In this document: positions 1 through 64,000 of the stretch, piece after piece
Position numbering within the stretch: the stretch's first letter is position 1
How the letters are laid out: each line of letters opens with the position of its first letter
Assembly (NCBI GenBank): GCA_965208125.1
Contig: OZ242320.1
Span: 1,440,001-1,504,000, forward strand
DNA from: Candidatus Latescibacterota bacterium
GTDB taxonomy: Bacteria; Latescibacterota; UBA2968
Direction of reading: 5' to 3'
Length of the DNA: 64,000 nt
Notes under the pieces: model-generated
The model's input: only the letters and a program-made list of their open reading frames with translations
What the model was told of the DNA's origin: nothing
Database searches by the model: none
Made by a program: the position numbers and the translations under genes

Positions 1-2
1 AC

Positions 3-1412
3 CAGCGGCGGGAAACCATCAAACAGCAAGTCGAAGCACTCGCCCGAGAAATCGACGGCAACGTGCCCGATGATCCCGACCTGCTCGACGAAGTCACCGA
101 CCTCGTCGAAGCCCCGCACGCGCTTTGCGGCACCTTTGAAAGCGCACGCCTTTCCCTACCCCGCGAAATGCTCGTCGCCGTCATGAAAAAACACCAGCGA
201 TATTTCCCGGTGCTCGACAAAAAAGGCGACCTCAAACCCAACTTCATCACCGTGTGCAATGGGCTACCCGACGACTCCGACCTCGTCATCAAAGGCAATG
301 AAAACGTCATACGCGCCCGATATGCCGACGCCAGATTCTTTTACGAAGACGACACAACCAAAAAACTCGACGCCTTTCTCACGCGCCTGGACACCCTCAC
401 CTTTCAAGAAAAACTCGGCTCTATGCGCGACAAAACCCGCCGCGTTGAAAAACTCGTCGGCGACTTATCTGCCGCGCTTGGGCTTCGTGAAAAAAATAAA
501 AAAACGGCTCTGCGCGCAGCCAAATTGTGCAAAGCCGACCTGGCGACCAGCATGGTCGTTGAAATGACCTCTCTGCAAGGCATCATGGGCCGCTACTACG
601 CCCTGTCTTCCGGTGAAACAGAAGCCGTTGCCCGCGCCATTGAAGACCATTACCATCCGCGCTTCCCGGGCGACTCCCTGCCCCAAACACAACCCGGTCT
701 CGCCGTCTCAATAGCCGACCGCCTCGACAGCCTCGCCGGTCTTTTTGGCGTGGGCATCAAACCCCGCTCAAATGCCGACCCCTATGGTCTCAGGCGCGAT
801 ACCCTGGGCCTGCTTTCAAATCTCCTCGGTCACAAAATGCATTTTTCACTGCGCCATGGCCTCAATGCAGCCGCCAATCACTTGCCCGTTGTGGTGAAAC
901 GGGAAGCCCTCGACGAAGCCTTTGACTACATCATCCGCCGCCTCGAAGTCGTTCTTCGAGACGAGGGCCTGCGCCACGACGCAATTTCCGCTGCAGTTGC
1001 TGCGAATTTGGATGATCCCTATCAAATCCAGCGAATCGCCCGGGCATTTACCTCGCAAATTCATTCCGATCAATGGCTCGATATCCTCCATGCCCATGCG
1101 CGGTGCAAACGCATTGTGCGCGACCTCTCGGAACACTACGACCTCAACCCCGACCGCGACCCCGAAGAAGCCTCCAATACACTGCACAAAGCCTATCTCG
1201 TCGCGCGCAAAACAATGGACACAGCCGACGACAAACTCACCGCCCTGATCCAGGTCATAGCCGAATTGCGCGACCCCATCAACCGCTTCTTCGAAGACGT
1301 GCTCATCATGGTCGATGACCCCGACCTCAAGCAATCGCGCCTCGCCCTTGCCCAACACATCGCCGCCTTGCCCGACGGCATTGCAGACCTGAGCCAGTTT
1401 GAGGGATTTTAA
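3..1412 (+). CDS. glyS: Glycine--tRNA ligase beta subunit, 5'-truncated by window edge
   Basis: Frame open from position 3. Motifs LLDEVTDLVEAP, MKKHQRYFPV, KADLATSMVVEMTSLQGIMG, DPYGLRR, and a C-terminal DALR-like FFEDVLIM. Confidence 0.95.
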   Translation, partial: QRRETIKQQVEALAREIDGNVPDDPDLLDEVTDLVEAPHALCGTFESARLSLPREMLVAVMKKHQRYFPVLDKKGDLKPNFITVCNGLPDDSDLVIKGNENVIRARYADARFFYEDDTTKKLDAFLTRLDTLTFQEKLGSMRDKTRRVEKLVGDLSAALGLREKNKKTALRAAKLCKADLATSMVVEMTSLQGIMGRYYALSSGETEAVARAIEDHYHPRFPGDSLPQTQPGLAVSIADRLDSLAGLFGVGIKPRSNADPYGLRRDTLGLLSNLLGHKMHFSLRHGLNAAANHLPVVVKREALDEAFDYIIRRLEVVLRDEGLRHDAISAAVAANLDDPYQIQRIARAFTSQIHSDQWLDILHAHARCKRIVRDLSEHYDLNPDRDPEEASNTLHKAYLVARKTMDTADDKLTALIQVIAELRDPINRFFEDVLIMVDDPDLKQSRLALAQHIAALPDGIADLSQFEGF

Positions 1413-1417
1413 ACGAG

Positions 1418-2737
1418 TCAAAGCGTTATTTTGGTCTGAATATTCAAAATCCGTTCGCGTCGAAATCCGCCGAAACCATCTGGCAAATAAGTAAATTCGG
1501 CCTCCATTATCACCACCGTATTCTTTACGGGTTCCAGCGCGACCACATATCCAAATCGCGTATTGGGCGTGCCATCGAACAAGCTTTTCAGGCTGATGTT
1601 CCGAAAGCGCTTCTCAAAATACCCCTCTGCCCGTGTCACTTTTTTTATTTTGGGCATCTGTTTCAAAAATTCTGGTATCATACCCGCGCGACCTTCCACA
1701 ATCTGTGCAACGTCGCCATCTCCGCGCAAGTGCTGATAGGACCCACTTGCCACAAAAATGCCGTAAAATCTCACAAGAGCACTGCCAAACACCCCTTGCA
1801 TTGACGCAGGCTGCAATGTAGCTTCGCGCGTGGTAATAGCCCCCGTACGCGGATCGACAAGTGCGCGATTAACATCGTAAAGCGCGTCAAAATGCCCGGC
1901 CTGAAACCGACCGTTCACCCAGCGATACTCCGCCTGCAATCGCGCCGGCCCCACATCAACCATCACACCGGGCAAAGCGAGACCCGTGCCACTATCCTCA
2001 TCCAAAATTCGCCCAGCAGCCGCATACAGCCGCGCCCTTAGATGCCTCCTATCGATAAAGGGATAGCCCACATCAACACTCGCAGATGCAAACGCATCTC
2101 GCGGCAGGTCTGCGCGAATTGAATCGGGCAGACCGCTGAGTTGATCCGCATCTACAACCGCGGTGACGCCCATATCCAATAGCGGAACGGGTTGAAATTC
2201 GACGCGCCCCCCAAAAACCGGTCCACCGCCTTCTAAATCCAACAAATTGCCGATCACGGCGCGTACTGTCAAACGCCTGAAAATATGGCGAATTCTCATG
2301 TCCAAACCCGCGCGTTTTATTCCCGGCGAACCGTGCGTATTGCGATAGTTGCGCATCACCAGCCCTGTGCCCAATGTCACCCATTCTAAAGCACCGACGT
2401 ACAGAGACAACCGCCGATTGCGATCATCGATATCCCCATAGCGCACGTAGTGAATTTTTCGCAACAGGCTCTCCACACCGCTTCGGCGGCTCGAAAAATC
2501 CCAGCCACTGTCCCGAATACGCCCCTCGTGATCTAAAAAAATCTCCAGATCAAAAGCCGCAGATAAGTCCCCAATGCGTATGCGAGGCTGTATATTATAG
2601 CGTTGCCTCTGCTCCTGCTCAACCGTTACAGATCCCAGTATCGCAGACAAGTCCCAGGGAATTCCTATTGCATCTGCTGAAACACCTTCAAAAATCAGCC
2701 CCCAAAACGCGACAATCCAACAAAATCGATACCGCAT
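1418..2737 (-). CDS. Hypothetical exported, probable outer-membrane beta-barrel protein
   Basis: ATG at 2737 preceded by GGAGG. Signal peptide MRYRFCWIVAFWGLIFEGVSA, amphipathic beta-strand pattern, ends QTKITL. Confidence 0.6.
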   Translation of the reverse strand: MRYRFCWIVAFWGLIFEGVSADAIGIPWDLSAILGSVTVEQEQRQRYNIQPRIRIGDLSAAFDLEIFLDHEGRIRDSGWDFSSRRSGVESLLRKIHYVRYGDIDDRNRRLSLYVGALEWVTLGTGLVMRNYRNTHGSPGIKRAGLDMRIRHIFRRLTVRAVIGNLLDLEGGGPVFGGRVEFQPVPLLDMGVTAVVDADQLSGLPDSIRADLPRDAFASASVDVGYPFIDRRHLRARLYAAAGRILDEDSGTGLALPGVMVDVGPARLQAEYRWVNGRFQAGHFDALYDVNRALVDPRTGAITTREATLQPASMQGVFGSALVRFYGIFVASGSYQHLRGDGDVAQIVEGRAGMIPEFLKQMPKIKKVTRAEGYFEKRFRNISLKSLFDGTPNTRFGYVVALEPVKNTVVIMEAEFTYLPDGFGGFRRERILNIQTKITL

Positions 2738-2899
2738 AAAATCGCCTCCAAATGGTTTAGATCCTCTTTTGTTCATTGCCTCAACATAAGACCCTTCTTT
2801 TTTTTTCGTCAAGTACAGAATCGCAAAAAGCGGAACCACCTTATCAGTCAGGCGTTATCAACATAGTCTCACGCACGAGGTTGAAGTGATTGGAACCTA

Positions 2900-2928
2900 T
2901 TGACAAAGACATTTCCTTACAATATTTT
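2900..2928 (+). promoter_or_regulatory. sigma70-type promoter
   Basis: TTGACA-17 nt-TATTTT upstream of the 2982 ATG. Confidence 0.55.
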
Positions 2929-2981
2929 AACAAATACTAAAAACACATTTGGTCCTCCGACTTTTCCATCGGGAGAATACC

Positions 2982-5462
2982 ATGAAAATTGGATTGTGGT
3001 TCTGGATGGTTATCTGCTGTACCTCTTGCATCGCGCTACCTCTTCTTGCAGAAGAAGATGAAACGCCTCAACAAGACAAAGCCTACCGAAATACGATGTT
3101 TGCCCTGGGCCAGCGTCAGATTCAAGCGGGTGAAATCAACGAGGCTATGGCGACCCTGCAACGCATTTTAGAACTTTTTCCCGAAGACGCCCATGTGTAT
3201 TCTCAACTGGGTTATATCTATCTCAAACGGAAAGAATTCAAAGAAGCCGAAGGTGCCTTCAAAACAGCCAAAAAATTCGACAAAAGCCTCGTCGAAGCCT
3301 ATGTTGGGCTTGGCCTTACGTATGCCGAAGCACCCACGCGGGGAATGCAATCTTATTACAATTTCCGCAGAGCCATCAGAGAAGCCAAGCGCGCCACCAA
3401 ACTCGATCCCGACTACGGTCCGGCCTATCGCTTGCTCGGCGAAGTCTATGAGCGATTTCAAGAAGACCACAACAAGGCCATGCAGTATTATCAGAAATAC
3501 GTCGAACTCGAACCCGATAATCCCGAGGGCCTTTATTATTTTAGTTTAGCCTGTGTACAGGCCAAAGCATTTGACAAAATTCGCGAACACATTGCCCCCT
3601 ATCTCTCGGCAAATCCCAACGTCATTCAACTCTTGCCCATTGTTGCACAGGGTCATTTTTACAACGACGAAACGCAAAAAGCCCTCGAACTCTTCGAGCG
3701 TTATCTCGCCAACACCGAAGGCAGTGAACGCGCACACTACACCGATATTTCCTACGTTGCCTCAGATACAGAACTCCAGGAATACCGCGCCGCCACACCG
3801 GGACCCGAACAACAGGCATATCGCGAGCAATTCTGGGCACGGCGCGATCCCGACATTCTCACCAAACTCAACGAGCGCGTCATCGAACACTACCGCCGCA
3901 CCTGGTATGCGCGCACCTATTTTTCATCCAATGTCTATCCCTGGGATGAGCGAGGTGCTGTTTATATCCGATATGGCGAACCCGATTATCGCTCGCGCTC
4001 CAATGATCGCAACTTTGTCCAAACCGCCGACGTAGAGCGCGTACGCACGCAGATGGCCGTTGACATCTACGGTCCCGAAGCGGCCTTTTTCACCTTCACA
4101 GGTCCCGTCTTCCCCATTCGCACCGGTCTCGAAACAGGCTCCCTCTTCGAACCAAGCGACCCTTCTGAACAGATCGACGAGAGTTTTACGTCCGAGGAAG
4201 CCGGCGAAGCTGTCGATGAAACTATGAGCGACCTTGCCGAGGCCGAAGGCGGTGAGGCTGTGGACTTCAGGCTCGGTTTTGCGCGCGATCCATTTGAGCG
4301 CGATGGCACTATCGAAAGCGTCCTCGATGAGCAAACGGGACAGCTCAACACCCGCTTGCAGTTTGGCCGCTATTCGCCTGTTACCATTGGCAGTGAAATC
4401 GATACCGTGCCCTGGGAAACCTGGACCTATATTCAGATCAATGGGGGCATAGAGATTACATTCACCGACGAATGGGGCAATGGACGCTATGACTTTGCCC
4501 CACTGCCCGAAGCCACAACCGAAGATCCCGACGCCATCGCGTATATCGCACGCATGACCGAACACACACCCGAAGTCATCTATCAGCAAGCCGTATCGAC
4601 TTCGCCCGATTTTTATCGCCCTGGACTTCCCGGCGATATACTCAATTTCTACTATGACCTGGCGCACTTTCGCGGTCCAGAAGGACAAACCAATCTCGAG
4701 ATTTATTTCGGCATCCCGCCCGAGCAGGTCGAAATTGAGCAAGAGGCCGATTCGAGTTTCATACACGTACAATTGGCCGTTGCGCTGGCAAATGAGGGTC
4801 ACACATCCATCTATCGCACAACCGATGAGTTCGCGTATCGCGGCGCACAAGTACCCGGCACAACCGAACAAGGTGCTTTTGTGCCTGAAATCATTAAGAC
4901 ACAGGTACCGCCCGGCAAATACGAACTTCAAGTACAAATGAAAGACCTCCTCTCTGGGCGCACTGGACTCTATCGGCAAGAACTCCAGGTCAGAGACTAT
5001 CAAATCCCAGAGCTTCAAGTTAGTGAAATTCAACTGGCTTCGAGTATTGCGGAAGAGGGCGCGACAAAATTTCTAAAAGAAGATGTGTGGATCATTCCCA
5101 TTCCCACGCGCAGTTATGCTATAAAGCAAAATGTCTATGCCTACTTTGAAATCTACAACTTGACCAAAGACACCTTTGGACAAACCCGCTACAAAACCGA
5201 GTACCGCATTCGCTCCAGTGCCATGCCCGCCGTTGGCGTATTTGGCGCAGTGGCCTCGGGGCTGCGCACGATCTTTAGAACCACCAAAGCCCAGGTGGCT
5301 ATATCCAACGAACTCACGGGACGCGAAGCCGACGAGCGCGAATACGTCGAAATCGTACTCAACAAAGTCAAACCCGGCGTCAACGCGCTCGAAGTCATCG
5401 TAACCGATCTGATCAGTGGCCAGAGCGTCGAACGCGAAGTGCGCTTCCGATATGGGAATTAA
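2982..5462 (+). CDS. TPR-repeat, GWxTD-like domain exported protein
   Basis: GGAGA RBS, signal peptide and TPR repeats. FWARRDP...EHYRR...YPWDERGAVYIRYGEPD resembles the GWxTD-domain core (FW..RDP / RG.IYI.YG.PD). Confidence 0.8.
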   Translation: MKIGLWFWMVICCTSCIALPLLAEEDETPQQDKAYRNTMFALGQRQIQAGEINEAMATLQRILELFPEDAHVYSQLGYIYLKRKEFKEAEGAFKTAKKFDKSLVEAYVGLGLTYAEAPTRGMQSYYNFRRAIREAKRATKLDPDYGPAYRLLGEVYERFQEDHNKAMQYYQKYVELEPDNPEGLYYFSLACVQAKAFDKIREHIAPYLSANPNVIQLLPIVAQGHFYNDETQKALELFERYLANTEGSERAHYTDISYVASDTELQEYRAATPGPEQQAYREQFWARRDPDILTKLNERVIEHYRRTWYARTYFSSNVYPWDERGAVYIRYGEPDYRSRSNDRNFVQTADVERVRTQMAVDIYGPEAAFFTFTGPVFPIRTGLETGSLFEPSDPSEQIDESFTSEEAGEAVDETMSDLAEAEGGEAVDFRLGFARDPFERDGTIESVLDEQTGQLNTRLQFGRYSPVTIGSEIDTVPWETWTYIQINGGIEITFTDEWGNGRYDFAPLPEATTEDPDAIAYIARMTEHTPEVIYQQAVSTSPDFYRPGLPGDILNFYYDLAHFRGPEGQTNLEIYFGIPPEQVEIEQEADSSFIHVQLAVALANEGHTSIYRTTDEFAYRGAQVPGTTEQGAFVPEIIKTQVPPGKYELQVQMKDLLSGRTGLYRQELQVRDYQIPELQVSEIQLASSIAEEGATKFLKEDVWIIPIPTRSYAIKQNVYAYFEIYNLTKDTFGQTRYKTEYRIRSSAMPAVGVFGAVASGLRTIFRTTKAQVAISNELTGREADEREYVEIVLNKVKPGVNALEVIVTDLISGQSVEREVRFRYGN

Positions 5463-5473
5463 AACACGCTCTT

Positions 5474-6046
5474 ATGCGCATCATTGCTGGGGAATTTAAG
5501 GGCCGCCGCATCCCCTTTAACAACAAAAAGTACGGCAATGCCCGCGTCACATCCGACTTTGTCAAAAAAGCCGTATTCTCTTCCCTTGGCGAAATCCTCT
5601 ACGGCAGTTATTTCCTCGACCTCTTCTCCTGCTCTGGTCAAATCGGCCTCGAAGCCTGTAGCCGTGGTGCGCAGGTGGTCATCAACGAACCCGACCGCCG
5701 CTGCAACCGCTTCATCGCGCAACTCATACACAATTGGCATCTCAATGACCGCATCTATCTTTACGCGCGATCCGCACAAAAACTCCTACCTCAACTCGCA
5801 CATTCAAATGTCCTATTCGACATCATCTACCTCGACCCCCCCTATAACCAGCAATTAGACGGACAACCCATGTCCTGCGCCATACTCACCCGCCTTGCAA
5901 CAACGCCGATACTCGCGCCCAACGCCCGCATCCTCGTCCAACACGCCTCTCGTACAACACTCCCCAAATCCTTTCCCAACCTCGCCCTGTCCCGAGAAAA
6001 AAAATACGGCGACACAACATTGAGCACATACACCCTCACTTTCTAA
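5474..6046 (+). CDS. rsmD: 16S rRNA m2G966 methyltransferase
   Basis: MRIIAGEFKGR, FLDLFSCSGQIGLEACSRGA, FDIIYLDPPY, KKYGDT. Confidence 0.9.
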   Translation: MRIIAGEFKGRRIPFNNKKYGNARVTSDFVKKAVFSSLGEILYGSYFLDLFSCSGQIGLEACSRGAQVVINEPDRRCNRFIAQLIHNWHLNDRIYLYARSAQKLLPQLAHSNVLFDIIYLDPPYNQQLDGQPMSCAILTRLATTPILAPNARILVQHASRTTLPKSFPNLALSREKKYGDTTLSTYTLTF

Positions 6047-6047
6047 C

Positions 6048-6076
6048 TTGCGATCCATCGCCAAAATCACTATGTT
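6048..6076 (+). promoter_or_regulatory. sigma70-type promoter of the candidate selenoprotein gene
   Basis: TTGCGA-17 nt-TATGTT. Confidence 0.45.
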
Positions 6077-6119
6077 TTAACAATTGCAAAAGCCATTATA
6101 CCTGAAGGAGGAATCAGTA

Positions 6120-6395
6120 ATGGACAAACTCAGTTCCGCTGTCGATTTTAGGCCGCGCAGCCGCCAGCTTTACATGGGCGACATGCCCTGGCTCCCGCGC
6201 ATTACAGATAAAGCCCGCGCAAAACTGCGAGGCTGCATCGGTGACTACGTCTATCCGTGACCAGCTGACCGAAAGTTCCTGGAGGAACTCGGAGTTGAAG
6301 CTGAAGAATTTACAAACATCGTCGCATCCAGCCCGACCGATGCCGAAGTCATCGAAAAAGTAAAACCCATCTGGGACAAGTCGCATTCTAAATAA
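6120..6395 (+). CDS. DUF5069-like small protein with in-frame UGA (candidate selenocysteine, codon 47)
   Basis: AAGGAGG RBS. Translation MDKLSSAVDFRPRSRQLYMGDMPWLPRITDKARAKLRGCIGDYVYP-U-PADRKFLEELGVEAEEFTNIVASSPTDAEVIEKVKPIWDKSHSK. TGA at 6258-6260, TAA at 6393-6395 followed directly by a terminator. Confidence 0.8.
6262..6297 (+). promoter_or_regulatory. Bacterial SECIS-like stem-loop
   Basis: AGTTCC-(TGGA)-GGAACT apical stem with the loop 19 nt after the UGA. Extended by CCG/CGG and CAGCT/AGTTG. Confidence 0.7.
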
Positions 6396-6396
6396 C

Positions 6397-6429
6397 AAAA
6401 AAGCCGCCACATTGTGTGGCGGCTTTTTT
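6397..6429. terminator. Bidirectional intrinsic terminator
   Basis: AAAAAAGCCGCCACA-TTG-TGTGGCGGCTTTTTT between convergent genes. Confidence 0.85.
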
Positions 6430-6443
6430 ATTGCCATTATAGA

Positions 6444-9400
6444 TCACGACCCCAATCTTTCGCCCCCATTTCTTAGAGCCACTGGTTTTCCACCCACCGG
6501 TTTGCCAAATCCCTGTACAAAAATCAGAAAATCGCTGAACCCCACCATGCCATTGCCATCCAGATCGTATTTTTTTTCAAAACCCGCATCACCCTCCGAC
6601 AGACCAAACTTACCGGCAAAAAGCAAAAAATCTGTGAACCCTACCGCACCATCCCCATCAAAATCCAGATTTGCAACACCGATACCCGGCCTGATCAGTT
6701 TCACCTCTACGCTCTTGCCATCCTGACAGATAAACGCCACAACCGTCTGATCCTCGCCTCCATCTACAATCTCTGCCAGTTCATAGGACTGATCCAAACG
6801 CCATTTTCCGCGCACCGTCACCTCTACCTTCCGAGGCTCACTCGCCTGATTGACAATTAGCGACCCATCCTGCCGGTGCGGCGTCTGAATCTCCCAATTC
6901 CACCCAAAATCCGGATCAGCCACCGAAAGCAACAACCCATCACCTATCTCGCGGGACATCACCAAACTCGGCAAAGACACAGACTCAATCTGACCTTTCG
7001 TCGGCCTTGCATCCGCATCGAACAGCGCATAGCCCGTCGCCTTCATCCCTCGATGATGCACAATATGTGCCTCGCGATCTCGTTGCCACACATCGTATTC
7101 CGGTGAACTCGCAAACGCGCTTACCCTATCAGGCGACCTCTGAACCAGCACCGCATAGTGATATGACGCATCCTGAGGCATAGGACCGTGATCTACATAC
7201 GCCAATTCAAAAGTTCCTGTACCACCCTCTTCACCAAAATCTCCGGGGGCTTGCACCTGGCGCTGCACCCGTAGCCCTTCACCATCCGGAACCACATACC
7301 CATTGCCCAATGAATCCATCAGCCATGCCCTCTGCCCCTTTGTTCCCGCAAACGCATAAGGAATCGTCTGCACACGCTCCCCATTCACCCCCGTAGGCCG
7401 ATCCTCAGAAATAGCCGCCTGAAACAGAGGCGTCACCGTCGCATGCCCGCCATCATCATTCTCAATACCAGACCCCAGGCAAACAAGCACATCGTCAAAA
7501 CAAAACACCGTCTTAACCGCCCGAAAACTCGTATTGAATCTCGTATCGTGCAGCTTCAATGCAAACACACCGTCTTGCCCTTCAATATTCACCCCACCCA
7601 CAAAAGTCTCATCCGAAAAATTGCGGTCACGTCCCTCGTGTTTGAGCTGCTCATGGCTCAGGCGAATCACCGTCGTACCGGGCCACATACTCCAATCCCA
7701 CCCATCTCGCACAATCCCACTCGCCTCACGCGTGACCGGGTCGCCACTGCCGTAAATCAGCATCGAACCATAGCTCAGATAACGACCGAGTTGATTTTCC
7801 CCACCGGCTGACGATTCAAAATCCCACACGTACTTGCTCCACCCCTTCATACTCACCATCCAGTCCCCACGCCGATGTATGGACAGCGCGCCATAAGGCA
7901 ACGTCCAGTGCCCAGAAGGTGCAGCGATCGGCGGGTATCCCGCACTTGCAAAATCCATCATCATCTGCATCGCACCCGGCGTGTGCAAATACATAATCCG
8001 AGAAGCTACCTGTTCGAACAAACCCTCTATCAGCAACTGCGATTGAGGTCTCCAGAGTTGCATAAACGTACCCGCCAGTTCTGCATCCACCGAAGGAAAG
8101 CTCAAAGCCATATACATATACGCTGGCAAAAGACCATCGGTAACCGTTGTATTAAGCGGAAAGCGACCACCGATAGCTGTTGAAATATCATACGTATTCG
8201 TCATAACTTTGGCCGTCAACAGCGCCTGCTTCAAATTATCGCGCCTATCATCTGCAACCGCAAAAGGCGTATCGCGCAGCAAATACACCAGAATTGAAGC
8301 CACATGAAAAGCATGTGGCGCATACGCATTGGCGTAAATACCCCGATGGTGAAAACCCACAAAATCCGGCTTAATCGTATCCAACCACCCCGGCGCAATA
8401 TCCAGCGCATTATTCAACCACGCCACATAGCGATGCATATTCGCCACCTTCTCGGGCGTATCCTCCATCATCAAAATACACAACAACCGATACATCCCTA
8501 CCGAACGCAAAAAATCTGCATTCGTGCCCGGATCCCAGTCCTCTTCATATAACTCGCCAAACATGCTATACCATTTCAAACTCGCCAATTCCCGTTCCAG
8601 CCGCTCCGTATCCTCCAGAATATCCCGCATCAAATACACGGCATGGGCATAGCTCGCAATCCGCAAAAACTCGTGATGCAATGCGCCAACACCACTGCCA
8701 TCTGCCCATCCTTGATCGTGCAAATAATCGAAAACATCTATCACCCGATCACGCGCCTCATCATTCCCATTCAACCGATAATCCAGCACCAGACGCAACA
8801 AAACATTTTGAAAAACACTCTGAAAATAGGGCCTGTAGGATGATCGAGCCGCAAACAGGGGTTTACCCAGAATGAGGTCATCTTCCCGCCGAATCTCGTA
8901 ATTTGCGAGATTGCTATGCCCACGCCTTATATAGGCTGTAAGTTCATTGAGCCGAATCCTCACAGGCTCCCGCTGATCATTCTTCACCCCATCACCTATC
9001 ACCCACGCCTCATACCGCGCCGCAATCGTCTCAAGAGCCAGCCTCTCATCATCGGTAATCTGCGAAGGAAGCGGACCCGGCAATCTATTCAGACTCCATC
9101 TGTATTCGCGGGTTCTCTCGCCACTTGTATTTATACCTCCATTCACAAATGGAACCTGTGCATCGGGAGATCGCCTGGAGTCAATCCTTTCCAATAACTC
9201 CATCAAATCCAGATACACAGTCCCGCTATTTGGCGCACGGATATCAAACGCCGTCACCCGTCCATTTCTCGGACCCGTATAAGAATTATTCCGCGCATCC
9301 TCTTGCAAATTGATCCACATCGCCCGCCAGCCTGTAAAATTCAAGCCAAACTCAAATTGATAACGCGGATTATTTGCTGCCAATTCAGATCCCGTACCAA

Positions 9401-9716
9401 ACCCAAATGTCAGCACCTCATTGAGCGCCTCCTCGTTGTACACCCACGCCCGAAACCCGTTCAGTACCTCGCTGCGGCCCAGCGTGGGATCCGTGAACAA
9501 AAGCCGCCCGTTATTCTGCCATGTCCATTTGAGAGATTGTGCTCCCCATTTGTAACGCCTCGTCGAAAGCGACACCTCGCTACCTTCATCTGCCTGAAAG
9601 GCTTCTGACATCTCCTCAAAATCATAGTGCCATGGTGTATTCTGTGCCATCGCCGCATTGACCATGCCTATCGCACCCCCTGCAAAAATAATTACCCATC
9701 TCCGCAAGTCCATCAC
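6444..9716 (-). CDS. Chondroitin ABC lyase-like polysaccharide lyase family 8 with C-terminal dockerin/EF-hand-like module
   Basis: Signal peptide, SLSTRRYKWGAQSLKWTW, FGLNFTGWRA, DQGWADGSG, GFHHRGIY, GRYLSYGS, GWDWSMWPGTT. C-terminal DFDGDGAVGFTDF and DLDGNGMVGFSDF. Confidence 0.85.
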   Translation of the reverse strand: MMDLRRWVIIFAGGAIGMVNAAMAQNTPWHYDFEEMSEAFQADEGSEVSLSTRRYKWGAQSLKWTWQNNGRLLFTDPTLGRSEVLNGFRAWVYNEEALNEVLTFGFGTGSELAANNPRYQFEFGLNFTGWRAMWINLQEDARNNSYTGPRNGRVTAFDIRAPNSGTVYLDLMELLERIDSRRSPDAQVPFVNGGINTSGERTREYRWSLNRLPGPLPSQITDDERLALETIAARYEAWVIGDGVKNDQREPVRIRLNELTAYIRRGHSNLANYEIRREDDLILGKPLFAARSSYRPYFQSVFQNVLLRLVLDYRLNGNDEARDRVIDVFDYLHDQGWADGSGVGALHHEFLRIASYAHAVYLMRDILEDTERLERELASLKWYSMFGELYEEDWDPGTNADFLRSVGMYRLLCILMMEDTPEKVANMHRYVAWLNNALDIAPGWLDTIKPDFVGFHHRGIYANAYAPHAFHVASILVYLLRDTPFAVADDRRDNLKQALLTAKVMTNTYDISTAIGGRFPLNTTVTDGLLPAYMYMALSFPSVDAELAGTFMQLWRPQSQLLIEGLFEQVASRIMYLHTPGAMQMMMDFASAGYPPIAAPSGHWTLPYGALSIHRRGDWMVSMKGWSKYVWDFESSAGGENQLGRYLSYGSMLIYGSGDPVTREASGIVRDGWDWSMWPGTTVIRLSHEQLKHEGRDRNFSDETFVGGVNIEGQDGVFALKLHDTRFNTSFRAVKTVFCFDDVLVCLGSGIENDDGGHATVTPLFQAAISEDRPTGVNGERVQTIPYAFAGTKGQRAWLMDSLGNGYVVPDGEGLRVQRQVQAPGDFGEEGGTGTFELAYVDHGPMPQDASYHYAVLVQRSPDRVSAFASSPEYDVWQRDREAHIVHHRGMKATGYALFDADARPTKGQIESVSLPSLVMSREIGDGLLLSVADPDFGWNWEIQTPHRQDGSLIVNQASEPRKVEVTVRGKWRLDQSYELAEIVDGGEDQTVVAFICQDGKSVEVKLIRPGIGVANLDFDGDGAVGFTDFLLFAGKFGLSEGDAGFEKKYDLDGNGMVGFSDFLIFVQGFGKPVGGKPVALRNGGERLGS

Positions 9717-9736
9717 AAGCCCCTTTGCACTTTCAT

Positions 9737-11440
9737 TTATGCGCGGAACAACTCGCCCATGCGCCTGCCTAAAAATCGCCCGGCCAAAAACAGACTCACA
9801 ATCAGCAACACCATACCAAAAACACCCATTGCACTGGCCAAATACGCGCCATCTGCAATGCGCCCCATAAGCGCGTAAATCGCTTTTGTGATGGGATAGT
9901 ACTCGTCCTTAAGTGCCAAAATCAAACTATCGCTCACCTCGAGCATTGCAAATGCAAAACACAAAATACCACCAGCCACCAGATTGGCTAAAATCAGCGG
10001 AAATGTAATCTGAAAAAGCGTGCGCAACCGGGACGCCCCCAAATTCTGAGCCGCCTCTTCCAGCGTCACACTCGTCTGCTGAAATCCCGCATACGCCGCG
10101 CGCACCATATAGGGCAACCGCCGCACAGCATAAGCAATAACCAGCAGTGGCACGGGATAGTGTCGCGCATCCAAAAAAGTGCCCGAATACCCTGCCAGAT
10201 ACCCAAAAGCCAGCACCAGACCGGGCAGGGCTAAGGGCAACATCGCCATCGCATCTAAAACGCCCTTATACGGAATGCGCGTACGCGTCAACAAATACGC
10301 AATAGCAATCCCCAACCCAATATCCAGCGTCGTACTCAACACACTCAATATCAAACTCATCTCAATACTGGACAGAGACATCGGATGTTCAAAAACCATC
10401 GCATAAAATCGCCCGGTCGTCTCCTGGGGTAGCACAGCCATAAACCAGCGCTCGGCAATAGACGTCAAAAACACACTCATATGCGGAATCAGAGCAATGC
10501 CCGTAAGCGACAGCATCGCGGCGTAAATCAACACCGTCATCCCGCGAGAAGCGGGGCGCGATCCCGAACTGATATACCCTCGCGCAATCATCTCATAGCG
10601 GCGATTGCCCAGCGTCGCCTTTGACAGATAAAAGAAAAAAACCGTCAACAGCAACACAAAGACAACGAGCGCGTAAGCCATCGGATTTTCGTTAATATCC
10701 TCAATAGAATTAAAAATCTCGACCGCCACGACCTGCCGATAATTAAAAATAAGCGGCGTCCCCAAATCGGTAAACGCCCAGATAAAAACAATAATCGCCC
10801 CGGCAAAATAGCCCGGCAACATCAGCGGAAATGTCACCGTGCGAAAAAGGCGAAACCCGCTACTGCCCATATTGCGCGCCGCCTCTTCCAAACTCGGATC
10901 GACATTGGCCAGAGCAGCGGCCACATTGAGATACATAATGGGATAAAGATGCAGCACCTCTAAAATTACCACACCTACAAAACCACCGCCGCCAAACCAA
11001 TCTACTGGCTGATCGATAAGCCCCAAATCCAGAAGCAGCAAATTGATAGAACCAAAACGCGCAAACATCTGCTTCATGCCAATAGCCCCTACAAACGGGG
11101 GCAAAACCATAGGCACCAGAATCAAACCATTGAGAAACCCTTTGCCCGCAAAATTGTATCGCACCAGCAAAAATGCCAGAGGCAAGCTGAGCAACGTAGT
11201 CGCAATAGTCGTAATCATCCCCAGCCGAAAACTATTGAGAATAGATTCCTGATAGACCGGACTCGTCACCATCAACTCGTAAAACGCAAACGTGAACCTG
11301 CCATCCACCACCAGCGACTGCACAAAAGCATACCACAGAGGATAAAACAAAAAAAAGGCAAAAAAGCCCATCAATCCCACCAGGAAAATGAGCGTGGGCC
11401 AATTGAGATCAAACCGCTTCATCGCGGTCCTCCGCTTCAT
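9737..11440 (-). CDS. ABC transporter permease, FbpB-like (two fused TM domains)
   Basis: Two EAA motifs (LEEAARNMGSS, LEEAAQNLGAS) and many TM helices. Confidence 0.9.
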   Translation of the reverse strand: MKRRTAMKRFDLNWPTLIFLVGLMGFFAFFLFYPLWYAFVQSLVVDGRFTFAFYELMVTSPVYQESILNSFRLGMITTIATTLLSLPLAFLLVRYNFAGKGFLNGLILVPMVLPPFVGAIGMKQMFARFGSINLLLLDLGLIDQPVDWFGGGGFVGVVILEVLHLYPIMYLNVAAALANVDPSLEEAARNMGSSGFRLFRTVTFPLMLPGYFAGAIIVFIWAFTDLGTPLIFNYRQVVAVEIFNSIEDINENPMAYALVVFVLLLTVFFFYLSKATLGNRRYEMIARGYISSGSRPASRGMTVLIYAAMLSLTGIALIPHMSVFLTSIAERWFMAVLPQETTGRFYAMVFEHPMSLSSIEMSLILSVLSTTLDIGLGIAIAYLLTRTRIPYKGVLDAMAMLPLALPGLVLAFGYLAGYSGTFLDARHYPVPLLVIAYAVRRLPYMVRAAYAGFQQTSVTLEEAAQNLGASRLRTLFQITFPLILANLVAGGILCFAFAMLEVSDSLILALKDEYYPITKAIYALMGRIADGAYLASAMGVFGMVLLIVSLFLAGRFLGRRMGELFRA

Positions 11441-12500
11441 CGCGCAATATAACCACTTGCGAAAACCCTATTTGCACCTCATCGCCGGGCTGTACGTGCT
11501 GCATGGTCGCGCCGTACTTAATCAGTTTGACCTGATCCCCACTTGCCAATTCAACAAAAAATTGCTCGACTTCGCCCAGATAAATCGCACGCCGCACCTG
11601 CCCAGAAATGACATTATCTACCGCCCCAGATTCATCTAAAAGAAAATCTATTGCCTCGGGTCGAATCGCGCACAACACCTGATCCCCCACCTCAATACCT
11701 TCATATCCCGCCCGCCCGCGAATATCTCCCACATCTGTTGCAGCAACCAATCCGGATGCCACAGATTTTATCTCCCCGGAAATCAAATTGATCTCGCCAA
11801 TAAAATCCGCGACAAAGCGCGTGAGCGGTTGCCTGTAAACATTCCGTGGCGTACCGATTTGCGCCACCTTGCCCATCTGCATAACCGCAATGCGCTCGCC
11901 CATAGCCAGCGCTTCTTTTTGATCGTGTGTCACATAAATCATCGTAACATCCAGAGTCCGCTGTAAATCCTGTAACTGCTCGCGCATTTCCAACCGCAAT
12001 CGCGCATCCAAATTGGAAAGCGGCTCGTCCAACAACACAACATCCGGTTCTATGACCAGTGCCCGCGCCAGTGCCACGCGCTGTTGCTGCCCCCCCGAAA
12101 GCTGATTGGGCGACCGCTCGGCATAACCGCTCATCTGAACCATTTCCAGAGCGCGCTTCACTTTTTGGTCGCGCTCGTGCTGTGGCATATTGCGCATCGT
12201 AAGGCCGTATTCCACATTTTTCCAAACCGTCATGTGAGGCCACAAGGCATAATTCTGAAACACCATGCCCGTATTGCGCTCGTGCGGAGGCACAGCAGTC
12301 ACATCGCGTTCACCAAAAAGCACTCGGCCCCTCTCGGGCTGCTCAAAACCCGCCAAAATGCGCAGCAATGTGGTTTTGCCACAACCAGAGGGACCCAACA
12401 AAAAAAAGAACTCCCCCGCGTCAATTTCCAGATTGATGCGATCCAATGCCAGAACATTATCAAAACGCTTGGTCACATTTTCCAGCTTAATTCCGAACAT
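11409..12500 (-). CDS. ABC transporter ATP-binding protein (FbpC/PotA-like, TOBE domain)
   Basis: GPSGCGKTT, LSGGQQQRVALARAL, LLDEPLSNLD. Confidence 0.92.
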   Translation of the reverse strand: MFGIKLENVTKRFDNVLALDRINLEIDAGEFFFLLGPSGCGKTTLLRILAGFEQPERGRVLFGERDVTAVPPHERNTGMVFQNYALWPHMTVWKNVEYGLTMRNMPQHERDQKVKRALEMVQMSGYAERSPNQLSGGQQQRVALARALVIEPDVVLLDEPLSNLDARLRLEMREQLQDLQRTLDVTMIYVTHDQKEALAMGERIAVMQMGKVAQIGTPRNVYRQPLTRFVADFIGEINLISGEIKSVASGLVAATDVGDIRGRAGYEGIEVGDQVLCAIRPEAIDFLLDESGAVDNVISGQVRRAIYLGEVEQFFVELASGDQVKLIKYGATMQHVQPGDEVQIGFSQVVILRDEAEDRDEAV

Positions 12501-12512
12501 GTCGCACCCTTT

Positions 12513-13916
12513 TTAATTCCTGCGCAAACGCCATAAATAAGCCACCACACAGCCGGCAATGCCCATAGGGAAAAACAGAGTAATCGCATTGGTGATACGC
12601 ACAGACAAAGGCACGTTGTGAGCACCGTATTTGTCGCGCACAAAATCCGTCCAATCAGCCATTGTCCGATTGCGCATCTCGGCATCTCCCCATGACTGCT
12701 CCAACTTCAGTGCTTCAGCCTCTGAAATGGGAACAGATGACAGCGTCTTGCGTTCTTCTTCTGACACGCCATCTGTCATCGCGTCCTTCCAGGCAGCTTG
12801 CAATGCCCGATGTGAGTCAATGACCATCACGCCAATCAAATCGTTCAACACGCGCCATCGCCCACTGCCTAATTCAGCATTGTATATCAAATCGGAACGC
12901 CATTCAAAGGGATTTAAAGTCACCGCAGCATCACTTTGATAGTGCGTGTACAGATCCGGCAATACGGTAAATCGATTCAACTGCTTTGCGACAGGACCGC
13001 CCGGCACGCCCTTTTTCAAAAACCATAGCTTTTGCCCCGCATTGGACATCACAAATTCCAAAAATACCTGCGCCACCTCCAGATTTGGCGCACCCTTTAA
13101 TATGGCGATACCATCGGGATTGACAATGGTCAAATTGTCGGGCATCACAAAGCCCACGTAGGCATCGCCTACTTCTGCGACTTGTGCCCATGCATAAAAG
13201 TCGATGGACAAACCATAAGCCACTTCGCCCATAGCAACTTCCCTGGGCGCATAAGAGCCACCTTGGCCAAAATTTCGCACATTGGCCCCCATTGTGGTAA
13301 TCACTTCCCATCCTCTTTCCCAGCCATAAGCCTGCAAAATCAATTCATAAGCCATGTGCACGCTGCCACTCTTGCGCGGATCACCCGAACCAACCCACGA
13401 GAACAATTCCGGCGCGCCCAAATCCGCCCAGGTTTGGGGGATAGGCAAATTCAAAATTTCGAGTACGCGCCGATTATACACAATGCCAAAACCGGACAGC
13501 GTTGCACCATACCATTGATAGGCCGAATCGTAAAGCGGAACCCCCCCAATCTGCGCGGGCAATCGATTGAGTGCGGCATCGGACAATCGATAGGGTTGAC
13601 ACAGTCCCCGCTCAGACAAATCCACATAAGGCGTGGTGCCCCCACCAAAAAAGATATCGATGCCAATGCCCTCTGGCGACCGCCCAAATTCCGATTTGAT
13701 ATAACGCAAAATTGCACTCGTACCCGCACCGATATCGAGCCATTCTACCCGCACATCTCGCCCTGTAGTCTTTTGATAAAAAGTCACAAAAGCCAACTCA
13801 AATTCATTTTGGATCTCATCTGAATGCGGCGACATCAGCACCAATTGATCAGCATCGCCTGGCAAAACCAGCAACCCGATAAGAACAAAACAAAAAATGG
13901 CATTGCAATATTTCAT
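12513..13916 (-). CDS. ABC substrate-binding protein (Fe3+/phosphosugar-like cluster D) with C-terminal TM helix
   Basis: ATG at 13916 after GAGGG. Signal peptide, DIFFGGG, DPRKSGS, PDGIAILKGAPN, C-terminal ITLFFPMGIAGCVVAYLWRLRR. Confidence 0.85.
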   Translation of the reverse strand: MKYCNAIFCFVLIGLLVLPGDADQLVLMSPHSDEIQNEFELAFVTFYQKTTGRDVRVEWLDIGAGTSAILRYIKSEFGRSPEGIGIDIFFGGGTTPYVDLSERGLCQPYRLSDAALNRLPAQIGGVPLYDSAYQWYGATLSGFGIVYNRRVLEILNLPIPQTWADLGAPELFSWVGSGDPRKSGSVHMAYELILQAYGWERGWEVITTMGANVRNFGQGGSYAPREVAMGEVAYGLSIDFYAWAQVAEVGDAYVGFVMPDNLTIVNPDGIAILKGAPNLEVAQVFLEFVMSNAGQKLWFLKKGVPGGPVAKQLNRFTVLPDLYTHYQSDAAVTLNPFEWRSDLIYNAELGSGRWRVLNDLIGVMVIDSHRALQAAWKDAMTDGVSEEERKTLSSVPISEAEALKLEQSWGDAEMRNRTMADWTDFVRDKYGAHNVPLSVRITNAITLFFPMGIAGCVVAYLWRLRRN

Positions 13917-13988
13917 AACCGTTGACCCCTCATGTTTAGCATAAAAGTATATAGTATGTGCCTTCTGGTGTGTCAACGTCTTTTTAAA

Positions 13989-14019
13989 TAAAAAAAGCAC
14001 TCTAAATATAGAGTGCTTT
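13989..14019 (-). terminator. Intrinsic terminator
   Basis: AAAGCACTCTA-AATA-TAGAGTGCTTT with an A-run on the left. Confidence 0.65.
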
Positions 14020-14080
14020 GCTTGCAGACCTATTTCCGCTCGTCCTTAAAATCTGTGTCCTCTGGCGATGGAATAAACAG

Positions 14081-15286
14081 TTAATCAGACGTTTCAATAC
14101 GCCCAATTCGATTCCCCTCTGAATCGACAATCCAGACAACACCTCTGGAATCAACGCGCAAGTTTGTGACCTCAACATCATCGTCGGAAATCTCATAGAG
14201 CGTAAACGTTGTATCTTGCAAACTAAAACTGGTCAGCCATCCCGACGATTGTCCACCGACCCACACGCGATCATTCGAATCGACCTGCAAAGCATAAGGA
14301 GACCTCATCTCTTCGGGAAACCGGAAATAGCGCGTTTGTCGGGTTACAAAATCAAACATGCCCAGCCTTGTCGAATCCGTATCTGTAAACCACACCTTCC
14401 CCACTGAATCCAATCCCATTTGTCCAATTGTAAGACTATCATTTGAAACCGAAAAGGTCGTAATCTCTTCGGTATCGGGATCGAGCGTACCCAACAGGCT
14501 TTGCCCGCGATCGACGAACCAGACCTGCCCACTATCATCTATCTGAAGCGAACCAAGCGCGACATCTTGCTCACCAGTTGAATCTTGTTCACCAATTGAA
14601 AATTCTGTTATCGTTTCGGTGGTAGGATCCAACCGGGCAATGCGATCGGCTGCACTCTCGATAAACCAGAGATCTCCTTGATCGTCAAATTTCAAACTCA
14701 CTGGCCGACTGCCCGGAGTCGGAATAGTAAACTCCTGGATATCCCCGGAGAAAGGAGCCAGCACACCAATTCGATTGGCGGCAATTTCAGTAAACCAGAC
14801 GTGTCCCTGACTATCGAGGGTAATACTGTGTGGTTGCGCACCCGTCGTGGTTAAAGAAAACCTGAGAATCATATCTGTGCGCGGCTCTAATCGACCAATT
14901 GCATTGGCCCCCACCTCTGTAAACCATATATACCCTCGTGAGTCAATCGCCAGATCATGTGGCCGGCTATTCGTCAAAAGCTCAAAAAATTCGATCTGAG
15001 CAGAAGCTACTTGCTCCTCGGCCTCCTCGGTAATCGGCACGACGACTTCAGAGGTATCTCTCTGATTGTAAGCACCAGCGAAAATAATGAGATCTTGAAA
15101 ATTAATCACGCCATCTGGGTGCAAATCATACCGCGCTTGATTTGTCCCAAATGCTTCGGTCAGAGCCGCGAGATCTTGCTCATCAACGACGCCATTATCG
15201 TCAAAATCAATATCGATATCTGATTGCGCGTATCCCGAAAGGGGAAAAAGCACAACCAGCACCATAAAGAAAACGTTTCGATACAT
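14081..15286 (-). CDS. Secreted Vgb (virginiamycin B lyase)-like beta-propeller with N-terminal dockerin/EF-hand-like module
   Basis: ATG at 15286 after GGAGG. Signal peptide, DFDDNGVVDEQD / DLHPDGVINFQD, repeated D..G..WFTE..ANRIG blades. Confidence 0.8.
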   Translation of the reverse strand: MYRNVFFMVLVVLFPLSGYAQSDIDIDFDDNGVVDEQDLAALTEAFGTNQARYDLHPDGVINFQDLIIFAGAYNQRDTSEVVVPITEEAEEQVASAQIEFFELLTNSRPHDLAIDSRGYIWFTEVGANAIGRLEPRTDMILRFSLTTTGAQPHSITLDSQGHVWFTEIAANRIGVLAPFSGDIQEFTIPTPGSRPVSLKFDDQGDLWFIESAADRIARLDPTTETITEFSIGEQDSTGEQDVALGSLQIDDSGQVWFVDRGQSLLGTLDPDTEEITTFSVSNDSLTIGQMGLDSVGKVWFTDTDSTRLGMFDFVTRQTRYFRFPEEMRSPYALQVDSNDRVWVGGQSSGWLTSFSLQDTTFTLYEISDDDVEVTNLRVDSRGVVWIVDSEGNRIGRIETSD

Positions 15287-15419
15287 TGAGCCTCCACCGA
15301 CAACTAAATACTCTCCCAAAAAATATATCTATACTAATACGCGCTATTTGTCAAGTATTTTCTACAATTTCAAGTGGTATAAATGCTTTATTATACAATA
15401 TATAGACACGTTTTTTAAT

Positions 15420-16718
15420 TTAGGTCATCTCTTTTAGCAGATTGATCGTCGTTATTTTAATCATATCTTCACACTCCGCACCTATCATCAATGTTCCATA
15501 ATACTTAAACGCTTGTTCGACTTCGTATCCACCAACGGGATAGGCATCCGCAGTCGGAACATATCCAATACACCCATTGGTATATCCCAGTGCGATAGTT
15601 CGATCAAAAGGCGAAGCATCATCTAAAAACAACTGGTAATCGACAAACATCTCCCCCGGGTATCCCACCACTGCCAAATTGCCAATATGCATGGTCTGAA
15701 TCTCAAACGACTCCGTTGGGCTTCCGCTTCTTCTCGCAGCCTGCACATAATCTTTTGCCCACCCGACCATCCCTTCGAATTGTTGGCGGCGTCGGTAGGG
15801 CGTTATATTTTTATCTTCTCGCACGCGTTGCAAATTCGCTGTGGCATCTGCAAGTGCTTTCTCTGCCTCATCGACATCGGGTACCATAAGAGGCAACTCG
15901 ACAACCCGATTATTCACCTCCAAAGCATCGCCTTCTAACATCTCGGCATGCAATGCAGCCGTCACCGTTGCCGCGCCCAGGCGCGTGCCCAACAACTCGC
16001 ACCCCTCAAACTTCCCGTCCTTTGGCGCACAGTTAATATCCCCACAGCAACCCTGTAAAAACAGAGGCATCGCCAAATTATCCCTCACAAATTGCGCGGC
16101 ATATCCCGGAAACTCTGCACTGATCGACAGCGCATTTAAATTCACGGGATGCGCCGCAGTCGCAAATACAACAGCCACAGGTACACCGCCTGCTGTATCC
16201 ACGCGCACCACATCAACCCATGGTGCTTCGGGACCTTTGGGATGATGGCCCAGCACAATGCGTCCATCGCGCATCTCCCTGCGGTTATGTGCAATACGCA
16301 CGGGTGCTCGCCCATGCAAAAGCGATGCGGGTATCAATCCTTCTACCGCCATTTTAATTGCCCCAACAACCTTGCGACACAACACATCTTCATAAGCTGC
16401 ATCGCGGTCGCCCATACATCGGAAAGCCATCACAGAGGGTCCCGAATGGGAATGAGACCCATTGAGCAAAATATGTCCCCCGGGAATCCCGACCGAATGC
16501 TCGACTATCTCCCGGATCCGATTGACCAGATCCGGTGCAAAACTAATCACATCAGCCCCCACAATTGCGACCTGCGTCTTGCCGTCATCCAGCACCAGTA
16601 CCCTGGCGTACAACTCGTCGTGTATCGCCTCGGATGGCCCTTCGCGCGCGGCAAATCCGCACATCGAAACGCCCACCGGCGGCGTGATATTCACCTCTGA
16701 AATCCCTGCTTTTATCAT
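15420..16718 (-). CDS. Neutral/alkaline ceramidase-like N-terminal domain hydrolase
   Basis: GISEVNITPP, HDELYARVLVL, SHSHSGP, FLQGCCGDIN, PGEMF, GYVPT. Confidence 0.8.
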   Translation of the reverse strand: MIKAGISEVNITPPVGVSMCGFAAREGPSEAIHDELYARVLVLDDGKTQVAIVGADVISFAPDLVNRIREIVEHSVGIPGGHILLNGSHSHSGPSVMAFRCMGDRDAAYEDVLCRKVVGAIKMAVEGLIPASLLHGRAPVRIAHNRREMRDGRIVLGHHPKGPEAPWVDVVRVDTAGGVPVAVVFATAAHPVNLNALSISAEFPGYAAQFVRDNLAMPLFLQGCCGDINCAPKDGKFEGCELLGTRLGAATVTAALHAEMLEGDALEVNNRVVELPLMVPDVDEAEKALADATANLQRVREDKNITPYRRRQQFEGMVGWAKDYVQAARRSGSPTESFEIQTMHIGNLAVVGYPGEMFVDYQLFLDDASPFDRTIALGYTNGCIGYVPTADAYPVGGYEVEQAFKYYGTLMIGAECEDMIKITTINLLKEMT

Positions 16719-16738
16719 GTTATACTCCTTTCACACGC

Positions 16739-17746
16739 CTAAAATTTCCCTGTTCTCGACTCGTATTTTGTCGGTTTGCCCAGCGTGCGACCATCGCTCA
16801 TAACCCAGTGTGCAACCCACGAGACAATTTCTTCAACAGAAACCCGCGGTGACCCCATCTCCTCAAACAGCACCCCTGCATCGCCCAACAGCGCAGTCTC
16901 GCTCTCTTCGCCTTCAAACACGGGATCAATACCAAAACACTCGCCCAGTTGCAGAGCCAAATTGCGCACCGACAACACATCCCTACCCGTCATATTCACC
17001 ACCCGTGCGGGACATGCACAAAGCGGAAACATCCGCGCCAAATACGCATTCGCATCGCCCTGCCATATCTGATTGACATGACCCATAGACAGATCAATAG
17101 GTGTCTCGGATTTAATCTTCTCGGCAATATCCAAAATGATGCCATAGCGCAACTCAGTCGCGTAAAACAAACGCACAATTGCCAGAGGCGTTTGATTCTC
17201 TTTGCAATAAAACTCGGCAAGCCGTTCACCGCCCAGCCGGGACATGGCGTATTCGCCAATTGGATCGACAGCAGCATCCTCCTGAGCACCCGAATCCGTC
17301 ACCGAAGCAAATTCGTAAACATTGCCAGAAGACACATAAACAACGCGCGAATCTGGAAACTGTTGCATAACCTTTGCGGGCAATACCGCATTCATCGCCC
17401 AGGTCAAAGGCTCATTGCCCGTTGCCCCAAACTTATGTCCGGCCATCAAATAGAGATACGGCACGCGAGGCAACTGCGCCAGTCCCTCATAGTCCAGCAA
17501 ATCGCACTTGATCGTCGAAATACCCCGCGCCTCCAGATCATCGCGATCCAGCGGATTGGAAAACCGCGACACGCCAATCACCTCATCCGCGCCAGCACGC
17601 AGCAGCAACTCTGATAGCGTCGGTCCCATCTTTCCCGCGATACCCAAAATCATCACGGGACCATCTAACTTTGACACAGCCTCGACCACCTCGGACGATG
17701 GGGTCGTCATCTGATCGATCAATTCTTCTTCTGTTTTAATCACCAT
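16739..17746 (-). CDS. NAD-dependent epimerase/dehydratase family protein
   Basis: ILGIAGKMG, SSGNVY, EYAMSRLGGER. Confidence 0.8.
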   Translation of the reverse strand: MVIKTEEELIDQMTTPSSEVVEAVSKLDGPVMILGIAGKMGPTLSELLLRAGADEVIGVSRFSNPLDRDDLEARGISTIKCDLLDYEGLAQLPRVPYLYLMAGHKFGATGNEPLTWAMNAVLPAKVMQQFPDSRVVYVSSGNVYEFASVTDSGAQEDAAVDPIGEYAMSRLGGERLAEFYCKENQTPLAIVRLFYATELRYGIILDIAEKIKSETPIDLSMGHVNQIWQGDANAYLARMFPLCACPARVVNMTGRDVLSVRNLALQLGECFGIDPVFEGEESETALLGDAGVLFEEMGSPRVSVEEIVSWVAHWVMSDGRTLGKPTKYESRTGKF

Positions 17747-17839
17747 AGTCGTTCTCTCCGTTCTATTCTCTTGACTTCTATGCCATCAAATAATAGGTTT
17801 GGGGCACAATCACAACGAACCTCAAGGCACAATAAATTT

Positions 17840-19615
17840 ATGGCCTTTATCAAACAAATCTACGACCTGCTCGAAGGTCGCCGTCTCTTTATGGCATGCT
17901 GCATCGCCTGTGGACTTATCTTTGCAGCAGCCAATCTGATTCCACCACTGCTCATTCGCAAACTCATCCAGTGGCTCACCGAAGCAAAACCCGCAGGAGA
18001 CCTCATAGAAGTCAGCCTCTTACTCCTTGGAATTTACCTGCTTCGCGGTATCTCCCGCTACGGTTATGGCTTCTTTTCCCACGTCACCGCCTATCGCGTG
18101 ATGCACGCACTTATGACGCGCGTGTACAAGCACCTGCAAAACCTGTCCCATAGCTTTTTCAATCGCCAGCGCACCGGCAATCTCATGGCCCGCTCCATCA
18201 ACGACATCGAAGCCATCGAAGACTTTATTGCACACGGCATTCCCGAAACCGCGCTCGCCACGGTTATCCCCATATCCATGGTCGCCGTACTCTTTTACCT
18301 CAACCCAGAACTCGCCCTCATCGCCATATTGCCCATTCCGCCCACGGCATTTCTCGTATATCGCTATGTATCCAAAGTGCGCGCCATGTGGCATGCAGTG
18401 CGCGAGCGGCTCTCCGAACTCGCCGCCCTCGTACAGGATAACATGTCGGGCATTGCCGTCATCAAATCATTTGCTCGCGAGCGGGAATGCGCCCACCAGG
18501 TAACACACCGCAGCGCCACCTTTCACGACCGCTTGATCAAAGCCAACACAGTCTCGCTCCTGCCCGCCGGCATCATCGAAGCCACAGGAGGACTGGGCAT
18601 TGTACTCGTCATCTGGAGCGGTGGCAACATGGCCCTCAGCGACAGCATCTCGGTAGCTGACCTATTTGTCTTTATCGTCTATATGGGCCACATCTACCAG
18701 CCTTTTTTGCAACTGGCATCTTTTAACGATGTATTGCAAAAAGCCGCCGCCAGCACAGACCGCGTTTTTCAACTCCTCGCCATCCGTCCGGAAATTACCG
18801 ACGCGCCCGGTGTAACTGCGCCCAAAACCATCACCTATGATATCGACATCGACGCACTCACCTTCGGCTATGATCCCAACACACCCGTCTTGCACGACAT
18901 CGACCTGTACATTGATGAAGGAGATATTCTCGCACTCGTCGGACCCACGGGAGCCGGCAAATCAACCCTTGCCAATCTCTTGCCCAGATTTTATGACCCC
19001 CAACAGGGCGCGATTCGCATTGGTGGATATGACCTGCGCGACCTGCCCCTCTCTTTTGTGCGCCAAAACATCGCCTCAGTCCTTCAAGACGTCTTCTTAT
19101 TTCACGGCACAGTATATGAAAATCTGATCTTCGGTCATCCAGATTCGACCGAACGCATGGTGCGAAAAGCCGCACAAGCAGCCAATGCCCATGCTTTTAT
19201 CCGCGACCTGCCCAAAGGATATGACACCGTCATTGGAGAACGCGGCGTGCGCCTATCCGGCGGTGAAAAACAACGCCTCTCCATAGCTCGAGCACTGCTT
19301 AAGGACGCCCCCATCCTCATCCTTGACGAAGCCACATCCTCTGTTGACGTTGAAACCGAAGCACTTATTCAAGAAGCCCTTTATCGCCTCACGCAAAACC
19401 GCACCACCCTCGTCATTGCCCACCGCCTCTCCACCGTGCGCCGGTCGCCTGCCATTGCTGTACTCGACAAAGGGCGCGTAGTCGAAACGGGCAATCACCG
19501 TTCCCTCATCGACCGCGATGGCCTCTATGCGCGCATGGTTCGGGCGCAAGACCTCACGCGCAATGGAGAAATACTATCGCGAGTTGCAACCCGCGAGTCG
19601 CAGGTCGCGGATTGA
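17840..19615 (+). CDS. ABC exporter, fused permease/ATPase (MsbA/MdlB-like)
   Basis: N-terminal TM domain, GPTGAGKST, LSGGEKQR, ILDEATSSVD. Start chosen at MAFIKQ. Confidence 0.9.
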   Translation: MAFIKQIYDLLEGRRLFMACCIACGLIFAAANLIPPLLIRKLIQWLTEAKPAGDLIEVSLLLLGIYLLRGISRYGYGFFSHVTAYRVMHALMTRVYKHLQNLSHSFFNRQRTGNLMARSINDIEAIEDFIAHGIPETALATVIPISMVAVLFYLNPELALIAILPIPPTAFLVYRYVSKVRAMWHAVRERLSELAALVQDNMSGIAVIKSFARERECAHQVTHRSATFHDRLIKANTVSLLPAGIIEATGGLGIVLVIWSGGNMALSDSISVADLFVFIVYMGHIYQPFLQLASFNDVLQKAAASTDRVFQLLAIRPEITDAPGVTAPKTITYDIDIDALTFGYDPNTPVLHDIDLYIDEGDILALVGPTGAGKSTLANLLPRFYDPQQGAIRIGGYDLRDLPLSFVRQNIASVLQDVFLFHGTVYENLIFGHPDSTERMVRKAAQAANAHAFIRDLPKGYDTVIGERGVRLSGGEKQRLSIARALLKDAPILILDEATSSVDVETEALIQEALYRLTQNRTTLVIAHRLSTVRRSPAIAVLDKGRVVETGNHRSLIDRDGLYARMVRAQDLTRNGEILSRVATRESQVAD

Positions 19616-19628
19616 CGCGACCTCCCGC

Positions 19629-21137
19629 CTATTGAATTTTCGCCCAATCGGGCATCACCCCGAGTTCAATACCCAGCACAACGCGACCAACAACAGCAAT
19701 CGCAGCAGTAATCATCACAGCCCCAACCAAATTCAACCCCACGCCCACACGCGCCATATCGCGCATAGAAATTCTATCCGTACCAAATACAATCGCATTG
19801 GGTGGCGTGGCTACCGGCAACATAAACGCACAAGAACACGACAACGTAGCTGGAATCATCAGCAACAATGGATTGAGACCCACAGCCACAGACAACGCCG
19901 CCAAAACCGGAAGAAACATCTCCGCCGTTGCCGTATTGGAAGTCAACTCAGTCAAAAAAGTCATCATCACACACAAACCACCGACCAAAAATAGAGGATG
20001 CAAGCGCCCCATATCCTCCAACTGCTGCGCGCACCAGAGCGACAACCCCGACTCTTTAAAACCACTTGCCAGAGCAAATCCACCGCCAATCAGCAACACA
20101 ATATGCCAGGGTACGTTGCCAGCCGTTTGCCAATCCATCACCCTGGACCTCGCGCCATCTCGCGCGGGCACGACAAACAAAATCAGAGCCATTGCCATAG
20201 CAACCGACCCATCGGTTATCAATCCGCCAGATTCGAAAAACTGAGACCAGCCCGGCAGCGTCCAATCGCCAATTTGAATGGGGCGTCTCGACAACCACAA
20301 CAGCGCCAACAACACAAAATCGGCCAGCACGACCTTCTCGGCAAACGACATCGGCCCCAACTCGGTATATTGCGTTCGCACCACACTCAGATCAATATCA
20401 TCGCCGCGACCGCGAATGCCAAAAACGAGGCAAAGCGCACCCCACGCACAAACGAGCATCACGCATGCCAGAGGCAGAGCAAAAGCAAACCACGTCGCAA
20501 ACGAAATCTCGGGAACCTCTGAAAAATGAATGGATAAAATCCTCACAAAAGACAAATTGGTCGGCGTGCCCACAAGCGTTGCGCTCCCACCAATTGAAGC
20601 CGCATAAGCCACCCCCAGAAACACCGCCGTGCCAAAAGAACTATTGGCCACACCCTGCTCTTCCATTCTAACCACAATTGCAAGTGCAATCGGCACCATC
20701 ATCATCGTTGTCGCCGTATTGGAAATCCACATGGACAAAAACGCCGTCACCAGCATAAATCCCGTCAGAATACACCGGGGACACCCCCCAAAAAGAAGCA
20801 GCAAGCGAAGGGCAATTCGCCGGTGTAAATTCCAGCGCTGCATGCCCAATGCCACCATAAAACCACCGACAAACAAAAAGATAATGTGATTCAAATAAAG
20901 TGGCGCAACCTCTTGCCCGCTCATAATACCCAGCAGGGGAAACAACACCACGGGCAACAGTGCCGTCGCAGCCAAAGGCACGGCCTCTGTCATCCACCAA
21001 ATCGCCATCCAGCAGGCCACACCTGCCGTATGTGTCACCTCGGGATGTCCCGGCTTGAGATCTCCAAAGACTGTGACTCCCACCCCAATCACAGGACCGA
21101 GCCACAGCCCCCAGCGTTCTATTTTTTTATTTAGCAT
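19629..21137 (-). CDS. SLC13/DASS family sodium-coupled di/tricarboxylate or sulfate symporter
   Basis: ATG at 21137 after GGAGA. SMWISNTAT, GTPTN, ELTSNTAT, FMLPVATPPNAIVF. Confidence 0.92.
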   Translation of the reverse strand: MLNKKIERWGLWLGPVIGVGVTVFGDLKPGHPEVTHTAGVACWMAIWWMTEAVPLAATALLPVVLFPLLGIMSGQEVAPLYLNHIIFLFVGGFMVALGMQRWNLHRRIALRLLLLFGGCPRCILTGFMLVTAFLSMWISNTATTMMMVPIALAIVVRMEEQGVANSSFGTAVFLGVAYAASIGGSATLVGTPTNLSFVRILSIHFSEVPEISFATWFAFALPLACVMLVCAWGALCLVFGIRGRGDDIDLSVVRTQYTELGPMSFAEKVVLADFVLLALLWLSRRPIQIGDWTLPGWSQFFESGGLITDGSVAMAMALILFVVPARDGARSRVMDWQTAGNVPWHIVLLIGGGFALASGFKESGLSLWCAQQLEDMGRLHPLFLVGGLCVMMTFLTELTSNTATAEMFLPVLAALSVAVGLNPLLLMIPATLSCSCAFMLPVATPPNAIVFGTDRISMRDMARVGVGLNLVGAVMITAAIAVVGRVVLGIELGVMPDWAKIQ

Positions 21138-21235
21138 ATCTTCTCCATGATTACATCTTTGTAGAGATTCAACAATATACACCATAACACAAAAAGACAA
21201 AACTCGTTTGAGCCAACAAAAAATCACGCCTTTCG

Positions 21236-21263
21236 GGAACCTTTCCAGCCTTTAAAAGTAAAA
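21236..21263 (+). promoter_or_regulatory. Putative ECF (sigmaE-like) promoter for sRNA1
   Basis: GGAACC-16 nt-GTAAAA. Confidence 0.4.
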
Positions 21264-21267
21264 GAAT

Positions 21268-21344
21268 ATGCGACAAAGCGTGTCGCAAAAATATCGGCGT
21301 TGACTCCTATACCCCGGCTGAGTCAACGCCGTTACTTGTTTCTT
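21268..21344 (+). ncRNA. Candidate sRNA1 (two hairpins, loop CUAUACCCCGGCU)
   Basis: TGCGACA/TGTCGCA hairpin, then a perfect 12-bp stem CGGCGTTGACTC/GAGTCAACGCCG and a U-rich tail. Confidence 0.5.
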
Positions 21345-21373
21345 GGAACTCTTTACCGTACAAATGCGTCTAA
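21345..21373 (+). promoter_or_regulatory. Putative ECF (sigmaE-like) promoter for sRNA2
   Basis: GGAACT-17 nt-GTCTAA, close to the RpoE consensus. Confidence 0.55.
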
Positions 21374-21378
21374 TTCGG

Positions 21379-21436
21379 TACCATGCAACATCCCTTGAGG
21401 CGTTGGTTATACCCTCCCAACCAGCGCCTCTTTTTT
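21379..21436 (+). ncRNA. Candidate sRNA2 (terminator hairpin, loop AUACCCUCCC)
   Basis: 12-bp stem GAGGCGTTGGTT/AACCAGCGCCTC with a G-U pair valid only on +, then T6. Confidence 0.55.
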
Positions 21437-21446
21437 ATTTATAAAC

Positions 21447-21503
21447 AAAAAAAGCCTTTGAGGGCTCCCTCCCGACACCCTCAAAGGTTTGTAATTCTGC
21501 TAC
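21447..21503 (-). ncRNA. Candidate sRNA3 (loop UGUCGGGAGGGAG)
   Basis: Minus-strand TTGACA(21538-21533)-17 nt-TATTTT promoter, 10-bp stem CCTTTGAGGG/CCCTCAAAGG, then U7. Confidence 0.55.
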
Positions 21504-21539
21504 CGAAGCAAAATAAATTCCCAAAATAACCCTGTCAAC

Positions 21540-21616
21540 AAAAAAAGCGGGCTGCCAACAGCGCTCTATTTATCGGGAGGGAGGAAATAAACAGAATTGC
21601 TGGGGCAACCCGCTGT
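21540..21616 (-). ncRNA. Candidate sRNA4 (long hairpin, loop UUCCUCCCUCCCG)
   Basis: Minus-strand TTGACG(21651-21646)-17 nt-TATGTT promoter. Stem GCGGGTTGCC/GGCAGCCCGC with a G-U pair valid on minus, then U7. Confidence 0.6.
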
Positions 21617-21816
21617 GCATAAAACATACCCAACTTCAAAAACAACGTCAAGAGTATAGACGAAAATTATTACTTAAGCAGCGTTTGAATATCAAAAACC
21701 GTTGTCCGCTGCTAAAAAAGGTACGCGCCGATCTGCCCCGTCTTTTCCGTTGCTTTTCTCGCGTAAACGAATAATTTATCACATCGTCCCTGAAACCTAT
21801 TGCGAAAGGTCCTCTT

Positions 21817-22044
21817 ATGTTTTTCCTGGCAAACCTCCTCACAATTTACGGCTACATCATCATTGCGCGAGCACTCATCTCATGGATAAATCCCAATCCA
21901 TACAATCCACTCATCAGAATAATATGCGCCATCACAGACCCGGTACTCGTACCCCTTCGCCGTCTGTTGCCCGACCTGGGTGGGCTGGACATCTCGCCCT
22001 TTGTCGCCCTCGTCATTATCTGGTTTATCATATCCCTGATTTAG
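21817..22044 (+). CDS. yggT: YggT family membrane protein
   Basis: ARALISWINPNPYNPL...TDPVLVPLRRLLP..GGLDISP. Confidence 0.9.
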   Translation: MFFLANLLTIYGYIIIARALISWINPNPYNPLIRIICAITDPVLVPLRRLLPDLGGLDISPFVALVIIWFIISLI

Positions 22045-22072
22045 TCTCTCTCTCACAGAAATCGAGGCAGGG

Positions 22073-23308
22073 ATGCCTCTCCTACCTACAAAAGGGCATA
22101 ATTTGAGCGCAGAACCACATCCACCCACCTCTCGCATCCTCATTCCCATCTTGCTAACCGGCCTGTCTGGCTTGCCCCCCTTATCCATTGACATGTTTTT
22201 GCCCTCAATGCCGGCAATGGTTGAGGAGTTCCAAACCCATCCCACCCACATACAGCCCGCCGTCACCTTCTTCTTAATAGCACTGGGCGCAGCACAACTC
22301 GTCTTTGGTCCCCTCTCTGACCGATTTGGTCGCCGCCCCATCTTGCTCATCGGCCTGGCCTGTTACGCCCTCGCGGGTCTGGGCTGCCTGTTTGCACCCA
22401 CAGTGGGCGCACTCATTTTGGCTCGTGTATTGCAGGGATTTGCCGGAGGCAGCGGCCCTTCTGTAAGCCGCGCTGTAGTACGCGACATATACGGCGAAAT
22501 CCACGCCGCCAGAATAATGTCCTACATGGCCACAGCCATTGCCCTCGCCCCCATACTCGCCCCCATAATAGGTGGATTCTTACAAACCTATTTTGGATGG
22601 CAAGCCGTCTTTGTCGTACTCAGTGCGCTGGGCACCATGTTCTTCTTCGGCTACCTCTGGGCAGTGTCTGAAACCAATAACATGATGGACCCCACAGCCC
22701 TGAATCCAACGCGCATGATAGCCAATTACCGCGATCTCCTGAGCAGCCGTCAGTACCTCGGATATACCTTTATGGTCGCCATCTTATTCTGGGGCATGTT
22801 TGCCTTTATCACAAACTCATCTTTTGTACTCATCACAGAACTGAGTGTCTCTCCCCAACTCTACGGCTTCTGTTTTGGATCGGTCGCCGTGGGACTCATG
22901 ATTGGCGCATTTTTATCTGGCCGTCTCAACAATCGCCTCGGCAGCGCACGCATCATTCAAATCGGTAGCCTGATCGCAGCGGGCGCGGGCCTGCTCTTGC
23001 TGGGACTCAAACTCGCGGGCGTATTTTCGGTCATCAGCATCATCGCCCCAATGTGTTTATTCACAATAGGCGGCGGTATGGTGCGCCCCCAGGCAATGGC
23101 TGGCGCAATCGTGCCCTATCCGGAAAAAGCCGGACTTGCCTCCGCCCTCATGGGATTTATACAAATGAGCACAGCGGGATTATTTGTCACCCTCTTCAGT
23201 CAGTTCTACAGCGCCTCATCCATCTCCATGGTCACAGCCATTGCCATCTCAGGCGTCATTGCCCTGCTCGTGCGCCGCACGCTATTGCCTTATGGAGCCA
23301 CACCATGA
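22073..23308 (+). CDS. Bcr/CflA family multidrug MFS efflux transporter
   Basis: SIDMFLPSMP, GPLSDRFGRRP, RAVVRD, APIIGG. Start may be the TTG near 22103. Confidence 0.9.
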   Translation: MPLLPTKGHNLSAEPHPPTSRILIPILLTGLSGLPPLSIDMFLPSMPAMVEEFQTHPTHIQPAVTFFLIALGAAQLVFGPLSDRFGRRPILLIGLACYALAGLGCLFAPTVGALILARVLQGFAGGSGPSVSRAVVRDIYGEIHAARIMSYMATAIALAPILAPIIGGFLQTYFGWQAVFVVLSALGTMFFFGYLWAVSETNNMMDPTALNPTRMIANYRDLLSSRQYLGYTFMVAILFWGMFAFITNSSFVLITELSVSPQLYGFCFGSVAVGLMIGAFLSGRLNNRLGSARIIQIGSLIAAGAGLLLLGLKLAGVFSVISIIAPMCLFTIGGGMVRPQAMAGAIVPYPEKAGLASALMGFIQMSTAGLFVTLFSQFYSASSISMVTAIAISGVIALLVRRTLLPYGATP

Positions 23309-24243
23309 TCCTCGCCATTGACATCGGCGGTTCCCAATTTGGTCTTGCCCTTGCCACGCCCGACGGCCGCGTCATCAAACACATCCAGCACCAAACAGAT
23401 CGCGCAGACCACGCAGACAAAAGAATTGACCGCATACTCGCCGCAAGCAAAACACTGATCTCACAATCATCCGTATTGGCCTGTGGCATAGGATTTGGTG
23501 GTCCCGTCAACTTCGACACACAGCGCATCGTCAACTCCACCCACGTCTCAGGATGGGACGATTGCCCACTGCCAGAAATTGTCGAACAACACCTCGGCGT
23601 ACCCGCAATAATCGACAACGATGCCAACGTGGGCGCACTGGGAGAATTTACTTTTGGTGCGGGCAAAAACAGTCGCCACATCATCTACTACACCGTCAGC
23701 ACCGGCATTGGCGCGGGCATCATCATCAACGGCGAAATCTACCGCGGTGGCAACGGATATGCCGGCGAACTCGGACATGTGCCCATCTTGCGCGACGGAC
23801 CCCAATGCGATTGCGGCAATCGCGGCTGCCTCGAAGCCCTCTGCTCGGGCACTGCCATTGGCAAGCGCGCAACAGCAGCAGTGCAAAAACACCCGCGCAA
23901 AGGCATCGCAATCACACGAGTCGCAAACAACAACCCCATCACAGCCAAAATCCTATTCGACACCGCGCGTTCTGGAGACCCTTATGCCAGAGCGCTCGTC
24001 GATGAAATCTGCACCGACCTCGGGCAGGGTCTGGCAATAGCCGTAAACGCATTTGCCCCCGATATTATCGTCATCGGAGGCGGCGTCTCAAACGCAGGGC
24101 GCATCCTATTTGAACCGCTGCGAAGAGAAACCCGTCAATTCCTCATGCCGGTTCACCGTCCACACCTCAAAATCGCCCCAGCCAAACTCAAAAACCGCTC
24201 CGTACTTCTCGGCGCAGTCGCGCTGGCGAAACAACTGAGTTGA
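23305..24243 (+). CDS. ROK family sugar kinase
   Basis: ILAIDIGGS, DNDANVGALGE, STGIGAG, GELGH, CDCGNRGCLE. Confidence 0.92.
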   Translation: MILAIDIGGSQFGLALATPDGRVIKHIQHQTDRADHADKRIDRILAASKTLISQSSVLACGIGFGGPVNFDTQRIVNSTHVSGWDDCPLPEIVEQHLGVPAIIDNDANVGALGEFTFGAGKNSRHIIYYTVSTGIGAGIIINGEIYRGGNGYAGELGHVPILRDGPQCDCGNRGCLEALCSGTAIGKRATAAVQKHPRKGIAITRVANNNPITAKILFDTARSGDPYARALVDEICTDLGQGLAIAVNAFAPDIIVIGGGVSNAGRILFEPLRRETRQFLMPVHRPHLKIAPAKLKNRSVLLGAVALAKQLS

Positions 24244-24271
24244 AATCAGGACAAAATGACCATAAGTGGTC

Positions 24272-24375
24272 GTCACGCCTGCATGCCTTAAGCAGGCGTC
24301 CAGTCGATTACTGGCGTTTGCTACGCGTGACGGATAAAACCTTCTGGATTGCGGCTAAAACCATGCCGCAATGAC
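24272..24375. repeat. Palindromic MITE-like element (RPE/dRS3-type architecture)
   Basis: GTCACGCCTGC..GCAGGCGTCCAG ... CTGGATTGCGGC..GCCGCAATGAC: two hairpins with GTCA/TGAC ends and inner TCCAG/CTGGA. Confidence 0.6.
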
Positions 24376-24517
24376 AAGCGCAAGATCAATATACATAGCC
24401 TTTTTTTACGATACAACACTGACTACTTTTTTATCTTGAATTTTGGATATTTTTGAAGTTCATTACGGACGATAACCTGCTGCCCCAGTGATACAACACA
24501 CCCAAAGGAGACTTCCA

Positions 24518-25213
24518 ATGCCAACCTTCACCGAAACCATCCCCGTTAACGGCCAAAACATGGGCCTTTATCTCTCCCTTCCCGATGGCGACGGTCCCTT
24601 TCCCGGTGTCGTCGTCGGCATGCATGCCGGTGGCACCGATGCCTTCATTCACGCCATGTGCGACCGTCTCTCAGAAGCTGGCTATGTCGCCGCAGCACCC
24701 GACCTCTACCACCGTCTGGGCATCAATGACACGCGAAGTCCAGGCATCCTCAAAGACCTGGAAATGATCGCCGACGTCGAAGCCACCGTGGCCTTCCTGA
24801 ACGATCACCCCAGGGTCGATAACAACGCCCTCGGCATCACTGGCTTTTGCATGGGTGGCCGCGTAGCCTATCTTATGGCCGCCGCCGTCCCCGGCTTCAA
24901 AGCCGCTGTTGCCTATTACGGTGGCAACACAATGACCGCTCTGGGTGAAAACATCCCATCTCCTTTCGAGCGAACCGCCGACATTGCCTGTCCGCTCCTG
25001 TTCCATTTTGGCGAAGCAGACCAGAACCCATCCCCCGAAGACATGAAAACCCTCGACGCCGAACTCACCCGCCACAACAAAGAACACGAATTCTTCGCTT
25101 ACCCCAACGCTGGTCACGCCTTCATGGACGCCACCGGCTCTCGTTACAACGAAGCAGGCGACCGCACATCCTGGCCCAGAACCATTGAATTTTTCGACCG
25201 GCACTTGAAGTAA
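24518..25213 (+). CDS. Dienelactone hydrolase family protein
   Basis: AAGGAG RBS, APDLYHR, GFCMGG, FGEAD, AGHAF. Confidence 0.92.
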   Translation: MPTFTETIPVNGQNMGLYLSLPDGDGPFPGVVVGMHAGGTDAFIHAMCDRLSEAGYVAAAPDLYHRLGINDTRSPGILKDLEMIADVEATVAFLNDHPRVDNNALGITGFCMGGRVAYLMAAAVPGFKAAVAYYGGNTMTALGENIPSPFERTADIACPLLFHFGEADQNPSPEDMKTLDAELTRHNKEHEFFAYPNAGHAFMDATGSRYNEAGDRTSWPRTIEFFDRHLK

Positions 25214-25226
25214 GAGGAAAACCCTC

Positions 25227-26468
25227 ATGCCCTACGACCTCCTCTTAAAAAACGCCACCGTCATTGATCCTTCCCAAAACCTCAATGCCATCCGCGATGT
25301 CGCCATCCAAAACGCCGCGATTGCCGCCCTCTCTGAATCCATCACCGATTCCGCCAGAGAAACCCTGGACCTTACTGGCAAAATTCTCACCCCTGGCTGG
25401 ATCGATATCCATGCCCATGTCTTTGCCGGCGCGACCACATGGGGCATTCAAGCCGATGCCCTTTGTCTCGCCACCGGCGTCACCACCATCGTTGACGCCG
25501 GCAGCCCCGGCTGGGCCAATTTCCTCGCCTTCCGCGACTTCATCGCCACCCCTGCCCGCACCCAGATTCTCACCTTTGTCCACATCAGCGGCATCGGTCT
25601 TACCTACGGCCCCATCGGGGAAATGACCGACATCAAATATGCCGATCCCGAACGCACCGCCTACGTCGTCCACACCTGGCCTGAAACCTGCGTAGGCGTC
25701 AAAGTACGCATCAGCAAAACCATCACCGGAGAAAACGGTGTCGTCCCCTTACAATTGGCCGTTCAAGCCGCTGACATGTCCCACACACCCGTCATGGTCC
25801 ACATGGGTGCTGGCGTCGCCCTCTCCGACATCCTGGCCGAACTGCGCCCGGGCGACATCGTCACCCACTGCTATCGCGGAGACGGAGACGCCACCATTGG
25901 CGACACCATTTTAAACCGCCAGCACAACATCCGTCCCGAAGTCCACCATGCCCGCCAGCAGGGAATTCTCTTCGACGTCGGCCATGGCGGCGGCAGTTTC
26001 CTTTTTGAAACCGCCAAAAAAGCCCTCGCCCAGGACTTTCTCCCCGACGTCATCAGCACCGACATCCACTCCGGTTCAATCAACGATCCCGTTTACAGCC
26101 TCCCAGAAACTGCCTCCAAACTGCTCAATCTGGGTATCGAACTCCCCGACATCGTCCGCCAAACCACCACCGCAGCGGCAGCCGCCATTGGCAGAAGCGA
26201 CCATTTGGGCACCCTCAAAATCGGCACCGTCGCAGACCTATCGGCCTTTGAAATCCGCGAAGGCGAATTCCAATTCCACGACGTCAGAGACAATTTGGAA
26301 ATCGGCCGCAAAAACATCCATCCCGTACTCACCATCCGGGCTGGCAAAGTCTATCGTCCCGAAACCCTTCGGGAAGAACGCGACGAAACCCTCGCCCGCG
26401 CCCGTGAAATTCGCGCTCTGACCTCCCGGCGGTTCGGCGATCTGGGATGGACACCACCCGGCGCATAA
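25227..26468 (+). CDS. Amidohydrolase/deacetylase metallohydrolase (EF_0837-like)
   Basis: PGWIDIHAH, VDAGS, GVKVR, MVH, VTHC, DVGHGGGSF, ISTDIH. Confidence 0.88.
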   Translation: MPYDLLLKNATVIDPSQNLNAIRDVAIQNAAIAALSESITDSARETLDLTGKILTPGWIDIHAHVFAGATTWGIQADALCLATGVTTIVDAGSPGWANFLAFRDFIATPARTQILTFVHISGIGLTYGPIGEMTDIKYADPERTAYVVHTWPETCVGVKVRISKTITGENGVVPLQLAVQAADMSHTPVMVHMGAGVALSDILAELRPGDIVTHCYRGDGDATIGDTILNRQHNIRPEVHHARQQGILFDVGHGGGSFLFETAKKALAQDFLPDVISTDIHSGSINDPVYSLPETASKLLNLGIELPDIVRQTTTAAAAAIGRSDHLGTLKIGTVADLSAFEIREGEFQFHDVRDNLEIGRKNIHPVLTIRAGKVYRPETLREERDETLARAREIRALTSRRFGDLGWTPPGA

Positions 26469-26524
26469 AAAAAGGCGATCACAGTACGTGACCGCCTCTC
26501 GATTTTCTCTTAAAAACTCACCAC

Positions 26525-28882
26525 TCAACGCCGTCGTTCACCACCCCGCCTCTCGCGCCTATTCTGTCGCGCATCATCGCCCTGATTTTGCCGTTGTCTC
26601 TCGGCCATCTGCGGCGACGGTTCCAACCTGAAAATAGCCTCGCGCTTCACGGATTGACCACTCAACAAATCCGTCACTTCAACCTCAACCTGATTGAGAC
26701 CCAGGATCATCTTTTTTGAATCCAACTCCAGATGAATCGGCTCCCAAACATCTCGCCCCACATGCTCATAACTCACCGCCACCTGTGGTTTTTTACCCCT
26801 GGCCATCAATCTTTTGAACCCCCCACTCAACAGTCCAAAAATCGAAGACCCCGACCGCACATCCTGCTGAATCGTATAGGACACTTTGTATCGCGTCTGC
26901 CCAAATTCATCGCGTTTTAAATTATAGACCTCATAATAAACGAACACACTGCGATCATTCACAAAACTGCGCGACGGCATGGGCATCACCCACACATCGG
27001 CCTTGCGGTATTTGTCGTGAAACCCCTCTTCCTCACTAATGGACCACGCCAATTCCAGATCGCTCATCGCCAGTGAATCGGAAAAAGTCGGGGCTTCCAA
27101 ATCCTGCACATAAACCCCCCACTTGCCCGAATTTACATCGGCCAGATGCACCGCCATGCGATAGGTGCCAGGAGGCACTTCCAGATAAGCCAGATCGGGC
27201 ACAAATGTTCCCTTCTTCAACAGCGTGGAATCAATACCCCCAAAATGCAAATCATCCCGAGTCCGAAACACCTCCTCGCCCTCATCGTCCGAAATTACCA
27301 CCGAACGGCGCACATGCCCATTCTCATTTTCAATATCCACCTCCAGTGTCGGCACCCCGTAATACACCTCGACTCCGGTCTTGCCCTCTTCTCTTCTAAA
27401 ACGCGCCACATCGTAATAAAACTCCAGAGGTTCAATCCCCGGCGGCAAATCAAAATACTCCGGTGTCGAAGCCACCACATCGTTCAACACTGCGCCCGGA
27501 TGGGTTCGCAAAAGCGCGGACAGCCGCGCGCCCGACATCCGCGAACCATCTGGCAGCGGGGGAAACTGCCACTTGCCATTGAGCAACTCATCCACAAACA
27601 CAAACTCCACACCACCGCCGACCTGTGTGTAAATCCACGACTCCCACGGCACCGACCGCTCGTTAAACGCGACGGGATAAGCCGGTTCAATCAAATCAAC
27701 GTCTAACGCCTGTTTGTAATCTTCAAGCTCCTGTTCCTCATCCACACCACCAAAAAACGACTCCTCAGTCATGTCACCCGACTCTACAAAACCACCCGCA
27801 ATATCCAGAGCCAATCGCTCCTTCACCGCCTCAGCCTCGGCACTCGGCACTGCATTGGGCGCGTGTGAACGCGATCGATAATCCGGCTCCCCATACCGAA
27901 TATATACCTCGCCGCGCCGGTCCCACGGCTGTACCCCTTTCGCAAAATGCGTCCGCGCGAACCACACCCGGCGATAGTGTTCTGCCTCTCGCGCAAGACC
28001 ACCCGATATCAGCGTCAAATCGCGTTTGCGCCAAAACGTCGTCAAAAACGCTACGCGTTCTTCTTCGGGCAGCGATTCATACACCTTCAACTCCTCCGGC
28101 CTTGCCACCAGTTGCAAATCTTTATAGAGCGCCCGTTCTTCTGCTGGAATCGCATCGAAATACTGCGCGAACAACGCCAATGCCCGATCCGGATCGCCCA
28201 TACCCGCGTGAGCTTGTGCAAGCAGCGCCAACAGTCGCGCTTCGCCCGGATTCTTCATCAACGCCATCTCACCAATCCCAACGACAGACCGGTAATTCTG
28301 CTCCTCGGTATAAGAAACCGCCAATCCGTAAAGCGCATCGACATCACCCGGCCTCAGCCTCAGATACTTTTCGTACAACAGACGAATCTCGCCGTAATAC
28401 ATCTCGAAATTGTTATTGACATACCAATCCGCCAATTCCAGATACACCGGCGCGTAATCTGGCGCCAGTGCAATCACGCGGCGAAACGCATCCTCAGCAT
28501 CCAGATCGCGCAGCATTACCTTTGCCCGAGCCAGATACAACTCGGCATCTATCGACTTCGGATCCTTTGCGCGCGCCATCCGAAAATACGGCAATCCCTG
28601 TCGCGCCCGCGTTGGTCCCCTCGCCATATACACCCGTCCCAACCCCACATAAGCCTCTGCCGATCCGGCATACCGAATCCCCTTGCGAAACGCACTATCG
28701 GCCTTCTCGATCTCCCCCGCATTGAGATACAAATTACCCAGCACAACCCATGCAGCGCCATCTTTGGGCGCAGCTTTCACGGCTTCTTCCAAAACAGACA
28801 GCGAATCCACAACCTCTGAAGTTGTCTGCCCAGCGAATAATAGAAACAAAATAACCCACAAATTCAGTATCAAATATTTCAT
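26525..28882 (-). CDS. TPR-repeat, GWxTD-like domain exported protein (paralog of 2982-5462)
   Basis: Signal peptide, TPRs, FWRKRD, EHYRRVW, PWDRRGEVYIRYGEPDYRSRS, YYEVYNLKRDEFGQTRY. Confidence 0.8.
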   Translation of the reverse strand: MKYLILNLWVILFLLFAGQTTSEVVDSLSVLEEAVKAAPKDGAAWVVLGNLYLNAGEIEKADSAFRKGIRYAGSAEAYVGLGRVYMARGPTRARQGLPYFRMARAKDPKSIDAELYLARAKVMLRDLDAEDAFRRVIALAPDYAPVYLELADWYVNNNFEMYYGEIRLLYEKYLRLRPGDVDALYGLAVSYTEEQNYRSVVGIGEMALMKNPGEARLLALLAQAHAGMGDPDRALALFAQYFDAIPAEERALYKDLQLVARPEELKVYESLPEEERVAFLTTFWRKRDLTLISGGLAREAEHYRRVWFARTHFAKGVQPWDRRGEVYIRYGEPDYRSRSHAPNAVPSAEAEAVKERLALDIAGGFVESGDMTEESFFGGVDEEQELEDYKQALDVDLIEPAYPVAFNERSVPWESWIYTQVGGGVEFVFVDELLNGKWQFPPLPDGSRMSGARLSALLRTHPGAVLNDVVASTPEYFDLPPGIEPLEFYYDVARFRREEGKTGVEVYYGVPTLEVDIENENGHVRRSVVISDDEGEEVFRTRDDLHFGGIDSTLLKKGTFVPDLAYLEVPPGTYRMAVHLADVNSGKWGVYVQDLEAPTFSDSLAMSDLELAWSISEEEGFHDKYRKADVWVMPMPSRSFVNDRSVFVYYEVYNLKRDEFGQTRYKVSYTIQQDVRSGSSIFGLLSGGFKRLMARGKKPQVAVSYEHVGRDVWEPIHLELDSKKMILGLNQVEVEVTDLLSGQSVKREAIFRLEPSPQMAERQRQNQGDDARQNRRERRGGERRR

Positions 28883-29118
28883 GTCAAATCCGTTCCTTTT
28901 TTGAGTTTTCGAGAAATCGACCTTTCATCGTTAGCCAGGACCGACCTCTCCGAGTTATGGATTTCGATAGCATTGGTTCATACATACCCTATTTGGCCCA
29001 TTTGCACAAGTGCAAATCTTCTATTGAACTTTATAACGGATTGGGGAACATACGGGTTCCCTTCCTGTACCATGAAAATCCTCACACAATTTATTTTTCT
29101 TGACACAACGCCTTTTGC

Positions 29119-29147
29119 TTGACAATTAAAAACGCTTATAATAAATT
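29119..29147 (+). promoter_or_regulatory. sigma70-type promoter upstream of nqr
   Basis: TTGACA-17 nt-TAAATT. Confidence 0.5.
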
Positions 29148-29258
29148 TATTTGCAAACAAGAAAACTATTGCATTCTTGAACAACACATCTGTTCTTTTT
29201 TTGGATTACGATGGATTTGTTTCCAATGCCTGCAGATGCTCATAAGCACCTGCAAAAC

Positions 29259-29326
29259 AGCAACTGCACTGTCTGTCCTCCCCCTTAGTTTATTAAGGCT
29301 ATTTGACAGTTGTGGTTGCTTTTTTT
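29259..29326 (+). terminator. Terminator-like hairpin in the nqr leader with internal UCCUCCCCC
   Basis: AGCAACTGCA/TGTGGTTGCT plus CTGTC/GACAG, G-U pairs on +, followed by a T-run. Confidence 0.55.
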
Positions 29327-29348
29327 ATTGCAAAATCTTGAGGACATT

Positions 29349-30701
29349 ATGGCATTGAAAAAAATTAAACAAGGGCTCGACCTTCCCATCAGCGGCGTAC
29401 CCGATCAATCCACAATACAAAATGGCGAGCCCGTCCAAACTGTGGCACTCCTGGGTGAAGATTATGTGGGCATGCGTCCCACAATAGTGGCGCAAGTGGG
29501 AGACCGCGTCAAACTCGGCGACGTATTGTTTACCGACAAAAAAATGGAAGGTGTTCTTTACACCTCACCCGGTGCAGGCGAGGTAATTGCCATAAACCGG
29601 GGGGCAAAACGCGCCTTCTTATCAACGGTCATCCGCCTGGAAGGCAACGATGAAATCACCTTTGAATCTCATCGAGAAGATGAAATCGACAACCTGGACC
29701 GGGAAATAGTCAAAGAACAACTCATCGCATCGGGACAGTGGACCGCCATGAGAGCGCGGCCATTTGGCAAAGTAGCCGATCCCGCGACAGAACCCCGATC
29801 CATCTTTGTCAACGCCATGGACACCAATCCCCTATCCCCGGACATGGCGCGTGTATTAGCTGGACAGGAAAGAAATTTCGCATTGGGTTTGAAAATCGTC
29901 TCAAAACTCGTGGATGGTACGATTTTTCTCTGCAGAGACCCCGACTTAGACCTGCCCGAAATCGACGACGACCGCATCCAGGTCGAAGAATTTACCGGAC
30001 CGCACCCTGCCGGATTGGTCGGCACGCACATCCACTTCTTAGACCCCGTACACCGCAACAAAACAGTCTGGCATATCGGCCTACAGGATGTCATAGCATG
30101 GGGGCATCTGTTCACAACCGGGCGGATAATGACCGAACGCATAGTCGCTCTGGCCGGACCAACAGTAAAACACCCCAAACTGATCCGCACTCGGATGGGC
30201 GCTTCAATAATGGATCTCGTAGAAGGCGAACTCGAAAACGTCGAAAATCGGGTCATCAGCGGCTCTGTCCTCTCCGGGCGCAAAGCAGATGAAACCCGCG
30301 CCTTTTTGGGGCGATATCACCAGCAGATCACCGCACTGGAAGAAGGCAACAAACGCGCCTTTTTGGGCTGGATCACGCCGGGATTCGAATTTTTCACCAT
30401 CAAGAACCTGGCACTGTCCAAAATGTTCTTCGGCCAACGCCTCAAATTAAACACCTCCACCAATGGCAGCCATCGCGCACTCGTGCCGCATGGCAATTAC
30501 GACGACGTCATGCCGCTGGACATCTTGCCCAACTTTTTGATTCGGGCACTCGTGACCCGCGACCTCGACGACGCCGAAAAACTCGGCATACTGGAATTGG
30601 AGGAAGAAGACCTATCACTATGCACATTCTCGTGCTCGTCAAAAATGGATTTTGGACCTATTCTGCGCGAAAATCTCACCGAAATTGAAAAGGAAGGATA
30701 G
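29349..30701 (+). CDS. nqrA: Na+-NQR subunit A
   Basis: [45 protein letters not shown]. Confidence 0.97.
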
Positions 30702-31900
30702 TGAAGCCCTTACGCGACTTATTGGACAAACAGGCAGAGCACTTCGAAGAAGGCGGCAAACTCGAAAAACTATATCCGTTTTACGAAGCCGGGGATACAT
30801 TCCTGTACACCCCCGGCGAAGTCACCCAGGCCGATGCACATGTGCGCGACGGCATGGACCTGAAGCGCATGATGATCACAGTCGTACTCTCGCTACAACC
30901 CTGTATTTTATTTGCCCTTTACAATACGGGCTTGCAAGCGAGCCTGGCCTATCAAAATATCGGTGCAATCGGCACTGGGGATTGGCACGTCTATCTCGCC
31001 CAGGCACTGGGCTTGTCCTTCCTGCCTTCCGATATACTCAGTTGTTTTGCGATTGGCGCCATTTATTTTGTACCCGTACAACTCGTAACCGTGGCCGCAG
31101 GCGGCATCTGTGAAGCCATCTTTGCAGTCATTCGCAAACACGAGATCAACGAGGGATTTCTCGTCACCAGCACGCTATTTCCCCTCACAATGCCGCCCCT
31201 GATACCCCTGTGGCAAGTTGCCATAGGCATCATCTTTGGCGTCGTAATAGGCAAAGAAATTTTCGGCGGCGTGGGAATGAACTTCTTAAATCCCGCGCTC
31301 ACGGGCCGCGCATTTCTCTATTTTGCCTATCCCGCGCAAATCTCGGGCGATGCAGTCTGGATCGCCGTCGATGGATACAGTCAGGCAACGCCATTGGCGG
31401 CCTATGCCGATACCCATATCCAGTTGGACTACACCTGGTGGGAGTCCTTTATCGGTCTGATTCCGGGATCCATGGGAGAAACCTCAACGCTTTGCTGTTT
31501 ATTGGGCGCAGGCGTTCTAATTCTCACACGCGTTGGCTCCTGGCAAATCATGGCCGGCGTAACCATCGGCATGATTGTATCTGCACTATTCTTCAACTGG
31601 ATCGGCAGCACCACCAATCCACTGCTCAACGTATCTCCAGCCTGGCATTTTGTCATCGGCGGCTTTGCATTTGGCACAGTATTTATGGCAACCGATCCGG
31701 TCAGCGCGGCCATGACGCGCCAGGGCAAATGGGTCTATGGCATTTTAATAGGCATCATGACAGTATTGATCCGCGTGACCAACCCGGCCTATCCCGAAGG
31801 CATCATGCTGGCCATATTATTCGCCAACGTATTCGCGCCCATCATCGACCGCGTCTTTATCGACCGCAATATCCAAAGGAGACTGGCCCGTGCAGAATGA
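30701..31900 (+). CDS. nqrB: Na+-NQR subunit B
   Basis: [52 protein letters not shown]. Confidence 0.97.
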
Positions 31901-32687
31901 CAGCATCCAAAAAACGATCTTTGTTGCGGTGGCCCTTTGTCTCGTCTGTTCTCTTTTTGTCTCACTATTTGCGGTATCCTTACACGATATTCAAAAAGAA
32001 AACAAACGCCTCGACAAGGTAAAAAATATTCTAATTGCGGGTGGGCTATACGACCCCTCGGTCGATGTCCAGTCCGTTTACGAAAATAAAGTCGTACCAC
32101 TGCTTATTGAACTGGACACCGGGCAGATCTTGAACAGCGAAGAATATCCCGATGGCATCGACGTAGATACGTATGACTTAAAAAAAATGGCCGCCGACCC
32201 CACTCTTGGGCGTTCTATTGACTCTGATAGAGACATTGCAAATATTCGCAACCGTCCCAAATATATCTTCGTTTATAAAGTGATGGAAAACGACAAATTG
32301 CAGCGCATTATCTTGCCCATCTACGGCTATGGCCTCTGGTCCACGCTCTACGGTTTTGTATCTCTGAGCAATGACCTGCAAAGCATTCAGGGCATCACAT
32401 TTTACGAACACGGCGAAACCCCGGGATTGGGTGGCGAGGTAGATAACGCCAGATGGAAGGGCTTGTGGCCGGGCAAACAGGCTTATGACGACGCGGGCAA
32501 TGTCGCCATCTCTGTAATCAAAGGCCAGGTAAATCCCAAAAGTGAAAAAGCAAAATACCAGGTCGATGGCCTCTCGGGTGCGACCATCACCACGCGGGGA
32601 TTAGACAGCATGCTCAAGTACTGGTTGGGCAACGAAGGATACGGTCGATTTTTAGACACGCTAAAACAAGGAGGTGCTCGTGGCTGA
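31890..32687 (+). CDS. nqrC: Na+-NQR subunit C
   Basis: [22 protein letters not shown] site [10 protein letters not shown]. Confidence 0.97.
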
Positions 32688-33363
32688 AGTAATCGAAAGG
32701 GAAGAACAAGCGCCAGAAGTGCCACCATCTCCGTCTCTGACGGCGAAAGAAGCCAAAAGCCTGGTATGGACGCCCATCTTTGATGACAACCCCATCGGGC
32801 GTCAGGTATTGGGAGTCTGTTCGGCACTCGCGGTGACCACAAAGCTGGAGACCTCAATCGTCATGTCTTTGGCGGTCATCTTTGTTATAACGCTTTCCAA
32901 TATATCGGTAAGCCTGATCAGAAATCACATTCCATCCAGCGTGCGCATCATCGTTCAAATGACCATTATTGCCTCGCTTGTGATTATCGCCGACCAGGCT
33001 ATTCAGGCATTTGCTTACAACATATCCAAGCAATTGTCGATCTTTGTCGGACTGATCATTACCAACTGCATCATCATGGGACGCGCCGAAGGATTTGCAA
33101 TGAAAAATCCGCCCACGCACAGCTTATTAGATGGTCTGGGAAATGGATTGGGTTACAGCACCATCTTAATTGTGGTGGGATTTTTCCGCGAACTTCTGGG
33201 ATCGGGTAAACTTCTGGGCGTTGACATTTTGCCACTCGTCACCGAAGGCGGCTGGTACATGCCCAACGGCTTGATGTTATTATCGCCGAGTGCGTTTTTC
33301 TTAATCGGGTTCTTCATCTGGGTTGTGCGCGCGTGGAAACCCGAGCAAGTGGAAGAGGATTAA
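32680..33363 (+). CDS. nqrD: Na+-NQR subunit D
   Basis: GTG start after [31 protein letters not shown]. Confidence 0.97.
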
Positions 33364-33364
33364 A

Positions 33365-33976
33365 ATGGCCGAACACTATATCAGCTTATTTGTCAAAGCC
33401 GTTTTTGTCGAAAATATGGCCCTCGCTTTCTTTTTGGGCATGTGTACATACCTCGCCGTCTCCAAACAGGTGACAACCGCTGTGGGCCTGGGCATTGCGG
33501 TGATTGTGGTGCAGACGATTACAGTGCCGATCAACAACCTCATTTTTACCCATGTCCTGACCGAAGGCGCGCTCGCCTGGGCGGGTTTGCCAAATGTAGA
33601 TCTCACATTTTTGGGCCTGGTCACATATATCGGCGTCATCGCCGCAATGATTCAAATTCTGGAAATGGTACTGGACAAATACGTGCCCACTCTGTACAAC
33701 GCCCTGGGCATATTCTTGCCCCTGATCACAGTGAACTGCGCGATCTTAGGCGGTTCCCTGCTCATGGTCGAACGCGACTTTAATTTTTCAGAAAGCGTGG
33801 TCTTTGGACTCGGCAGTGGCACGGGTTGGGCACTCGCCATAGTCGGACTGGCGGGCATACGCGAAAAAATGAAATACAGCAATGTGCCACCTGCACTGCG
33901 CGGGCTGGGCATCACGTTTATGACCGTGGGATTGATGGCAATGGCATTTATGCTCTTTTCGGGGATTCAACTTTAG
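33365..33976 (+). CDS. nqrE: Na+-NQR subunit E
   Basis: [31 protein letters not shown]. Confidence 0.97.
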
Positions 33977-33999
33977 ATCCAGGCAAGCGTGGAGATAAT

Positions 34000-35250
34000 A
34001 TGGAAGACGTAAGGCTAATTTTACTCGGTGTAGGAATGTTTACTACCATGGTGCTGATGCTGGTAGCGGTCATACTCATTGCCAGATCGCGATTGGTTGC
34101 CTCAGGGCAGGCTCACATCACCATCAACGAGGACCCGGACCACAGCATTGCTGTTCCCATAGGCGGCAAATTGCTCAACACATTGGCCGACAATAGAATT
34201 TTTGTATCCTCCGCCTGTGGGGGAGGCGGCACCTGTGGACAGTGTAAAGTGACGATCAACGACGGGGGAGGCGATATCTTAGCCACCGAGCGATCGCACA
34301 TCAACCGCAAAGAAGCGCGTGAAGGGTGTCGGCTTTCGTGTCAAGTCACGGTAAAGGGCGATATGGACATCGAAGTACCCGCCGAAGTATTTAGCATCAA
34401 AAAGTGGGACTGCAAAGTAATCTCAAATTACAATGTCGCCACATTCATCAAAGAACTCGTCCTCGAACTGCCCCCAGGGGAAGACGTCGGGTTCCGAGCT
34501 GGTGGATTTATTCAAATCGAATGCCCGCCCCACACCGTTGACTACCGCAACTTCGACATCAAAGCCGACGACGGTGAAGACCGCTTCAGAAGCACCTGGG
34601 ATCACTTCAACGTATGGGACAATATCTCGGTAGTAGATGAACCCGTCTTCCGCGCGTACTCAATGGCGAATTATCCCGAAGAAAAAGGGATCATCATGCT
34701 CAACATCCGCGTGGCGTCCCCCCCTCCGGGCACAACGGGCATTCCGCCGGGCAAAATGTCGTCGTGGACTTTTGATCTAAAACCCGGCGATGATGTAACC
34801 ATCTCGGGACCCTATGGCGAATTCTTCGCCAAAGAAACAGATGCCGAAATGATCTTCATCGGTGGCGGCGCGGGCATGGCCCCGATGCGGTCGCACATCT
34901 TCGATCAATTCAAACGCATAGGAACAGACCGCAAAGTAACCTTCTGGTATGGCGCGCGCAGCCTGAATGAAATGTTTTACGTCGATGACTTTGACGGATT
35001 GCAGAGCGACTACGATAATTTCACCTGGCATGTGGCACTATCCGACCCCATGCCGGAAGACAACTGGACGGGCCTAACTGGCTTTATTCACCAGGTCCTC
35101 TACGACGAGTACTTAAAAGATCATCCAGCCCCCGAAGATTGTGAATATTATATCTGCGGTCCCCCGCTGATGTTAGTTGCATGTATGGATATGCTGGACG
35201 ATATGGGTGTGGAACCCGAAAATATCTTATTCGACGACTTTGGCGGGTAA
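34000..35250 (+). CDS. nqrF: Na+-NQR subunit F
   Basis: [33 protein letters not shown], ends FDDFGG. Confidence 0.97.
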
Positions 35251-35281
35251 TCGGGACCAGACCAGTTCATTAAAAGTACAT

Positions 35282-35321
35282 AAAAAAAGTCTTCGGTTAC
35301 TGGTGAACCGAAGACTTTTTT
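35282..35321. terminator. Bidirectional intrinsic terminator
   Basis: AAAAAAAGTCTTCGGTT-loop-AACCGAAGACTTTTTT. Confidence 0.85.
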
Positions 35322-35356
35322 GTCGGGTAGTTCTTCAGACACATCAACCTCCTGTA

Positions 35357-35800
35357 TTACGATGCCCGCCAATCCAGCGTGACAAAATCCTTGTATATCA
35401 TCACTTCTTCCTCAGCAGATTCCAACTTGGCTTTAACAATATCGCCAATCGACACAATGCCAGCAAGACGACCCACCTCATCAACAATCGGCATGTGCCG
35501 GAATCGCCCCTCGGTCATCTCTGCCATCACATATTCAATATCGCAATCCGGATTGCTCGTAACGAGATCGCGCGTCATCACATCCTCAACGTGCACAGCC
35601 TGCAAATCCGCACCATTATACACCACGCGCATCAAATCGCGCTCAGTGATAATACCGAGCAAATCTCCTGCTCGATTCTGCACGACAAGCGCACCCACGC
35701 TATTTTGAATCAGCGTAGCCAGTACCACATCCAATGTGTGATAAGGTCCAATCGTAATCACGCGGCGACCTTTTTGGTCGAGAATATCTTGAATGGTCAT
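35357..35800 (-). CDS. CBS-domain pair protein
   Basis: VGALVV, GIITERD, FRHMPIV, GIVSIGDIVK. The second ATG is best spaced from GGAGG. Confidence 0.9.
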   Translation of the reverse strand: MTIQDILDQKGRRVITIGPYHTLDVVLATLIQNSVGALVVQNRAGDLLGIITERDLMRVVYNGADLQAVHVEDVMTRDLVTSNPDCDIEYVMAEMTEGRFRHMPIVDEVGRLAGIVSIGDIVKAKLESAEEEVMIYKDFVTLDWRAS

Positions 35801-36089
35801 AATCATACCTCCATGAGTTCGGGGAAAAGTTTCATGGGTTCAAGAAAAATAAAAAGCGGCCTCGATCAAAAGTGATTCACAGTATGACTTCCCATCGGAG
35901 CCGCATAAATTCGTTGGTGGCATGGCCCTCCTCCTTGTGTGTGCGTTAGTTGTCATGACCCGCCTAAAAGCACAGGCTGTATGCCGATAAATCTCCACCA
36001 AATATTTTATTGCACCCCAGCTACGAATCGGGTATGGGCAACACAGTCAACCTCCTTATTAGATTGTCGGATTATCCGCCATTTTGGAG

Positions 36090-36118
36090 AATATAAAGAG
36101 ATCAAAACGCCATGTCAA
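36090..36118 (-). promoter_or_regulatory. sigma70-type promoter driving a long leader toward the CBS gene
   Basis: TTGACA-17 nt-TATATT on minus. Confidence 0.6.
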
Positions 36119-36331
36119 ATAGTTTAATAATACTTGTATAAACCATTGAAATTATTTATATTTACAGTACGATCGAATTTTAAATTGTATTTTAGAGTGA
36201 AACGATGGGTATAGTGTGCGTATAGGGAAAATATAAGTATTGTTATACAATTCCCTATTCCCATTCAGAACCACTAATACCTGAGATAGAGACATAGCTT
36301 TCAACACGACATTTGGAGCCTGTGACGGAAC

Positions 36332-37336
36332 ATGAACAGAATTTGGCGATGGATATTTCCAATCCTGTTAATCGGATGTCAGGATCAGTTGGTGACGATT
36401 TCCGGTTCGACGATGGGAACGACGTTTCAGGTCAAAATCGTCCAAAAAGACCAAACTCTTGACGCGGATGTATTGGACCGAGAAATCAACGCGCGATTGG
36501 AAGAAGTCAATCGCCAGATGTCCACTTATCGGGACAACTCCGAAATCACCCAATTCAACCGCTCGCCTTCAGCAGACTGGTTTGCAGTCTCATCGGACTT
36601 TGCTTATGTTTTACACATCGCGCGTGAAATCAGCACCTGGTCCGATGGCGCGTTTGACGTCACCATTGGCCCCCTGGTCAACCTGTGGGGTTTTGGACCC
36701 AACGCCATCCCCGAGCGCGTACCATCGCCCGACTCAATACAAGCTGCTAAAACACTGATCGGATACGAAAAAATTCACATTGACCTATCTACCCCCGCCA
36801 TAAAAAAAGAACTACCCGAAATCTATTGCGACTTATCCGCAATAGCCAAGGGTTTTGGTGTAGATCGCATAGCGAGTTATCTGGACAGTTTGGACATCAA
36901 TCACTATTTTATCGAAATCGGCGGCGAACTGCGGGCAAAGGGACACAACCACCTCAGACAACTCTGGCGGATAGGCATTGCAAGCCCCGCGGGACAGGGC
37001 GAACTACAAAAAGCACTCGCCCTGAACAACATGTCCATGGCGACATCGGGCGATTACCACAATTATTTTGAACGCGACGGCGTGCGGTATTCCCACACCA
37101 TTGACCCGCGCACAGGACGGCCCATAACGCATGCATTGGCCTCCGTAACAGTACTACACAAAAGCTGTGCCTACGCCGATGGACTGGCCACAGCGATCAA
37201 CGTAATGGGACCGGAAAAAGGATTTGCGTTTGCAGAAAAACACAATCTCGCCGTATTTATGATTGTGCGACAAGGAAATGGATTCGTGGAAAAAATGACG
37301 TCTAATTTCAAAAAGGCGGTAAGAGGTGAGAAGTAA
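36332..37336 (+). CDS. apbE: FAD:protein FMN transferase (lipoprotein)
   Basis: Lipobox LIGC, TMGT, DLSAIAKG, EIGGE, ATSGDY, HTIDPRTG. Confidence 0.95.
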   Translation: MNRIWRWIFPILLIGCQDQLVTISGSTMGTTFQVKIVQKDQTLDADVLDREINARLEEVNRQMSTYRDNSEITQFNRSPSADWFAVSSDFAYVLHIAREISTWSDGAFDVTIGPLVNLWGFGPNAIPERVPSPDSIQAAKTLIGYEKIHIDLSTPAIKKELPEIYCDLSAIAKGFGVDRIASYLDSLDINHYFIEIGGELRAKGHNHLRQLWRIGIASPAGQGELQKALALNNMSMATSGDYHNYFERDGVRYSHTIDPRTGRPITHALASVTVLHKSCAYADGLATAINVMGPEKGFAFAEKHNLAVFMIVRQGNGFVEKMTSNFKKAVRGEK

Positions 37337-37346
37337 GAGGTGAGAA
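37319..37346 (+). repeat. 14-nt tandem duplication GTAAGAGGTGAGAA
   Basis: Two exact copies spanning the apbE stop codon. Confidence 0.8.
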
Positions 37347-37358
37347 GACGTTTATTTT

Positions 37359-37727
37359 TTATACAATAGGAAGAGGCCTGATCCGTATGCTATTTTGGGT
37401 AAAAACAACAATGCTACCATCTTGAAGATCATTGGAAATCGTCGGTAGATTGGCCTGTAAGAGTTTAAATTGTTGCTCTGGATGCCTCTCCGTACCTCTT
37501 CGAAAAAGGATTACAGATGGTTTGATAGTAGTTCTCAATGCGAGTAATGTGCCAAAGTCAGTGTCAGCCGAAATGATGATCCTATCCTCTCTTTGAGCAA
37601 GTCGAAAAATATCTTCATCGGATGCAGATTGCATGTTATATTCGCGGATATGTACAGTATCGTATCCCTCTTCCACGAGTCTTTGAGCCAGCAACGGGGA
37701 AAGCGCATTATCAATGAGAAATCTCAT
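37359..37727 (-). CDS. DUF5615 PIN-like toxin (VapC45-like)
   Basis: [26 protein letters not shown]. Confidence 0.85.
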
Positions 37728-37954
37728 GGTATCATCTGGAGAGGAAGTTCTCGTTCACGCACTGCAACCGCTGCATAAGCGAGTGCTTCGCGTATGTCTT
37801 CGGGTTCGAGGTCGGGATAGAGTCTCAAAATTTCCTCATCAGATGTGTTTGCAGCGACGAGATCAACAATGACAGAAACGGGGATACGAAGACCTCTTAT
37901 ACAGGGCAATCCCCCCATTTGGTCTGCAGAAATAGTGATACGTTGAAATTTCAT
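37724..37954 (-). CDS. DUF433 antitoxin
   Basis: [34 protein letters not shown] overlap with the toxin gene. Confidence 0.9.
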
Positions 37955-38050
37955 TTTTCATTCCTTTCGAATACTTTTAGCATAGAACACACATAAGTAT
38001 AGCCATCCCACCTTCCGCTTTCAAGCGCAATTTCCATTGTGGACAACAAC

Positions 38051-38275
38051 ATGGAAACCATATTAACAGCGACGATCTTTCTCATCATAGCATTTGCGTT
38101 TATGGCAGGTGCATTGACATTTGCGCAGTACAAGAAAAAGCAGCAGAGTTGTTGTGGCGACGTCTTGGAAACCCATGAACAGGACTTGGACGAGGACTCT
38201 GCTTGCTTTACATGCCCACGTCGCAAAAAAGCGGAAAAAGATCAGAACACCGTCTCCATCGCGGAAAAGGTGTGA
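38051..38275 (+). CDS. NqrM-like Na+-NQR maturation protein
   Basis: Single N-terminal TM helix, then KKKQQSCCG...SACFTC (4 Cys). Lies downstream of apbE. Confidence 0.6.
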   Translation: METILTATIFLIIAFAFMAGALTFAQYKKKQQSCCGDVLETHEQDLDEDSACFTCPRRKKAEKDQNTVSIAEKV

Positions 38276-38278
38276 TAA

Positions 38279-38614
38279 TCAGCTCAATGGAGGATACCAG
38301 TCGAGTTGCCCTCCTTGAACGCGGCAGCGGGTCTCGCAGAGATTGTCATTCCGGTCTTTGTAAATAACCTTCCACTCAATGCGTTTTAATGCCAGCAGAT
38401 CCTGATGCTCATTCACCTGAATCTCCCTTACCACGCGCTCAATACTCACAACCCGCCCTTCAACTTTGTAAACAGATAGGCGAATCTGCGTCACATAGCG
38501 ATTTCGCCAAACAAAATAATAGAGAAAAAATCCAAAAACGAGTGCTGTAAACAGATATGCGATCAGAATAGTTGACACCAAATGTACCTTTCTATTAATT
38601 GAATGGTTGCACAA
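38279..38614 (-). CDS. Small hypothetical membrane-anchored protein
   Basis: TM segment ILIAYLFTALVFGFFLYYFVW followed by a soluble beta-rich part. Start uncertain. Confidence 0.5.
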   Translation of the reverse strand: MCNHSINRKVHLVSTILIAYLFTALVFGFFLYYFVWRNRYVTQIRLSVYKVEGRVVSIERVVREIQVNEHQDLLALKRIEWKVIYKDRNDNLCETRCRVQGGQLDWYPPLS

Positions 38615-38708
38615 TAATAAATAACCCGCCTACAAGATAAGACGCGATGAGATATTTCGCTTGATTTTTTGCGTCAAAAAATATTAAATAAGACAGTTCG
38701 CACATCCC

Positions 38709-38736
38709 CCCATTCGAGCGAACGAATGGGTTTTTT
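38709..38736 (+). terminator. Terminator in the mrp leader
   Basis: CCCATTCG-AGCGAA-CGAATGGG-TTTTTT. Confidence 0.6.
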
Positions 38737-38808
38737 GTGCCTTTCCTATAGGATGGGTGCTAACTGCTGAGGACGGAACCGTCCCCTACGATTTCATCCG
38801 AGGTTTAT

Positions 38809-39285
38809 ATGCGATACATCTTTTTTTTCGTTTTTTCATTCGCCATCTGGCTGCTCTTGTCTGGATATTACGTGATTCATCACACGCTTATTCTCGCAAT
38901 GGGTGTGTTATCCTGCGCTTTTGTCGTTTATCTGGCGGGACGTCTATCTATTGTAGATGAAGAAGGACATCCAATTCATCTGATCTGGGGCCTCGTTTTC
39001 TATATTCCCTGGCTACTCTGGGCCATTATCAAAGCGAATATCGACGTGGCAAAACGCATTTTGAACCCCAGGTTGCCCATTGCCCCGCGCATAGTGCGCG
39101 TAAGCGGAACGCAAAAAAACGATCTTTGTCGCGTTATTTTTGCCAATTCAATAACCCTGACCCCCGGCACCGTATCACTCGACCTGGACGAAGAAGATAT
39201 TGTGGTACATGCCCTGACAGAAGAAGCTGCTAATGATGTACAGAGCGGCGATATGGACCGCCGCGTGACGGCACTGGAGCAATGA
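38809..39285 (+). CDS. mrpE: Mrp Na+/H+ antiporter subunit E
   Basis: ANIDVAKRIL, FANSITLTPGTVS, VHAL. Confidence 0.92.
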   Translation: MRYIFFFVFSFAIWLLLSGYYVIHHTLILAMGVLSCAFVVYLAGRLSIVDEEGHPIHLIWGLVFYIPWLLWAIIKANIDVAKRILNPRLPIAPRIVRVSGTQKNDLCRVIFANSITLTPGTVSLDLDEEDIVVHALTEEAANDVQSGDMDRRVTALEQ

Positions 39286-39286
39286 G

Positions 39287-39577
39287 ATGTTTATTGCGGC
39301 AATGATCGGCATATTGGTCACCATGGCACTGGCACTTTGCCGCGCCCTATTGGGACCAACTGTGTACGATCGCATCCTATCGGTAAATATGTTTGGCACC
39401 AAAACCGTATTATTTATTGCCGTACTCGGATTTTTAACTGGCCGGCCCGATTTTCTGGACCTCGCCCTTATTTATGTATTGATCAACTTTATCGGTACAT
39501 TGGCCGTTCTAAAATTTGTGACCTATAATGACCTGGGTGCCGATCCCGAAGAAGAAAACAGGACGCAAACACCATGA
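39287..39577 (+). CDS. mrpF: Mrp subunit F
   Basis: LLGPTVYDRIL, FIGTLAVLKF. Confidence 0.92.
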   Translation: MFIAAMIGILVTMALALCRALLGPTVYDRILSVNMFGTKTVLFIAVLGFLTGRPDFLDLALIYVLINFIGTLAVLKFVTYNDLGADPEEENRTQTP

Positions 39578-39906
39578 CGATTGTCGATATATTGAGCTGG
39601 ATTTGCCTCATCCCGGGATGTATTCTATGCATGATAGGCGGCCTGGGCCTGTTGCGCTTGCCCGATTTTTACAGCCGCATGCACGGCGGTGGTGTCACCG
39701 ACACACTGGGGGCGAGCCTCGTCTTGCTGGGATTGATGTTTCAGGGCGGTCTGACAATGGTCACAGTGAAACTGGTGATGATTCTGGTGATATTGCTCCT
39801 CACCAGTCCGACATCGACCCACGCAGTGGGCAAAGCGGCATTGACGTCGGGCCTCAAGCCATTTTTAAGAGATCCCGACAACAAAGGGAAAAATGAGCAT
39901 GACTGA
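39574..39906 (+). CDS. mrpG: Mrp subunit G
   Basis: GLLRLPDFYSRMH, TDTLG, TSPTSTH. Confidence 0.92.
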   Translation: MTIVDILSWICLIPGCILCMIGGLGLLRLPDFYSRMHGGGVTDTLGASLVLLGLMFQGGLTMVTVKLVMILVILLLTSPTSTHAVGKAALTSGLKPFLRDPDNKGKNEHD

Positions 39907-40438
39907 AATTCTGAGCATCGTCCTGCTGTCTTTTATGATAGTACTCGCGATTGCGGTTTCCCGAATGCAAAATCTGTTTATGGCCGCAATGATGCTGGGC
40001 ATATTCAGCTTCCTATCGGCTATCGTATTTACATTGCTCGACGCCGTCGATGTCGCATTTACCGAAGCGGCTGTTGGAGCCGGTGTGTCAACCGTGCTCC
40101 TGCTGGGCACCCTATCATTGACGACGCGCGAAGAAAAAATGATCAAAAAAAATAACGCATTGGCACTGCTTGTCGTGCTCGTTACGGGCAGCGCGCTCAT
40201 TTACGGCACACTGGACATGCCGATGTTCGGCGACCCCAATGCGCCCGTTCACACACACGTTGCCGATCGCTATATTGAAAAATCGGGAGAAGAAATGGGA
40301 ATCCCCAATATTGTAACATCGGTATTGGCGAGCTACCGGGGATACGATACACTGGGTGAAGTAACCGTAATTTTTACGGCTGGTATCGGCGTAATATTGC
40401 TCCTGGGACATATCTGGCGCAAGGAGGACGGGCAATGA
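39893..40438 (+). CDS. Mrp B-related subunit (DUF4040 / MrpA C-terminal-like)
   Basis: AVDVAFTEAAVGAG, NIVTSVLASYRGYDTLGE. Confidence 0.88.
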   Translation: MSMTEILSIVLLSFMIVLAIAVSRMQNLFMAAMMLGIFSFLSAIVFTLLDAVDVAFTEAAVGAGVSTVLLLGTLSLTTREEKMIKKNNALALLVVLVTGSALIYGTLDMPMFGDPNAPVHTHVADRYIEKSGEEMGIPNIVTSVLASYRGYDTLGEVTVIFTAGIGVILLLGHIWRKEDGQ

Positions 40439-40860
40439 GACATCAGAGCATTCCCCGCGTAGTGGGTAAGGGATTCATTCCGCCGATACTGTTATTCGCG
40501 CTCTACGTGCAATTTCACGGCGACTTTGGACCTGGAGGAGGGTTTCAAGCCGGTGTGATTTTTGCCGCAGCAGTGGTGCTCTACACGCTAATTTTTGGCC
40601 TGCAAGCCGCAAAACAAATCGTAAAACCCCGCATCATTGAAACACTCGTCGCACTCGGCGTCTTGCTCTATGCGGGCACGGGATTGGCCTCCCTATTTCT
40701 CGGTTACAATTTCCTGGATTATACTGCTCTGGATCCGGACAGTGCTCCGCACGGACAGCATCTGGGCATCTTGCTGGTCGAACTCGGCGTGGGTATTACC
40801 GTGGCTGCAGTAATGATAGCCATCTTTTTTTCTTTTGCAGGTCGGAGGCGATTGCGATGA
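40435..40860 (+). CDS. mrpB: Mrp subunit B
   Basis: HGDFGPGGGFQAG, ELGVGITV. Confidence 0.92.
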   Translation: MRHQSIPRVVGKGFIPPILLFALYVQFHGDFGPGGGFQAGVIFAAAVVLYTLIFGLQAAKQIVKPRIIETLVALGVLLYAGTGLASLFLGYNFLDYTALDPDSAPHGQHLGILLVELGVGITVAAVMIAIFFSFAGRRRLR

Positions 40861-41213
40861 TCTCCGTAGGATTATTCAACTACTGGGCCTGTATGGTCTT
40901 GATGATGATTGGATTGTACACCGCAATTGCGCGCCCCAATCTCATCAAAAAATTGATTGGCCTGAGTATCTTCCAGGTCTCGGTTTTCTTACTCTATATC
41001 ACCGTGGGAAAGGTCAGCGGTGGTACTGCGCCAATTTTGGCTGAAGGTATTGACACATATTCCAACCCATTACCCCATGTACTCATCCTGACGGCAATTG
41101 TCGTGGGCATTGCAACCCTCTCCCTGGGTTTGGCACTCGTCGTGCGAATTGGGGAAGCTTATGATACAATTGAGGAAGATGAAATTATAGAACGGGACAT
41201 TGTGAATGATTGA
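40857..41213 (+). CDS. mrpC: Mrp subunit C
   Basis: NLIKKLIGL, NPLPHVLILTAIVVG. Confidence 0.93.
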   Translation: MISVGLFNYWACMVLMMIGLYTAIARPNLIKKLIGLSIFQVSVFLLYITVGKVSGGTAPILAEGIDTYSNPLPHVLILTAIVVGIATLSLGLALVVRIGEAYDTIEEDEIIERDIVND

Positions 41214-42684
41214 TATGCATCTGCCCATATTATTGATTGTTGTCCCCCTTGTATCGGCCCCCTTATGTGTATTATTGCGGCAAAAAACGCTGGTTTGGGC
41301 TTTTGCGTCTCTCGTGTGCTTGGCCTCTTTGGGCATAGCATCTATGCTGCTCATCCGCGTGCTTGAAGAAGGCGTGATCTCGTATGCAATAGGCGGATGG
41401 ATTGCGCCCTGGGGCATTGAATACCGCGTTGATACGATCAACGCTTATGTGCTGTTGCTGGTTTCGATCATCGCCGCCGTGCTGACGTTTTTCGCACTGC
41501 CGAGCGTGGTAGATGAAGTCTCCGGTAAGCAGCATTATTTGTTTTATACGGCTTATCTGCTCTGCCTCACCGGACTGATGGGCATTACAATCACGGGCGA
41601 TGCATTTAACGTCTTTGTATTCCTGGAAATCTCATCGCTATCGTCCTACACCCTGATTGCCATGGGACGCGACCGGCGCGCATTGACGGCATCTTATCAA
41701 TACCTCATCATGGGCACATTGGGAGCCACATTTATTGTCATTGGCATCGGCCTGATGTACATGATGACCGGCACCCTGAATATGTTTGATCTATCCCAGC
41801 GCTTGCCCGCGATGTTTGAAACCCGCACAGCAATGGTCGCATTCGCCTTTTTGACCGTGGGCATGTTGATCAAACTGGCGATGTTCCCGATGCACATGTG
41901 GTTGCCCAATGCCTATTGTTACGCGCCCTCTTTAGTCACGGCTTTTTTGGCTGCAACAGCGACAAAAGTATCCATCTACGTATTTCTGAGATTCACGTTT
42001 ACCGTATGGGGCACTGAGTTTGTGTTTGAAAAACTCAACCTCGATGTCTTTTTAATCCCTCTATCCCTCATCGGGATTTACGTGGCATCTCTATCCGCTA
42101 TTTACCAGACCAATATAAAGCGGTTATTGGCTTATTCCAGCGTGGCACAAATCGGGTATATGATGCTGGGCATCGGCTTTGTTTCCATAACCGGATTGAC
42201 CGGCGGGATTGTTCACCTGTTTAACCACGCCTTGATGAAAGCCGCCCTATTTTTGGCCGTAGGCTGCGCGGTATTGCGCCTCGGATCATCTGACCTCGCC
42301 GACTGGAAGGGCCTTGGGCGACGCATGCCCGTGACAATGGCGGCCTTTGTACTGGCGGGTTTGAGCTTGATCGGCGTGCCGTTAACCGTGGGCTTTATCA
42401 GCAAATGGTATTTGATCCTGGCCGCGCTGGAAGCGGGATGGTGGCCCGTAGCACTGCTCGCCTTGCTCAGTTCCCTGCTCGCCGTAGTATATGTGTGGCG
42501 CGTCGTTGAAGTGGCCTACTTTCAGAAAGCCGATGATGATTCCAATATAAAGGAAGCGCCGTTAATGATGCAGATATCCATGTGGGTTTTAACAGGAGCA
42601 ACAGTGTATTTTGGCGTACAAACGGACTTAACCGTCAACGTGGCACAACGCGCCGCCGGATTATTACTGGGGGCAACGCCGTGA
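41206..42684 (+). CDS. mrpD: Mrp subunit D family
   Basis: TGDAFNVFVFLEI, HMWLPNAY, KRLLAYSSVAQIGY, GFISKWY. Confidence 0.9.
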   Translation: MIDMHLPILLIVVPLVSAPLCVLLRQKTLVWAFASLVCLASLGIASMLLIRVLEEGVISYAIGGWIAPWGIEYRVDTINAYVLLLVSIIAAVLTFFALPSVVDEVSGKQHYLFYTAYLLCLTGLMGITITGDAFNVFVFLEISSLSSYTLIAMGRDRRALTASYQYLIMGTLGATFIVIGIGLMYMMTGTLNMFDLSQRLPAMFETRTAMVAFAFLTVGMLIKLAMFPMHMWLPNAYCYAPSLVTAFLAATATKVSIYVFLRFTFTVWGTEFVFEKLNLDVFLIPLSLIGIYVASLSAIYQTNIKRLLAYSSVAQIGYMMLGIGFVSITGLTGGIVHLFNHALMKAALFLAVGCAVLRLGSSDLADWKGLGRRMPVTMAAFVLAGLSLIGVPLTVGFISKWYLILAALEAGWWPVALLALLSSLLAVVYVWRVVEVAYFQKADDDSNIKEAPLMMQISMWVLTGATVYFGVQTDLTVNVAQRAAGLLLGATP

Positions 42685-44150
42685 GTGGATCAACCGCTAT
42701 ACTCGTATCTATTGCGTTACCGCTTCTGGGCATGCCCTTTATTGCACTGACCTCGCGCAGTCCCAATATGCGCGAAGCCATCGGATTGATTGCGGCTGTA
42801 TTGACCTTTGGCACTGTAATCTCACTTTTACCTTCGGTGATGGACGGCGCACAACCCGCCGCGCATGTCATAGACGTAATGCCGGGCCTATCACTGGCAT
42901 TTCAAGTAGAGCCATTGGGCATGATATTTGCCCTCATCGCGTCGGGTTTGTGGATTGTCACCACAGTCTATGCCATCGGGTACATGCGCGGGCATCACGA
43001 AGAAAATCAGACGCGATTTTTTGTGTTCTTTGCATTTGCGATCTCGGCTGCTCTGGGCGTGGCTTTTGCCCGCAACATGTTCACCCTGTTCATATTTTAC
43101 GAAGTATTGACCCTATCGACATATCCACTTGTAACGCACCACCGCAGCGAAGAAGCCCTGCGCGCCGGGCGCATTTACATGGGCATTTTGATGAGCACAT
43201 CGGTGGGTTTTCTATTGCTGGGCATGGTGTGGACCTGGCAATTAACCGGCACGCTGGAATTTGCGCCAGGCGGTATTCTAACCGGCAAAGCGAGCGAAGG
43301 TATTGTAATCGTCCTCCTCGGTCTCTATGCCTTTGGAACGGGAAAAGCGGCGTTGATGCCCTTCCACAGATGGCTGCCCGCGGCAATGGTTGCGCCCACG
43401 CCAGTCAGTGCACTATTGCATGCAGTAGCCGTGGTAAAAGCCGGTGTATTCACAATAATGAAAGTGGTGATCTACCTCTTTGGTACAGACCTGCTTTCGG
43501 ACGCGGGTCTCAGTGAATGGCTAACCTACATCGCCGGCTTCACCATTCTGGTGGGATCGCTCGTGGCGATGACAAAAGACAACTTGAAAGCGCGACTGGC
43601 GTATTCCACAATCAGCCAATTATCCTATATCGTACTGGGGGCGTCGCTGGCAAATGATCTGGGAGTGCTGGGCGGCAGCATGCACATCGTAACGCACGCC
43701 TTTGGCAAAATCACCCTCTTCTTCTGTGCCGGAGCCATCCTGGTGGCCTTGCACAAAACAGAAATCAGCGACATGAAAGGCATTGGACGACAGATGCCCT
43801 TTACGATGTTCGCCTTTTTGATCGGCTCTCTGAGCATTATCGGAATTCCGCCTTTTGCGGGCGCGTGGAGCAAATGGTATCTGGTTCTGGCTTCTATAGA
43901 AGCCCATCGCTATGTGGCCGCGGGCGTATTGCTCATCAGTTCTCTACTCAATGTCCTCTATTTATTGCCCATTCCCATCTATGCATTTTTTGCGTCCGCA
44001 ACCAATGACCATCACACAGACGGACTGCATGAAGCGCCGCTTGCGTGCGTACTCCCCTTATCACTTACAGCCATCGGCTGCCTGGTACTCTATATCTATC
44101 CCGAACCTGTTCTGGACCTGTTGCTCATGATCGGAGGGGCCATGCCATGA
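42681..44150 (+). CDS. Second Mrp D/A-family antiporter-like subunit
   Basis: GTG overlapping the previous stop. WLPAAMVAPTPVSALLHAVAVVKAG, LAYSTISQL. Confidence 0.88.
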   Translation: MSGSTAILVSIALPLLGMPFIALTSRSPNMREAIGLIAAVLTFGTVISLLPSVMDGAQPAAHVIDVMPGLSLAFQVEPLGMIFALIASGLWIVTTVYAIGYMRGHHEENQTRFFVFFAFAISAALGVAFARNMFTLFIFYEVLTLSTYPLVTHHRSEEALRAGRIYMGILMSTSVGFLLLGMVWTWQLTGTLEFAPGGILTGKASEGIVIVLLGLYAFGTGKAALMPFHRWLPAAMVAPTPVSALLHAVAVVKAGVFTIMKVVIYLFGTDLLSDAGLSEWLTYIAGFTILVGSLVAMTKDNLKARLAYSTISQLSYIVLGASLANDLGVLGGSMHIVTHAFGKITLFFCAGAILVALHKTEISDMKGIGRQMPFTMFAFLIGSLSIIGIPPFAGAWSKWYLVLASIEAHRYVAAGVLLISSLLNVLYLLPIPIYAFFASATNDHHTDGLHEAPLACVLPLSLTAIGCLVLYIYPEPVLDLLLMIGGAMP

Positions 44151-44425
44151 ACCATCCCGAATCCCCAAAACAGAATGAACGCTTGTTGGACCACCTCGGC
44201 GCCGTGCGCTGGTTGATCCTGGGCTTCTTCGTGTGGTGTGCGCTGTTGATCCTGACCGACCTCATCGTACATCGGCACCTGACATTTGCCGAAGGCCTGT
44301 TGCCGGTTGAAGGCCGATTTGGATTTTACGCCATTTACGGATTTGTCGCCTATTTATTAATCGTCTGGGGCTCCATACTCTTGAGAAAAGCACTCATGCG
44401 GTCGGAGGACTATTACGATGAGTGA
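44147..44425 (+). CDS. Small 2-TM protein of group-3 mrp operons
   Basis: FGFYAIYGF...LMRSEDYYDE. Translationally coupled on both sides. Confidence 0.7.
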   Translation: MNHPESPKQNERLLDHLGAVRWLILGFFVWCALLILTDLIVHRHLTFAEGLLPVEGRFGFYAIYGFVAYLLIVWGSILLRKALMRSEDYYDE

Positions 44426-46169
44426 GGTTCATCCCGCACTGATCCTGCTGGCGGGCGGCCTGCTTTTGTTTTGCCTTCCAACCACACCGCGCCGCATCGT
44501 GTCGGTATGCTTGCCCGTACTCGGATTTTTAAACCTGCTGACCATTGCCGATGGCACCTTGTGGCACATCACCTGGGGCGGCTACGAACTGACCGTACTG
44601 CGCGCGGACCGCTTGAGCATGCTATTTGGATACCTGTTCCATCTGGCGGCTTTTATCGGCGCGATTTACGCGCTACATCTCAAAGACCGGTTGCAAATCG
44701 GCACGGGATTGATCTACGCGGGATCGGCGGTTGGGGCGGTATTTGCCGGTGATCTGATCACCCTGTTTATCTTCTGGGAATTGCTGGCGATAACATCGGT
44801 ATTCCTCGTGTGGGCGCGCGGCGGTGAGCGCGCACTGCGGTCGGGAATGCGCTATCTGGTCATGCACATCTCCTCGGGCTTGCTACTCTTGCTCGGCGCG
44901 GTATTCTACTATTTGAACACAAAATCACTCACATTCGATCATATCGGATTAGACGAGAGTTATCACTACCTGATATTTTTTGCCTTTGGGATCAAATGCG
45001 CCTTTCCCCTGCTCCACAACTGGCTGATTGACGCCTATCCGGAATCCACACCCGTGGGCACGGTATTTTTGAGTGCATTCACCACCAAAGCCGCTGTATA
45101 TGCCCTCGCGCGCGGATTTGCCGGTGAAGATCTGCTCATCTACATTGGCGCCATCATGACCATCTTTCCGATATTCTACGCAGCCATCGAAAACGATATG
45201 CGCCGCGTATTGAGCTACAGCATGATCAACCAGATCGGATTTATGGTCGCGGGCATTGGCATCGGAGGCGCACTGGGTATTAACGGCGCAGTATCGCATG
45301 CATTCAATGACGTACTCTTCAAAGGGCTGCTATTCATGTCCATGGGCGCTGTTTTATTTTCCAGCGGGCGTATCAATGCCTCAGACCTGGGCGGCCTTTA
45401 CAAGTCCATGCCCTGGACCTGTGCCTGCTGTATTATAGGCGCCGCATCCATATCCGCAATACCCCTGTTTAACGCGTTTATCAGCAAATCCATGGTCATG
45501 CAAGGCGTCGCCGACAGCGGTGCTGTGACAATCTGGCTGGTGCTATTATTTGCATCGGCGGGCGTGCTTCACCACGCAGGCGTCAAAATTCCATTTTTTT
45601 CATTCTTCGCGCACGACTCTGGAATTCGCTGTTCCGAAGCACCCCTCAACATGCGGATCGCCATGACCATCTCAGCCATACTCTGTGTGGTCATAGGCTC
45701 CTATCCACCGCTGCTCTACAACTTATTGCCGCATCCCGTAGATTACGTACCCTATACCACGACCCATGTGGTGCTCCAACTTCAACTGGTTTTCTTCGCG
45801 GTACTGGCATTTGCGGTACTGATGTTGACGAGTGAAATCGACGTATATCTGGAAACGCAGAGGAAGCGAGGTATTGTCGGAATACTGATATTAATAGGCA
45901 AGCACCCTCCCGAATTGCCCGGTGTAAATCTCGACTTCGACTGGATTTATCGACGCGCTTTACCAAAAGGTATTCGCGCCATTGTCCGCACAGGTGGGCT
46001 GGTCGTGGATCGTTTTTTTGCAGGAGCAAAGGCGTTGATTCGAAAACTCATCGCGACTATTCAGGCGCAACACGATAATAGAGGATTATTTGGTCGCTCG
46101 TGGTTATCGCAAAGCAATGTGCTCATCGCAATTATTTTTCTGGCAATTTATCTGATTTATTATTTTTAA
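44418..46169 (+). CDS. Third Mrp D-family subunit
   Basis: AGDLITLFIFWE, LHNWLIDAYPE, LSAFTTK, RRVLSYS, FKGLLFM. Confidence 0.88.
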   Translation: MSEVHPALILLAGGLLLFCLPTTPRRIVSVCLPVLGFLNLLTIADGTLWHITWGGYELTVLRADRLSMLFGYLFHLAAFIGAIYALHLKDRLQIGTGLIYAGSAVGAVFAGDLITLFIFWELLAITSVFLVWARGGERALRSGMRYLVMHISSGLLLLLGAVFYYLNTKSLTFDHIGLDESYHYLIFFAFGIKCAFPLLHNWLIDAYPESTPVGTVFLSAFTTKAAVYALARGFAGEDLLIYIGAIMTIFPIFYAAIENDMRRVLSYSMINQIGFMVAGIGIGGALGINGAVSHAFNDVLFKGLLFMSMGAVLFSSGRINASDLGGLYKSMPWTCACCIIGAASISAIPLFNAFISKSMVMQGVADSGAVTIWLVLLFASAGVLHHAGVKIPFFSFFAHDSGIRCSEAPLNMRIAMTISAILCVVIGSYPPLLYNLLPHPVDYVPYTTTHVVLQLQLVFFAVLAFAVLMLTSEIDVYLETQRKRGIVGILILIGKHPPELPGVNLDFDWIYRRALPKGIRAIVRTGGLVVDRFFAGAKALIRKLIATIQAQHDNRGLFGRSWLSQSNVLIAIIFLAIYLIYYF

Positions 46170-46393
46170 AAGCCGTTTACACATTGGAAACATTGGACGT
46201 ATTTTTGTTTTTTATTTCATTTTTTTTTATGTTTAAGAAATCCTAATGAAACATCACTCTCATATATTTATAGAAAGGAGAAAATGAAAAACTAAAAGCG
46301 CACGCTTCAAAATTCAAAATATGGTCTGTGTGTACGCCACAAAATTTTGCTTACAGGTCATATCACTAAGTATAAACTCATCAGGAGGGACTT

Positions 46394-47137
46394 ATGAAGA
46401 AATTATGTGGCATTTTGCTTGCGGGAATTTTTCTAACCGCTCCCGCAAATGCTCAGATGTCGGTCGGTGTTACTCTGGATAGCTATACGGGATATATTTG
46501 GCGTGGTTATGTGCTCGGAGCCGATGACAAAATTGTGGCCCAGCCGGGCATTGAGGTGGGATTCGGTGAAACGGGTTTGTCTATAGGCGCGTGGGGATCG
46601 TGGTTTGTGCAGGACCGCATTGACGACAGAAATCCCGATACACAAACCCAAAATGTCGATGAACTCGACTTTTATGCCGACTATTCGAGATCCTTGAGCG
46701 AAGACATGGGCCTGGGCGTTTCTATCGGTTATATTCAATATGTATTTCCCAGTGCTGATGAAGACTCAAATCTCTCACAAGAAGCTTATATTGGACTATC
46801 TCTGGATAACGCCATATCACCGGCAGTGACATTTTATTACGATTTTGGTCTGGTCGAGGCATGGTACGTGTCTTTGTCGGGTGGCTATGACATTGCGCTC
46901 GGCTCGGAAGAAGGGCAAGTACTGAGTATCGGTGCAAGTGTTGCCATGAGCAATTACGCAGATGAAACGGGTGAAAATAAAACGGGTTTTAACGATGTCA
47001 CAGTTACGGCTTCGCTCAGTTGTAATGCGTGCGCAATTTCGATTGCGCCAACCATTGGATTTTCTTATGCCGACACAAAAATCAACCCCGACAACCGCAC
47101 GATTTGGGGGGGCGTAAGCATCGGCTTTGGGCAGTAA
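46394..47137 (+). CDS. Outer-membrane beta-barrel, TorF/TIGR02001-like putative porin
   Basis: Signal peptide ending ANA, YIWRG..QPG, ELDFYADY, YVFP. Confidence 0.7.
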   Translation: MKKLCGILLAGIFLTAPANAQMSVGVTLDSYTGYIWRGYVLGADDKIVAQPGIEVGFGETGLSIGAWGSWFVQDRIDDRNPDTQTQNVDELDFYADYSRSLSEDMGLGVSIGYIQYVFPSADEDSNLSQEAYIGLSLDNAISPAVTFYYDFGLVEAWYVSLSGGYDIALGSEEGQVLSIGASVAMSNYADETGENKTGFNDVTVTASLSCNACAISIAPTIGFSYADTKINPDNRTIWGGVSIGFGQ

Positions 47138-47215
47138 GTTATTCAATTCTCGACCCGGGTCGGCATTTCTGGTTTGCTTCGTGGCGTGGTTAATCAGATG
47201 CGACCAGGCGAGGTG

Positions 47216-47249
47216 GGGGAGATCTTTTGAGATCTCCCCTTTATTTTTT
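47216..47249 (+). terminator. Intrinsic terminator
   Basis: GGGGAGATCT-loop-AGATCTCCCC followed by a T-rich tail. Confidence 0.75.
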
Positions 47250-47876
47250 ATTGAGAATAGTATATAGATGTCCCAAAATCAAATCCGCGGCAATGGTAAA
47301 ATCGCGATCTCCGCAAACGATGAGATCGGCGTATTTGCGGGACGGTTCGACATAAGAATCGTGCATGGGGCGCACAGTTTCGAGATATTGAAGGGTAACG
47401 GATTCGGGCGTGCGCCCGCGTTCCTCAACATCGCGGTTGACGCGACGAATCAAGCGGATATCTGGCGGTGTATCCACAAAAATTTTCAAATTCAGGGCAT
47501 CGCGCAGTATTTGTTCGACCAATACGAGAATGCCTTCCACAATAATAATGGGACGAGGGCATAACTCAAGTGTTCTATCAGAACGGGAATGGGTAGTAAA
47601 ATCATAAGTTGGTACCAATACGGTCTCCCCGCGGGATAGTGCCTGAAGATGTTGCACCAGCAAATCTGTTTCGAGTGCATCGGGATGATCAAAATTAATT
47701 TGCGCGCGCTGGTCTGACGGGACATGGGCAAAATCGCGATAATACGCATCGTGGGAAATCCGTATAGCACGATCTTCACCGAGGTGCTCAAAAAGTATGT
47801 GGACGAGTGTGGTCTTACCCGTGCCAGTGCCCCCGGCAACACCAACTATGTAGGGCTTGCAAATCGCATTGGGCAT
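47241..47876 (-). CDS. udk: Uridine kinase
   Basis: GVAGGTGTGKTT, DAYYRD, NFDHPDA, RDVEERGR, VRPMH. The ORF-track extension upstream runs through REP repeats. Confidence 0.93.
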   Translation of the reverse strand: MPNAICKPYIVGVAGGTGTGKTTLVHILFEHLGEDRAIRISHDAYYRDFAHVPSDQRAQINFDHPDALETDLLVQHLQALSRGETVLVPTYDFTTHSRSDRTLELCPRPIIIVEGILVLVEQILRDALNLKIFVDTPPDIRLIRRVNRDVEERGRTPESVTLQYLETVRPMHDSYVEPSRKYADLIVCGDRDFTIAADLILGHLYTILNKK

Positions 47877-47897
47877 GTGTATTATCAAAAATGCCAT

Positions 47898-47988
47898 GTA
47901 GGGGACGGCCCCTGTGCCGTTCCGAACGACAGAAACTACATCCAATGATCGTGTCCGTGTAGGGGACGGCCCCTGTGCCGTCCCCCTA
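47898..47988 (+). repeat. Two GTAG-type REP elements
   Basis: GTAGGGGACGGCCCCTGTGCCGT at 47898 and 47959. Confidence 0.8.
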
Positions 47989-48006
47989 TCATAAGGATAC
48001 AAACAA

Positions 48007-49293
48007 ATGAACATTGTCGAAACAGATTTAGAAATTCAGCGCGAACCATTTGCGCGGCCATTTGCATTTAAGGGAGCGGCTTTTCACGAAAAGTGGAATC
48101 TCATCGTGCGTTTAAAAGACGCCGACGGACATGAAGCTTTTGGTATAGGTGGTTTGGCCGTACTGTGGTCAGACGCTACCGTATTTGCTGCACACACAGA
48201 AATGGGCGGCAATTTGCTTCAAGCATCTCTTCTGGAATTTGCACTACAGCAGATCAAAGGAAGAGAATTTGCCGACCCGATGGCATTATTTGACGCTATT
48301 GAAAACGATGTCTTTTCTTATGCCAAAGCGATCACAGGCCATGGGGATTTGCGCCGAACATTTGCACTGATTGCGCTGGTAGCACTGGACAACGCCGCAT
48401 GGATCCTGTATGCAAAGCGGAAGGGATTGGCGAACTTCGACGCCCTAATCCCGGAAAAATTCCGCTCATTTTTATCCCATCGCCAATCGCATGTCGCGCT
48501 CGTACCAGCAGTGAGTTATACCCTGCCCACAGATGAATTGCGGGAGATTTTGGATGATGGAGCGTACATACTAAAAATCAAAATTGGGCATCCGGGAGAT
48601 GAAACTGAAATGGTAAAAAAAGACATGGCCTGTCTGTCGAAGATTCACAGTCTGGCATCTCAGTACGAAACGGAGATGACCGATTCGGGCCATGTGCTCT
48701 ATTATCTCGATGCCAATGGTCGTTATGGCGAAAAAGACAGCATGGCTCGCTTATTGGATCACGCGGACAATGAAGGTATGATAGATCGCATTGTCCTGAT
48801 TGAAGAACCCTTTTCGCGTCCAGCAGATATCGACGTACACGGCTTACCTGCGCGTTTTGCAGGAGATGAAAGCATCGAAACCGTTGCAGATGTACACACC
48901 CGATTGGAGCAGGGATACGGTGCTATGGCGATCAAACCCGCGGGTAAAACCCTGTCTCTGGCTTTTCGCATGATCGAAGCAGTAAAAAATAATGTGCCGT
49001 GTTTTGTAGCGGATAATGCGTGTGTACCCGTGCTGGTGGAATGGAACAAAAACGTGGCTGCGCGATTGCCCGCATTTCCGGGAGTGAAAGGGGGATTAAT
49101 GGAATCCAACGGCCCGGAAAATTACGGCACCTGGAATCGCATGCTCTCGGAATATCCCATGCCCAATGCATCGTGGTTGCGACCTCGTGGTGGTGCTTAT
49201 GTATTAGGAGAGACCTACTACGATCAAAGCGGAGGGATATTTGAAGAACCAACCGTGTACACGCGATTATTTCAGAAGATAAAAAATAGATAA
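48007..49293 (+). CDS. Enolase superfamily enzyme (mandelate racemase/epimerase-like)
   Basis: KIKIG, LDANG, IEEP, GDES, KP metal and catalytic motifs. Confidence 0.8.
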   Translation: MNIVETDLEIQREPFARPFAFKGAAFHEKWNLIVRLKDADGHEAFGIGGLAVLWSDATVFAAHTEMGGNLLQASLLEFALQQIKGREFADPMALFDAIENDVFSYAKAITGHGDLRRTFALIALVALDNAAWILYAKRKGLANFDALIPEKFRSFLSHRQSHVALVPAVSYTLPTDELREILDDGAYILKIKIGHPGDETEMVKKDMACLSKIHSLASQYETEMTDSGHVLYYLDANGRYGEKDSMARLLDHADNEGMIDRIVLIEEPFSRPADIDVHGLPARFAGDESIETVADVHTRLEQGYGAMAIKPAGKTLSLAFRMIEAVKNNVPCFVADNACVPVLVEWNKNVAARLPAFPGVKGGLMESNGPENYGTWNRMLSEYPMPNASWLRPRGGAYVLGETYYDQSGGIFEEPTVYTRLFQKIKNR

Positions 49294-49373
49294 AAGACTG
49301 GACCACATTGGGCTGTGGTACACGATGATTCGATACACAATATCTGGCACATAAAAAATAAAAAAAAGTAGTC

Positions 49374-49402
49374 TTGACTTAATAAAAACAATGGCTTATC
49401 TT
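49374..49402 (+). promoter_or_regulatory. Orphan sigma70-type promoter
   Basis: TTGACT-17 nt-TATCTT with no downstream + strand gene. Confidence 0.55.
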
Positions 49403-49408
49403 AAGTCC

Positions 49409-49682
49409 GTTCTTGTGGTAAAGACTCGTCAATCCCCCAAGTCGTGCAAGATGGCACCGATTCCCCATCGGATTTCTCGGTCATCTAAGTGCTGAATTGC
49501 TTATCTGAACTCCCCATTCCAATTCCCACTATAGTACTCTGAATTAAGCGAACTCGCCATTGCTGACTTACCTCTTGTTTGGTTTTGACGTTAAAAACCC
49601 GGGGGCGAGTTGACTCAACGTAGCCGGATTCCCGCGGAATCATCTCTCCCAGGCTGTGTGAGTCGTTTGCCCCCGGGCTGTT
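49409..49682 (+). ncRNA. Candidate ~270-nt structured RNA with repeated UCCC motifs
   Basis: CCGAT-TCCCC-ATCGG hairpin. Large 3' stem 49598-49677 with several G-U pairs valid only on +. Confidence 0.55.
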
Positions 49683-49759
49683 CAGCGAATCAACGAATCA
49701 ACGAACCCTGCCCATCCTCCCAAAATCAGTAGTACTACCATTCGTCTATTCGCGCTTTT

Positions 49760-50230
49760 TCATTTGTGGTAATTTTCACCTCTGATAATCGTGAAAGCGC
49801 GATAGAGTTGCTCCAGCAAAATAACGCGCGCCAATTCGTGTGGAAAAGTCATAGGTGAAAGTGACAGGTGCCAATCTGCACGCGACAAAACTCGAGATGC
49901 AAGCCCAAAAGGGCCGCCAATAAGAAAAACGAGGCGGCTTTTTCTTTGTACGCGCAGATGGTTCAGGCGTTTGGCCAGGGCTTCAGAACGACACAATTTG
50001 CCAGAAGGCCCAAGAGCAACCACAGTGGCATCTGGATGCAGCGCGCTTAAAAGGCGATGGCCTTCTTTCTCGATAATATCAGACACACGAACATTTTTGC
50101 CCGCGCGCTCTTCGCGCACTTCAATCTCATCATAAGCGACATAGTGTTGCAGCCGCTTGATATAATTTTGTGCGGCGTCTCGATAACAGGCGTCTTTGAA
50201 CTTACCCACAGTGAGCAAAGTGATCTGCAT
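49760..50230 (-). CDS. rlmH: 23S rRNA m3Psi1915 methyltransferase
   Basis: VGK, FLIGGPFG, SLSPMTFPHELARVILLEQLYRA..YHK. Confidence 0.95.
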   Translation of the reverse strand: MQITLLTVGKFKDACYRDAAQNYIKRLQHYVAYDEIEVREERAGKNVRVSDIIEKEGHRLLSALHPDATVVALGPSGKLCRSEALAKRLNHLRVQRKSRLVFLIGGPFGLASRVLSRADWHLSLSPMTFPHELARVILLEQLYRAFTIIRGENYHK

Positions 50231-50349
50231 ATTTGCCATTATACACAGATTGGATATGTTTTACAAGAAACTTGTTCACCGCCCCAAAAAACGGTATAAT
50301 ATCAAGATGCAAAAATTTTCTCTCACCCCTTCTACGCGGAAGTGAACGC

Positions 50350-52122
50350 ATGCTTTCTCGATTTTTGACATTTTTTACGATCTGCATGCTACATGGATTG
50401 ACCAGTGCCGAGTTGTACATGTCCGTCGATGATATCCAGCGCGGCATGAAAGGCGTGGGGCGCACGGTATTTCAAGGCACCCGCATCGATACATTTGGCG
50501 TTGAAGTATTAGGCGTCTTACGCAATGTCTTTGGTCCCAAAAGCGATATGATTCTCGCTCGTCTGTCCGGCGGTCCCATGGCGCAAACCGGCGTCATCGC
50601 TGGCATGAGTGGCAGCCCGGTATATATCGAAGGCAAACTCGTCGGGGCAGTCGGCTACAGTATTGGTGCATTCGCAGAAGAGCCTATCGCGGGGATCACG
50701 CCAATTGGCGAGATGATGACGGTACTCCAGCGCGCATCGCGGGATACCATGTCGAGCGCGACATTTGGATCCGCGCCCTGGGATGGACAAATAGCTGGTG
50801 TACACGGCGGTGTGTTAAAACCCGTGGCTGTACCTTTGATGCTTTCGGGATTTGCCCCGCAAGTAGTCGCGGAATTTCGCGAAGAGCTGTCAAAATACGG
50901 CCTGTTGCCCATGCAGGGCGGCGGCGGAACAGACCCATCTCTATCTGTCGGTCCCTTTGAACCTGGCGCACCTCTGGGTGTGCAATTGGTTCGGGGCGAT
51001 CTCAGTGTCACGGGCATTGGCACGCTGACGCATCGCGTGGGTAATAAAGTCGTGGGGTTTGGTCATCCTCTGTTATTTGGCGGTCGCACGGCCATGTCTA
51101 TGACCGCAGCATTTATTCATGAAGTAATCTCCAGCCAGATGCTTTCGTTTAAGGTGGGCACTGCATCGCAACATATCGGTGTGATATTACAAGACCGCGC
51201 ACCGGGCATTGCTGGCTTGATAGGATCTGAAGCAGAAATGATGCCGGTGCGTATCTCTATCGCATCTCCCAACCACGACGCCTCGTTTAATATGGAGGTA
51301 TTTCGCCACAGAGAATTAGGTCCGTTGCTGGTGCGGATGGCTGTAGCGACCTCGGTTATCTCCGCTGAAAAATTGACGGGTGAAACCACTGTCGCAGGGC
51401 AATTGACATTGCACATGCCCAAACGCGAACCCGTGATAGTAAAAAATAAGTACGCAGGTACTCAGGGGCTTGGACTGGCGGTGCTGGGCTTAACACAACC
51501 CCTTGCACAGGTGATTCAGAATCCTTTTGTCGAAGCCAATATTGACTCCGCTGTATTTCAATTATCCGTTGAAGAACGCGCTCAAAGTGCCCGTATTGAG
51601 GGGCTGCGATTGGATCGTTTGCAATACGAACCGGGCGATACAGTACATGTCTCTGTTGCCCTATCTCCCTTGCTGGGCAAGCGCGAAATCGTAGATGTCG
51701 CTCTGCCAATTCCCGAGTTTATAACACCAGGGCGTTTGATATTGCAGATTGTGAATGAGCGCGAACAGCAATTGCAAGATATAAAACGCACCGCATATCA
51801 ACCCAAAACACTGGGTGAACTGATTGGTCTAATCGAAAAATCGGGGCGCAATGATGTGCTCGTTGCGCGCTTTATAGCTTCCCGCTCCGCCGTGACAATG
51901 GGCGGACGCGAAATTTCGGGATTGCCCATATCGGTCATGTCAGCACTATCACTGGCGCGTGGATCAGATGTCGTACAAAAATCACAGCAATCGGTATATG
52001 CTCAAAAACACATGATGACCAACTATGTATTGATCGGCAGTCAAACGGCGATTCTGGTCGTAGGCAAAGACGGTAGTGCAACTTTTTCAAGCAGGAGAAG
52101 TTCGGGTGAAGAAAAAAGATAA
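50350..52122 (+). CDS. SpoIVB-like peptidase S55 domain exported protein
   Basis: GVIAGMSGSPVYIEGKLVGAV, GITPIGEM, GFGHP. Confidence 0.85.
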   Translation: MLSRFLTFFTICMLHGLTSAELYMSVDDIQRGMKGVGRTVFQGTRIDTFGVEVLGVLRNVFGPKSDMILARLSGGPMAQTGVIAGMSGSPVYIEGKLVGAVGYSIGAFAEEPIAGITPIGEMMTVLQRASRDTMSSATFGSAPWDGQIAGVHGGVLKPVAVPLMLSGFAPQVVAEFREELSKYGLLPMQGGGGTDPSLSVGPFEPGAPLGVQLVRGDLSVTGIGTLTHRVGNKVVGFGHPLLFGGRTAMSMTAAFIHEVISSQMLSFKVGTASQHIGVILQDRAPGIAGLIGSEAEMMPVRISIASPNHDASFNMEVFRHRELGPLLVRMAVATSVISAEKLTGETTVAGQLTLHMPKREPVIVKNKYAGTQGLGLAVLGLTQPLAQVIQNPFVEANIDSAVFQLSVEERAQSARIEGLRLDRLQYEPGDTVHVSVALSPLLGKREIVDVALPIPEFITPGRLILQIVNEREQQLQDIKRTAYQPKTLGELIGLIEKSGRNDVLVARFIASRSAVTMGGREISGLPISVMSALSLARGSDVVQKSQQSVYAQKHMMTNYVLIGSQTAILVVGKDGSATFSSRRSSGEEKR

Positions 52123-54133
52123 AATATTGAGAACAGGAATCACACATGTACTGCTTCTCGTCCTACTTGGAACAATCGCAAACGCAGTGTCGCCTAAAAT
52201 TTGGCGAGAAGATTCACAGACGGCTTTCCTGAAAGGAGAACCCAATGGCGTGTCACTCACGCGGGAAGGCACGGTTACATTGGCGCCATCCTATAAACGG
52301 GTGGCAGATACAGGTGAAGACTTTGTTTGGGCACTATCTATAGATAAAAACCAAACCCTGTACATCGGAACCGGCAAAGAAGGTCGAATCTACATGCTCA
52401 AACCCGACAGCGATCGGGCAGAATTGTTATTTGATTCCCCTGAAGTTCACATATTTAGCCTCGCCATTGGTATAGATGGCGCGCTCTATGCGGGCACGTC
52501 GCCAGGTGGGCTGATTTATCGCATCGCACCGGGACGAGAACCCACGGAATTTTGTCAGACAGGTGACACCCATGTGTCTGCAATAGTCGCACGCCCGGGT
52601 GGTGGATTATATGCGGGTACAGGTGGTGACCGCGGGCGCGTTTTGAAAATTGACAAACAGGGCAAAATTGTCGCGCTGTACGCGAGCAAGGACCCCAATG
52701 TGGTATCGCTCGCGATAGGTGCTCAGGGCGAAATTTATGCCGGCACAGACAACAGTGGCCTGATTTATCGGGTGCGCGATCAGGGTGGTGCAGATGTGCT
52801 TTACGATGCCCGTGAAAAAGAGATTCACTCCCTGAGTGTAATGCCCAATGGCACAATTTACGCAACAGCGATGGCGCAAAGCGGTCGAACGGAAGGAAAT
52901 GGGAGAGAGCAAAAAGGATCAGATCAACCCGGCGCAACACTGTATGCGATCCAACCTTCGGGATTGGCAATGCGACTGTGGAATACTAATGACCCGATGT
53001 TGTTAGATTCTGTAATTAGTGCCAATGGAACAGTAACAGTGGTCACGGGAAAATACGGCCGTGTACATCGCGTTTGGCCCGATGGCAACGCCACTTTGCT
53101 CACAGTATTAAAAAATGTAAATCCCTGGGTTATGGTCGCCACGCACAAAAATGCACTGTGGATTGGATGCAGTGGATCCGGTGAAATTTATCGAATAGAA
53201 AAAGAATTTGCCAGAGAAGGACAACTCACATCTGAACCTTATGACTTTGATCGGGTATCGCATTGGGGGCGCGTATCATGGCAAAGCGAAACACCATCGG
53301 AAACATCGGTCGCTGTTCAAACGCGATCCGGCAACAGCGAAGAACCCGATGATACGTGGAGCGCGTGGTCAGAGCCAATCACCACATCTGGAAAACCCAT
53401 TACCAGTCGCCCGGGGCGTTTTTTGCAATATCGGTTGGTTTTGAAGACACAATCAGAAAATGCGACACCTCTGGTGCGTTCTATCAAACTCGCGGGCTTA
53501 CAGGACAATGTTCATCCCCGAATATTACGGGTTAAAGCCGAGGCCGGTCTATCTGGCAACGAAGGTGAAAATCCGGAATTTATAGAAAAAGGCGTGTGGA
53601 AAATTGATTGGACTGCCGGTGATGCCAACGACGATGCCTTGATTTATACCCTGTATTTTAGAAGTATTGGCGAAACGCACTGGCGGCTATTAAAAGACGA
53701 TTTGAAGACCTCGCATTATTTCTGGCACACCGAAGCTGTTCCCGATGGCACAGTCGAAGTTAAGGTCGTAGCATCAGACCGATTGGACAATCCCGTCGAA
53801 CAAGCATTAATAGCCGAGGCGATCAGTGCGCCTTTTGAAATTGATAATTCGGCACCAACAGTACAGCTACACAACATAGAGCAGATTGACAAAAAGATAA
53901 GCGTAACCGGTTCAATTCAAGATGCTACCACTGCGATTCACAGGGCAGCGTACTCGCTCAATTCCGACGATTGGAAGGTCATCTTCCCCACTGACCAGAT
54001 ATTTGATTCGCCGACAGAGACACTGAATTTTTCTCTTCAAAATTTGAAAACCGGCTCTTATACACTCGTAGTGAAAGCGGAAGATGCACTGGGCAACGTG
54101 GGGGTTGGAAAAACCGTTTTTGAAGTAAAATAA
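52106..54133 (+). CDS. Exported beta-propeller protein with C-terminal Ig/FN3-like domains
   Basis: GTG after AGGAG. Repeated LYAGT..G.IYR blades, TRSGNSEEPDDTWSAWS, RFLQYR. Confidence 0.75.
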   Translation: MKKKDKILRTGITHVLLLVLLGTIANAVSPKIWREDSQTAFLKGEPNGVSLTREGTVTLAPSYKRVADTGEDFVWALSIDKNQTLYIGTGKEGRIYMLKPDSDRAELLFDSPEVHIFSLAIGIDGALYAGTSPGGLIYRIAPGREPTEFCQTGDTHVSAIVARPGGGLYAGTGGDRGRVLKIDKQGKIVALYASKDPNVVSLAIGAQGEIYAGTDNSGLIYRVRDQGGADVLYDAREKEIHSLSVMPNGTIYATAMAQSGRTEGNGREQKGSDQPGATLYAIQPSGLAMRLWNTNDPMLLDSVISANGTVTVVTGKYGRVHRVWPDGNATLLTVLKNVNPWVMVATHKNALWIGCSGSGEIYRIEKEFAREGQLTSEPYDFDRVSHWGRVSWQSETPSETSVAVQTRSGNSEEPDDTWSAWSEPITTSGKPITSRPGRFLQYRLVLKTQSENATPLVRSIKLAGLQDNVHPRILRVKAEAGLSGNEGENPEFIEKGVWKIDWTAGDANDDALIYTLYFRSIGETHWRLLKDDLKTSHYFWHTEAVPDGTVEVKVVASDRLDNPVEQALIAEAISAPFEIDNSAPTVQLHNIEQIDKKISVTGSIQDATTAIHRAAYSLNSDDWKVIFPTDQIFDSPTETLNFSLQNLKTGSYTLVVKAEDALGNVGVGKTVFEVK

Positions 54134-54819
54134 TGAATGAATTCGAAATCAAATATCGGTCAACCGGATTGCCTTTTGTCACCTTAAAACTGGCGCAAAC
54201 ACTGGACGGCAACATCGCCACCTGCACAGGCGACTCGAAGTGGATCACATCAAAAGCATCGCGGGTGCGCGGGCATCAACTTCGCGCAGAGGCCGACGCA
54301 ATCCTGGTCGGGCGCGGCACAGTGATGGCCGACGACCCGGAATTATCCGTGCGATATGCCGATGGATGCAGCCCGACAAAGATCGTACTGGACTCTCAGT
54401 TAAAAATCGGATCAAACGCCAAAATTTTTAGCGGGGCACCTTTGATTATAGCAACGTCTAACGAAGTGTGCAAAAAACGGATAAAAGAGCAAAAAAAAGG
54501 AGCGCAAATCTGGCAATTGCCAATACTGGATGGTCAAATAGACCTGAAGGCAGTCTTGCAAAAAGCCGCTCTATCGGGATTGCGGCACATCCTGATCGAA
54601 GGCGGCAGCCGCGTGGCTGCATCGGCATTGCGCCTGAGCCTGGTAGATCGGATAGCCGCATTTGTCGCTCCAAAAATACTGGGCGCGGGAATACCCGCAA
54701 TCGGATCTTTAAACATCACTTCAATAACCGATGCAATTGAACTTGAAAACGTAAAAGTCGAATCTATCGGCAATGATTTCTTGTTCACTGCTCGCGTAAA
54801 AAAAACGTCCAAAAATTAG
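54133..54819 (+). CDS. ribD: RibD reductase domain only (no deaminase domain)
   Basis: PFVTLKLAQTLDG, SKWIT, DAILVGRGTV..DDP, LIEGG. No HAE/PCxxC zinc motif. Confidence 0.85.
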   Translation: MNEFEIKYRSTGLPFVTLKLAQTLDGNIATCTGDSKWITSKASRVRGHQLRAEADAILVGRGTVMADDPELSVRYADGCSPTKIVLDSQLKIGSNAKIFSGAPLIIATSNEVCKKRIKEQKKGAQIWQLPILDGQIDLKAVLQKAALSGLRHILIEGGSRVAASALRLSLVDRIAAFVAPKILGAGIPAIGSLNITSITDAIELENVKVESIGNDFLFTARVKKTSKN

Positions 54820-54823
54820 CGAC

Positions 54824-55468
54824 ATGTTTACTGGCATTGTAGAAGAAGTGGGAATAATTCGGCACATTGAATCGCGCGCGGGTTATCAGCGCACGACCAT
54901 AGCAGCGAAGCAGGTACTCAATAGCGTAAAAATAGGCGACAGCATTGCCATTGAAGGTGCGTGCCATACCGTCGTACATTTTGATACCGACACATTTGTG
55001 ATCGAATCCATAGCAGAAACACTGCAAAAAACGACATTGGGTGATTGCCGCGTGGGTAGCCGCGTCAATCTGGAGCGATCATTAAAACTCGGCGACCGCC
55101 TCGACGGTCATCTCGTTGCCGCACACGTAGATGGCGTGGGCCGCGTGAAAAGCCGCACGGAATCTCCCGATCAAATTGTATTTGAGTTTGAAGTACCGTC
55201 TGAGCTGGCTCCTTATATTGCCCAAAAAGGCTCTGTCACCGTCAATGGAATTAGCCTGACAGTGGTTTCAGTAACCGATCGCACCTTTTCGATCGCGGCA
55301 ATTCCGCACACGCTAAAAGTGACGACATTGTCGGAAAAATATCCGGGTGACCGGGTAAATATAGAAGTGGATATGATCGCGCGTTATCTGGAGCGTTTGG
55401 TGCAACTCGGGAATGGAAAAAATAAGCTCACAGAAAATCGCATTCGGGAGATGATGGGCGACCAATAG
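54824..55468 (+). CDS. ribE: Riboflavin synthase
   Basis: [33 protein letters not shown]. Confidence 0.95.
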
Positions 55469-55485
55469 TTTGCAGGGAGATATAT

Positions 55486-56736
55486 ATGGGCAAAATCGCA
55501 ACAATAGAAGAAGCCCTCGAAGATATTCGAGCGGGAAAAATCGTCATTGTCGTCGATGACGAAGACCGGGAAAATGAAGGCGACTTCATCATGGCTGCGC
55601 AAAAGGTCACATCTGAGGCCATTAATTTTATGGCACGCCATGGACGCGGACTGATCTGCTTGCCCGCAACGCCCGACCGCCTCAAAGAACTCGACCTGGA
55701 CATGATGGTCAATACCAACACAGCGCTTCACGGCACGCCATTCACTGTAAGCATCGACGCGCTCTACGGTGTGACAACCGGTATCTCCGCACAGGACCGA
55801 GCGGAAACAATTCGACAATTTGTAGATCCCAAATCGCGGTCTGAAAATTTTGGCCGGCCAGGTCACATTTTCCCACTTCGCGCAATGCCCGGCGGGGTTT
55901 TGAGACGAGCGGGACACACAGAAGCAGCCGTAGATCTGGCGCGTTTGGCCGGCCTGTATCCCGCCGGTGTACTATGTGAAATCCTGAATGAAGACGGCAC
56001 CATGGCCCGCTTGCCACAGCTTTTGGAAATTGCCGATCAATTCGGCTTGAAGGTAACGACAATTCACGATCTGATTGCTTATCGCCGCCGTTCCGAAAAA
56101 CTGGTGCGCTGTGTCGAGCAAGTGGATATGCCCACGCGATTTGGCGCGTTTCAATTACACCTGTATGAAAGCGACGTGGATGAACGCGAACACGTCGCAC
56201 TGGTAAAAGGCGACCTTTCCGGCGATACACCCGTAATGGTGCGAATGCACTCCGAGTGCTTGACGGGTGACTCACTCGGTTCATTGCGATGTGATTGCGA
56301 AAAAAACTTGCACTCTGCACTCGAAATGATCGAAAAAGAGGGACGCGGCGCACTGGTGTATATGCGGCAGGAAGGGCGAGGAATTGGCCTGCGGGCAAAA
56401 TTGCACGCGTACAAACTACAAGAAGAGGGATATGATACCGTAGAAGCCAACCTGAAACTCGGGTTCAAGATGGACGAACGAGACTATGGCATTGGCGCGC
56501 AAATTTTGTCGGACTTGGGAATCAGAAAAGTCGTACTCATCACCAATAATCCATCAAAGCGCGTGGGCCTGGAAGCATATGGAATAGAAATTATAGACAG
56601 CACCCCGGTCGCCATTCAGGTCAACAAATGGAACTTGACATATATGCGAACCAAGCAAGAAAAGATGGGCCATTTATTTAAAGAGGACGAATTGCAATTA
56701 GGCGAAGAAGGAGATCGCGATGCCCAGAGTTTATGA
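55486..56736 (+). CDS. ribBA: DHBP synthase / GTP cyclohydrolase II
   Basis: [38 protein letters not shown]. Confidence 0.97.
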
Positions 56737-57196
56737 AGGTCAGCTATCGGCAGAAGGCAAACGGTTTGGCATTGTGGTGGGGCGATTCAATGCATTTATC
56801 AGCAAAGAACTGCTCGGTGGCGCGCTCGACTGTATTGCGCGGCACGGTGGCGATACAGATGCCATAGACGTGGTATGGGTACCGGGAAGTTTTGAAATTC
56901 CCACGATGGCACAAAAAATGGCGCAAAGCGGTCGATATGACGCACTTATCTGTCTGGGCGCAATAATCAGAGGTAGCACACCGCATTTTGACTACGTATG
57001 CAACGAAGCCGCAAAAGGTGTGGCATCTGTTGGTCGCGAAACAGGTGTACCCACCATATTTGGTATTTTGACAACCGATACCATTGAACAGGCGATTGAG
57101 AGGGCAGGTACAAAAGCCGGCAATAAGGGTTGGGAAGCTGCACTGGGCGCGATTGAAATGATTGGCGTCATCGCTGCCTGGGAGTCCGAAGAATGA
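56720..57196 (+). CDS. ribH: Lumazine synthase
   Basis: [30 protein letters not shown]. Confidence 0.97.
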
Positions 57197-57600
57197 TAAA
57201 ATCGAGACGCAAAGCGCGTCAGGCTGCGTTGCAAGCACTTTATTGGACCGCGAGCGTGGGCGATCCCGTGCAACAGACAGCGCAGACCATGTGCATCCGT
57301 GCGCGCCTTTCGGCATTGAGCTCGGATTTTGCGATAAATCTGGCCCAAACAGCCTGGGAGCACCGCGAAGAACTGGACGCATCTATTGAACCCGTGCTGG
57401 AAAACTGGTCATTAGACCGAGTTTCGCGCATCGACCGAATCGTGCTCTGGATGGCACTTGCGGAAATGCGCTATTTCGAAGATATTCCCTACAAAGTCTC
57501 TATTGACGAAGCCATAGAACTGGCCAAGCAATTTAGCGAAGCCAATGCTTCTAACTTTATCAACGGTATTCTCGACACCCTATCCAAAGAGTATCTATGA
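57193..57600 (+). CDS. nusB: Transcription antitermination factor
   Basis: [31 protein letters not shown]. Confidence 0.95.
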
Positions 57601-57615
57601 AAGCAAAAAAATCCA

Positions 57616-58350
57616 ATGGATAATATTGGACGCATTGCGATTTTCTCAGATGTACACGGAAATCTCGAAGCCTTGCAAACCGTACTGGAAAAAATTTCAG
57701 AAGCGCAGGTAGATCGAATTGTTTGTTTGGGCGATATGGTTGGGTACGGCGCAGACCCCAATATGTGTATAGAACGCGTGCGCGAAGTATCGGACCTCGT
57801 ACTTGCGGGCAATCACGACTGGGCAGCTGTGGGCCTGGAAGACCCGGGGTTTTTTAATCCCGTGGCACTGGCGGCGATTCAATGGACTGTTCAGATGCTC
57901 AGTGATGAAAACGCCTCGCTGTTGCGTTCTTACCAACCCTTTCAAAATGAATCTACTTGTTGTTATGCCCACGCTTCGCCAATTGAACCCGAGTTATGGC
58001 ACTATTTATTCGACCCCGAAGATGGCTGGCTAATGCTCGCACAAACCAACTTTGAGATGTGTTTTGTCGGTCATTCTCACCGCGCATTTGTGTGCTCGGC
58101 ATCTCAAAAAACAGTACTTATGCACGAAGGAGAAGTGCAATTGTCCGACAATGACCGTTATCTCGTAAATGTCGGCAGTGTGGGACAACCTCGCGACGGT
58201 GATGCGCGAGCGGCTTTTGTCGTGTGGGATCGAGAAAAAGGGAACCTCCAATTGCGCCGCGTGTCTTACGATGTGGCAACAGCACAGGCCAAAATTCTAT
58301 CCGCGGGACTTCCGCCTTTTTTGGCCGAACGCATCGAACTTGGGATGTGA
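57616..58350 (+). CDS. Metallophosphoesterase
   Basis: SDVHGN, LGDMVGYG, GNHD, GHSH, NVGSVGQPRDGD. Confidence 0.9.
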   Translation: MDNIGRIAIFSDVHGNLEALQTVLEKISEAQVDRIVCLGDMVGYGADPNMCIERVREVSDLVLAGNHDWAAVGLEDPGFFNPVALAAIQWTVQMLSDENASLLRSYQPFQNESTCCYAHASPIEPELWHYLFDPEDGWLMLAQTNFEMCFVGHSHRAFVCSASQKTVLMHEGEVQLSDNDRYLVNVGSVGQPRDGDARAAFVVWDREKGNLQLRRVSYDVATAQAKILSAGLPPFLAERIELGM

Positions 58351-58356
58351 GAAGTA

Positions 58357-58426
58357 AGGGACGGCACAGGGGCCGTCCCCTACGATGATATTGTGGTTTG
58401 TAGGGGCGACCCCCTGTGGTCGCCCG
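58357..58426. repeat. Inverted pair of GTAG-type REP elements
   Basis: GGGACGGCACAGGGGCCGTCCCCTAC (reverse complement of the 47959 copy) and GTAGGGGCGACCCCCTGTGGTCGCCC. Confidence 0.8.
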
Positions 58427-58464
58427 CTGACTGCTGACCGCTCATTATCCACAGGATAATCACA

Positions 58465-61400
58465 ATGAACTTCCTGACAAAAATTTTCGGTAGCAAACAC
58501 GATCGGGACGTAAAGAAAATGCAACCGATTGTGGATGAAATTAATCAACTCTACGAAGAATATGCCTCTTTGTCCGACGAGGAATTAAAAGGCAAAACAA
58601 CAGAATTTCGCACGCGCATTGCCGAAGCGACTGATGATGCTCAAAAACATCTCATCCAGCTCAAGGAAGAAATGGCCGCGTTGCAACGAGACGAAGACCG
58701 CACCGAACAATTGGAAGCCATTGCCGAAATCGAAGCTGAAATCAAGGATATTGAGCGCGATGTGCTCGATGAAATTCATCCAGAGGCATTTGCCGTCTTT
58801 AAGGAAACGTGTCGGCGCTTCAAAGAGCGGGAGAAGTCCTGGGACCGGGCTGGCGATCAAATCGTATGGCATGAAATACCTTATGACGTGCAATTAATCG
58901 GTGCCACCGTATTGCATCAGGGCAAGATCGCCGAAATGGCCACGGGCGAAGGCAAGACATTGGCCGCGGGCCTGGCTTTGTACCTGAATGGCTTGCTCGG
59001 GCGCGGCGTACATCTCGTCACCGTAAACTCCTACCTCGCCAAGCGCGACGCCATGTGGCTGGGACCCGTGTATTTATTCCTGGGCCTCACCGTAGGCGTG
59101 ATACAGGATCGCGCATTGGGCGTGGAAGGTTTTATTATGGAAGAAGAGGGAAAAGACGGGTATCGCATGCGCGTGTGCGACCACAAAGACGCCTGTCTTA
59201 TGGATATCGTGTACGGCACAAAAGACCAGTTTGGTTTTGATTACCTCTACGATAACATGGCGATTCGCCCCGAAGACCTGATACAGCGCGAGCACTATTT
59301 TGCAATTATTGACGAGGTAGATAGCATCCTGATCGACGAGGCGCGCACACCACTGATTATTTCGGGACCCGTGTCGGAATCCACATCGCATCGGTATGAA
59401 GAAATGCGTCCGCTGGTCGAAAAATTGGTGCGAGCGCAAACCCGAGTCGTAAACAATATTTTAAAAGAAGCAGAAGAAGAACTCGAATCCGGCGATGAAT
59501 ACGAGGCCGGCATCTTGTTATTGCAGGTTCAGCGCGGAATGCCCAAAAACGGGCGCTTTATGAAGCGACTTCAAGAAGAGGGCATTAAGCGCCTCGTACA
59601 GCGGGTTGAATCCGATTATATCCGCGACAAGCGCACCGGGGAACTGGACGAAGACCTCTATTTCAGCATCGACGAAAAAAGCCACATCATCGACCTGACA
59701 GAAAAGGGACGCGATGAAATCAGCCGCAATCCAGACGATTTTGTATTGCCAGACCTCGATGAAGTACTTCGGGATATCGAAGAAAATAAATCGCTATCCG
59801 ATTCAGAAAAAGACCACGCAAAAGAAGCCGCCTATCAGGATTATGGAGAAAAAAATGAGTCTATCCACAGCGTGCGAAAATTGTTACAAGCCTATTCTCT
59901 ATACGAAAAAGACGTGCAATACATGATCGACGACGGCAAGGTTGTCATCGTCGATGAATTTACGGGACGGCCACAGCCCGGACGCCGTTTTGCCGATGGA
60001 TTGCACCAGGCATTGGAAGCAAAAGAAAAGGTAAAAGTCGAACGCGACACGCAAACAGTGGCAACCATTACGTTGCAAAATTACTTCAGACTCTATGACC
60101 GACTGGCGGGAATGACGGGCACTGCCGAAACAGAAGCCGAAGAATTTCATCAAATCTACAAGCTCGATGTGGTGGCAATCCCAACGCATGAGCCAGTGCG
60201 CCGCATCGACTTCAACGACTGGATATACCGCACAAAACGCGAAAAATACAATGCCTTGCTCGATGAAATCGTGCATTTGCACGAACAAAAACTGCCAGTC
60301 CTGGTCGGCACAATTTCCGTTGAAACCTCCGAATTGATTTCGCGGATGCTCACGCGCAAAAAAATCAAACACCAGGTACTCAATGCCCGACAAAATGTAC
60401 AAGAAGCGCAGATCATCGCGCAGGCCGGGCAACCCGGTGCCGTGACAATAGCAACCAACATGGCCGGGCGCGGTACAGATATCAAACTGGGCCCCGGCGT
60501 CATAAAAGCACCCGAAGAACACCAGTGCGCATTGATTTCAGATCCCGATAACACCCGGCCCCTGTGTCCGTACATAGACAAATACGGATGTCGAGATGAA
60601 GTCCCGTGTGGATTGAATATTATCGGCACCGAACGACACGAATCCCGGCGCATCGACCGGCAGCTTCGCGGTCGCTCTGGGCGGCAAGGGGACCCGGGAA
60701 GTTCGCGGTTTTTCATCTCACTGGAAGACGATTTGATGCGTCTATTTGGATCCGAGCGCATCGCCCGCGTCATGGACCGCCTAGGCGCCGAAGAAGGCGA
60801 AGTGATCGAACACAGCTGGGTGACAAAATCCATTGAAACCGCGCAAAAACGGGTTGAAGCGCGCAACTTTGAATTTCGGAAACAGGTGCTGGATTACGAC
60901 GACGTCATGAATCAACAGCGCGAAGTGATTTACGACAGACGCAGACACGCGCTGGAAGAAGAAGATATATCGGCGATGATCAGCGAAATGATCGACGAAA
61001 CCGTCGATGCACTACTCGATATTCATATACCGCCCGACGCACATCCCGAAGACTGGAATTTTGATGGCTTGATGGAAGATTTGCGCAATGTGTTTTTGCA
61101 AGCACCCGTCATACCCGATGAAGACCTGTCCCAATTGCGCGAAGCGGGTTTGAGAGATCGCGTGTTGCGCGGGATTCGCGAGGCTTATGATCGCCGCGAA
61201 AGAGTCCTTGGAGAAGACCGCATGCGCCAGATAGAACGCATGATTTACCTGAGCGTCTTTGATGAAAAATGGAAAGAACACCTCCGCGAGATGGACGATC
61301 TGAAAGAGGGCATTGGCCTTCGCGGTTATGGACAAAAAAATCCATTGATCGAGTACAAGCGCGAAGGTTATGAAATGTTTGTGGCATTGCTCGAAGACAT

Positions 61401-61683
61401 CAACCGCGAAACATTGCGACTGTTATTCCGCATTTCCGTCGAAGAAACACCCGCACAACCGCGCACCCAACAGCCCGCACGTCTGTCATTGGAACACCGC
61501 GATGCCACGGGAATGGGCTTTGCCGGCATGCCCGAACCGGGTGCCGAGGAATTGACCGCCAATTCCACAGAAGGCGATACGCCCAAAAAACAGCCGGTGC
61601 GCGTTGAAAAAAAGGTAGGACGAAACGCGCCATGTCCGTGTGGAAGTGGAAAGAAGTACAAACACTGCCATGGAAGAGTTTGA
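58465..61683 (+). CDS. secA: Preprotein translocase ATPase SecA
   Basis: [52 protein letters not shown]-terminal [14 protein letters not shown]. Confidence 0.98.
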
Positions 61684-61705
61684 GAAGCAATAAGGAGATA
61701 AGTCT

Positions 61706-62179
61706 ATGAAGTCGCGTGAAAATTTGCTGGATGATGCGCGTCAAAATATTCCGGAAATGACCGTACAGGAAGTAAATGAATATTTGAATAAGGGCAATAA
61801 TCCCGTATTACTCGATGTGCGAGGACTGGATGAATGGGAGCGCGGGCATTTAAAAGGATCAGTACACATACCGCGTGGAGAATTGGAATACCAAGCCGAA
61901 TCGGCAATACCCGACAAATCGCGTGAAGTCATTGTAATCTGTGCAGGCGGCGTGCGATCCCTCCTCGCTGGCGAAACCCTGAAAGCTATGGGATACGAAA
62001 AAGTGATCTCAATGGACGGCGGATACGGAGACTGGGAAGACGCGCACTTGCCGGCTGAAATACCACCGCCACCGGAAGAAACGGGCGCGCCAGAAACCCC
62101 TGAACTGCTCAAAGAGCAAATTGATCACCTTGAAAAAGTATTGGCTCAGAAAAAAACAAAACTGGCTAAAGGCAAGTAA
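61706..62179 (+). CDS. Rhodanese-like domain protein
   Basis: LLDVR..EWERGH, active loop CAGGVRS, MDGG. Confidence 0.88.
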   Translation: MKSRENLLDDARQNIPEMTVQEVNEYLNKGNNPVLLDVRGLDEWERGHLKGSVHIPRGELEYQAESAIPDKSREVIVICAGGVRSLLAGETLKAMGYEKVISMDGGYGDWEDAHLPAEIPPPPEETGAPETPELLKEQIDHLEKVLAQKKTKLAKGK

Positions 62180-62236
62180 GAAGGAAGAAGTGAGAAGGCC
62201 CCGCTCCACCACCCTAAAACTGGTGCCTCATCCTAT

Positions 62237-62289
62237 TTCACACTTCACACTTCACACTTCCTACTTCACACTTCACACTTTTTACACTT
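62237..62289 (+). repeat. Heptamer tandem repeat (TTCACAC)n
   Basis: About 7 imperfect copies upstream of the groE promoter. Confidence 0.8.
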
Positions 62290-62316
62290 GCACAAATATT
62301 GATGCACTTGTATATT
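62288..62316 (+). promoter_or_regulatory. groESL sigma70-type promoter
   Basis: TTGCAC-17 nt-TATATT. Confidence 0.6.
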
Positions 62317-62324
62317 TTCCCGCC

Positions 62325-62351
62325 TTAGCACTCAACAGGATGAGTTGCTAA
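62325..62351 (+). promoter_or_regulatory. CIRCE (HrcA operator), variant right arm
   Basis: TTAGCACTC-AACAGGATG-AGTTGCTAA versus consensus TTAGCACTC-N9-GAGTGCTAA. Confidence 0.85.
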
Positions 62352-62406
62352 TAACATATAACAAGTTAAATTTATTACATTTAACTGTTTTTCAAGGAGG
62401 GTTCTC

Positions 62407-62694
62407 ATGAATGTCCGTCCGCTTTCCGATCGCATTCTGGTGCGACGGGTGGATGCTGATGAGCAGGTAAAGGGGGGCATTATCATCCCCGATACTGCGA
62501 AGGAAACGCCTCAGGAAGCAGAAGTCATTGCCGTTGGGCCGGGCAAACGCAATAAGAACGGTGGCGTGATCGCGCCAGCGGTAAAATCTGGGGAAAAAAT
62601 TTTGATTGGCAAATACGCCGGCACAGAAATTGAAGTTGACGGCGATGAGTACGTAATCGTGAACGAAGACGACGTATTGGGCATTATTCAGTAG
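62407..62694 (+). CDS. groES: Co-chaperonin GroES
   Basis: RPLSDRILV, GGIIIPDTAKE, KYAGTE. Confidence 0.98.
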   Translation: MNVRPLSDRILVRRVDADEQVKGGIIIPDTAKETPQEAEVIAVGPGKRNKNGGVIAPAVKSGEKILIGKYAGTEIEVDGDEYVIVNEDDVLGIIQ

Positions 62695-62709
62695 AAGGAG
62701 ATTGGTGTT

Positions 62710-64000
62710 ATGGCAAAGCAGATTGCCTATGGAATAGATGCTCGCGAGCGTATTCTCGACGGTGTAACGCTCTTGAGCAAAGCCGTGAAAGCCACGTTGG
62801 GACCCGCTGGACGAAATGTGGTTGTCGCAAAATCCTGGGGATCCCCCACCGTCACAAAAGACGGCGTGACCGTAGCCAAAGAAATTGAACTCGAAGACGC
62901 TTACGAAAACATGGGTGTGCAAATGGTCAAAGAAGTCGCTTCCAAGACTTCTGACATTGCGGGCGACGGCACAACCACAGCGACAGTACTCGCCGAAGCG
63001 ATTTTCCGTGAAGGATTGCGCAATGTGACCGCCGGAGCCAACCCGATGGACCTCAAGCGCGGTATCGACGCGGCTGTTGCATCCGTAGTCAAAGCATTAG
63101 AGGACCAGAGCCAGCCGGTAAAAGACCGCAACTCAATTGCACAAGTAGGGACAATTTCCGCCAACAGTGACAGCAGCATTGGCGAGATTATAGCCGATGC
63201 AATGGACAAAGTCGGCAAAGACGGCACAATCACGGTCGAAGAGGCCAAGAGCATCGAGACAACACTGGATGTGGTCGAAGGAATGCAGTTTGACCGCGGT
63301 TATCTATCGCCTTATTTTGTGACCGATCAGGAAAACATGGAAGCCGTACTGGAAGACGCGCTGATTCTTATTCACGAGGCGAAGTTGTCAAACATGAACG
63401 ACTTATTGCCTCTCCTCGAAAAAGTTGCCGGTGCCGGCAAGCCGCTTCTGGTAATCGCCGAAGACGTAGAAGGTGAAGCCCTCGCCACTTTTGTCGTCAA
63501 CAAAGTGCGCGGTACCCTCGCTGCCTGTGCTGTAAAAGCACCGGGATATGGCGATCGTCGCAAAGAAATGCTGGGTGATATCGCCGTGCTAACAGGTGGG
63601 CGCGTGATAACGGAAGACCTCGGCATCAAGCTCGAAAACGTCGAGATTAGCGACCTCGGGCAGGCCAAGCGCGTGGTAATCGACAAAGACAATAGCACAA
63701 TCGTAGAAGGCGTGGGATCTATAGCCGATATCCAGGGCAGAACGAGTCAGATCCGTCGGCAGATTGAAGAGACCACCTCTGACTACGATCGCGAAAAACT
63801 CGAAGAGCGATTGGCAAAATTGGCCGGTGGTGTGGCCGTCATCAACGTCGGTGCGGCAACCGAAACAGAAATGAAAGAAAAGAAAGCCCGCGTCGAAGAC
63901 GCACTCCACTCCGTGCGCGCTGCAGTTGAAGAAGGCATCGTACCCGGCGGTGGAGTCGCCCTCCTGCGCAGCCTTGGCGCATTAGACGAAACGGATGTGC
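62710..64000 (+). CDS. groEL: Chaperonin GroEL, 3'-truncated by window edge
   Basis: ATG at 62710: MAKQIAYG...TLGPAGRNV...[10 protein letters not shown]...GDGTTTAT. Absent from the ORF track because there is no stop in the window. Confidence 0.98.

Follow-up and report, generated by a model that had tools for sequence, protein, structure and literature searches.

The window, that is, the whole stretch of 64,000 nucleotides analysed here, lies in a single-contig genome of 5.75 Mb assigned to Candidatus Latescibacterota, and all positions given without a contig label refer to it. Between 6120 and 6395, on the forward strand, it contains a reading frame of 91 codons which, read directly from the sequence, is crossed by exactly one in-frame TGA, at 6258-6260. 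The frame starts with an ATG (6120-6122) and is preceded by a ribosome binding site (AAGGAGG, 6105-6111) 8 nt 5' of the start codon; 46 codons precede the TGA and 44 sense codons separate it from a TAA at 6393-6395. Read as selenocysteine (Sec), the TGA would specify residue 47, in the motif GDYVYP-U-PAD (context GCIGDYVYP-U-PADRKFLEELG). Translation, a match to the Pfam family PF16798 and the conservation of orthologues support the delimitation of 6120-6395 as the coding sequence of a predicted selenoprotein, a short form of DUF5069. An intrinsic terminator, identified by a scan, begins 1 nt past the TAA (6397-6429), with an A run, a G+C stem-loop at 6403-6423 (its stem given by the scan as 6403-6420) and a T run at 6424-6429. 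The open frame with its single TGA and 44 further codons, the ribosome binding site and the terminator abutting the TAA had all been pointed out in a first-pass annotation made from the sequence alone, and translation and scanning bear them out. The same annotation attributed to the gene a promoter of its own, which was not reproduced: a scan for sigma-70-type promoters between 5900 and 6600 returned no sites, the promoters of Latescibacterota being outside the coverage of such a scan. A GGAG-type ribosome binding site is found at a similar distance in most of 30 orthologues, and the remaining upstream sequence is variable. Gene calls with translation table 11 yield at this locus a 58-aa ORF (6084-6260) and a spurious 107-aa antisense ORF, and nothing longer. 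A search of Rfam over 5900-6600, with E values up to 10, gave 31 weak matches, none of which reaches its gathering score; nearly all lie on the terminator, and none on the hairpin described below.

Directly upstream of the DUF5069 gene lies a gene for an RsmD-type methyltransferase (PF03602, E 2.9e-39; 5474-6046, forward strand), and a PF03602 gene is also found upstream in five other Latescibacterota loci (L101, L102, L125, L127 and L129). On the other side, a convergent gene ending at 6444 (6444-9716, reverse strand) encodes a 1090-aa polysaccharide lyase of family 8, with Lyase_N, Lyase_catalyt and Lyase_8 domains. The terminator stands between the two genes and can serve the lyase gene as well, since the scan reports the site on both strands. 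The lyase gene separates the selenoprotein gene from that of an ABC-transporter permease (9737-11440); no lyase ORF was found between selenoprotein gene and permease in L102, a locus of the same genus, and for this reason the lyase looks like an insertion. Further upstream, at 1421-2839 on the reverse strand, a 473-aa protein without Pfam match is encoded, homologues of which (42-47% identical) are located a few kb from the selenoprotein gene in two other genera (L099 and L100).

Around the relatives of the gene, in another Latescibacterota family, a weakly kinase-like protein of 345-418 aa adjoins the DUF5069 gene in five of six loci (L093, L095, L096, L097 and L098), with faint matches to APH (E 6e-4) and Bud32 (E 2e-3); a conserved 125-aa protein precedes in three of them (L093, L097 and L098), and the homologue of the kinase-like protein in the genome studied here is distant, at about C1:363,700. 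An FNR-like oxidoreductase is encoded downstream in five loci of one Latescibacterota family. All ten of the Poribacteria-labelled loci examined, be they Sec or Cys forms (L146, L149, L155, L156, L160, L162, L166, L171, L175 and L181), have a same-strand gene for chorismate mutase/prephenate dehydratase just downstream. A UPF0182 protein is encoded just upstream in five of these ten. No neighbour gene common to both phyla was found in the loci examined.

Four contigs from RNA libraries of four studies, three of the libraries being labelled sponge metagenome, are 95-99% alike to the locus (6095-6382, 6062-6402, 6138-6398 and 6138-6399). They cross 6258-6260 with no difference listed there, and the nearby differences are synonymous and spare the stem of the hairpin. 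The contigs give no cover at 5984-6046 or beyond 6403, and three of them, from three studies, end at 6398-6402, beside the terminator, which is a weak hint of a transcript 3' end. Given that DNA can occur in RNA libraries, these contigs indicate presence in such libraries and may hint at expression, and are not proof of transcription.

Conservation of the in-frame TGA and its alternation with cysteine

Taken alone, a single in-frame stop in a short ORF could come from a nonsense mutation or from faulty sequencing of this assembly, or could mark a pseudogene. A TGA private to the assembly had been named as a concern by the first-pass annotation, and it is not what was found. Among 41 related genomes, 37 have a full orthologue, with TGA in 35 and TGC in two genomes of the same genus (G010 and G018). 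A sample of the phylum, made up of 168 genomes whose record titles read Candidatus Latescibacterota, gave matches (E <= 1e-12) in 120, all within four families of one class; TGA is present in 104 and no stop in 16, and the TGA is retained from 99% down to 43% protein identity. One of the stop-free matches, at 42% identity, may be a paralogue. Since 104 of the 168 genomes have the same TGA, and contigs from four RNA libraries have it too, mutation or error is refuted as the explanation, and we assign it a negligible probability.

A scan of all prokaryotes with one genome per species extended the set to 236 relatives, and the codon state was read in the best 80 of them: 61 have TGA and 19 have TGC or TGT. 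Among these 80, the label Candidatus Poribacteria is borne by 23, of which 18 have TGA and 5 have Cys, and a single Cys form is labelled Opitutales. Wherever the codon was read in stop-free orthologues, it was always TGC or TGT. A quick maximum-likelihood tree, built from 96 distinct proteins (77 Sec and 19 Cys), places the Cys forms in several separate clades and requires at least five changes between the Sec and Cys states; the alignment is short, and the Sec/Cys column was kept in it, which can only reduce the number of changes. More broadly, Cys occupies the column in 111 of 172 domain matches from the nearest 150 cluster representatives, with Ser in 30, and 11 calls end there.

The sequence 3' of the TGA is conserved as well. 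Residues A49, D50, L54 and F64, all of them past the TGA, are invariant in 27 sequences, and the codon-position entropy of 67 distinct TGA-form genes over codons +11 to +35 is 0.92, 0.69 and 1.56 bits at positions 1, 2 and 3, the same shape as upstream of the TGA (0.61, 0.40 and 1.30 bits). By this measure the region past the TGA appears to be coding sequence that is translated. In public protein sets, truncated calls ending at the Sec column are present, and a W at the column (YPWGADKK) is seen in the metagenome proteins P0003-P0006 and P0012. P0005, one of them, differs at no other residue from the TGA-bearing gene of locus L046, so the W would reflect TGA read as Trp and not a TGG codon; the W entries are probably the work of a gene caller reading TGA in this way on short contigs.

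These records bear on a further explanation, namely that the UGA is a true stop, giving a 46-residue peptide, or that an ordinary tRNA (Trp or Cys) reads through it at a low level and without selenium. Gene callers do end there, a 58-aa product of the window is on record along with cluster representatives (at least 11) that end at the column, and some database entries have W in its place. However, protein-level conservation of the codons past the TGA, in an unchanged frame, extends over two phyla; the hairpin is tied to the TGA state, as detailed below; Cys is the only replacement found in genomes, and the W entry P0005 is accounted for by the TGA-bearing L046. We consider a stop or a selenium-free read-through very improbable.

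The hairpin past the UGA and the selenocysteine genes

A SECIS-type hairpin can be drawn on the forward strand at 6274-6289, over codons K52-L57, with AGUUCC (6274-6279) and GGAACU (6284-6289) as the two sides of the stem and UGGA (6280-6283) as the loop. It spans 14-29 nt past the UGA, and its loop begins 19 nt after the TGA. The bSECIS model, as given in the legend to Fig. 2 of PMC13188914, has a loop of 3-9 nt, an upper stem of 4-16 bp, a G within the first two loop positions, a distance of 16-37 nt from the UGA and a minimum free energy <= -7.5 kcal/mol. The 4-nt loop, the 6-bp stem and the 19-nt spacing found here lie within the constraints of that legend; G is the second base of the loop and the base that follows is also G, and the 55 nt from the TGA fold with -15.8 kcal/mol. 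The bacterial SECIS geometry that had been ascribed to this stem-loop on first reading is thus upheld. The stability of the hairpin compared with shuffled sequences is unremarkable (-17.1 kcal/mol for 6250-6320, z = -1.32, with 20 of 200 shuffles as stable), and it is the relatives, not the single sequence, that point to a hairpin beyond chance.

In a gapless alignment of 62 distinct TGA-form sequences, 93.1% of the stem cells pair; sliding the 3' partners by 1-3 columns lowers this to 20-63%. The loop is invariant. Two pairs of the hairpin covary: at columns 18/31, 37 sequences have G-C and the other 25 have C-G, and at columns 17/32 the pair is A-U in 33, G-U in 20 and G-C in 9, neither being unpaired in any of the 62. 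The G-C/C-G swap divides two large clades, so that a change seen in many sequences may have happened only once, and the swap alters the encoded residues (K/R...L versus R/S/H...V/A). The UGA/TGY alternation among relatives, which the first-pass annotation had proposed to look for together with a conserved hairpin, exists, and the hairpin goes with the TGA form. Of 81 distinct TGA forms, 80 have every one of the five inner pairs, as against 1 of 20 Cys forms; the loop TGGA is present in 81/81 and 4/20, respectively, and each of the two Cys forms from the same genus has a synonymous change that disrupts one stem pair. Within the hairpin codons, third-position entropy drops to 0.47 bits. Of the 81 TGA forms, 75 encode xFLEE on the hairpin, whereas the majority of Cys forms encode FLRE, FLQK, FLEK or similar peptides. 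Part of the conservation of the hairpin is at the protein level, since it overlies the conserved F-L-E-E and 11 of the 20 Cys forms keep four of the five inner pairs.

The genome has the complete set of genes that such a reading calls for, a check also suggested beforehand: selA, selB, selC (the tRNA-SeC) and selD are all present. Profile searches gave 493.6 bits for selA and placed a SelB winged-helix domain in a 648-aa frame next to it, both genes being adjacent at C1:61055-64086. The selD gene (364.8 bits; C1:1005357-1006482, reverse strand) has one in-frame TGA of its own, on the basis of which its product is itself predicted to be a selenoprotein, and a tRNA-SeC(tca) gene lies about 100 bp from selD on the same strand. 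For TGA being a sense codon throughout the genome, as in codes of the table 4 or 25 kind, nothing can be adduced beyond the open frame. TGA is instead the commonest stop in the whole genome, closing 1353 of 3221 frames of at least 300 codons, more than TAA or TAG, and several orthologues of the DUF5069 gene terminate on TGA. Because of these two facts the genetic code is standard and the recoding local, and a reassigned code is refuted, with a probability that we regard as vanishingly small.

Taking the conservation, the hairpin and the sel genes together, we read 6120-6395 as a working selenoprotein gene with Sec at codon 47, and give this reading a probability of about 0.88. A ribosome reaching UGA-47 would encounter the hairpin with its UGGA loop, which would act as the mRNA element for SelB carrying Sec-tRNA(Sec); Sec would be inserted at the UGA and translation would continue for 44 codons up to the TAA, the expected product being a 91-residue, mostly helical protein. 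Recoding of UGA by SelB at a downstream hairpin is the textbook bacterial pathway, from which the mechanism proposed for this gene is taken.

The DUF5069 protein and the possible role of residue 47

A resemblance of the protein to DUF5069, which the first-pass annotation had noted from a sequence pattern, is confirmed by HMM search: the read-through protein matches PF16798 with 60.8 bits, against a gathering cut-off of 27 (E 2e-16). The match aligns residues 12-83 with profile positions 4-75 of 133 and does not cover the whole domain, so the predicted 91-residue product would be a short form consisting of the N-terminal two thirds of DUF5069; relatives of around 90 residues are common in public protein sets. 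NCBIfam, searched with E values up to 1, gave no matches for the read-through protein. An AlphaFold model built with 27 sequences (mean pLDDT 78.4) contains helices at 25-37, 48-57, 61-70 and 74-89 plus a short hairpin, and places Sec47 immediately before the helix 48-57, in an invariant stretch Y-x-Y-P-U/C-x-A-D. No second Cys is invariant or nearly so in the 27 sequences, and UxxC/CxxU motifs are absent, the local motif being Y-P-U-P-A-D. No thioredoxin-fold chain was present among the matches listed by Foldseek and VIA-align against solved structures.

The sole clear structural relative is PDB 3omd, an uncharacterised Leptospirillum rubarum protein deposited by structural genomics; VIA-align superposes 84 residues with rmsd 2.1 (Z 12.6), and Foldseek gives E 6.5e-5 and TM 0.78. 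It is also a relative in sequence (E 1.2e-11), and its Y-x-Y-N-C-P-L-D aligns with Y-V-Y-P-U-P-A-D. The other Foldseek and VIA-align matches are weak and helical (Z <= 4.0) and hold no functional information; the ESM Atlas, searched with the full-length DUF5069 paralogue of the genome, gave no usable match, and a literature search on 3omd found no paper on the structure. The genome encodes four more DUF5069 domains in three proteins, with Cys at the Sec position in only one. The earlier statement that this column is Cys in DUF5069 proteins holds, then, for 3omd and for the 111 of 172 domains mentioned above, and fails for all but one of the other four domains of the genome itself. Tandem arrangements of the domain are also observed: a 294-aa frame of this genome (C1:4043037-4043921, forward strand) contains two domains, with Cys only in the second, and proteins of about 430 aa from elsewhere (P0034, P0037 and P0042) contain three.

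As to what residue 47 may do, we tentatively propose, at somewhat less than an even chance, that Sec47, at the N-terminal end of a helix in the modelled protein, acts alone as a redox-active selenol. A redox role is suggested by the helix-start position, by the FNR-like neighbour in one family and by the fact that Sec/Cys pairs generally mark redox residues (PMC13188914, section 7). That the selenol would be a lone one follows from the lack of a second conserved Cys and from the location of Sec47 just before helix 2 in the invariant stretch; it would cycle via a selenenic acid or by forming a mixed selenenyl-sulfide with a partner thiol, and not through an internal CxxU-type couple. Counting against a redox role are the missing UxxC/CxxU motif, the lack of a redox fold among the structural matches listed, the fact that 3omd has no functional assignment and the lack of a neighbour shared across phyla, and the Ser found at the Sec column in 30 of the 172 related domains fits it poorly.

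The same selenoprotein gene could also encode a protein in which Sec47, instead of catalysing redox reactions, serves as a ligand for a metal or metalloid or as a chalcogen carrier. An ion, or a persulfide or perselenide, would then be held on the selenol between two chains or between the protein and a partner. A single conserved Sec/Cys with no resolving Cys would suit this role, as would the two chains contained in the 3omd entry and the metal-binding nature of many families in Table 1 of PMC13188914. Fusions of DUF5069 among the related cluster representatives include Cupin_2 in three proteins and DUF2249 in one, which also agree with it, but the fusion partners are mixed and include a methyltransferase and an AI-2E transporter (one each) as well as a hydrolase. 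Moreover, there is no other conserved His or Cys to complete a site, the invariant residues being G, W, L, R, D, K, A, Y, P and F. On balance we hold a ligand or carrier role to be rather unlikely, though it is the main rival to a redox role.

Beyond the lone redox-active selenol proposed for this protein, a broader reading has the odds slightly in its favour: short-form DUF5069 would be an undescribed selenoprotein family with a new kind of active site, a single selenol at a helix N-terminus of a small all-helical domain with no partner Cys, kept across Latescibacterota and Poribacteria, and the Sec/Cys column would mark the functional residue of the whole DUF5069 family, including 3omd.

Comparison with known selenoprotein families

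Table 1 of the review PMC13188914 (2026) compiles 119 selenoprotein families with their domain identifiers, and PF16798/DUF5069 is absent from it. A full-text literature search, with supplementary lists outside its scope, gave no paper mentioning DUF5069 or PF16798; DUF5069 is not named in the available portions of the deep-Sep and BSepDB papers, in which BSepDB is described as gathering previously reported families only. Among the matches listed in a search for literature on Latescibacteria or Poribacteria in connection with selenocysteine or selenoproteins, nothing dealt with this gene. These results and the NCBIfam search agree with the initial impression that this is not an established selenoprotein family, and very probably the family is an unlisted one. 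The Global Ocean Sampling selenoproteome article (PMC2398784, 2008) describes a 'hypothetical protein GOS_A', with two Sec sequences, 155 Cys homologues and no conserved domain at that time. Like the protein studied here, GOS_A is a predicted selenoprotein without assigned function, it is missing from the 2026 table (PMC13188914, Table 1), and, compared by that description only, it could conceivably be the DUF5069 short-form family.

Going by record titles, the organism is represented by metagenome assemblies alone. If the reading proposed here is right, it adds one more bacterial selenoprotein family, from phyla without cultured members, and corrects a systematic annotation error, in which the protein is made to end at residue 46 by gene callers or, in some contigs, is given a Trp. 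Sec/Cys pairs usually point to residues with a catalytic or ligand role, and this one would be the first functional handle on DUF5069, for which there is a crystal structure and no assigned role. The drift of the F-L-E-E peptide and its codons in Cys forms would in turn offer a natural example of an RNA element constraining protein sequence.

The evidence is of the same kind as that for the families based on DUF523, DUF1858, DUF3179, DUF166 and DUF1573 (PMC13188914), namely an in-frame UGA and a bSECIS-like hairpin just downstream, and like them DUF5069 has TGA homologues in other, presumably Sec-using bacteria, together with numerous homologues of the Cys form; it differs from them in its domain, PF16798, in lacking UxxC/CxxU and in its all-helical model. 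The solved relative 3omd shares the fold and has Cys at the position of Sec in the 91-residue protein, and differs in having 145 residues and the whole domain. In contrast to thioredoxin-fold redox selenoproteins, the predicted Sec stands here without a Cys three residues away. The textbook bacterial SECIS elements are those of the formate dehydrogenase genes of Escherichia coli, and the hairpin described here, likened to them by its constraints and not by its sequence, has a short conserved upper stem of 6-7 bp. The novelty lies in the family together with its fold and taxonomic home, the recoding mechanism being the textbook one.

Follow-up and report, generated by a model that had tools for sequence, protein, structure and literature searches.

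The spacer between an SLC13-type transporter gene and yggT in a Candidatus Latescibacterota genome raises the question of whether a short noncoding region can hold several small RNA (sRNA) genes under two classes of promoter, and of what such RNAs would act on. The window, which is the whole stretch of 64,000 nucleotides that was analysed, carries this region at positions 21236-21651. An earlier sequence-only reading had divided the region into four units, each with a promoter, a hairpin and a U-tract, and all of these elements are read there: u1 and u2 lie on the plus strand, u3 and u4 on the minus strand. The same reading had given C-rich loop motifs to every unit. This holds for the hairpin RNAs of u1, u2 and u4 but not for u3, whose loop on its own strand is the matching G-rich complement. 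The features are listed below, with minus-strand elements given in the direction of reading.

19629-21137, minus strand: left flank, SLC13-type Na+:sulfate/dicarboxylate symporter gene (Pfam Na_sulph_symp, PF00939, 229 bits)
21236-21263, plus strand: u1 promoter, ECF-sigma type (GGAAC 21236-21240, 17 nt, GTAAAA 21258-21263)
21270-21344, plus strand: predicted u1 RNA, about 70 nt (5' hairpin 21270-21286, terminator hairpin 21295-21331, weak U-rich tail)
21295-21331, plus strand: u1 terminator hairpin of 12 bp, loop CUAUACCCCGGCU at 21307-21319
21345-21373, plus strand: u2 promoter, ECF-sigma type (GGAAC 21345-21349, 18 nt, GTCTAA 21368-21373)
21380-21442, plus strand: predicted u2 RNA, about 60 nt, with a conserved single-stranded 5' tail ACCAUGCAACAUCCC at 21380-21394
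21397-21430, plus strand: u2 hairpin of 12 bp, loop AUACCCUCCC at 21409-21418, followed by a U6 tract at 21431-21436
21445-21503, minus strand: predicted u3 RNA, about 59 nt (hairpin 21487 to 21454, U7 tract 21453 to 21447)
Complement of 21465-21477, minus strand: u3 loop UGUCGGGAGGGAG, G-rich and Shine-Dalgarno (SD)-like
21510-21538, minus strand: u3 promoter, sigma-70 type (TTGACA 21538 to 21533, 17 nt, TATTTT 21515 to 21510)
21539-21616, minus strand: predicted u4 RNA, about 76 nt (nested hairpin 21614 to 21546, then U7)
21614 to 21604 with 21556 to 21546, minus strand: outer stem of u4
21596 to 21586 with 21574 to 21564, minus strand: inner stem of u4
21585 to 21575, minus strand: u4 loop UCCUCCCUCCC
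21623-21651, minus strand: u4 promoter, sigma-70 type (TTGACG 21651 to 21646, 17 nt, TATGTT 21628 to 21623)
21817-22044, plus strand: right flank, yggT (Pfam YGGT, PF02325, 75.9 bits)

The predicted 5' ends fall at about 21270 and 21380 on the plus strand and at about 21503 and 21616 on the minus strand, and the predicted 3' ends fall at the U-tracts. Only two bases lie between the U-tract of u4 and the -35 element of u3. The U-tract of u1 is weak in the source genome (UUACUUGUUUCUU) and reaches U7-8 in three relatives (G016, G018 and G010).

Conservation and structure of the units

A consensus scan of 20900-22100 returned 4 promoter-like sites, compared with 1.4 +/- 1.0 in shuffled sequences. 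It is because of conservation, and not of motif counting, that the units are taken to be more than chance. The spacer was matched by BLAST in 20/20 other genomes of the genus, at 73-95% identity; of the 21 genus genomes, all contain u1, u3 and u4 by BLAST and 20 contain u2. The u2 unit is degenerate in G018, its promoter is absent from G010, and in 5 of the 21 genomes u2 and u3 are separated by 1.2-4 kb of genes. The loops of u1-u4 are invariant or nearly so. Beyond the genus, each of the four units has homologues in which stem changes compensate one another and the promoter hexamers are kept.

In searches with covariance models, the u1 model (R3) matched 22/29 genomes of family f1 and 0/19 of family f2. 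The u3 model (R2) matched 23/29 and 16/19, respectively, which makes u3 the most widely kept unit, and it was found in 14/15 genomes of genus g6. The u4 model (R1) scored 62-110 bits in genera g1, g5, g7 and g8 and 37-40 bits in g9. The u4-u3 tandem with two TTGACA-type promoters recurs beside different neighbour genes in G024 (g5), G036 (g7) and G122 (g9), and u4-u3 adjacency is therefore seen in four genera, g1 included. Two g9 genomes, G122 and G119, again have u1 and u2 in tandem, each behind a GGAAC...CGT promoter, and the u2 5' tail is identical in that genus. In g6, u3 stands alone with TTGACA-N17-TATTTT, and in G134 u4 is present without an adjacent u3. The weak matches outside the order that were read proved to be plain terminators with loops unrelated to those of u1-u4: three R1 matches in g6 (G035, G034 and G030), two in f3 (G150 and G138) and the best of four R2 matches in f3. 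Further weak matches were one of R1 in f8 and one of R3 in f3.

The covariation score of each alignment was compared with 500 shuffles, and for every unit it was reached by 0/500. In u1 (alignment A5, 16 distinct sequences), 97.2% of cells were paired and 5 pairs had changed on both sides. The values were 100% of 240 cells and 3 double-change pairs for u2 (A6, 20 sequences), 97.7% and 5 pairs in 14 cells for u3 (A2, 22 sequences), and 98.3% and 5 pairs for u4 (A1, 22 sequences). Loop conservation and stem covariation, on which the sequence-only reading would have stood or fallen, are thus both present in relatives. The strands that it had assigned to u2 and u4 from G-U pairs are also borne out: the u2 wobble pairs are valid on the plus strand only, the opposite strand giving A-C mismatches, and three wobble pairs of u4 in G001 are valid on the minus strand only. 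For u3, an upstream A-run on the plus strand, which is a U-run on the minus strand, is retained in 21/21 genus sequences, and the downstream side on the plus strand has no T-run. Three features place the unit on the minus strand: the conserved promoter, the U-tract and the tandem position behind u4 in g1, g5, g7 and g9.

Promoters and the ECF sigma link

Both minus-strand sigma-70-type sites were recovered by the consensus scan, with 10/12 matches for u3 and 9/12 for u4. The u4 hexamers are invariant in 21 genus sequences, and TTGAC(A/G/T)-N17-TAnnTn is found for u4 in G024, G036, G122, G134 and G033. The u3-type promoter TTGACA-N16/17-TAnnnT is kept in G024, G036 and G122, as well as in five f2 genomes read: G039, G025, G040, G034 (g6) and G026 (g7). 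On the plus strand, GGAAC and (C)GTAAAA of u1 are kept in 21 genus sequences, and the counterpart in g4 and g9 reads GGAAC-N16-CGTTTAA or CGTTGAA. The u2 promoter is carried and conserved in 17/21 aligned genus sequences and in both g9 genomes read. The cluster of four is not the full extent of the family. A fifth RNA with a C-rich loop, u5, lies elsewhere in the source genome, outside the cluster, and its promoter GGAAC-N16-CGTTTAT is conserved in 19 aligned genomes. Across genera, GGAAC...CGT is kept at u1, u2 and u5. A real conserved cluster of separately promoted, structured RNAs on convergent strands under two promoter classes, as originally proposed, is what conservation and covariation support.

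The ECF reading of the u1 and u2 promoters is strengthened by a second occurrence of the u2 motif, GGAAC-N18-GTCTAA, which stands 46 nt ahead of an ECF sigma gene (L186:1778-2371; Pfam Sigma70_ECF, 58 bits) and is kept there in all 18 aligned genus genomes. Downstream of the sigma gene, this operon encodes a 138-aa ORF and two LTXXQ/Metal_resist (Spy/CpxP-like) proteins. At u2, an ECF-type promoter shared with the sigma factor's own operon is therefore present in silico. The source genome has many possible ECF sigma factors, and the assignment to this one depends on a single promoter match. Sigma-54 promoters, which are defined by conserved GG-N10-GC (-24/-12) elements, were considered for u1 and u2 and rejected: GG-N10-GC can be read at u1 in G000, but its GC varies in the genus (CCAGCC, CCACCC, CCATCC, CCCGCC and others), and at u2 GC is absent at the required spacing.

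Competing explanations and the u3 loop

RNA-library contigs of four runs from four studies (X15, X16, X17 and X19) were aligned to 20900-22000. Each of the four units is overlain by contigs from close relatives; such contigs show neither ends, strand nor level. One 586-nt contig of X15 extends over 21059-21613, and a 315-nt contig of X19 covers 21449-21521 at a depth of 87 versus 40-50 nearby. DNA carry-over or read-through is possible, because contig depths are mostly similar to those of the flanking genes. Relatives of this uncultured group turn up in sponge and coral samples.

The units u1-u4 are very probably real sRNA genes. If the hairpins were instead cis-acting terminators, attenuators or leaders, the promoters would serve the SLC13 gene on the minus strand and yggT on the plus strand. 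The direction of the units would suit this, with u3 and u4 pointing at the SLC13 gene and u1 and u2 at yggT; moreover, a 363-nt contig of X17 from a relative (depth 20.6) runs from the SLC13 gene's 5' part into 21148-21315, which would fit a long 5' UTR, and in 5 genus genomes u3 is followed, about 120 nt on, by a codirectional RpoS-like sigma gene. However, each unit has its own conserved promoter and a strong terminator within 60-80 nt, and two promoter-terminator units in a row facing two more would be senseless as a leader. The downstream gene also varies by genus, from antisense u2/u1 (G000), the sigma gene (G002) and a convergent gene (G036) to signal-peptide genes (G024 and G122) and an aldo-keto-reductase-like gene (g6). 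Additionally, the loops are the most conserved parts, unlike those of ordinary terminators, and a cis-acting role is considered very improbable. Still further from the evidence, and hardly credible, is a small-protein gene or a copy of a mobile or repetitive element. An ORF does exist, the only one of at least 40 aa (21383-21529, 48 aa), with its AUG in the u2 5' tail, 3 nt away from where u2 is predicted to begin, an arrangement that resembles a leaderless mRNA. It is not conserved, in agreement with the initial view that the region has no credible ORF: the AUG is missing in G016 (ACCGGG), the frame past codon 5 is unrelated in G122, the ORF crosses the u2 terminator, and the stem substitutions are compensatory, not synonymous. 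As for a dispersed repeat, the spacer is single-copy in its own genome, where BLAST returned itself plus chance matches of 16-52 nt, and stems of at least 10 bp closing CCCTCCC/TACCCC loops are those of u1, u2, u4, u5 and the u3 complement only.

That all four units are anti-SD RNAs, as the sequence-only reading had it, is wrong for u3, since its minus-strand loop is SD-like and complementary to the u4 loop. In G000 the two loops pair over 13 bp (at least 11 Watson-Crick and at least 1 G-U). With G-U allowed, the pairing spans 11-14 bp in 21/24 genomes compared, whereas shuffled u4 loops average about 6.5. The loops of g6 have different flanking letters (u3 GCCGGGAGGGAG, u4-like CUCCCUCCCGGC) yet pair over 12-14 bp; a u4-like RNA was found in only 3/8 g6 genomes examined, by exact loop pattern or by R1 with laxer filters. 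In G019, an A-U replaces a G-U of the loop duplex. Little intermolecular covariation is seen, essentially one event (g1/g9 versus g6) plus G019, because both loops are nearly invariant. Over the GGGAGGG core, complementarity is bound to exist between any SD mimic and any anti-SD mimic. Full-length duplex energies of u3 with the other units were no better than shuffles, since they leave hairpins out of account; loop-to-loop complementarity was used instead. In silico, u3 has the make-up of a free-standing G-rich sponge: it has a promoter and a terminator of its own and is complementary to a partner.

All four units could be real sRNAs while u3 is an independent regulator and not a decoy of u4. 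Its SD-like loop would then have another partner, be it the 16S anti-SD, a C-rich site in an mRNA or an RNA-binding protein, and the complementarity to u4 would be a by-product of u3 resembling an SD and u4 an anti-SD. This would suit the wider retention of u3, its solitary position in g6 away from any u4-like gene, the G134 genome with u4 and no neighbouring u3, and the shorter complementarity in G024 (6 nt), G001 (8 nt) and G036 (10 nt). The conserved core of u3, CGGGAGGGAG, also contains GGAGG, the partner of 16S CCUCC, and the 16S 3' end of the source genome carries the canonical CCUCC. Yet the pairing reaches past the SD core (UCG/CGA in g1, GCC/GGC in g6) and shifts in step between genera, the two genes are adjacent in four genera, and no start codon follows the SD-like loop. 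CsrB/RsmZ-type RNAs have multiple GGA-containing hairpin loops and are accompanied by a CsrA/RsmA protein in the genome. A protein sponge of this type is unlikely for u3 and was rejected: it has a single hairpin, and CsrA (PF02599) had no match in the 96%-complete single-contig source genome, while the control genomes matched. An independent role of u3 is, overall, judged unlikely.

Targets were sought in the source genome with a crude gene caller (4752 calls) and duplex energies between loops and initiation regions. The u4 loop formed 397 strong duplexes with translation-initiation regions (at or below -16 kcal/mol) versus 178 for shuffled seeds; the seeds of u1, u2 and u5 showed no enrichment over shuffled C-rich seeds in such duplexes. 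The top u4 target (-32.9 kcal/mol) was rejected as an internal site of a 371-aa Fe-alcohol-dehydrogenase-like ORF miscalled as a start. At up to 2 mismatches, the u2 5' tail had no genomic complement save itself and scattered sites. GGGAGGG stands 3-12 nt before the start in 32 gene calls. Taken together, the duplex-energy and 5' tail searches of the own genome gave no convincing mRNA target for these RNAs. Hfq (PF17209) had no match in the same 96%-complete genome, and control genomes matched.

Proposed circuit and comparison with known systems

The explanation favoured here, with modest confidence, is a trans-acting sRNA set with C-rich anti-SD-like seeds, ECF or housekeeping promoters and a decoy, u3. 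The SLC13-yggT spacer would yield four independently transcribed, trans-acting RNAs of about 60-76 nt. An ECF sigma factor recognising GGAAC-N17/18-(C)GTnnAA would drive u1 and u2, most likely the autoregulated one with two LTXXQ (Spy/CpxP-like) proteins in its operon. Since that operon encodes Spy/CpxP-like proteins, u1 and u2 would be made under envelope-type stress, and u4 would be driven by the housekeeping sigma factor. The long, stable hairpins would present anti-SD-like loop seeds, ACCCCGG in u1, CCCUCCC in u2 and CCUCCCUCCCGA in u4. These loops may pair without Hfq to G-rich ribosome-binding regions of mRNAs and lower translation, and repression of this anti-SD type by the C-rich-loop RNAs is rated slightly more probable than not. 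With the same seed and an ECF-type promoter, u5 would be a member of the same set.

The part given to u3 is more tentative. Its own sigma-70 promoter, which directly follows the u4 terminator, would drive its transcription; the RNA would display a complementary G-rich loop and could act as a decoy, or sponge, titrating u4 together with those u2 and u5 variants that carry UUCCCUCCCG; a u2 variant with UUCCCUCCCGA is a candidate partner. The C-rich regulators would then have to exceed a threshold set by the decoy, an arrangement like that of RosA with RoxS and FsrA in Bacillus subtilis. More speculatively, an order of Latescibacterota may possess a self-contained, RNA-only circuit, in which constitutively promoted u4 and its cognate SD-mimic decoy u3 form one terminator-to-promoter module, and ECF-driven u2 and u5, made when the envelope is stressed, out-compete the decoy or saturate it. 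If this doubtful proposal is true, the decoy turns a graded stress signal into a threshold switch for the translation of genes with G-rich SD sequences, the logic of C-rich sRNA and G-rich sponge was invented independently outside Firmicutes, and these are the first riboregulators known for an uncultured, sponge-associated phylum. A full-text literature search found no description of a small RNA for Latescibacterota. If the u3-u4 pairing is real, the Firmicutes design of sRNA plus decoy arose independently here in a compact, genetically linked form that is easily transplanted and tested. Apart from the circuit, u1-u5 come with clean alignments, structures and covariance models that are directly usable as new families, and the division between ECF-driven u1, u2 and u5 and constitutively promoted u3 and u4 could provide a readout of stress state in metatranscriptomes.

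Neither the whole window nor any of five loci that contain u5 or distant homologues has a match to Rfam 15 at gathering score, which agrees with the earlier view that the RNAs are undescribed. The best scores of a permissive scan were 21.2 bits (gathering 63), 18.3 (50) and 16.7 (79), with E-values of 0.65-4.7, and the families considered include RsaE/RoxS (RF01820), BjrC1505 (RF02356) and Srn266 (RF02822). The RNAs are best read as new families of a known kind, the Hfq-independent base-pairing sRNAs with C-rich seeds. MicA, RybB and MicL are Hfq-dependent and use 5'-end seeds against omp and lpp mRNAs. The present units differ from these sigma-E sRNAs in having no Rfam homology, no Hfq gene found in the genome, and seeds in hairpin loops. 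They resemble them in their predicted ECF sigma promoters and in a promoter motif that u2 has in common with the sigma factor's own operon; the enterobacterial RNAs are made from GGAAC-type promoters and form the repressing arm of an envelope-stress regulon (PMC1851643, PMC1804206, PMC4102768).

The cuckoo or CcsR (RSs0680) RNAs of Alphaproteobacteria combine 2-4 neighbouring hairpins in a single RNA, and CCUCCUCCC is present in the loop of each of them (PMC4615179). Like these, the present RNAs have loops with an anti-SD-like C/U-rich motif, variable stems and several copies per genome, and ECF-type promoters are predicted for u1, u2 and u5 much as cuckoo RNAs depend on stress sigma factors (PMC4615179). 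Unlike them, each transcript has one C-rich loop, whose motif is CCUCCCUCCC or CCCUCCC, and a promoter and terminator to itself, and in that description of cuckoo RNAs no G-rich partner is met (PMC4615179). Membership in the cuckoo/CcsR group was rejected, as the loops read AUACCCUCCC, UCCUCCCUCCC and CUAUACCCCGGCU, with a single C-rich loop per unit.

The analogy drawn for the whole set is with Firmicutes. The C-rich-region sRNAs RoxS, FsrA and CsfG of Bacillus subtilis have the G-rich sponge RosA, and RsaE, RsaD and RsaG of Staphylococcus aureus have the G-rich sponge RsaI (PMC8216469). No sequence or model similarity to RsaE (RF01820) is found, the score being 16.7 bits against a gathering value of 79, and the phylum differs. 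As with RoxS, FsrA and CsfG, several small RNAs with C-rich single-stranded regions stand under different regulators (PMC8216469), and the Hfq-independent action on G-rich ribosome-binding regions described there for RoxS and FsrA is proposed for u1, u2, u4 and u5. RosA binding and its effect were demonstrated by gel shifts with compensatory mutants and by in-vivo assays (PMC8216469), and the corresponding pairing of u3 is predicted. From the same text, RosA is about 229 nt long with three G-rich regions, whereas u3 is a 59-nt single hairpin in which the terminator loop is the sole G-rich site. Like RosA, u3 stands alone with a sigma-A-type promoter, a terminator and a G-rich region complementary to C-rich ones; unlike the RosA system as described there, the presumed decoy gene lies directly behind its partner's terminator (PMC8216469).

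The four units and their surroundings

The spacer between an SLC13-type symporter gene and yggT (21138-21816, 679 nt) lies on the 5.75-Mb single contig of the source genome. As the sequence-only reading had claimed, four promoter/hairpin/U-tract units are found at 21236-21651, all exactly as described: u1 and u2 on the plus strand, u3 and u4 on the minus strand. Both minus-strand sigma70 promoters were recovered by a consensus scan, and the sole ORF of at least 40 aa in the region (48 aa, 21383-21529) is not conserved.

Features of the spacer and its flanks (sequence reading unless a Pfam score is given)
Left flank, strand -: SLC13-type symporter gene (Pfam Na_sulph_symp, 229 bits)
21236-40 and 21258-63, strand +: u1 promoter, GGAAC and GTAAAA
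21270-86, strand +: u1 small 5' hairpin
21295-21331, strand +: u1 12-bp hairpin, loop CUAUACCCCGGCU
21345-49 and 21368-73, strand +: u2 promoter, GGAAC and GTCTAA
21397-21430, strand +: u2 12-bp hairpin, loop AUACCCUCCC, preceded by a 17-nt single-stranded 5' tail and followed by U6
21487 to 21454, strand -: u3 hairpin, with promoter TTGACA-17-TATTTT and U7
21614 to 21546, strand -: u4 nested hairpin, loop UCCUCCCUCCC, with promoter TTGACG-17-TATGTT and U7
Right flank, strand +: yggT (Pfam YGGT, 76 bits)

The -35 element of u3 starts two bases past the U-tract of u4. The minus-strand complement of the u1 5' hairpin (21269-21287) scores as terminator-like, with a 7-pair stem and then TATTCTTTTA, and read-through from u3/u4 could be stopped there ahead of the SLC13 gene. 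At 21676-21715, the stretch TTA...AGCAGCGTTTGAATATCAAAAACCGTTGTCC can be aligned to the 3' end of the gene for a 907-aa M16 peptidase (Peptidase_M16 and M16_C). In most genus relatives this gene takes up ~2.9 kb of the interval from the u4 promoter to yggT; in the source genome it is deleted except for its last ~40 nt.

Conservation within the genus and beyond

Only one copy of the spacer occurs in the source genome, which argues against the alternative that the hairpins are copies of a dispersed mobile repeat, and it is present in 20/20 other genus genomes at 73-95% identity (BLAST). According to unit-by-unit BLAST, u1, u3 and u4 exist in 21/21 genus genomes and u2 in 20/21. Only a u2 remnant lacking the 5' arm of the hairpin is left in G018 (locus L027); in G010 (L028), the u2 hairpin lies directly behind the u1 U-tract/terminator, with both the u2 promoter and the 5' tail missing. 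Judging from these u1-u2 junctions, those genus members that diverge most seem either to do without u2 or to have it fused. A 17-nt pattern of the u4 loop gave 77 matches, mostly chance, among them ~20 'Candidatus Latescibacterota' MAG chromosomes (4.7-6.5 Mb).

Loops and promoter hexamers are invariant in the genus alignments and the spacers between them are variable. The stems show compensatory change, as the sequence-only reading had expected of true RNAs.

Stem pairing in the alignments, counted on the author's stated structures
u4: 98.3% of 462 cells paired; 5 pairs changed on both sides
u3: 97.7% of 259 cells paired; 5 pairs (14 cells) changed on both sides
u1: 97.2% of 288 cells paired; 5 pairs changed on both sides
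u2: 100% of 240 cells paired; 3 pairs changed on both sides

The covariation score was reached by 0/500 shuffles in each of the four RNAs, figures which are not probabilities because the sequences are related. Sliding the stem partners dropped pairing to 20-67% in all four. Without the sequences of genus g9, covariation is weak for u1 (4/500 shuffles) and u2 (192/500). The strands of u2 and u4 follow from their wobbles, again in agreement with the sequence-only reading, since those of u2 pair on the plus strand only and three in u4 of G001 on the minus strand only. Wobble evidence for u3 is mixed; it is placed on the minus strand because its U-run there (an A-run on plus) is kept in 21/21 sequences, no T-run follows it on plus, and its TTGACA/TATTTT promoter is conserved.

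Insertions of 1.2-4 kb between u2 and u3 (window ~21440) were seen in 5/21 genus genomes (G002, G013, G005, G012, G020). The first inserted gene, ~120 nt downstream of u3 and in the same direction (L207:66-989 in G002), encodes a 307-aa group-2 sigma factor, whose nearest NCBIfam model is RpoS (225 bits, below cut-off). In G002, two ORFs with no family assignment and one for a protein with an FGE-sulfatase domain come after it; in G013 the sigma gene is split into two ORFs.

Covariance models R1 (u4), R2 (u3) and R3 (u1) were each run on the same 151-genome sample of the phylum. R1 scored 62-110 bits in the source genus g1 (19/19 plus the source genome) and in one genome each of g5 (G024), g7 (G036) and g8 (G134), and 37-40 bits in 2/3 g9 genomes. 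R2 found u3 in 23/29 genomes of family f1 and 16/19 of f2, including 14/15 of g6. With R3, u1 was found in 22/29 of f1 (g1, g4, g9) and in 0/19 of f2. Those weak matches outside the order that were read are plain terminators.

The u4-u3 tandem recurs in G024, G036 and G122 with two TTGAC-type promoters, equal spacing and compensatory stems, beside neighbours that differ among the three. The u1-u2 tandem is also present in G122 and G119, where each unit keeps its GGAAC...CGT promoter and the u2 5' tail ACCAUGCAACAUCCC (21380-21394) is letter-identical, thus the same across two genera. In g6, u3 is solitary behind TTGACA-N17-TATTTT; in 3/8 genomes examined, an RNA that resembles u4 but has diverged is located away from it, behind a TTGACT-N17-TATATC promoter. 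Because of these arrangements, the units are read as separable, independently promoted genes and not as leaders of a particular neighbour. RNA-library contigs from four studies cover the relatives' versions of the locus, although such contigs cannot show ends, strand or level. Overall, u1-u4 are very probably real sRNA genes.

Two side observations were made. An AT-rich block (AATTTATAAATTTGATAAAATCAATAAA) ~200-250 nt upstream of the solitary u3 is common to 4/4 g6 genomes read (L181, L183, L184, L185). The reverse complement of the u2 tail resembles a ribosome-binding site plus AUG (GGGAUGUUGCAUGGU), and no gene start matching it was found in the source genome.

Promoter classes and a fifth member

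A paralogue, u5, was found by R1 outside the window (G000:C1:4889432-4889512, 32 bits; with promoter, G000:C1:4889405-4889520, L116 ~1445-1590) and is present in 18/19 sampled genus genomes. Its conserved promoter, GGGAAC-N16-GCGTTTAT (GGAAC-N16-CGTTTAT in the source genome), overlaps the end of the upstream ORF. The nested hairpin carries the loop (U/C)CCCUCCC(A/G), CCCCUCCC in the source genome, and then a U-tract. By this loop and promoter, the seed CCCUCCC is common to u2, u4 and u5 under two promoter classes. A conserved TTGACA-N17 promoter directly follows the u5 U-tract.

Outside long ORFs, the source genome has 43 sites that fit the pattern G[GA]AAC-N16-18-GT[ACT][AT]A. One of them, GGAAC-N18-GTCTAA, equals the u2 promoter in both motifs and spacing and lies 46 nt upstream of a 197-aa ECF sigma gene (Sigma70_r2 69 bits, Sigma70_r4_2 68 bits, Sigma70_ECF 58 bits; nearest NCBIfam models RpoE/SigW-type, below their cut-offs). 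The operon (L186, G000:C1:839500-842100, strand -) comprises the sigma gene, a 138-aa ORF without a Pfam family, possibly an anti-sigma factor, and two LTXXQ/Metal_resist (Spy/CpxP-like) proteins. Its promoter is conserved in 18/18 aligned genus genomes; 3 further genomes gave no BLAST match to the promoter part. The 5' UTR, from promoter to start codon, differs in length from one relative to another through short repeated blocks (GGATAGACG-like). Two further ORFs, of 1084 aa and 178 aa, are preceded by a stricter form of the motif, and the 178-aa one has a signal-peptide-like start; by eye, the N-terminus of the former seems to resemble an RND-type pump and that of the latter a redoxin-like lipoprotein. 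From motif identity, we infer that this ECF sigma serves the GGAAC-type promoters.

Loop complementarity and comparison with known systems

The sequence-only reading had proposed a shared anti-Shine-Dalgarno (anti-SD) loop for all units. This fails for u3, whose loop on its own strand, UGUCGGGAGGGAG, is the G-rich complement of the u4 loop (region CUCCCUCCCGAUA). In the source genome the complementarity of the two spans 13 bp, made up of 11 Watson-Crick pairs and flanking ones with one G-U among them; in G019, A-U stands in place of a G-U of the duplex. Complementarity of 11-14 bp (G-U allowed) was observed in 21/24 genomes holding both RNAs, with G001 (8), G024 (6) and G036 (10) being shorter; composition-preserving shuffles of the u4 loop average ~6.5 and, over 300 trials, seldom reach 12-13 at most. 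Both loops have other flanks in g6 (GCCGGGAGGGAG in u3, CUCCCUCCCGGC in the u4-like RNA) than in g1, yet 12-14 bp are kept. The u2 loop variant UUCCCUCCCGA, in about half of the genus, matches u3 over 11 bp. This complementarity is the strongest hint that u3 may pair with the C-rich RNAs; it reflects few independent events, and an SD mimic and an anti-SD mimic will match over the core in any case.

The 16S rRNA 3' end is the canonical CCUCC; Hfq and CsrA genes were not found in the source genome, nor were mRNA targets in searches of it. The C-rich loops would pair with G-rich ribosome-binding regions and repress translation, ECF control of u1, u2 and u5 would give them a role in an envelope-type stress response, and u3 would act as a decoy. 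These readings are proposed because a set of short RNAs showing C-rich loops and answering to different regulators, together with a separate RNA bearing the complementary G-rich sequence, matches the Firmicute design: RoxS, FsrA and CsfG with RosA, and RsaE, RsaD and RsaG with RsaI (PMC8216469). Anti-SD-type repression is slightly favoured, and the decoy role is tentative, its chances falling somewhat short of even; the shorter complementarity in G001, G024 and G036 weighs against it, as does a u4-like partner in just 3/8 g6 genomes examined.

No Rfam family reaches its gathering score, and a permissive scan gave E-values of 0.65-10 only. The units are not members of RsaE/RoxS, cuckoo/CcsR, MicA/RybB or another Rfam family. 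In our reading, the likeness to the Firmicute sets of C-rich sRNAs and sponges, and to sigma-E-dependent sRNAs, would lie in the working mode. The RNAs are rated as new families of a kind already known, made notable by the phylum, the close genetic linkage between a regulator and its presumed decoy, and two sigma classes acting on one seed.

Follow-up and report, generated by a model that had tools for sequence, protein, structure and literature searches.

Two adjacent genes on the minus strand of a Candidatus Latescibacterota genome, sRNA3 and sRNA4, are predicted to yield hairpin RNAs whose loops are exactly complementary over 11 nt, one loop being G-rich and the other C-rich. Comparison across related genomes establishes the anatomy of the two genes, their strand, their conservation and a complementarity that persists between them. 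Loop-loop pairing would allow sRNA3 to antagonise a set of C-rich sRNAs that resemble the anti-Shine-Dalgarno (anti-SD) sequence, and we tentatively regard sRNA3 as the titrating partner, with somewhat less than even confidence. The RNA families are new; the kind of regulation that they suggest is already known.

Locus layout and anatomy of the hairpin RNAs

The host genome is a single contig of 5.75 Mb and is 96.4% complete. Within the window, which is the whole stretch of 64,000 nucleotides analysed here, the + strand reads CTCCCTCCCGA at 21465-21475, and its exact reverse complement TCGGGAGGGAG lies at 21573-21583 (11 nt, 100% complementary). Both 11-mers are located in a 680-bp intergenic region and fall in the loops of two hairpins, units 3 and 4. 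The preliminary description of this DNA had claimed such an exact loop complement between hairpins with unrelated stems. Its coordinates and sequence were confirmed, no similarity was found between stems 3 and 4, and the stems of units 2, 3 and 4 are all mutually unrelated. The features of the region are as follows.

Ends at 21137, minus strand: Na/sulfate-symporter-family gene, one border of the intergenic region
21345..21373, plus strand: promoter motif upstream of sRNA2, ECF-sigma-like (GGAAC-N17-CGTCTAA), conserved in the genus alignment
21378..21436, plus strand: sRNA2, a C-rich sibling, running towards sRNA3, its hairpin at 21397-21430 having the loop AUACCCUCCC and ending in U6
21447..21503, minus strand: sRNA3, predicted at ~57 nt, one hairpin whose 13-nt loop is G-rich, ending in U7
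21465..21475, minus strand: loop motif of sRNA3, UCGGGAGGGAG, exactly complementary to that of sRNA4; includes GGAGG
21510..21538, minus strand: sRNA3 promoter, sigma-70-like (TTGACA, 17-nt spacer, TATTTT; scan 10/12)
21541..21616, minus strand: sRNA4, predicted at ~76 nt, a long hairpin whose 11-nt loop is C-rich, ending in U7, with the 5' end placed from the promoter
21573..21583, minus strand: sRNA4 loop motif CUCCCUCCCGA; includes CCUCC, the core of the 16S anti-Shine-Dalgarno
21623..21651, minus strand: sRNA4 promoter, sigma-70-like (TTGACG, 17-nt spacer, TATGTT; consensus scan 9/12)
21817, plus strand: YGGT-family gene, followed by an MFS transporter gene, the other border of the intergenic region

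The sRNA4 hairpin spans 65 nt and has a minimum free energy (MFE) of -35.3 kcal/mol (z -8.0), which none of 200 shuffled sequences equalled. Read on the minus strand, its 11-nt loop is UCCUCCCUCCC. In an alignment of 23 sequences, 8 of the 21 consensus pairs show compensatory double changes, and the CCCUCCC core of the loop is invariant (23/23). The TTGAC box and the -10 region of its promoter are conserved in 21/21 genus loci, two of which carry TTGACC, and the covariance model matches the RNA in its own genome with 101.9 bits. A small ATG-led ORF of 16 codons in sRNA4 was dismissed, as it lies at or before the predicted start and is absent from relatives.

On the minus strand, sRNA3 consists of a 10-bp stem (CCUUUGAGGG/CCCUCAAAGG) closed by the loop UGUCGGGAGGGAG and followed by U7, with a fold of -22.0 kcal/mol (z -2.8) and a covariance-model match of 77.7 bits in its own genome. 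Compensatory double changes occur in 7 of 16 consensus pairs, again in an alignment of 23 sequences. In the loop, CGGGAG and GA are invariant (23/23), while the GGGAGGG core is present in 22/23 and reads GGGAGAG in genome G024. Compensated stems together with near-invariant loop cores are typical of hairpin RNAs in which the loop is recognised by its sequence. The -35 box of sRNA3 begins 2 nt past the U-tail of sRNA4, and sRNA3 has, at the sequence level, its own promoter and its own U7 terminator tail, as expected of an independent transcript. Its accessible G-rich segment is complementary to the partner seed over 11 nt within the predicted loops. The two RNAs would be encoded by separate minus-strand genes, with a sigma-70-type promoter and an intrinsic terminator for each, and units 3 and 4 are very probably both real sRNA genes on this strand.

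The strand of unit 3 had been a caveat of the preliminary description. Folding leaves it undecided, because hairpin 3 folds about equally on both strands (z -4.4 on the + strand vs -2.8 on the minus strand). We compared 47 sRNA3 loci; the genus supplied 21 of these, other members of the order another 21, and five were further tandem copies, with two genomes giving two loci each. A TTGAC[AGT]-N16-18-TAnnn[T/A] promoter sits 30-52 nt upstream of the GGGAGGG core in all 47, and in 45 the hairpin is followed by four or more consecutive T. In four genomes (G002, G012, G013 and G020), unit 3 remains ~35 nt from unit 4 while 1.2-4.2 kb part units 2 and 3, and in genus g6, sRNA3 is present with neither unit 2 nor unit 4 nearby. 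Given the promoter and U-tract on the G-rich strand, the separation of units 2 and 3 and the lone g6 sRNA3, transcription of unit 3 on the G-rich (minus) strand, as originally proposed, is largely resolved in silico.

sRNA2 is encoded on the + strand, where its hairpin reaches -20.2 kcal/mol (z -6.1) and acts, by prediction, as a terminator with the U6 tail; it is conserved across the genus-locus alignment. A third stable C-rich-loop sRNA of this genome, sRNA5, lies at genome position 4,889,434-4,889,508 and has the loop UCCCCUCCCA; its probable orthologues are the second-best model matches in the other genomes of the genus, G009 excepted. Conserved GGAAC-N16/17-CGT motifs precede sRNA1, sRNA2 and sRNA5, and sRNA3 and sRNA4 have TTGAC-type promoters. 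The GGAAC-type motifs resemble the ECF-sigma promoter consensus. A strict genome scan for the loop motif plus a U-run recovered sRNA2, sRNA4 and sRNA5. It missed sRNA3, because the MFE fold places two pairs inside the loop, and the scan therefore gives no census of G-rich-loop RNAs.

As for the complementarity itself, 12 other sites in the genome match the sRNA4 loop with at least 11 contiguous complementary nt, so that the sequence match by itself is not special; its position and conservation are. A motif count in the window gave 3 matches with at most one mismatch against 0.94 expected, and 6 of 100 shuffles also reached 3, which is not significant. From the genome-wide density, we estimate by our own arithmetic that the chance of such a complementary site within ~200 nt is roughly 1 in 1000. 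The main support is that, from genome to genome, both loops and the tandem order of the units are conserved.

Distribution of the RNAs and persistence of the complementarity

The intergenic region is present in 20/20 genus genomes, with 73-95% identity. Using covariance models of sRNA3 and sRNA4 built from the 23-sequence alignments, we detected sRNA3 in 47 and sRNA4 in 31 of 53 genomes of the order. Three of the sRNA3 matches are weak, and the one inspected (G050) resembles an ordinary gene terminator lacking a promoter. In a phylum sample of 151 genomes, sRNA3 was found in 22/29 genomes of family f1 and 17/19 of family f2, as compared to 1/64 in a third family and 0/38 in the rest. Since sRNA3 is confined almost wholly to f1 and f2, the module is order-level. 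The tandem of unit 4 followed by unit 3 occurs in 26 genomes from five genera and two families, namely all 21 genus genomes together with G024, G036, G048, G049 and G042.

Genus g6 is arranged differently. All 15 of its genomes carry sRNA3, and all 15 also have another family of C-rich-loop sRNAs, in one or two copies, with the partner genes unlinked; in G027, for example, sRNA3 lies at 4.68 Mb and the C-rich RNA at 0.56 Mb. The unlinked partners are nevertheless complementary over 9-13 nt, reaching 13 nt in G027 and G035. Adjacency of the partners, as in a sponge built into the locus, is absent in g6 and does not emerge as a requirement. This genus is the most informative case for persisting complementarity. 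In G041 and G026, sRNA3 is present and a C-rich partner was not detected; a search for sRNA4-like RNAs with lax filters in G041, G026, G029 and G147 gave none below an E-value of 0.01.

When public genomes were scanned with a pattern made of the sRNA4 loop and inner stem, 75 loci were returned, of which 20 lie on MAG contigs labelled Candidatus Latescibacterota or uncultured Latescibacteria. The sRNA4 architecture was not seen in the 17 inspected of the 55 non-Latescibacter loci, 12 of them being an unrelated element beside a tRNA gene and 5 chance-like. Assembled contigs that are 88-100% alike cover the locus in libraries labelled sponge and coral metagenome. From the RNA-labelled runs (9/14 listed), four, from four studies, were compared; these four metatranscriptome contig sets bridge the promoters and the convergent units, could be DNA, and carry no strand or transcript ends.

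No Rfam family reached its gathering score anywhere in the 64-kb window, RsaE/RoxS (RF01820) included, and at E-values up to 10 the region 21100-21850 yielded only chance-level matches, the best with an E-value of 0.65 or more. A weak RsaE (RF01820) match on the + strand, spanning units 2 and 3, stayed below threshold at 16.7 bits (E 4.7; gathering score 79). The negative result extends to RsaOG and to C-rich-loop families such as CcsR.

Across the 20 genus genomes, the loops of sRNA3 and sRNA4 match over 11 nt in 16, 10 nt in two, 13 nt in one and 8 nt in one. The same G-rich site can also pair with the sRNA2 loop, as had been noticed in the preliminary description: the match is 7 nt in this genome, and across the 20 genomes it is 7 nt in 11, 8 nt in one, 10 nt in three, 11 nt in four and 12 nt in one. 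The 7-nt cores are uninformative on pairing because they never vary, and the complementarity reaches 2-4 nt past the SD-like core. In these flanks, matched states are found in different genera, with CCCGA:UCGGG in g1 and g9, CCCAA:UUGGG in g11 and CCCGG:CCGGG in g6. There are also exceptions. In G001, CCCAA faces UCGGG and only 8 nt pair; the C-loop of G028 matches the sRNA3 of g1 over 13 nt as compared to 9 nt with its own; G024 has the core mismatch GGGAGAG in its sRNA3 loop; and in G036, G024 and G023 the second flank position is unpaired.

Cognate pairs match over a mean of 10.5 nt (n=43), as compared to 9.15 nt for cross-genus pairs (n=1172). In a genus-level permutation with hand-picked representatives, the cognate pairing ranked in the top 0.7-3% by Watson-Crick length at all flank sizes and by energy at flanks of 3-4 nt, and at 1-20% for the remaining scores and flank sizes. 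With 300 random draws of representatives, the median was 0.12 and 17% of draws fell below 0.05, which is not significant. The flank co-variation rests on about two independent switches. The intermolecular co-variation of the two loops, which the preliminary description had named as a check, is suggestive only: the cores are invariant, few flank switches are compensated, several exceptions occur and the random-draw median is 0.12.

Proposed loop-loop pairing, its direction and the competing readings

Naive prediction of full-length duplexes gave long, unrealistic duplexes with prohibitive opening costs, and was replaced by a calculation that adds the energy of a contiguous helix to the cost of opening both sites. 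The accessibility-corrected energy of sRNA3 with sRNA4 was -14.5 kcal/mol by this calculation. One hundred controls with a shuffled sRNA4 loop averaged -7.1 +/- 2.7 kcal/mol, the best being -14.7, so that at least 1/100 reaches the observed energy. sRNA3 gave about -10.8 kcal/mol with each of sRNA2 and sRNA5, and C-rich loops in general are predicted to pair fairly well with the G-rich loop. Steric strain is to be expected when two closed loops of 11-13 nt form an 11-bp helix, and the calculation takes no account of loop-loop geometry. We rate the prospect that sRNA3 and sRNA4 pair in the cell as slightly better than even.

The cellular context is that of classical Shine-Dalgarno (SD) pairing, which is in use, as SD motifs are enriched and the anti-SD is canonical: AGGAG, AAGGA and GGAGG are enriched 16-, 13- and 9-fold upstream of 4837 crudely called ORF starts, and the 3' end of the 16S rRNA reads GGATCACCTCCTTT. 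With crude ORF calls, matches of 9-12 nt to the sRNA4 loop were found at candidate ribosome-binding sites, one 12-nt match lying upstream of an ORF that starts at genome position 4,611,401. In the single-contig genome, Hfq (PF17209) was not found at 96.4% completeness, and CsrA (PF02599) was absent in a six-frame search that gave matches in control genomes. The RNAs therefore lack the partner that would define Hfq-dependent trans-acting sRNAs.

In this setting, sRNA4, sRNA2 and sRNA5 would display CCUCCCUCCC in a hairpin loop, imitating the 16S anti-Shine-Dalgarno, and, by analogy with RoxS/RsaE-type RNAs, may repress translation via GGAGG-type ribosome-binding sites. The G-rich loop of sRNA3, UCGGGAGGGAG, would bind these C-rich loops loop-to-loop, such that the two kinds of RNA neutralise each other. 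In the reading that we favour, sRNA3 would serve as an anti-sRNA (a sponge or a mimic of the targets) and impose a threshold on the C-rich regulators. If the promoter assignment holds, stress-induced C-rich RNAs of the ECF type would meet a G-rich RNA driven by a housekeeping promoter, an arrangement that would suit a threshold device. The preliminary description had cast sRNA3 as an SD-mimic decoy titrating its C-rich siblings. The two units do look like the independent sRNA genes that this proposal calls for, with the complementarity kept in six genera, whereas the decoy role is less well served, sRNA3 being the commoner RNA (47/53 vs 31/53 genomes).

Alternatively, each motif may be constrained separately by the SD/anti-SD interaction, with the complementarity following as a by-product and the two RNAs being independent regulators with no mutual action: sRNA4 would block ribosome-binding sites, and sRNA3 would act on a C-rich mRNA or some other partner. 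Given the canonical 16S tail, mimicry of SD and anti-SD alone would yield the invariant GGGAGGG and CCCUCCC cores, and many candidate ribosome-binding sites match the sRNA4 loop at the lengths given above. The presence of sRNA3 where sRNA4 was not detected, and a co-variation that is not significant with random representatives, point the same way. However, two motifs shaped separately do not account for the 2-4 nt of complementarity past the core, with the flanks GA:UC, AA:UU and GG:CC matched between genera, nor for the 13-nt match in G027 and G035, nor for a tight tandem retained in 26 genomes of five genera. We consider independent action rather unlikely.

The direction of antagonism might also be reversed, with sRNA3 as the core regulator or hub and the C-rich sRNAs, some under ECF-type stress promoters, as its inducible antagonists. 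The conservation pattern would suit this arrangement: sRNA3 is single-copy and the most widely conserved of these RNAs in the order, as either a hub or a buffer might be, and its C-rich partners are multiple and lineage-specific (sRNA4, sRNA2 and sRNA5 here, another family in g6), with GGAAC-N16/17-CGT motifs at sRNA2 and sRNA5. On the other hand, sRNA3 is without a known or predicted target, whereas the C-rich loops have an obvious large target class in the SD sequences. The ECF promoter assignment is provisional, and in the Firmicute cases covered by the passages cited, the G-rich RNA is the sponge (PMC8216469). A hub role for sRNA3 is unlikely in our judgement.

Another possibility is that one or both loops act as protein decoys, the GGA-containing loop for a CsrA-like protein, for instance, or the C-rich loops for one of KH type, and that RNA-RNA pairing is incidental. 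GGA in a hairpin loop is the general format of CsrA-binding sites, and the sRNA3 loop has two GGA triplets; in addition, the loops are far more conserved than the stems. Nevertheless, neither CsrA nor Hfq was found in the genome, the one hairpin of sRNA3 is unlike the multi-site CsrB/RsmZ-type protein sponges, and matched flank changes are unexpected for protein sites. The idea of sRNA3 as a CsrA decoy was dismissed on account of the missing gene, and protein-binding decoys in general seem highly improbable. Least credible of all is that hairpin 3 is no RNA gene, being a bidirectional terminator or, on the + strand, the second hairpin of an RsaE-like two-hairpin RNA after sRNA2: it folds on both strands, with the lower z on the + strand, and the weak RsaE match spans units 2 and 3 on that strand, but the fixed-distance promoter and the U-tract lie on the G-rich strand, the + strand tail reads UUUGUAAUU, sRNA2 has its own U6 terminator, kilobases part units 2 and 3 in four genomes, and sRNA3 occurs in g6 with no sRNA2 nearby.

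Returning to sRNA3 as an anti-sRNA, a more far-reaching version can be envisaged, in which mimics of both halves of the SD interaction would together tune translation throughout the order, as a rheostat independent of Hfq. Several hairpin RNAs that mimic the anti-SD, some of them ECF-induced, would damp initiation at strong GGAGG-type sites, and one constitutive SD-mimic RNA, sRNA3, would buffer these mimics by loop-loop kissing. The position of the buffer gene directly behind the terminator of its partner would favour co-transcriptional capture. We regard this extension as speculative and distinctly improbable.

Comparison with known systems and significance

The closest parallel is RosA of Bacillus subtilis, a sponge for RoxS and FsrA, as described in the passages cited here (PMC8216469). 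Like sRNA3, RosA is a stand-alone RNA, set between a housekeeping-sigma promoter and an intrinsic terminator. It uses G-rich regions to pair with those C-rich parts of its partners that engage ribosome-binding sites, and its host is one in which Hfq is not the RNA hub (PMC8216469). The two differ in format, RosA being ~229 nt long with three G-rich regions located in single-stranded stretches, and sRNA3 a ~57-nt hairpin with one G-rich loop (PMC8216469). They differ in distribution as well: RosA is found in some Bacilli only and is not described in the passages cited as adjoining roxS, whereas sRNA3 belongs to another phylum and usually lies directly downstream of its partner (PMC8216469). RosA shows no sequence relation to this locus, and sRNA3 is known here from its sequence alone.

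In Staphylococcus aureus, the G-rich tracts of RsaI (RsaOG) bind the C-rich RsaE, RsaG and RsaD, and a sponge role is proposed and not yet proven according to the same passages (PMC8216469). RsaI resembles sRNA3 in its G-rich tracts facing C-rich sRNAs, and differs from it in having a C-rich region of its own for mRNA targets (PMC8216469). In cyanobacteria, the nearly complementary conserved motifs of Yfr1 and Yfr2 suggest crosstalk, and Yfr2 interferes with Yfr1-target interactions (PMC6778093). As with sRNA3 and sRNA4, these are two widely conserved families with one multi-copy partner; in contrast, their motifs are not SD-like, they belong to another phylum, their pairing was tested experimentally, and a fixed tandem is not described in the parts of that report cited here (PMC6778093).

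The C-rich RNAs of the present locus, sRNA4, sRNA2 and sRNA5, are akin to RsaE/RoxS (RF01820) in that they are short and carry C-rich loop motifs able to pair with GGAGG-type sites. However, there is no homology, and each RNA here has one C-rich loop. What is distinctive in the present case is the minimal format of two single hairpins, the tight gene order and the different phylum. A full-text literature search turned up nothing on small regulatory RNAs of the Latescibacterota.

The locus yields at least four new, well-delimited sRNA families without an Rfam match, and a concrete, testable circuit in which a G-rich anti-sRNA would face C-rich sRNAs that mimic the anti-SD. Although this marine bacterium, a member of an uncultured phylum, cannot be grown, the RNAs are short enough for in-vitro and heterologous work. 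If the pairing is real, the antagonism between G-rich and C-rich sRNAs, so far shown in Firmicutes, would have a separate origin in a distant lineage with neither Hfq nor CsrA, and would take an unusually compact form there, that of two back-to-back single hairpins.

Candidate sRNA1 and the third C-rich-loop RNA

Two further units accompany the complementary-loop RNAs sRNA3 (G-rich loop) and sRNA4 (C-rich loop) and the C-rich sibling sRNA2 in this genome (G000).

21236-21340, plus strand: candidate sRNA1, a promoter-like motif followed by two hairpins
G000 contig C1, 4889434-4889508 (outside the window), plus strand: sRNA5, a stable hairpin with a C-rich loop

Candidate sRNA1, on the plus strand, combines the motif GGAAC-N17-(C)GTA with two hairpins, a small one at 21269-21287 and one of 12 bp at 21295-21331. 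The 13-nt loop of the larger hairpin, CUAUACCCCGGCU, is almost unchanged across 20 aligned loci. The U-tail is clear in distant relatives and weak (GUUACUUGUUUCUU) in G000.

The sRNA5 hairpin, with a predicted folding energy of -35 kcal/mol, exposes the loop UCCCCUCCCA, and two TTGACA boxes lie downstream of its terminator. Of the 20 other genomes in the genus, 19 give a second model hit that probably represents an sRNA5 orthologue.

Insertions and breaks within and beside the locus

The interval between the sRNA2 and sRNA3 tails (21431-21453) is a hot spot for insertions. At the equivalent position, 1.2-4.2 kb is inserted in four relatives (G002, G012, G013 and G020), and in G005 the two halves of the locus are split across different contigs. 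Beyond the sRNA4 promoter, homology with the relatives ends at about 21707, and the relatives carry about 3 kb of additional DNA ahead of the yggT-like gene. The remnant in this region (21660-21816) contains two features.

21674-21683 paired with 21707-21716: hairpin
21695-21666, minus strand: third promoter-like site

Additional copies and relatives

Two genomes, G036 (L134, L169) and G042 (L140, L162), each harbor two G-rich-loop sRNA3-like genes, one in tandem with sRNA4 and the other elsewhere in the genome. The loop flanks differ between the copies (CCGGG versus UUGGG in G036, CUGGG versus UUGGG in G042).

In g6, a genus of the same order, sRNA3 has a short U-tract, and a TTGACA box overlaps it (L155-L171). 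About 45 nt past this box starts an ORF (first residues MKCRALCKGGP) that may encode an aldo/keto reductase, and a conserved AT-rich block, AATTTATAAATTTGATAAAATCAATAAA, lies about 200 nt upstream of sRNA3. Several g6 genomes possess a second paralogue of their C-rich sRNA (L190-L197), in most cases roughly 5 kb away from the other copy. The majority of these second copies have a different loop, CCGUCCCCCCGG, which would match sRNA3 more poorly.

Among public-genome matches to the sRNA4 loop and inner stem, 12 Bacteroidota contigs (Sediminibacterium and relatives; L041, L046, L065, L066, L068, L069, L077, L079, L089, L096, L097 and L102) share a conserved element containing UUUAUUUUUGCCCUCCCAAUAAA, immediately upstream of a tRNA gene. 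Its architecture bears no relation to that of sRNA4.

Promoter motifs of the loop partners

The C-rich RNAs sRNA2 (motif at 21345-21373, plus strand) and sRNA5 (motif on contig C1, about 4889375-4889405) have in common a conserved motif, GGAAC-N16/17-CGT(C/T)TA, a putative ECF-sigma promoter. The promoters of sRNA3 and sRNA4 are of the TTGAC type, which suggests that the partners are under different regulation.
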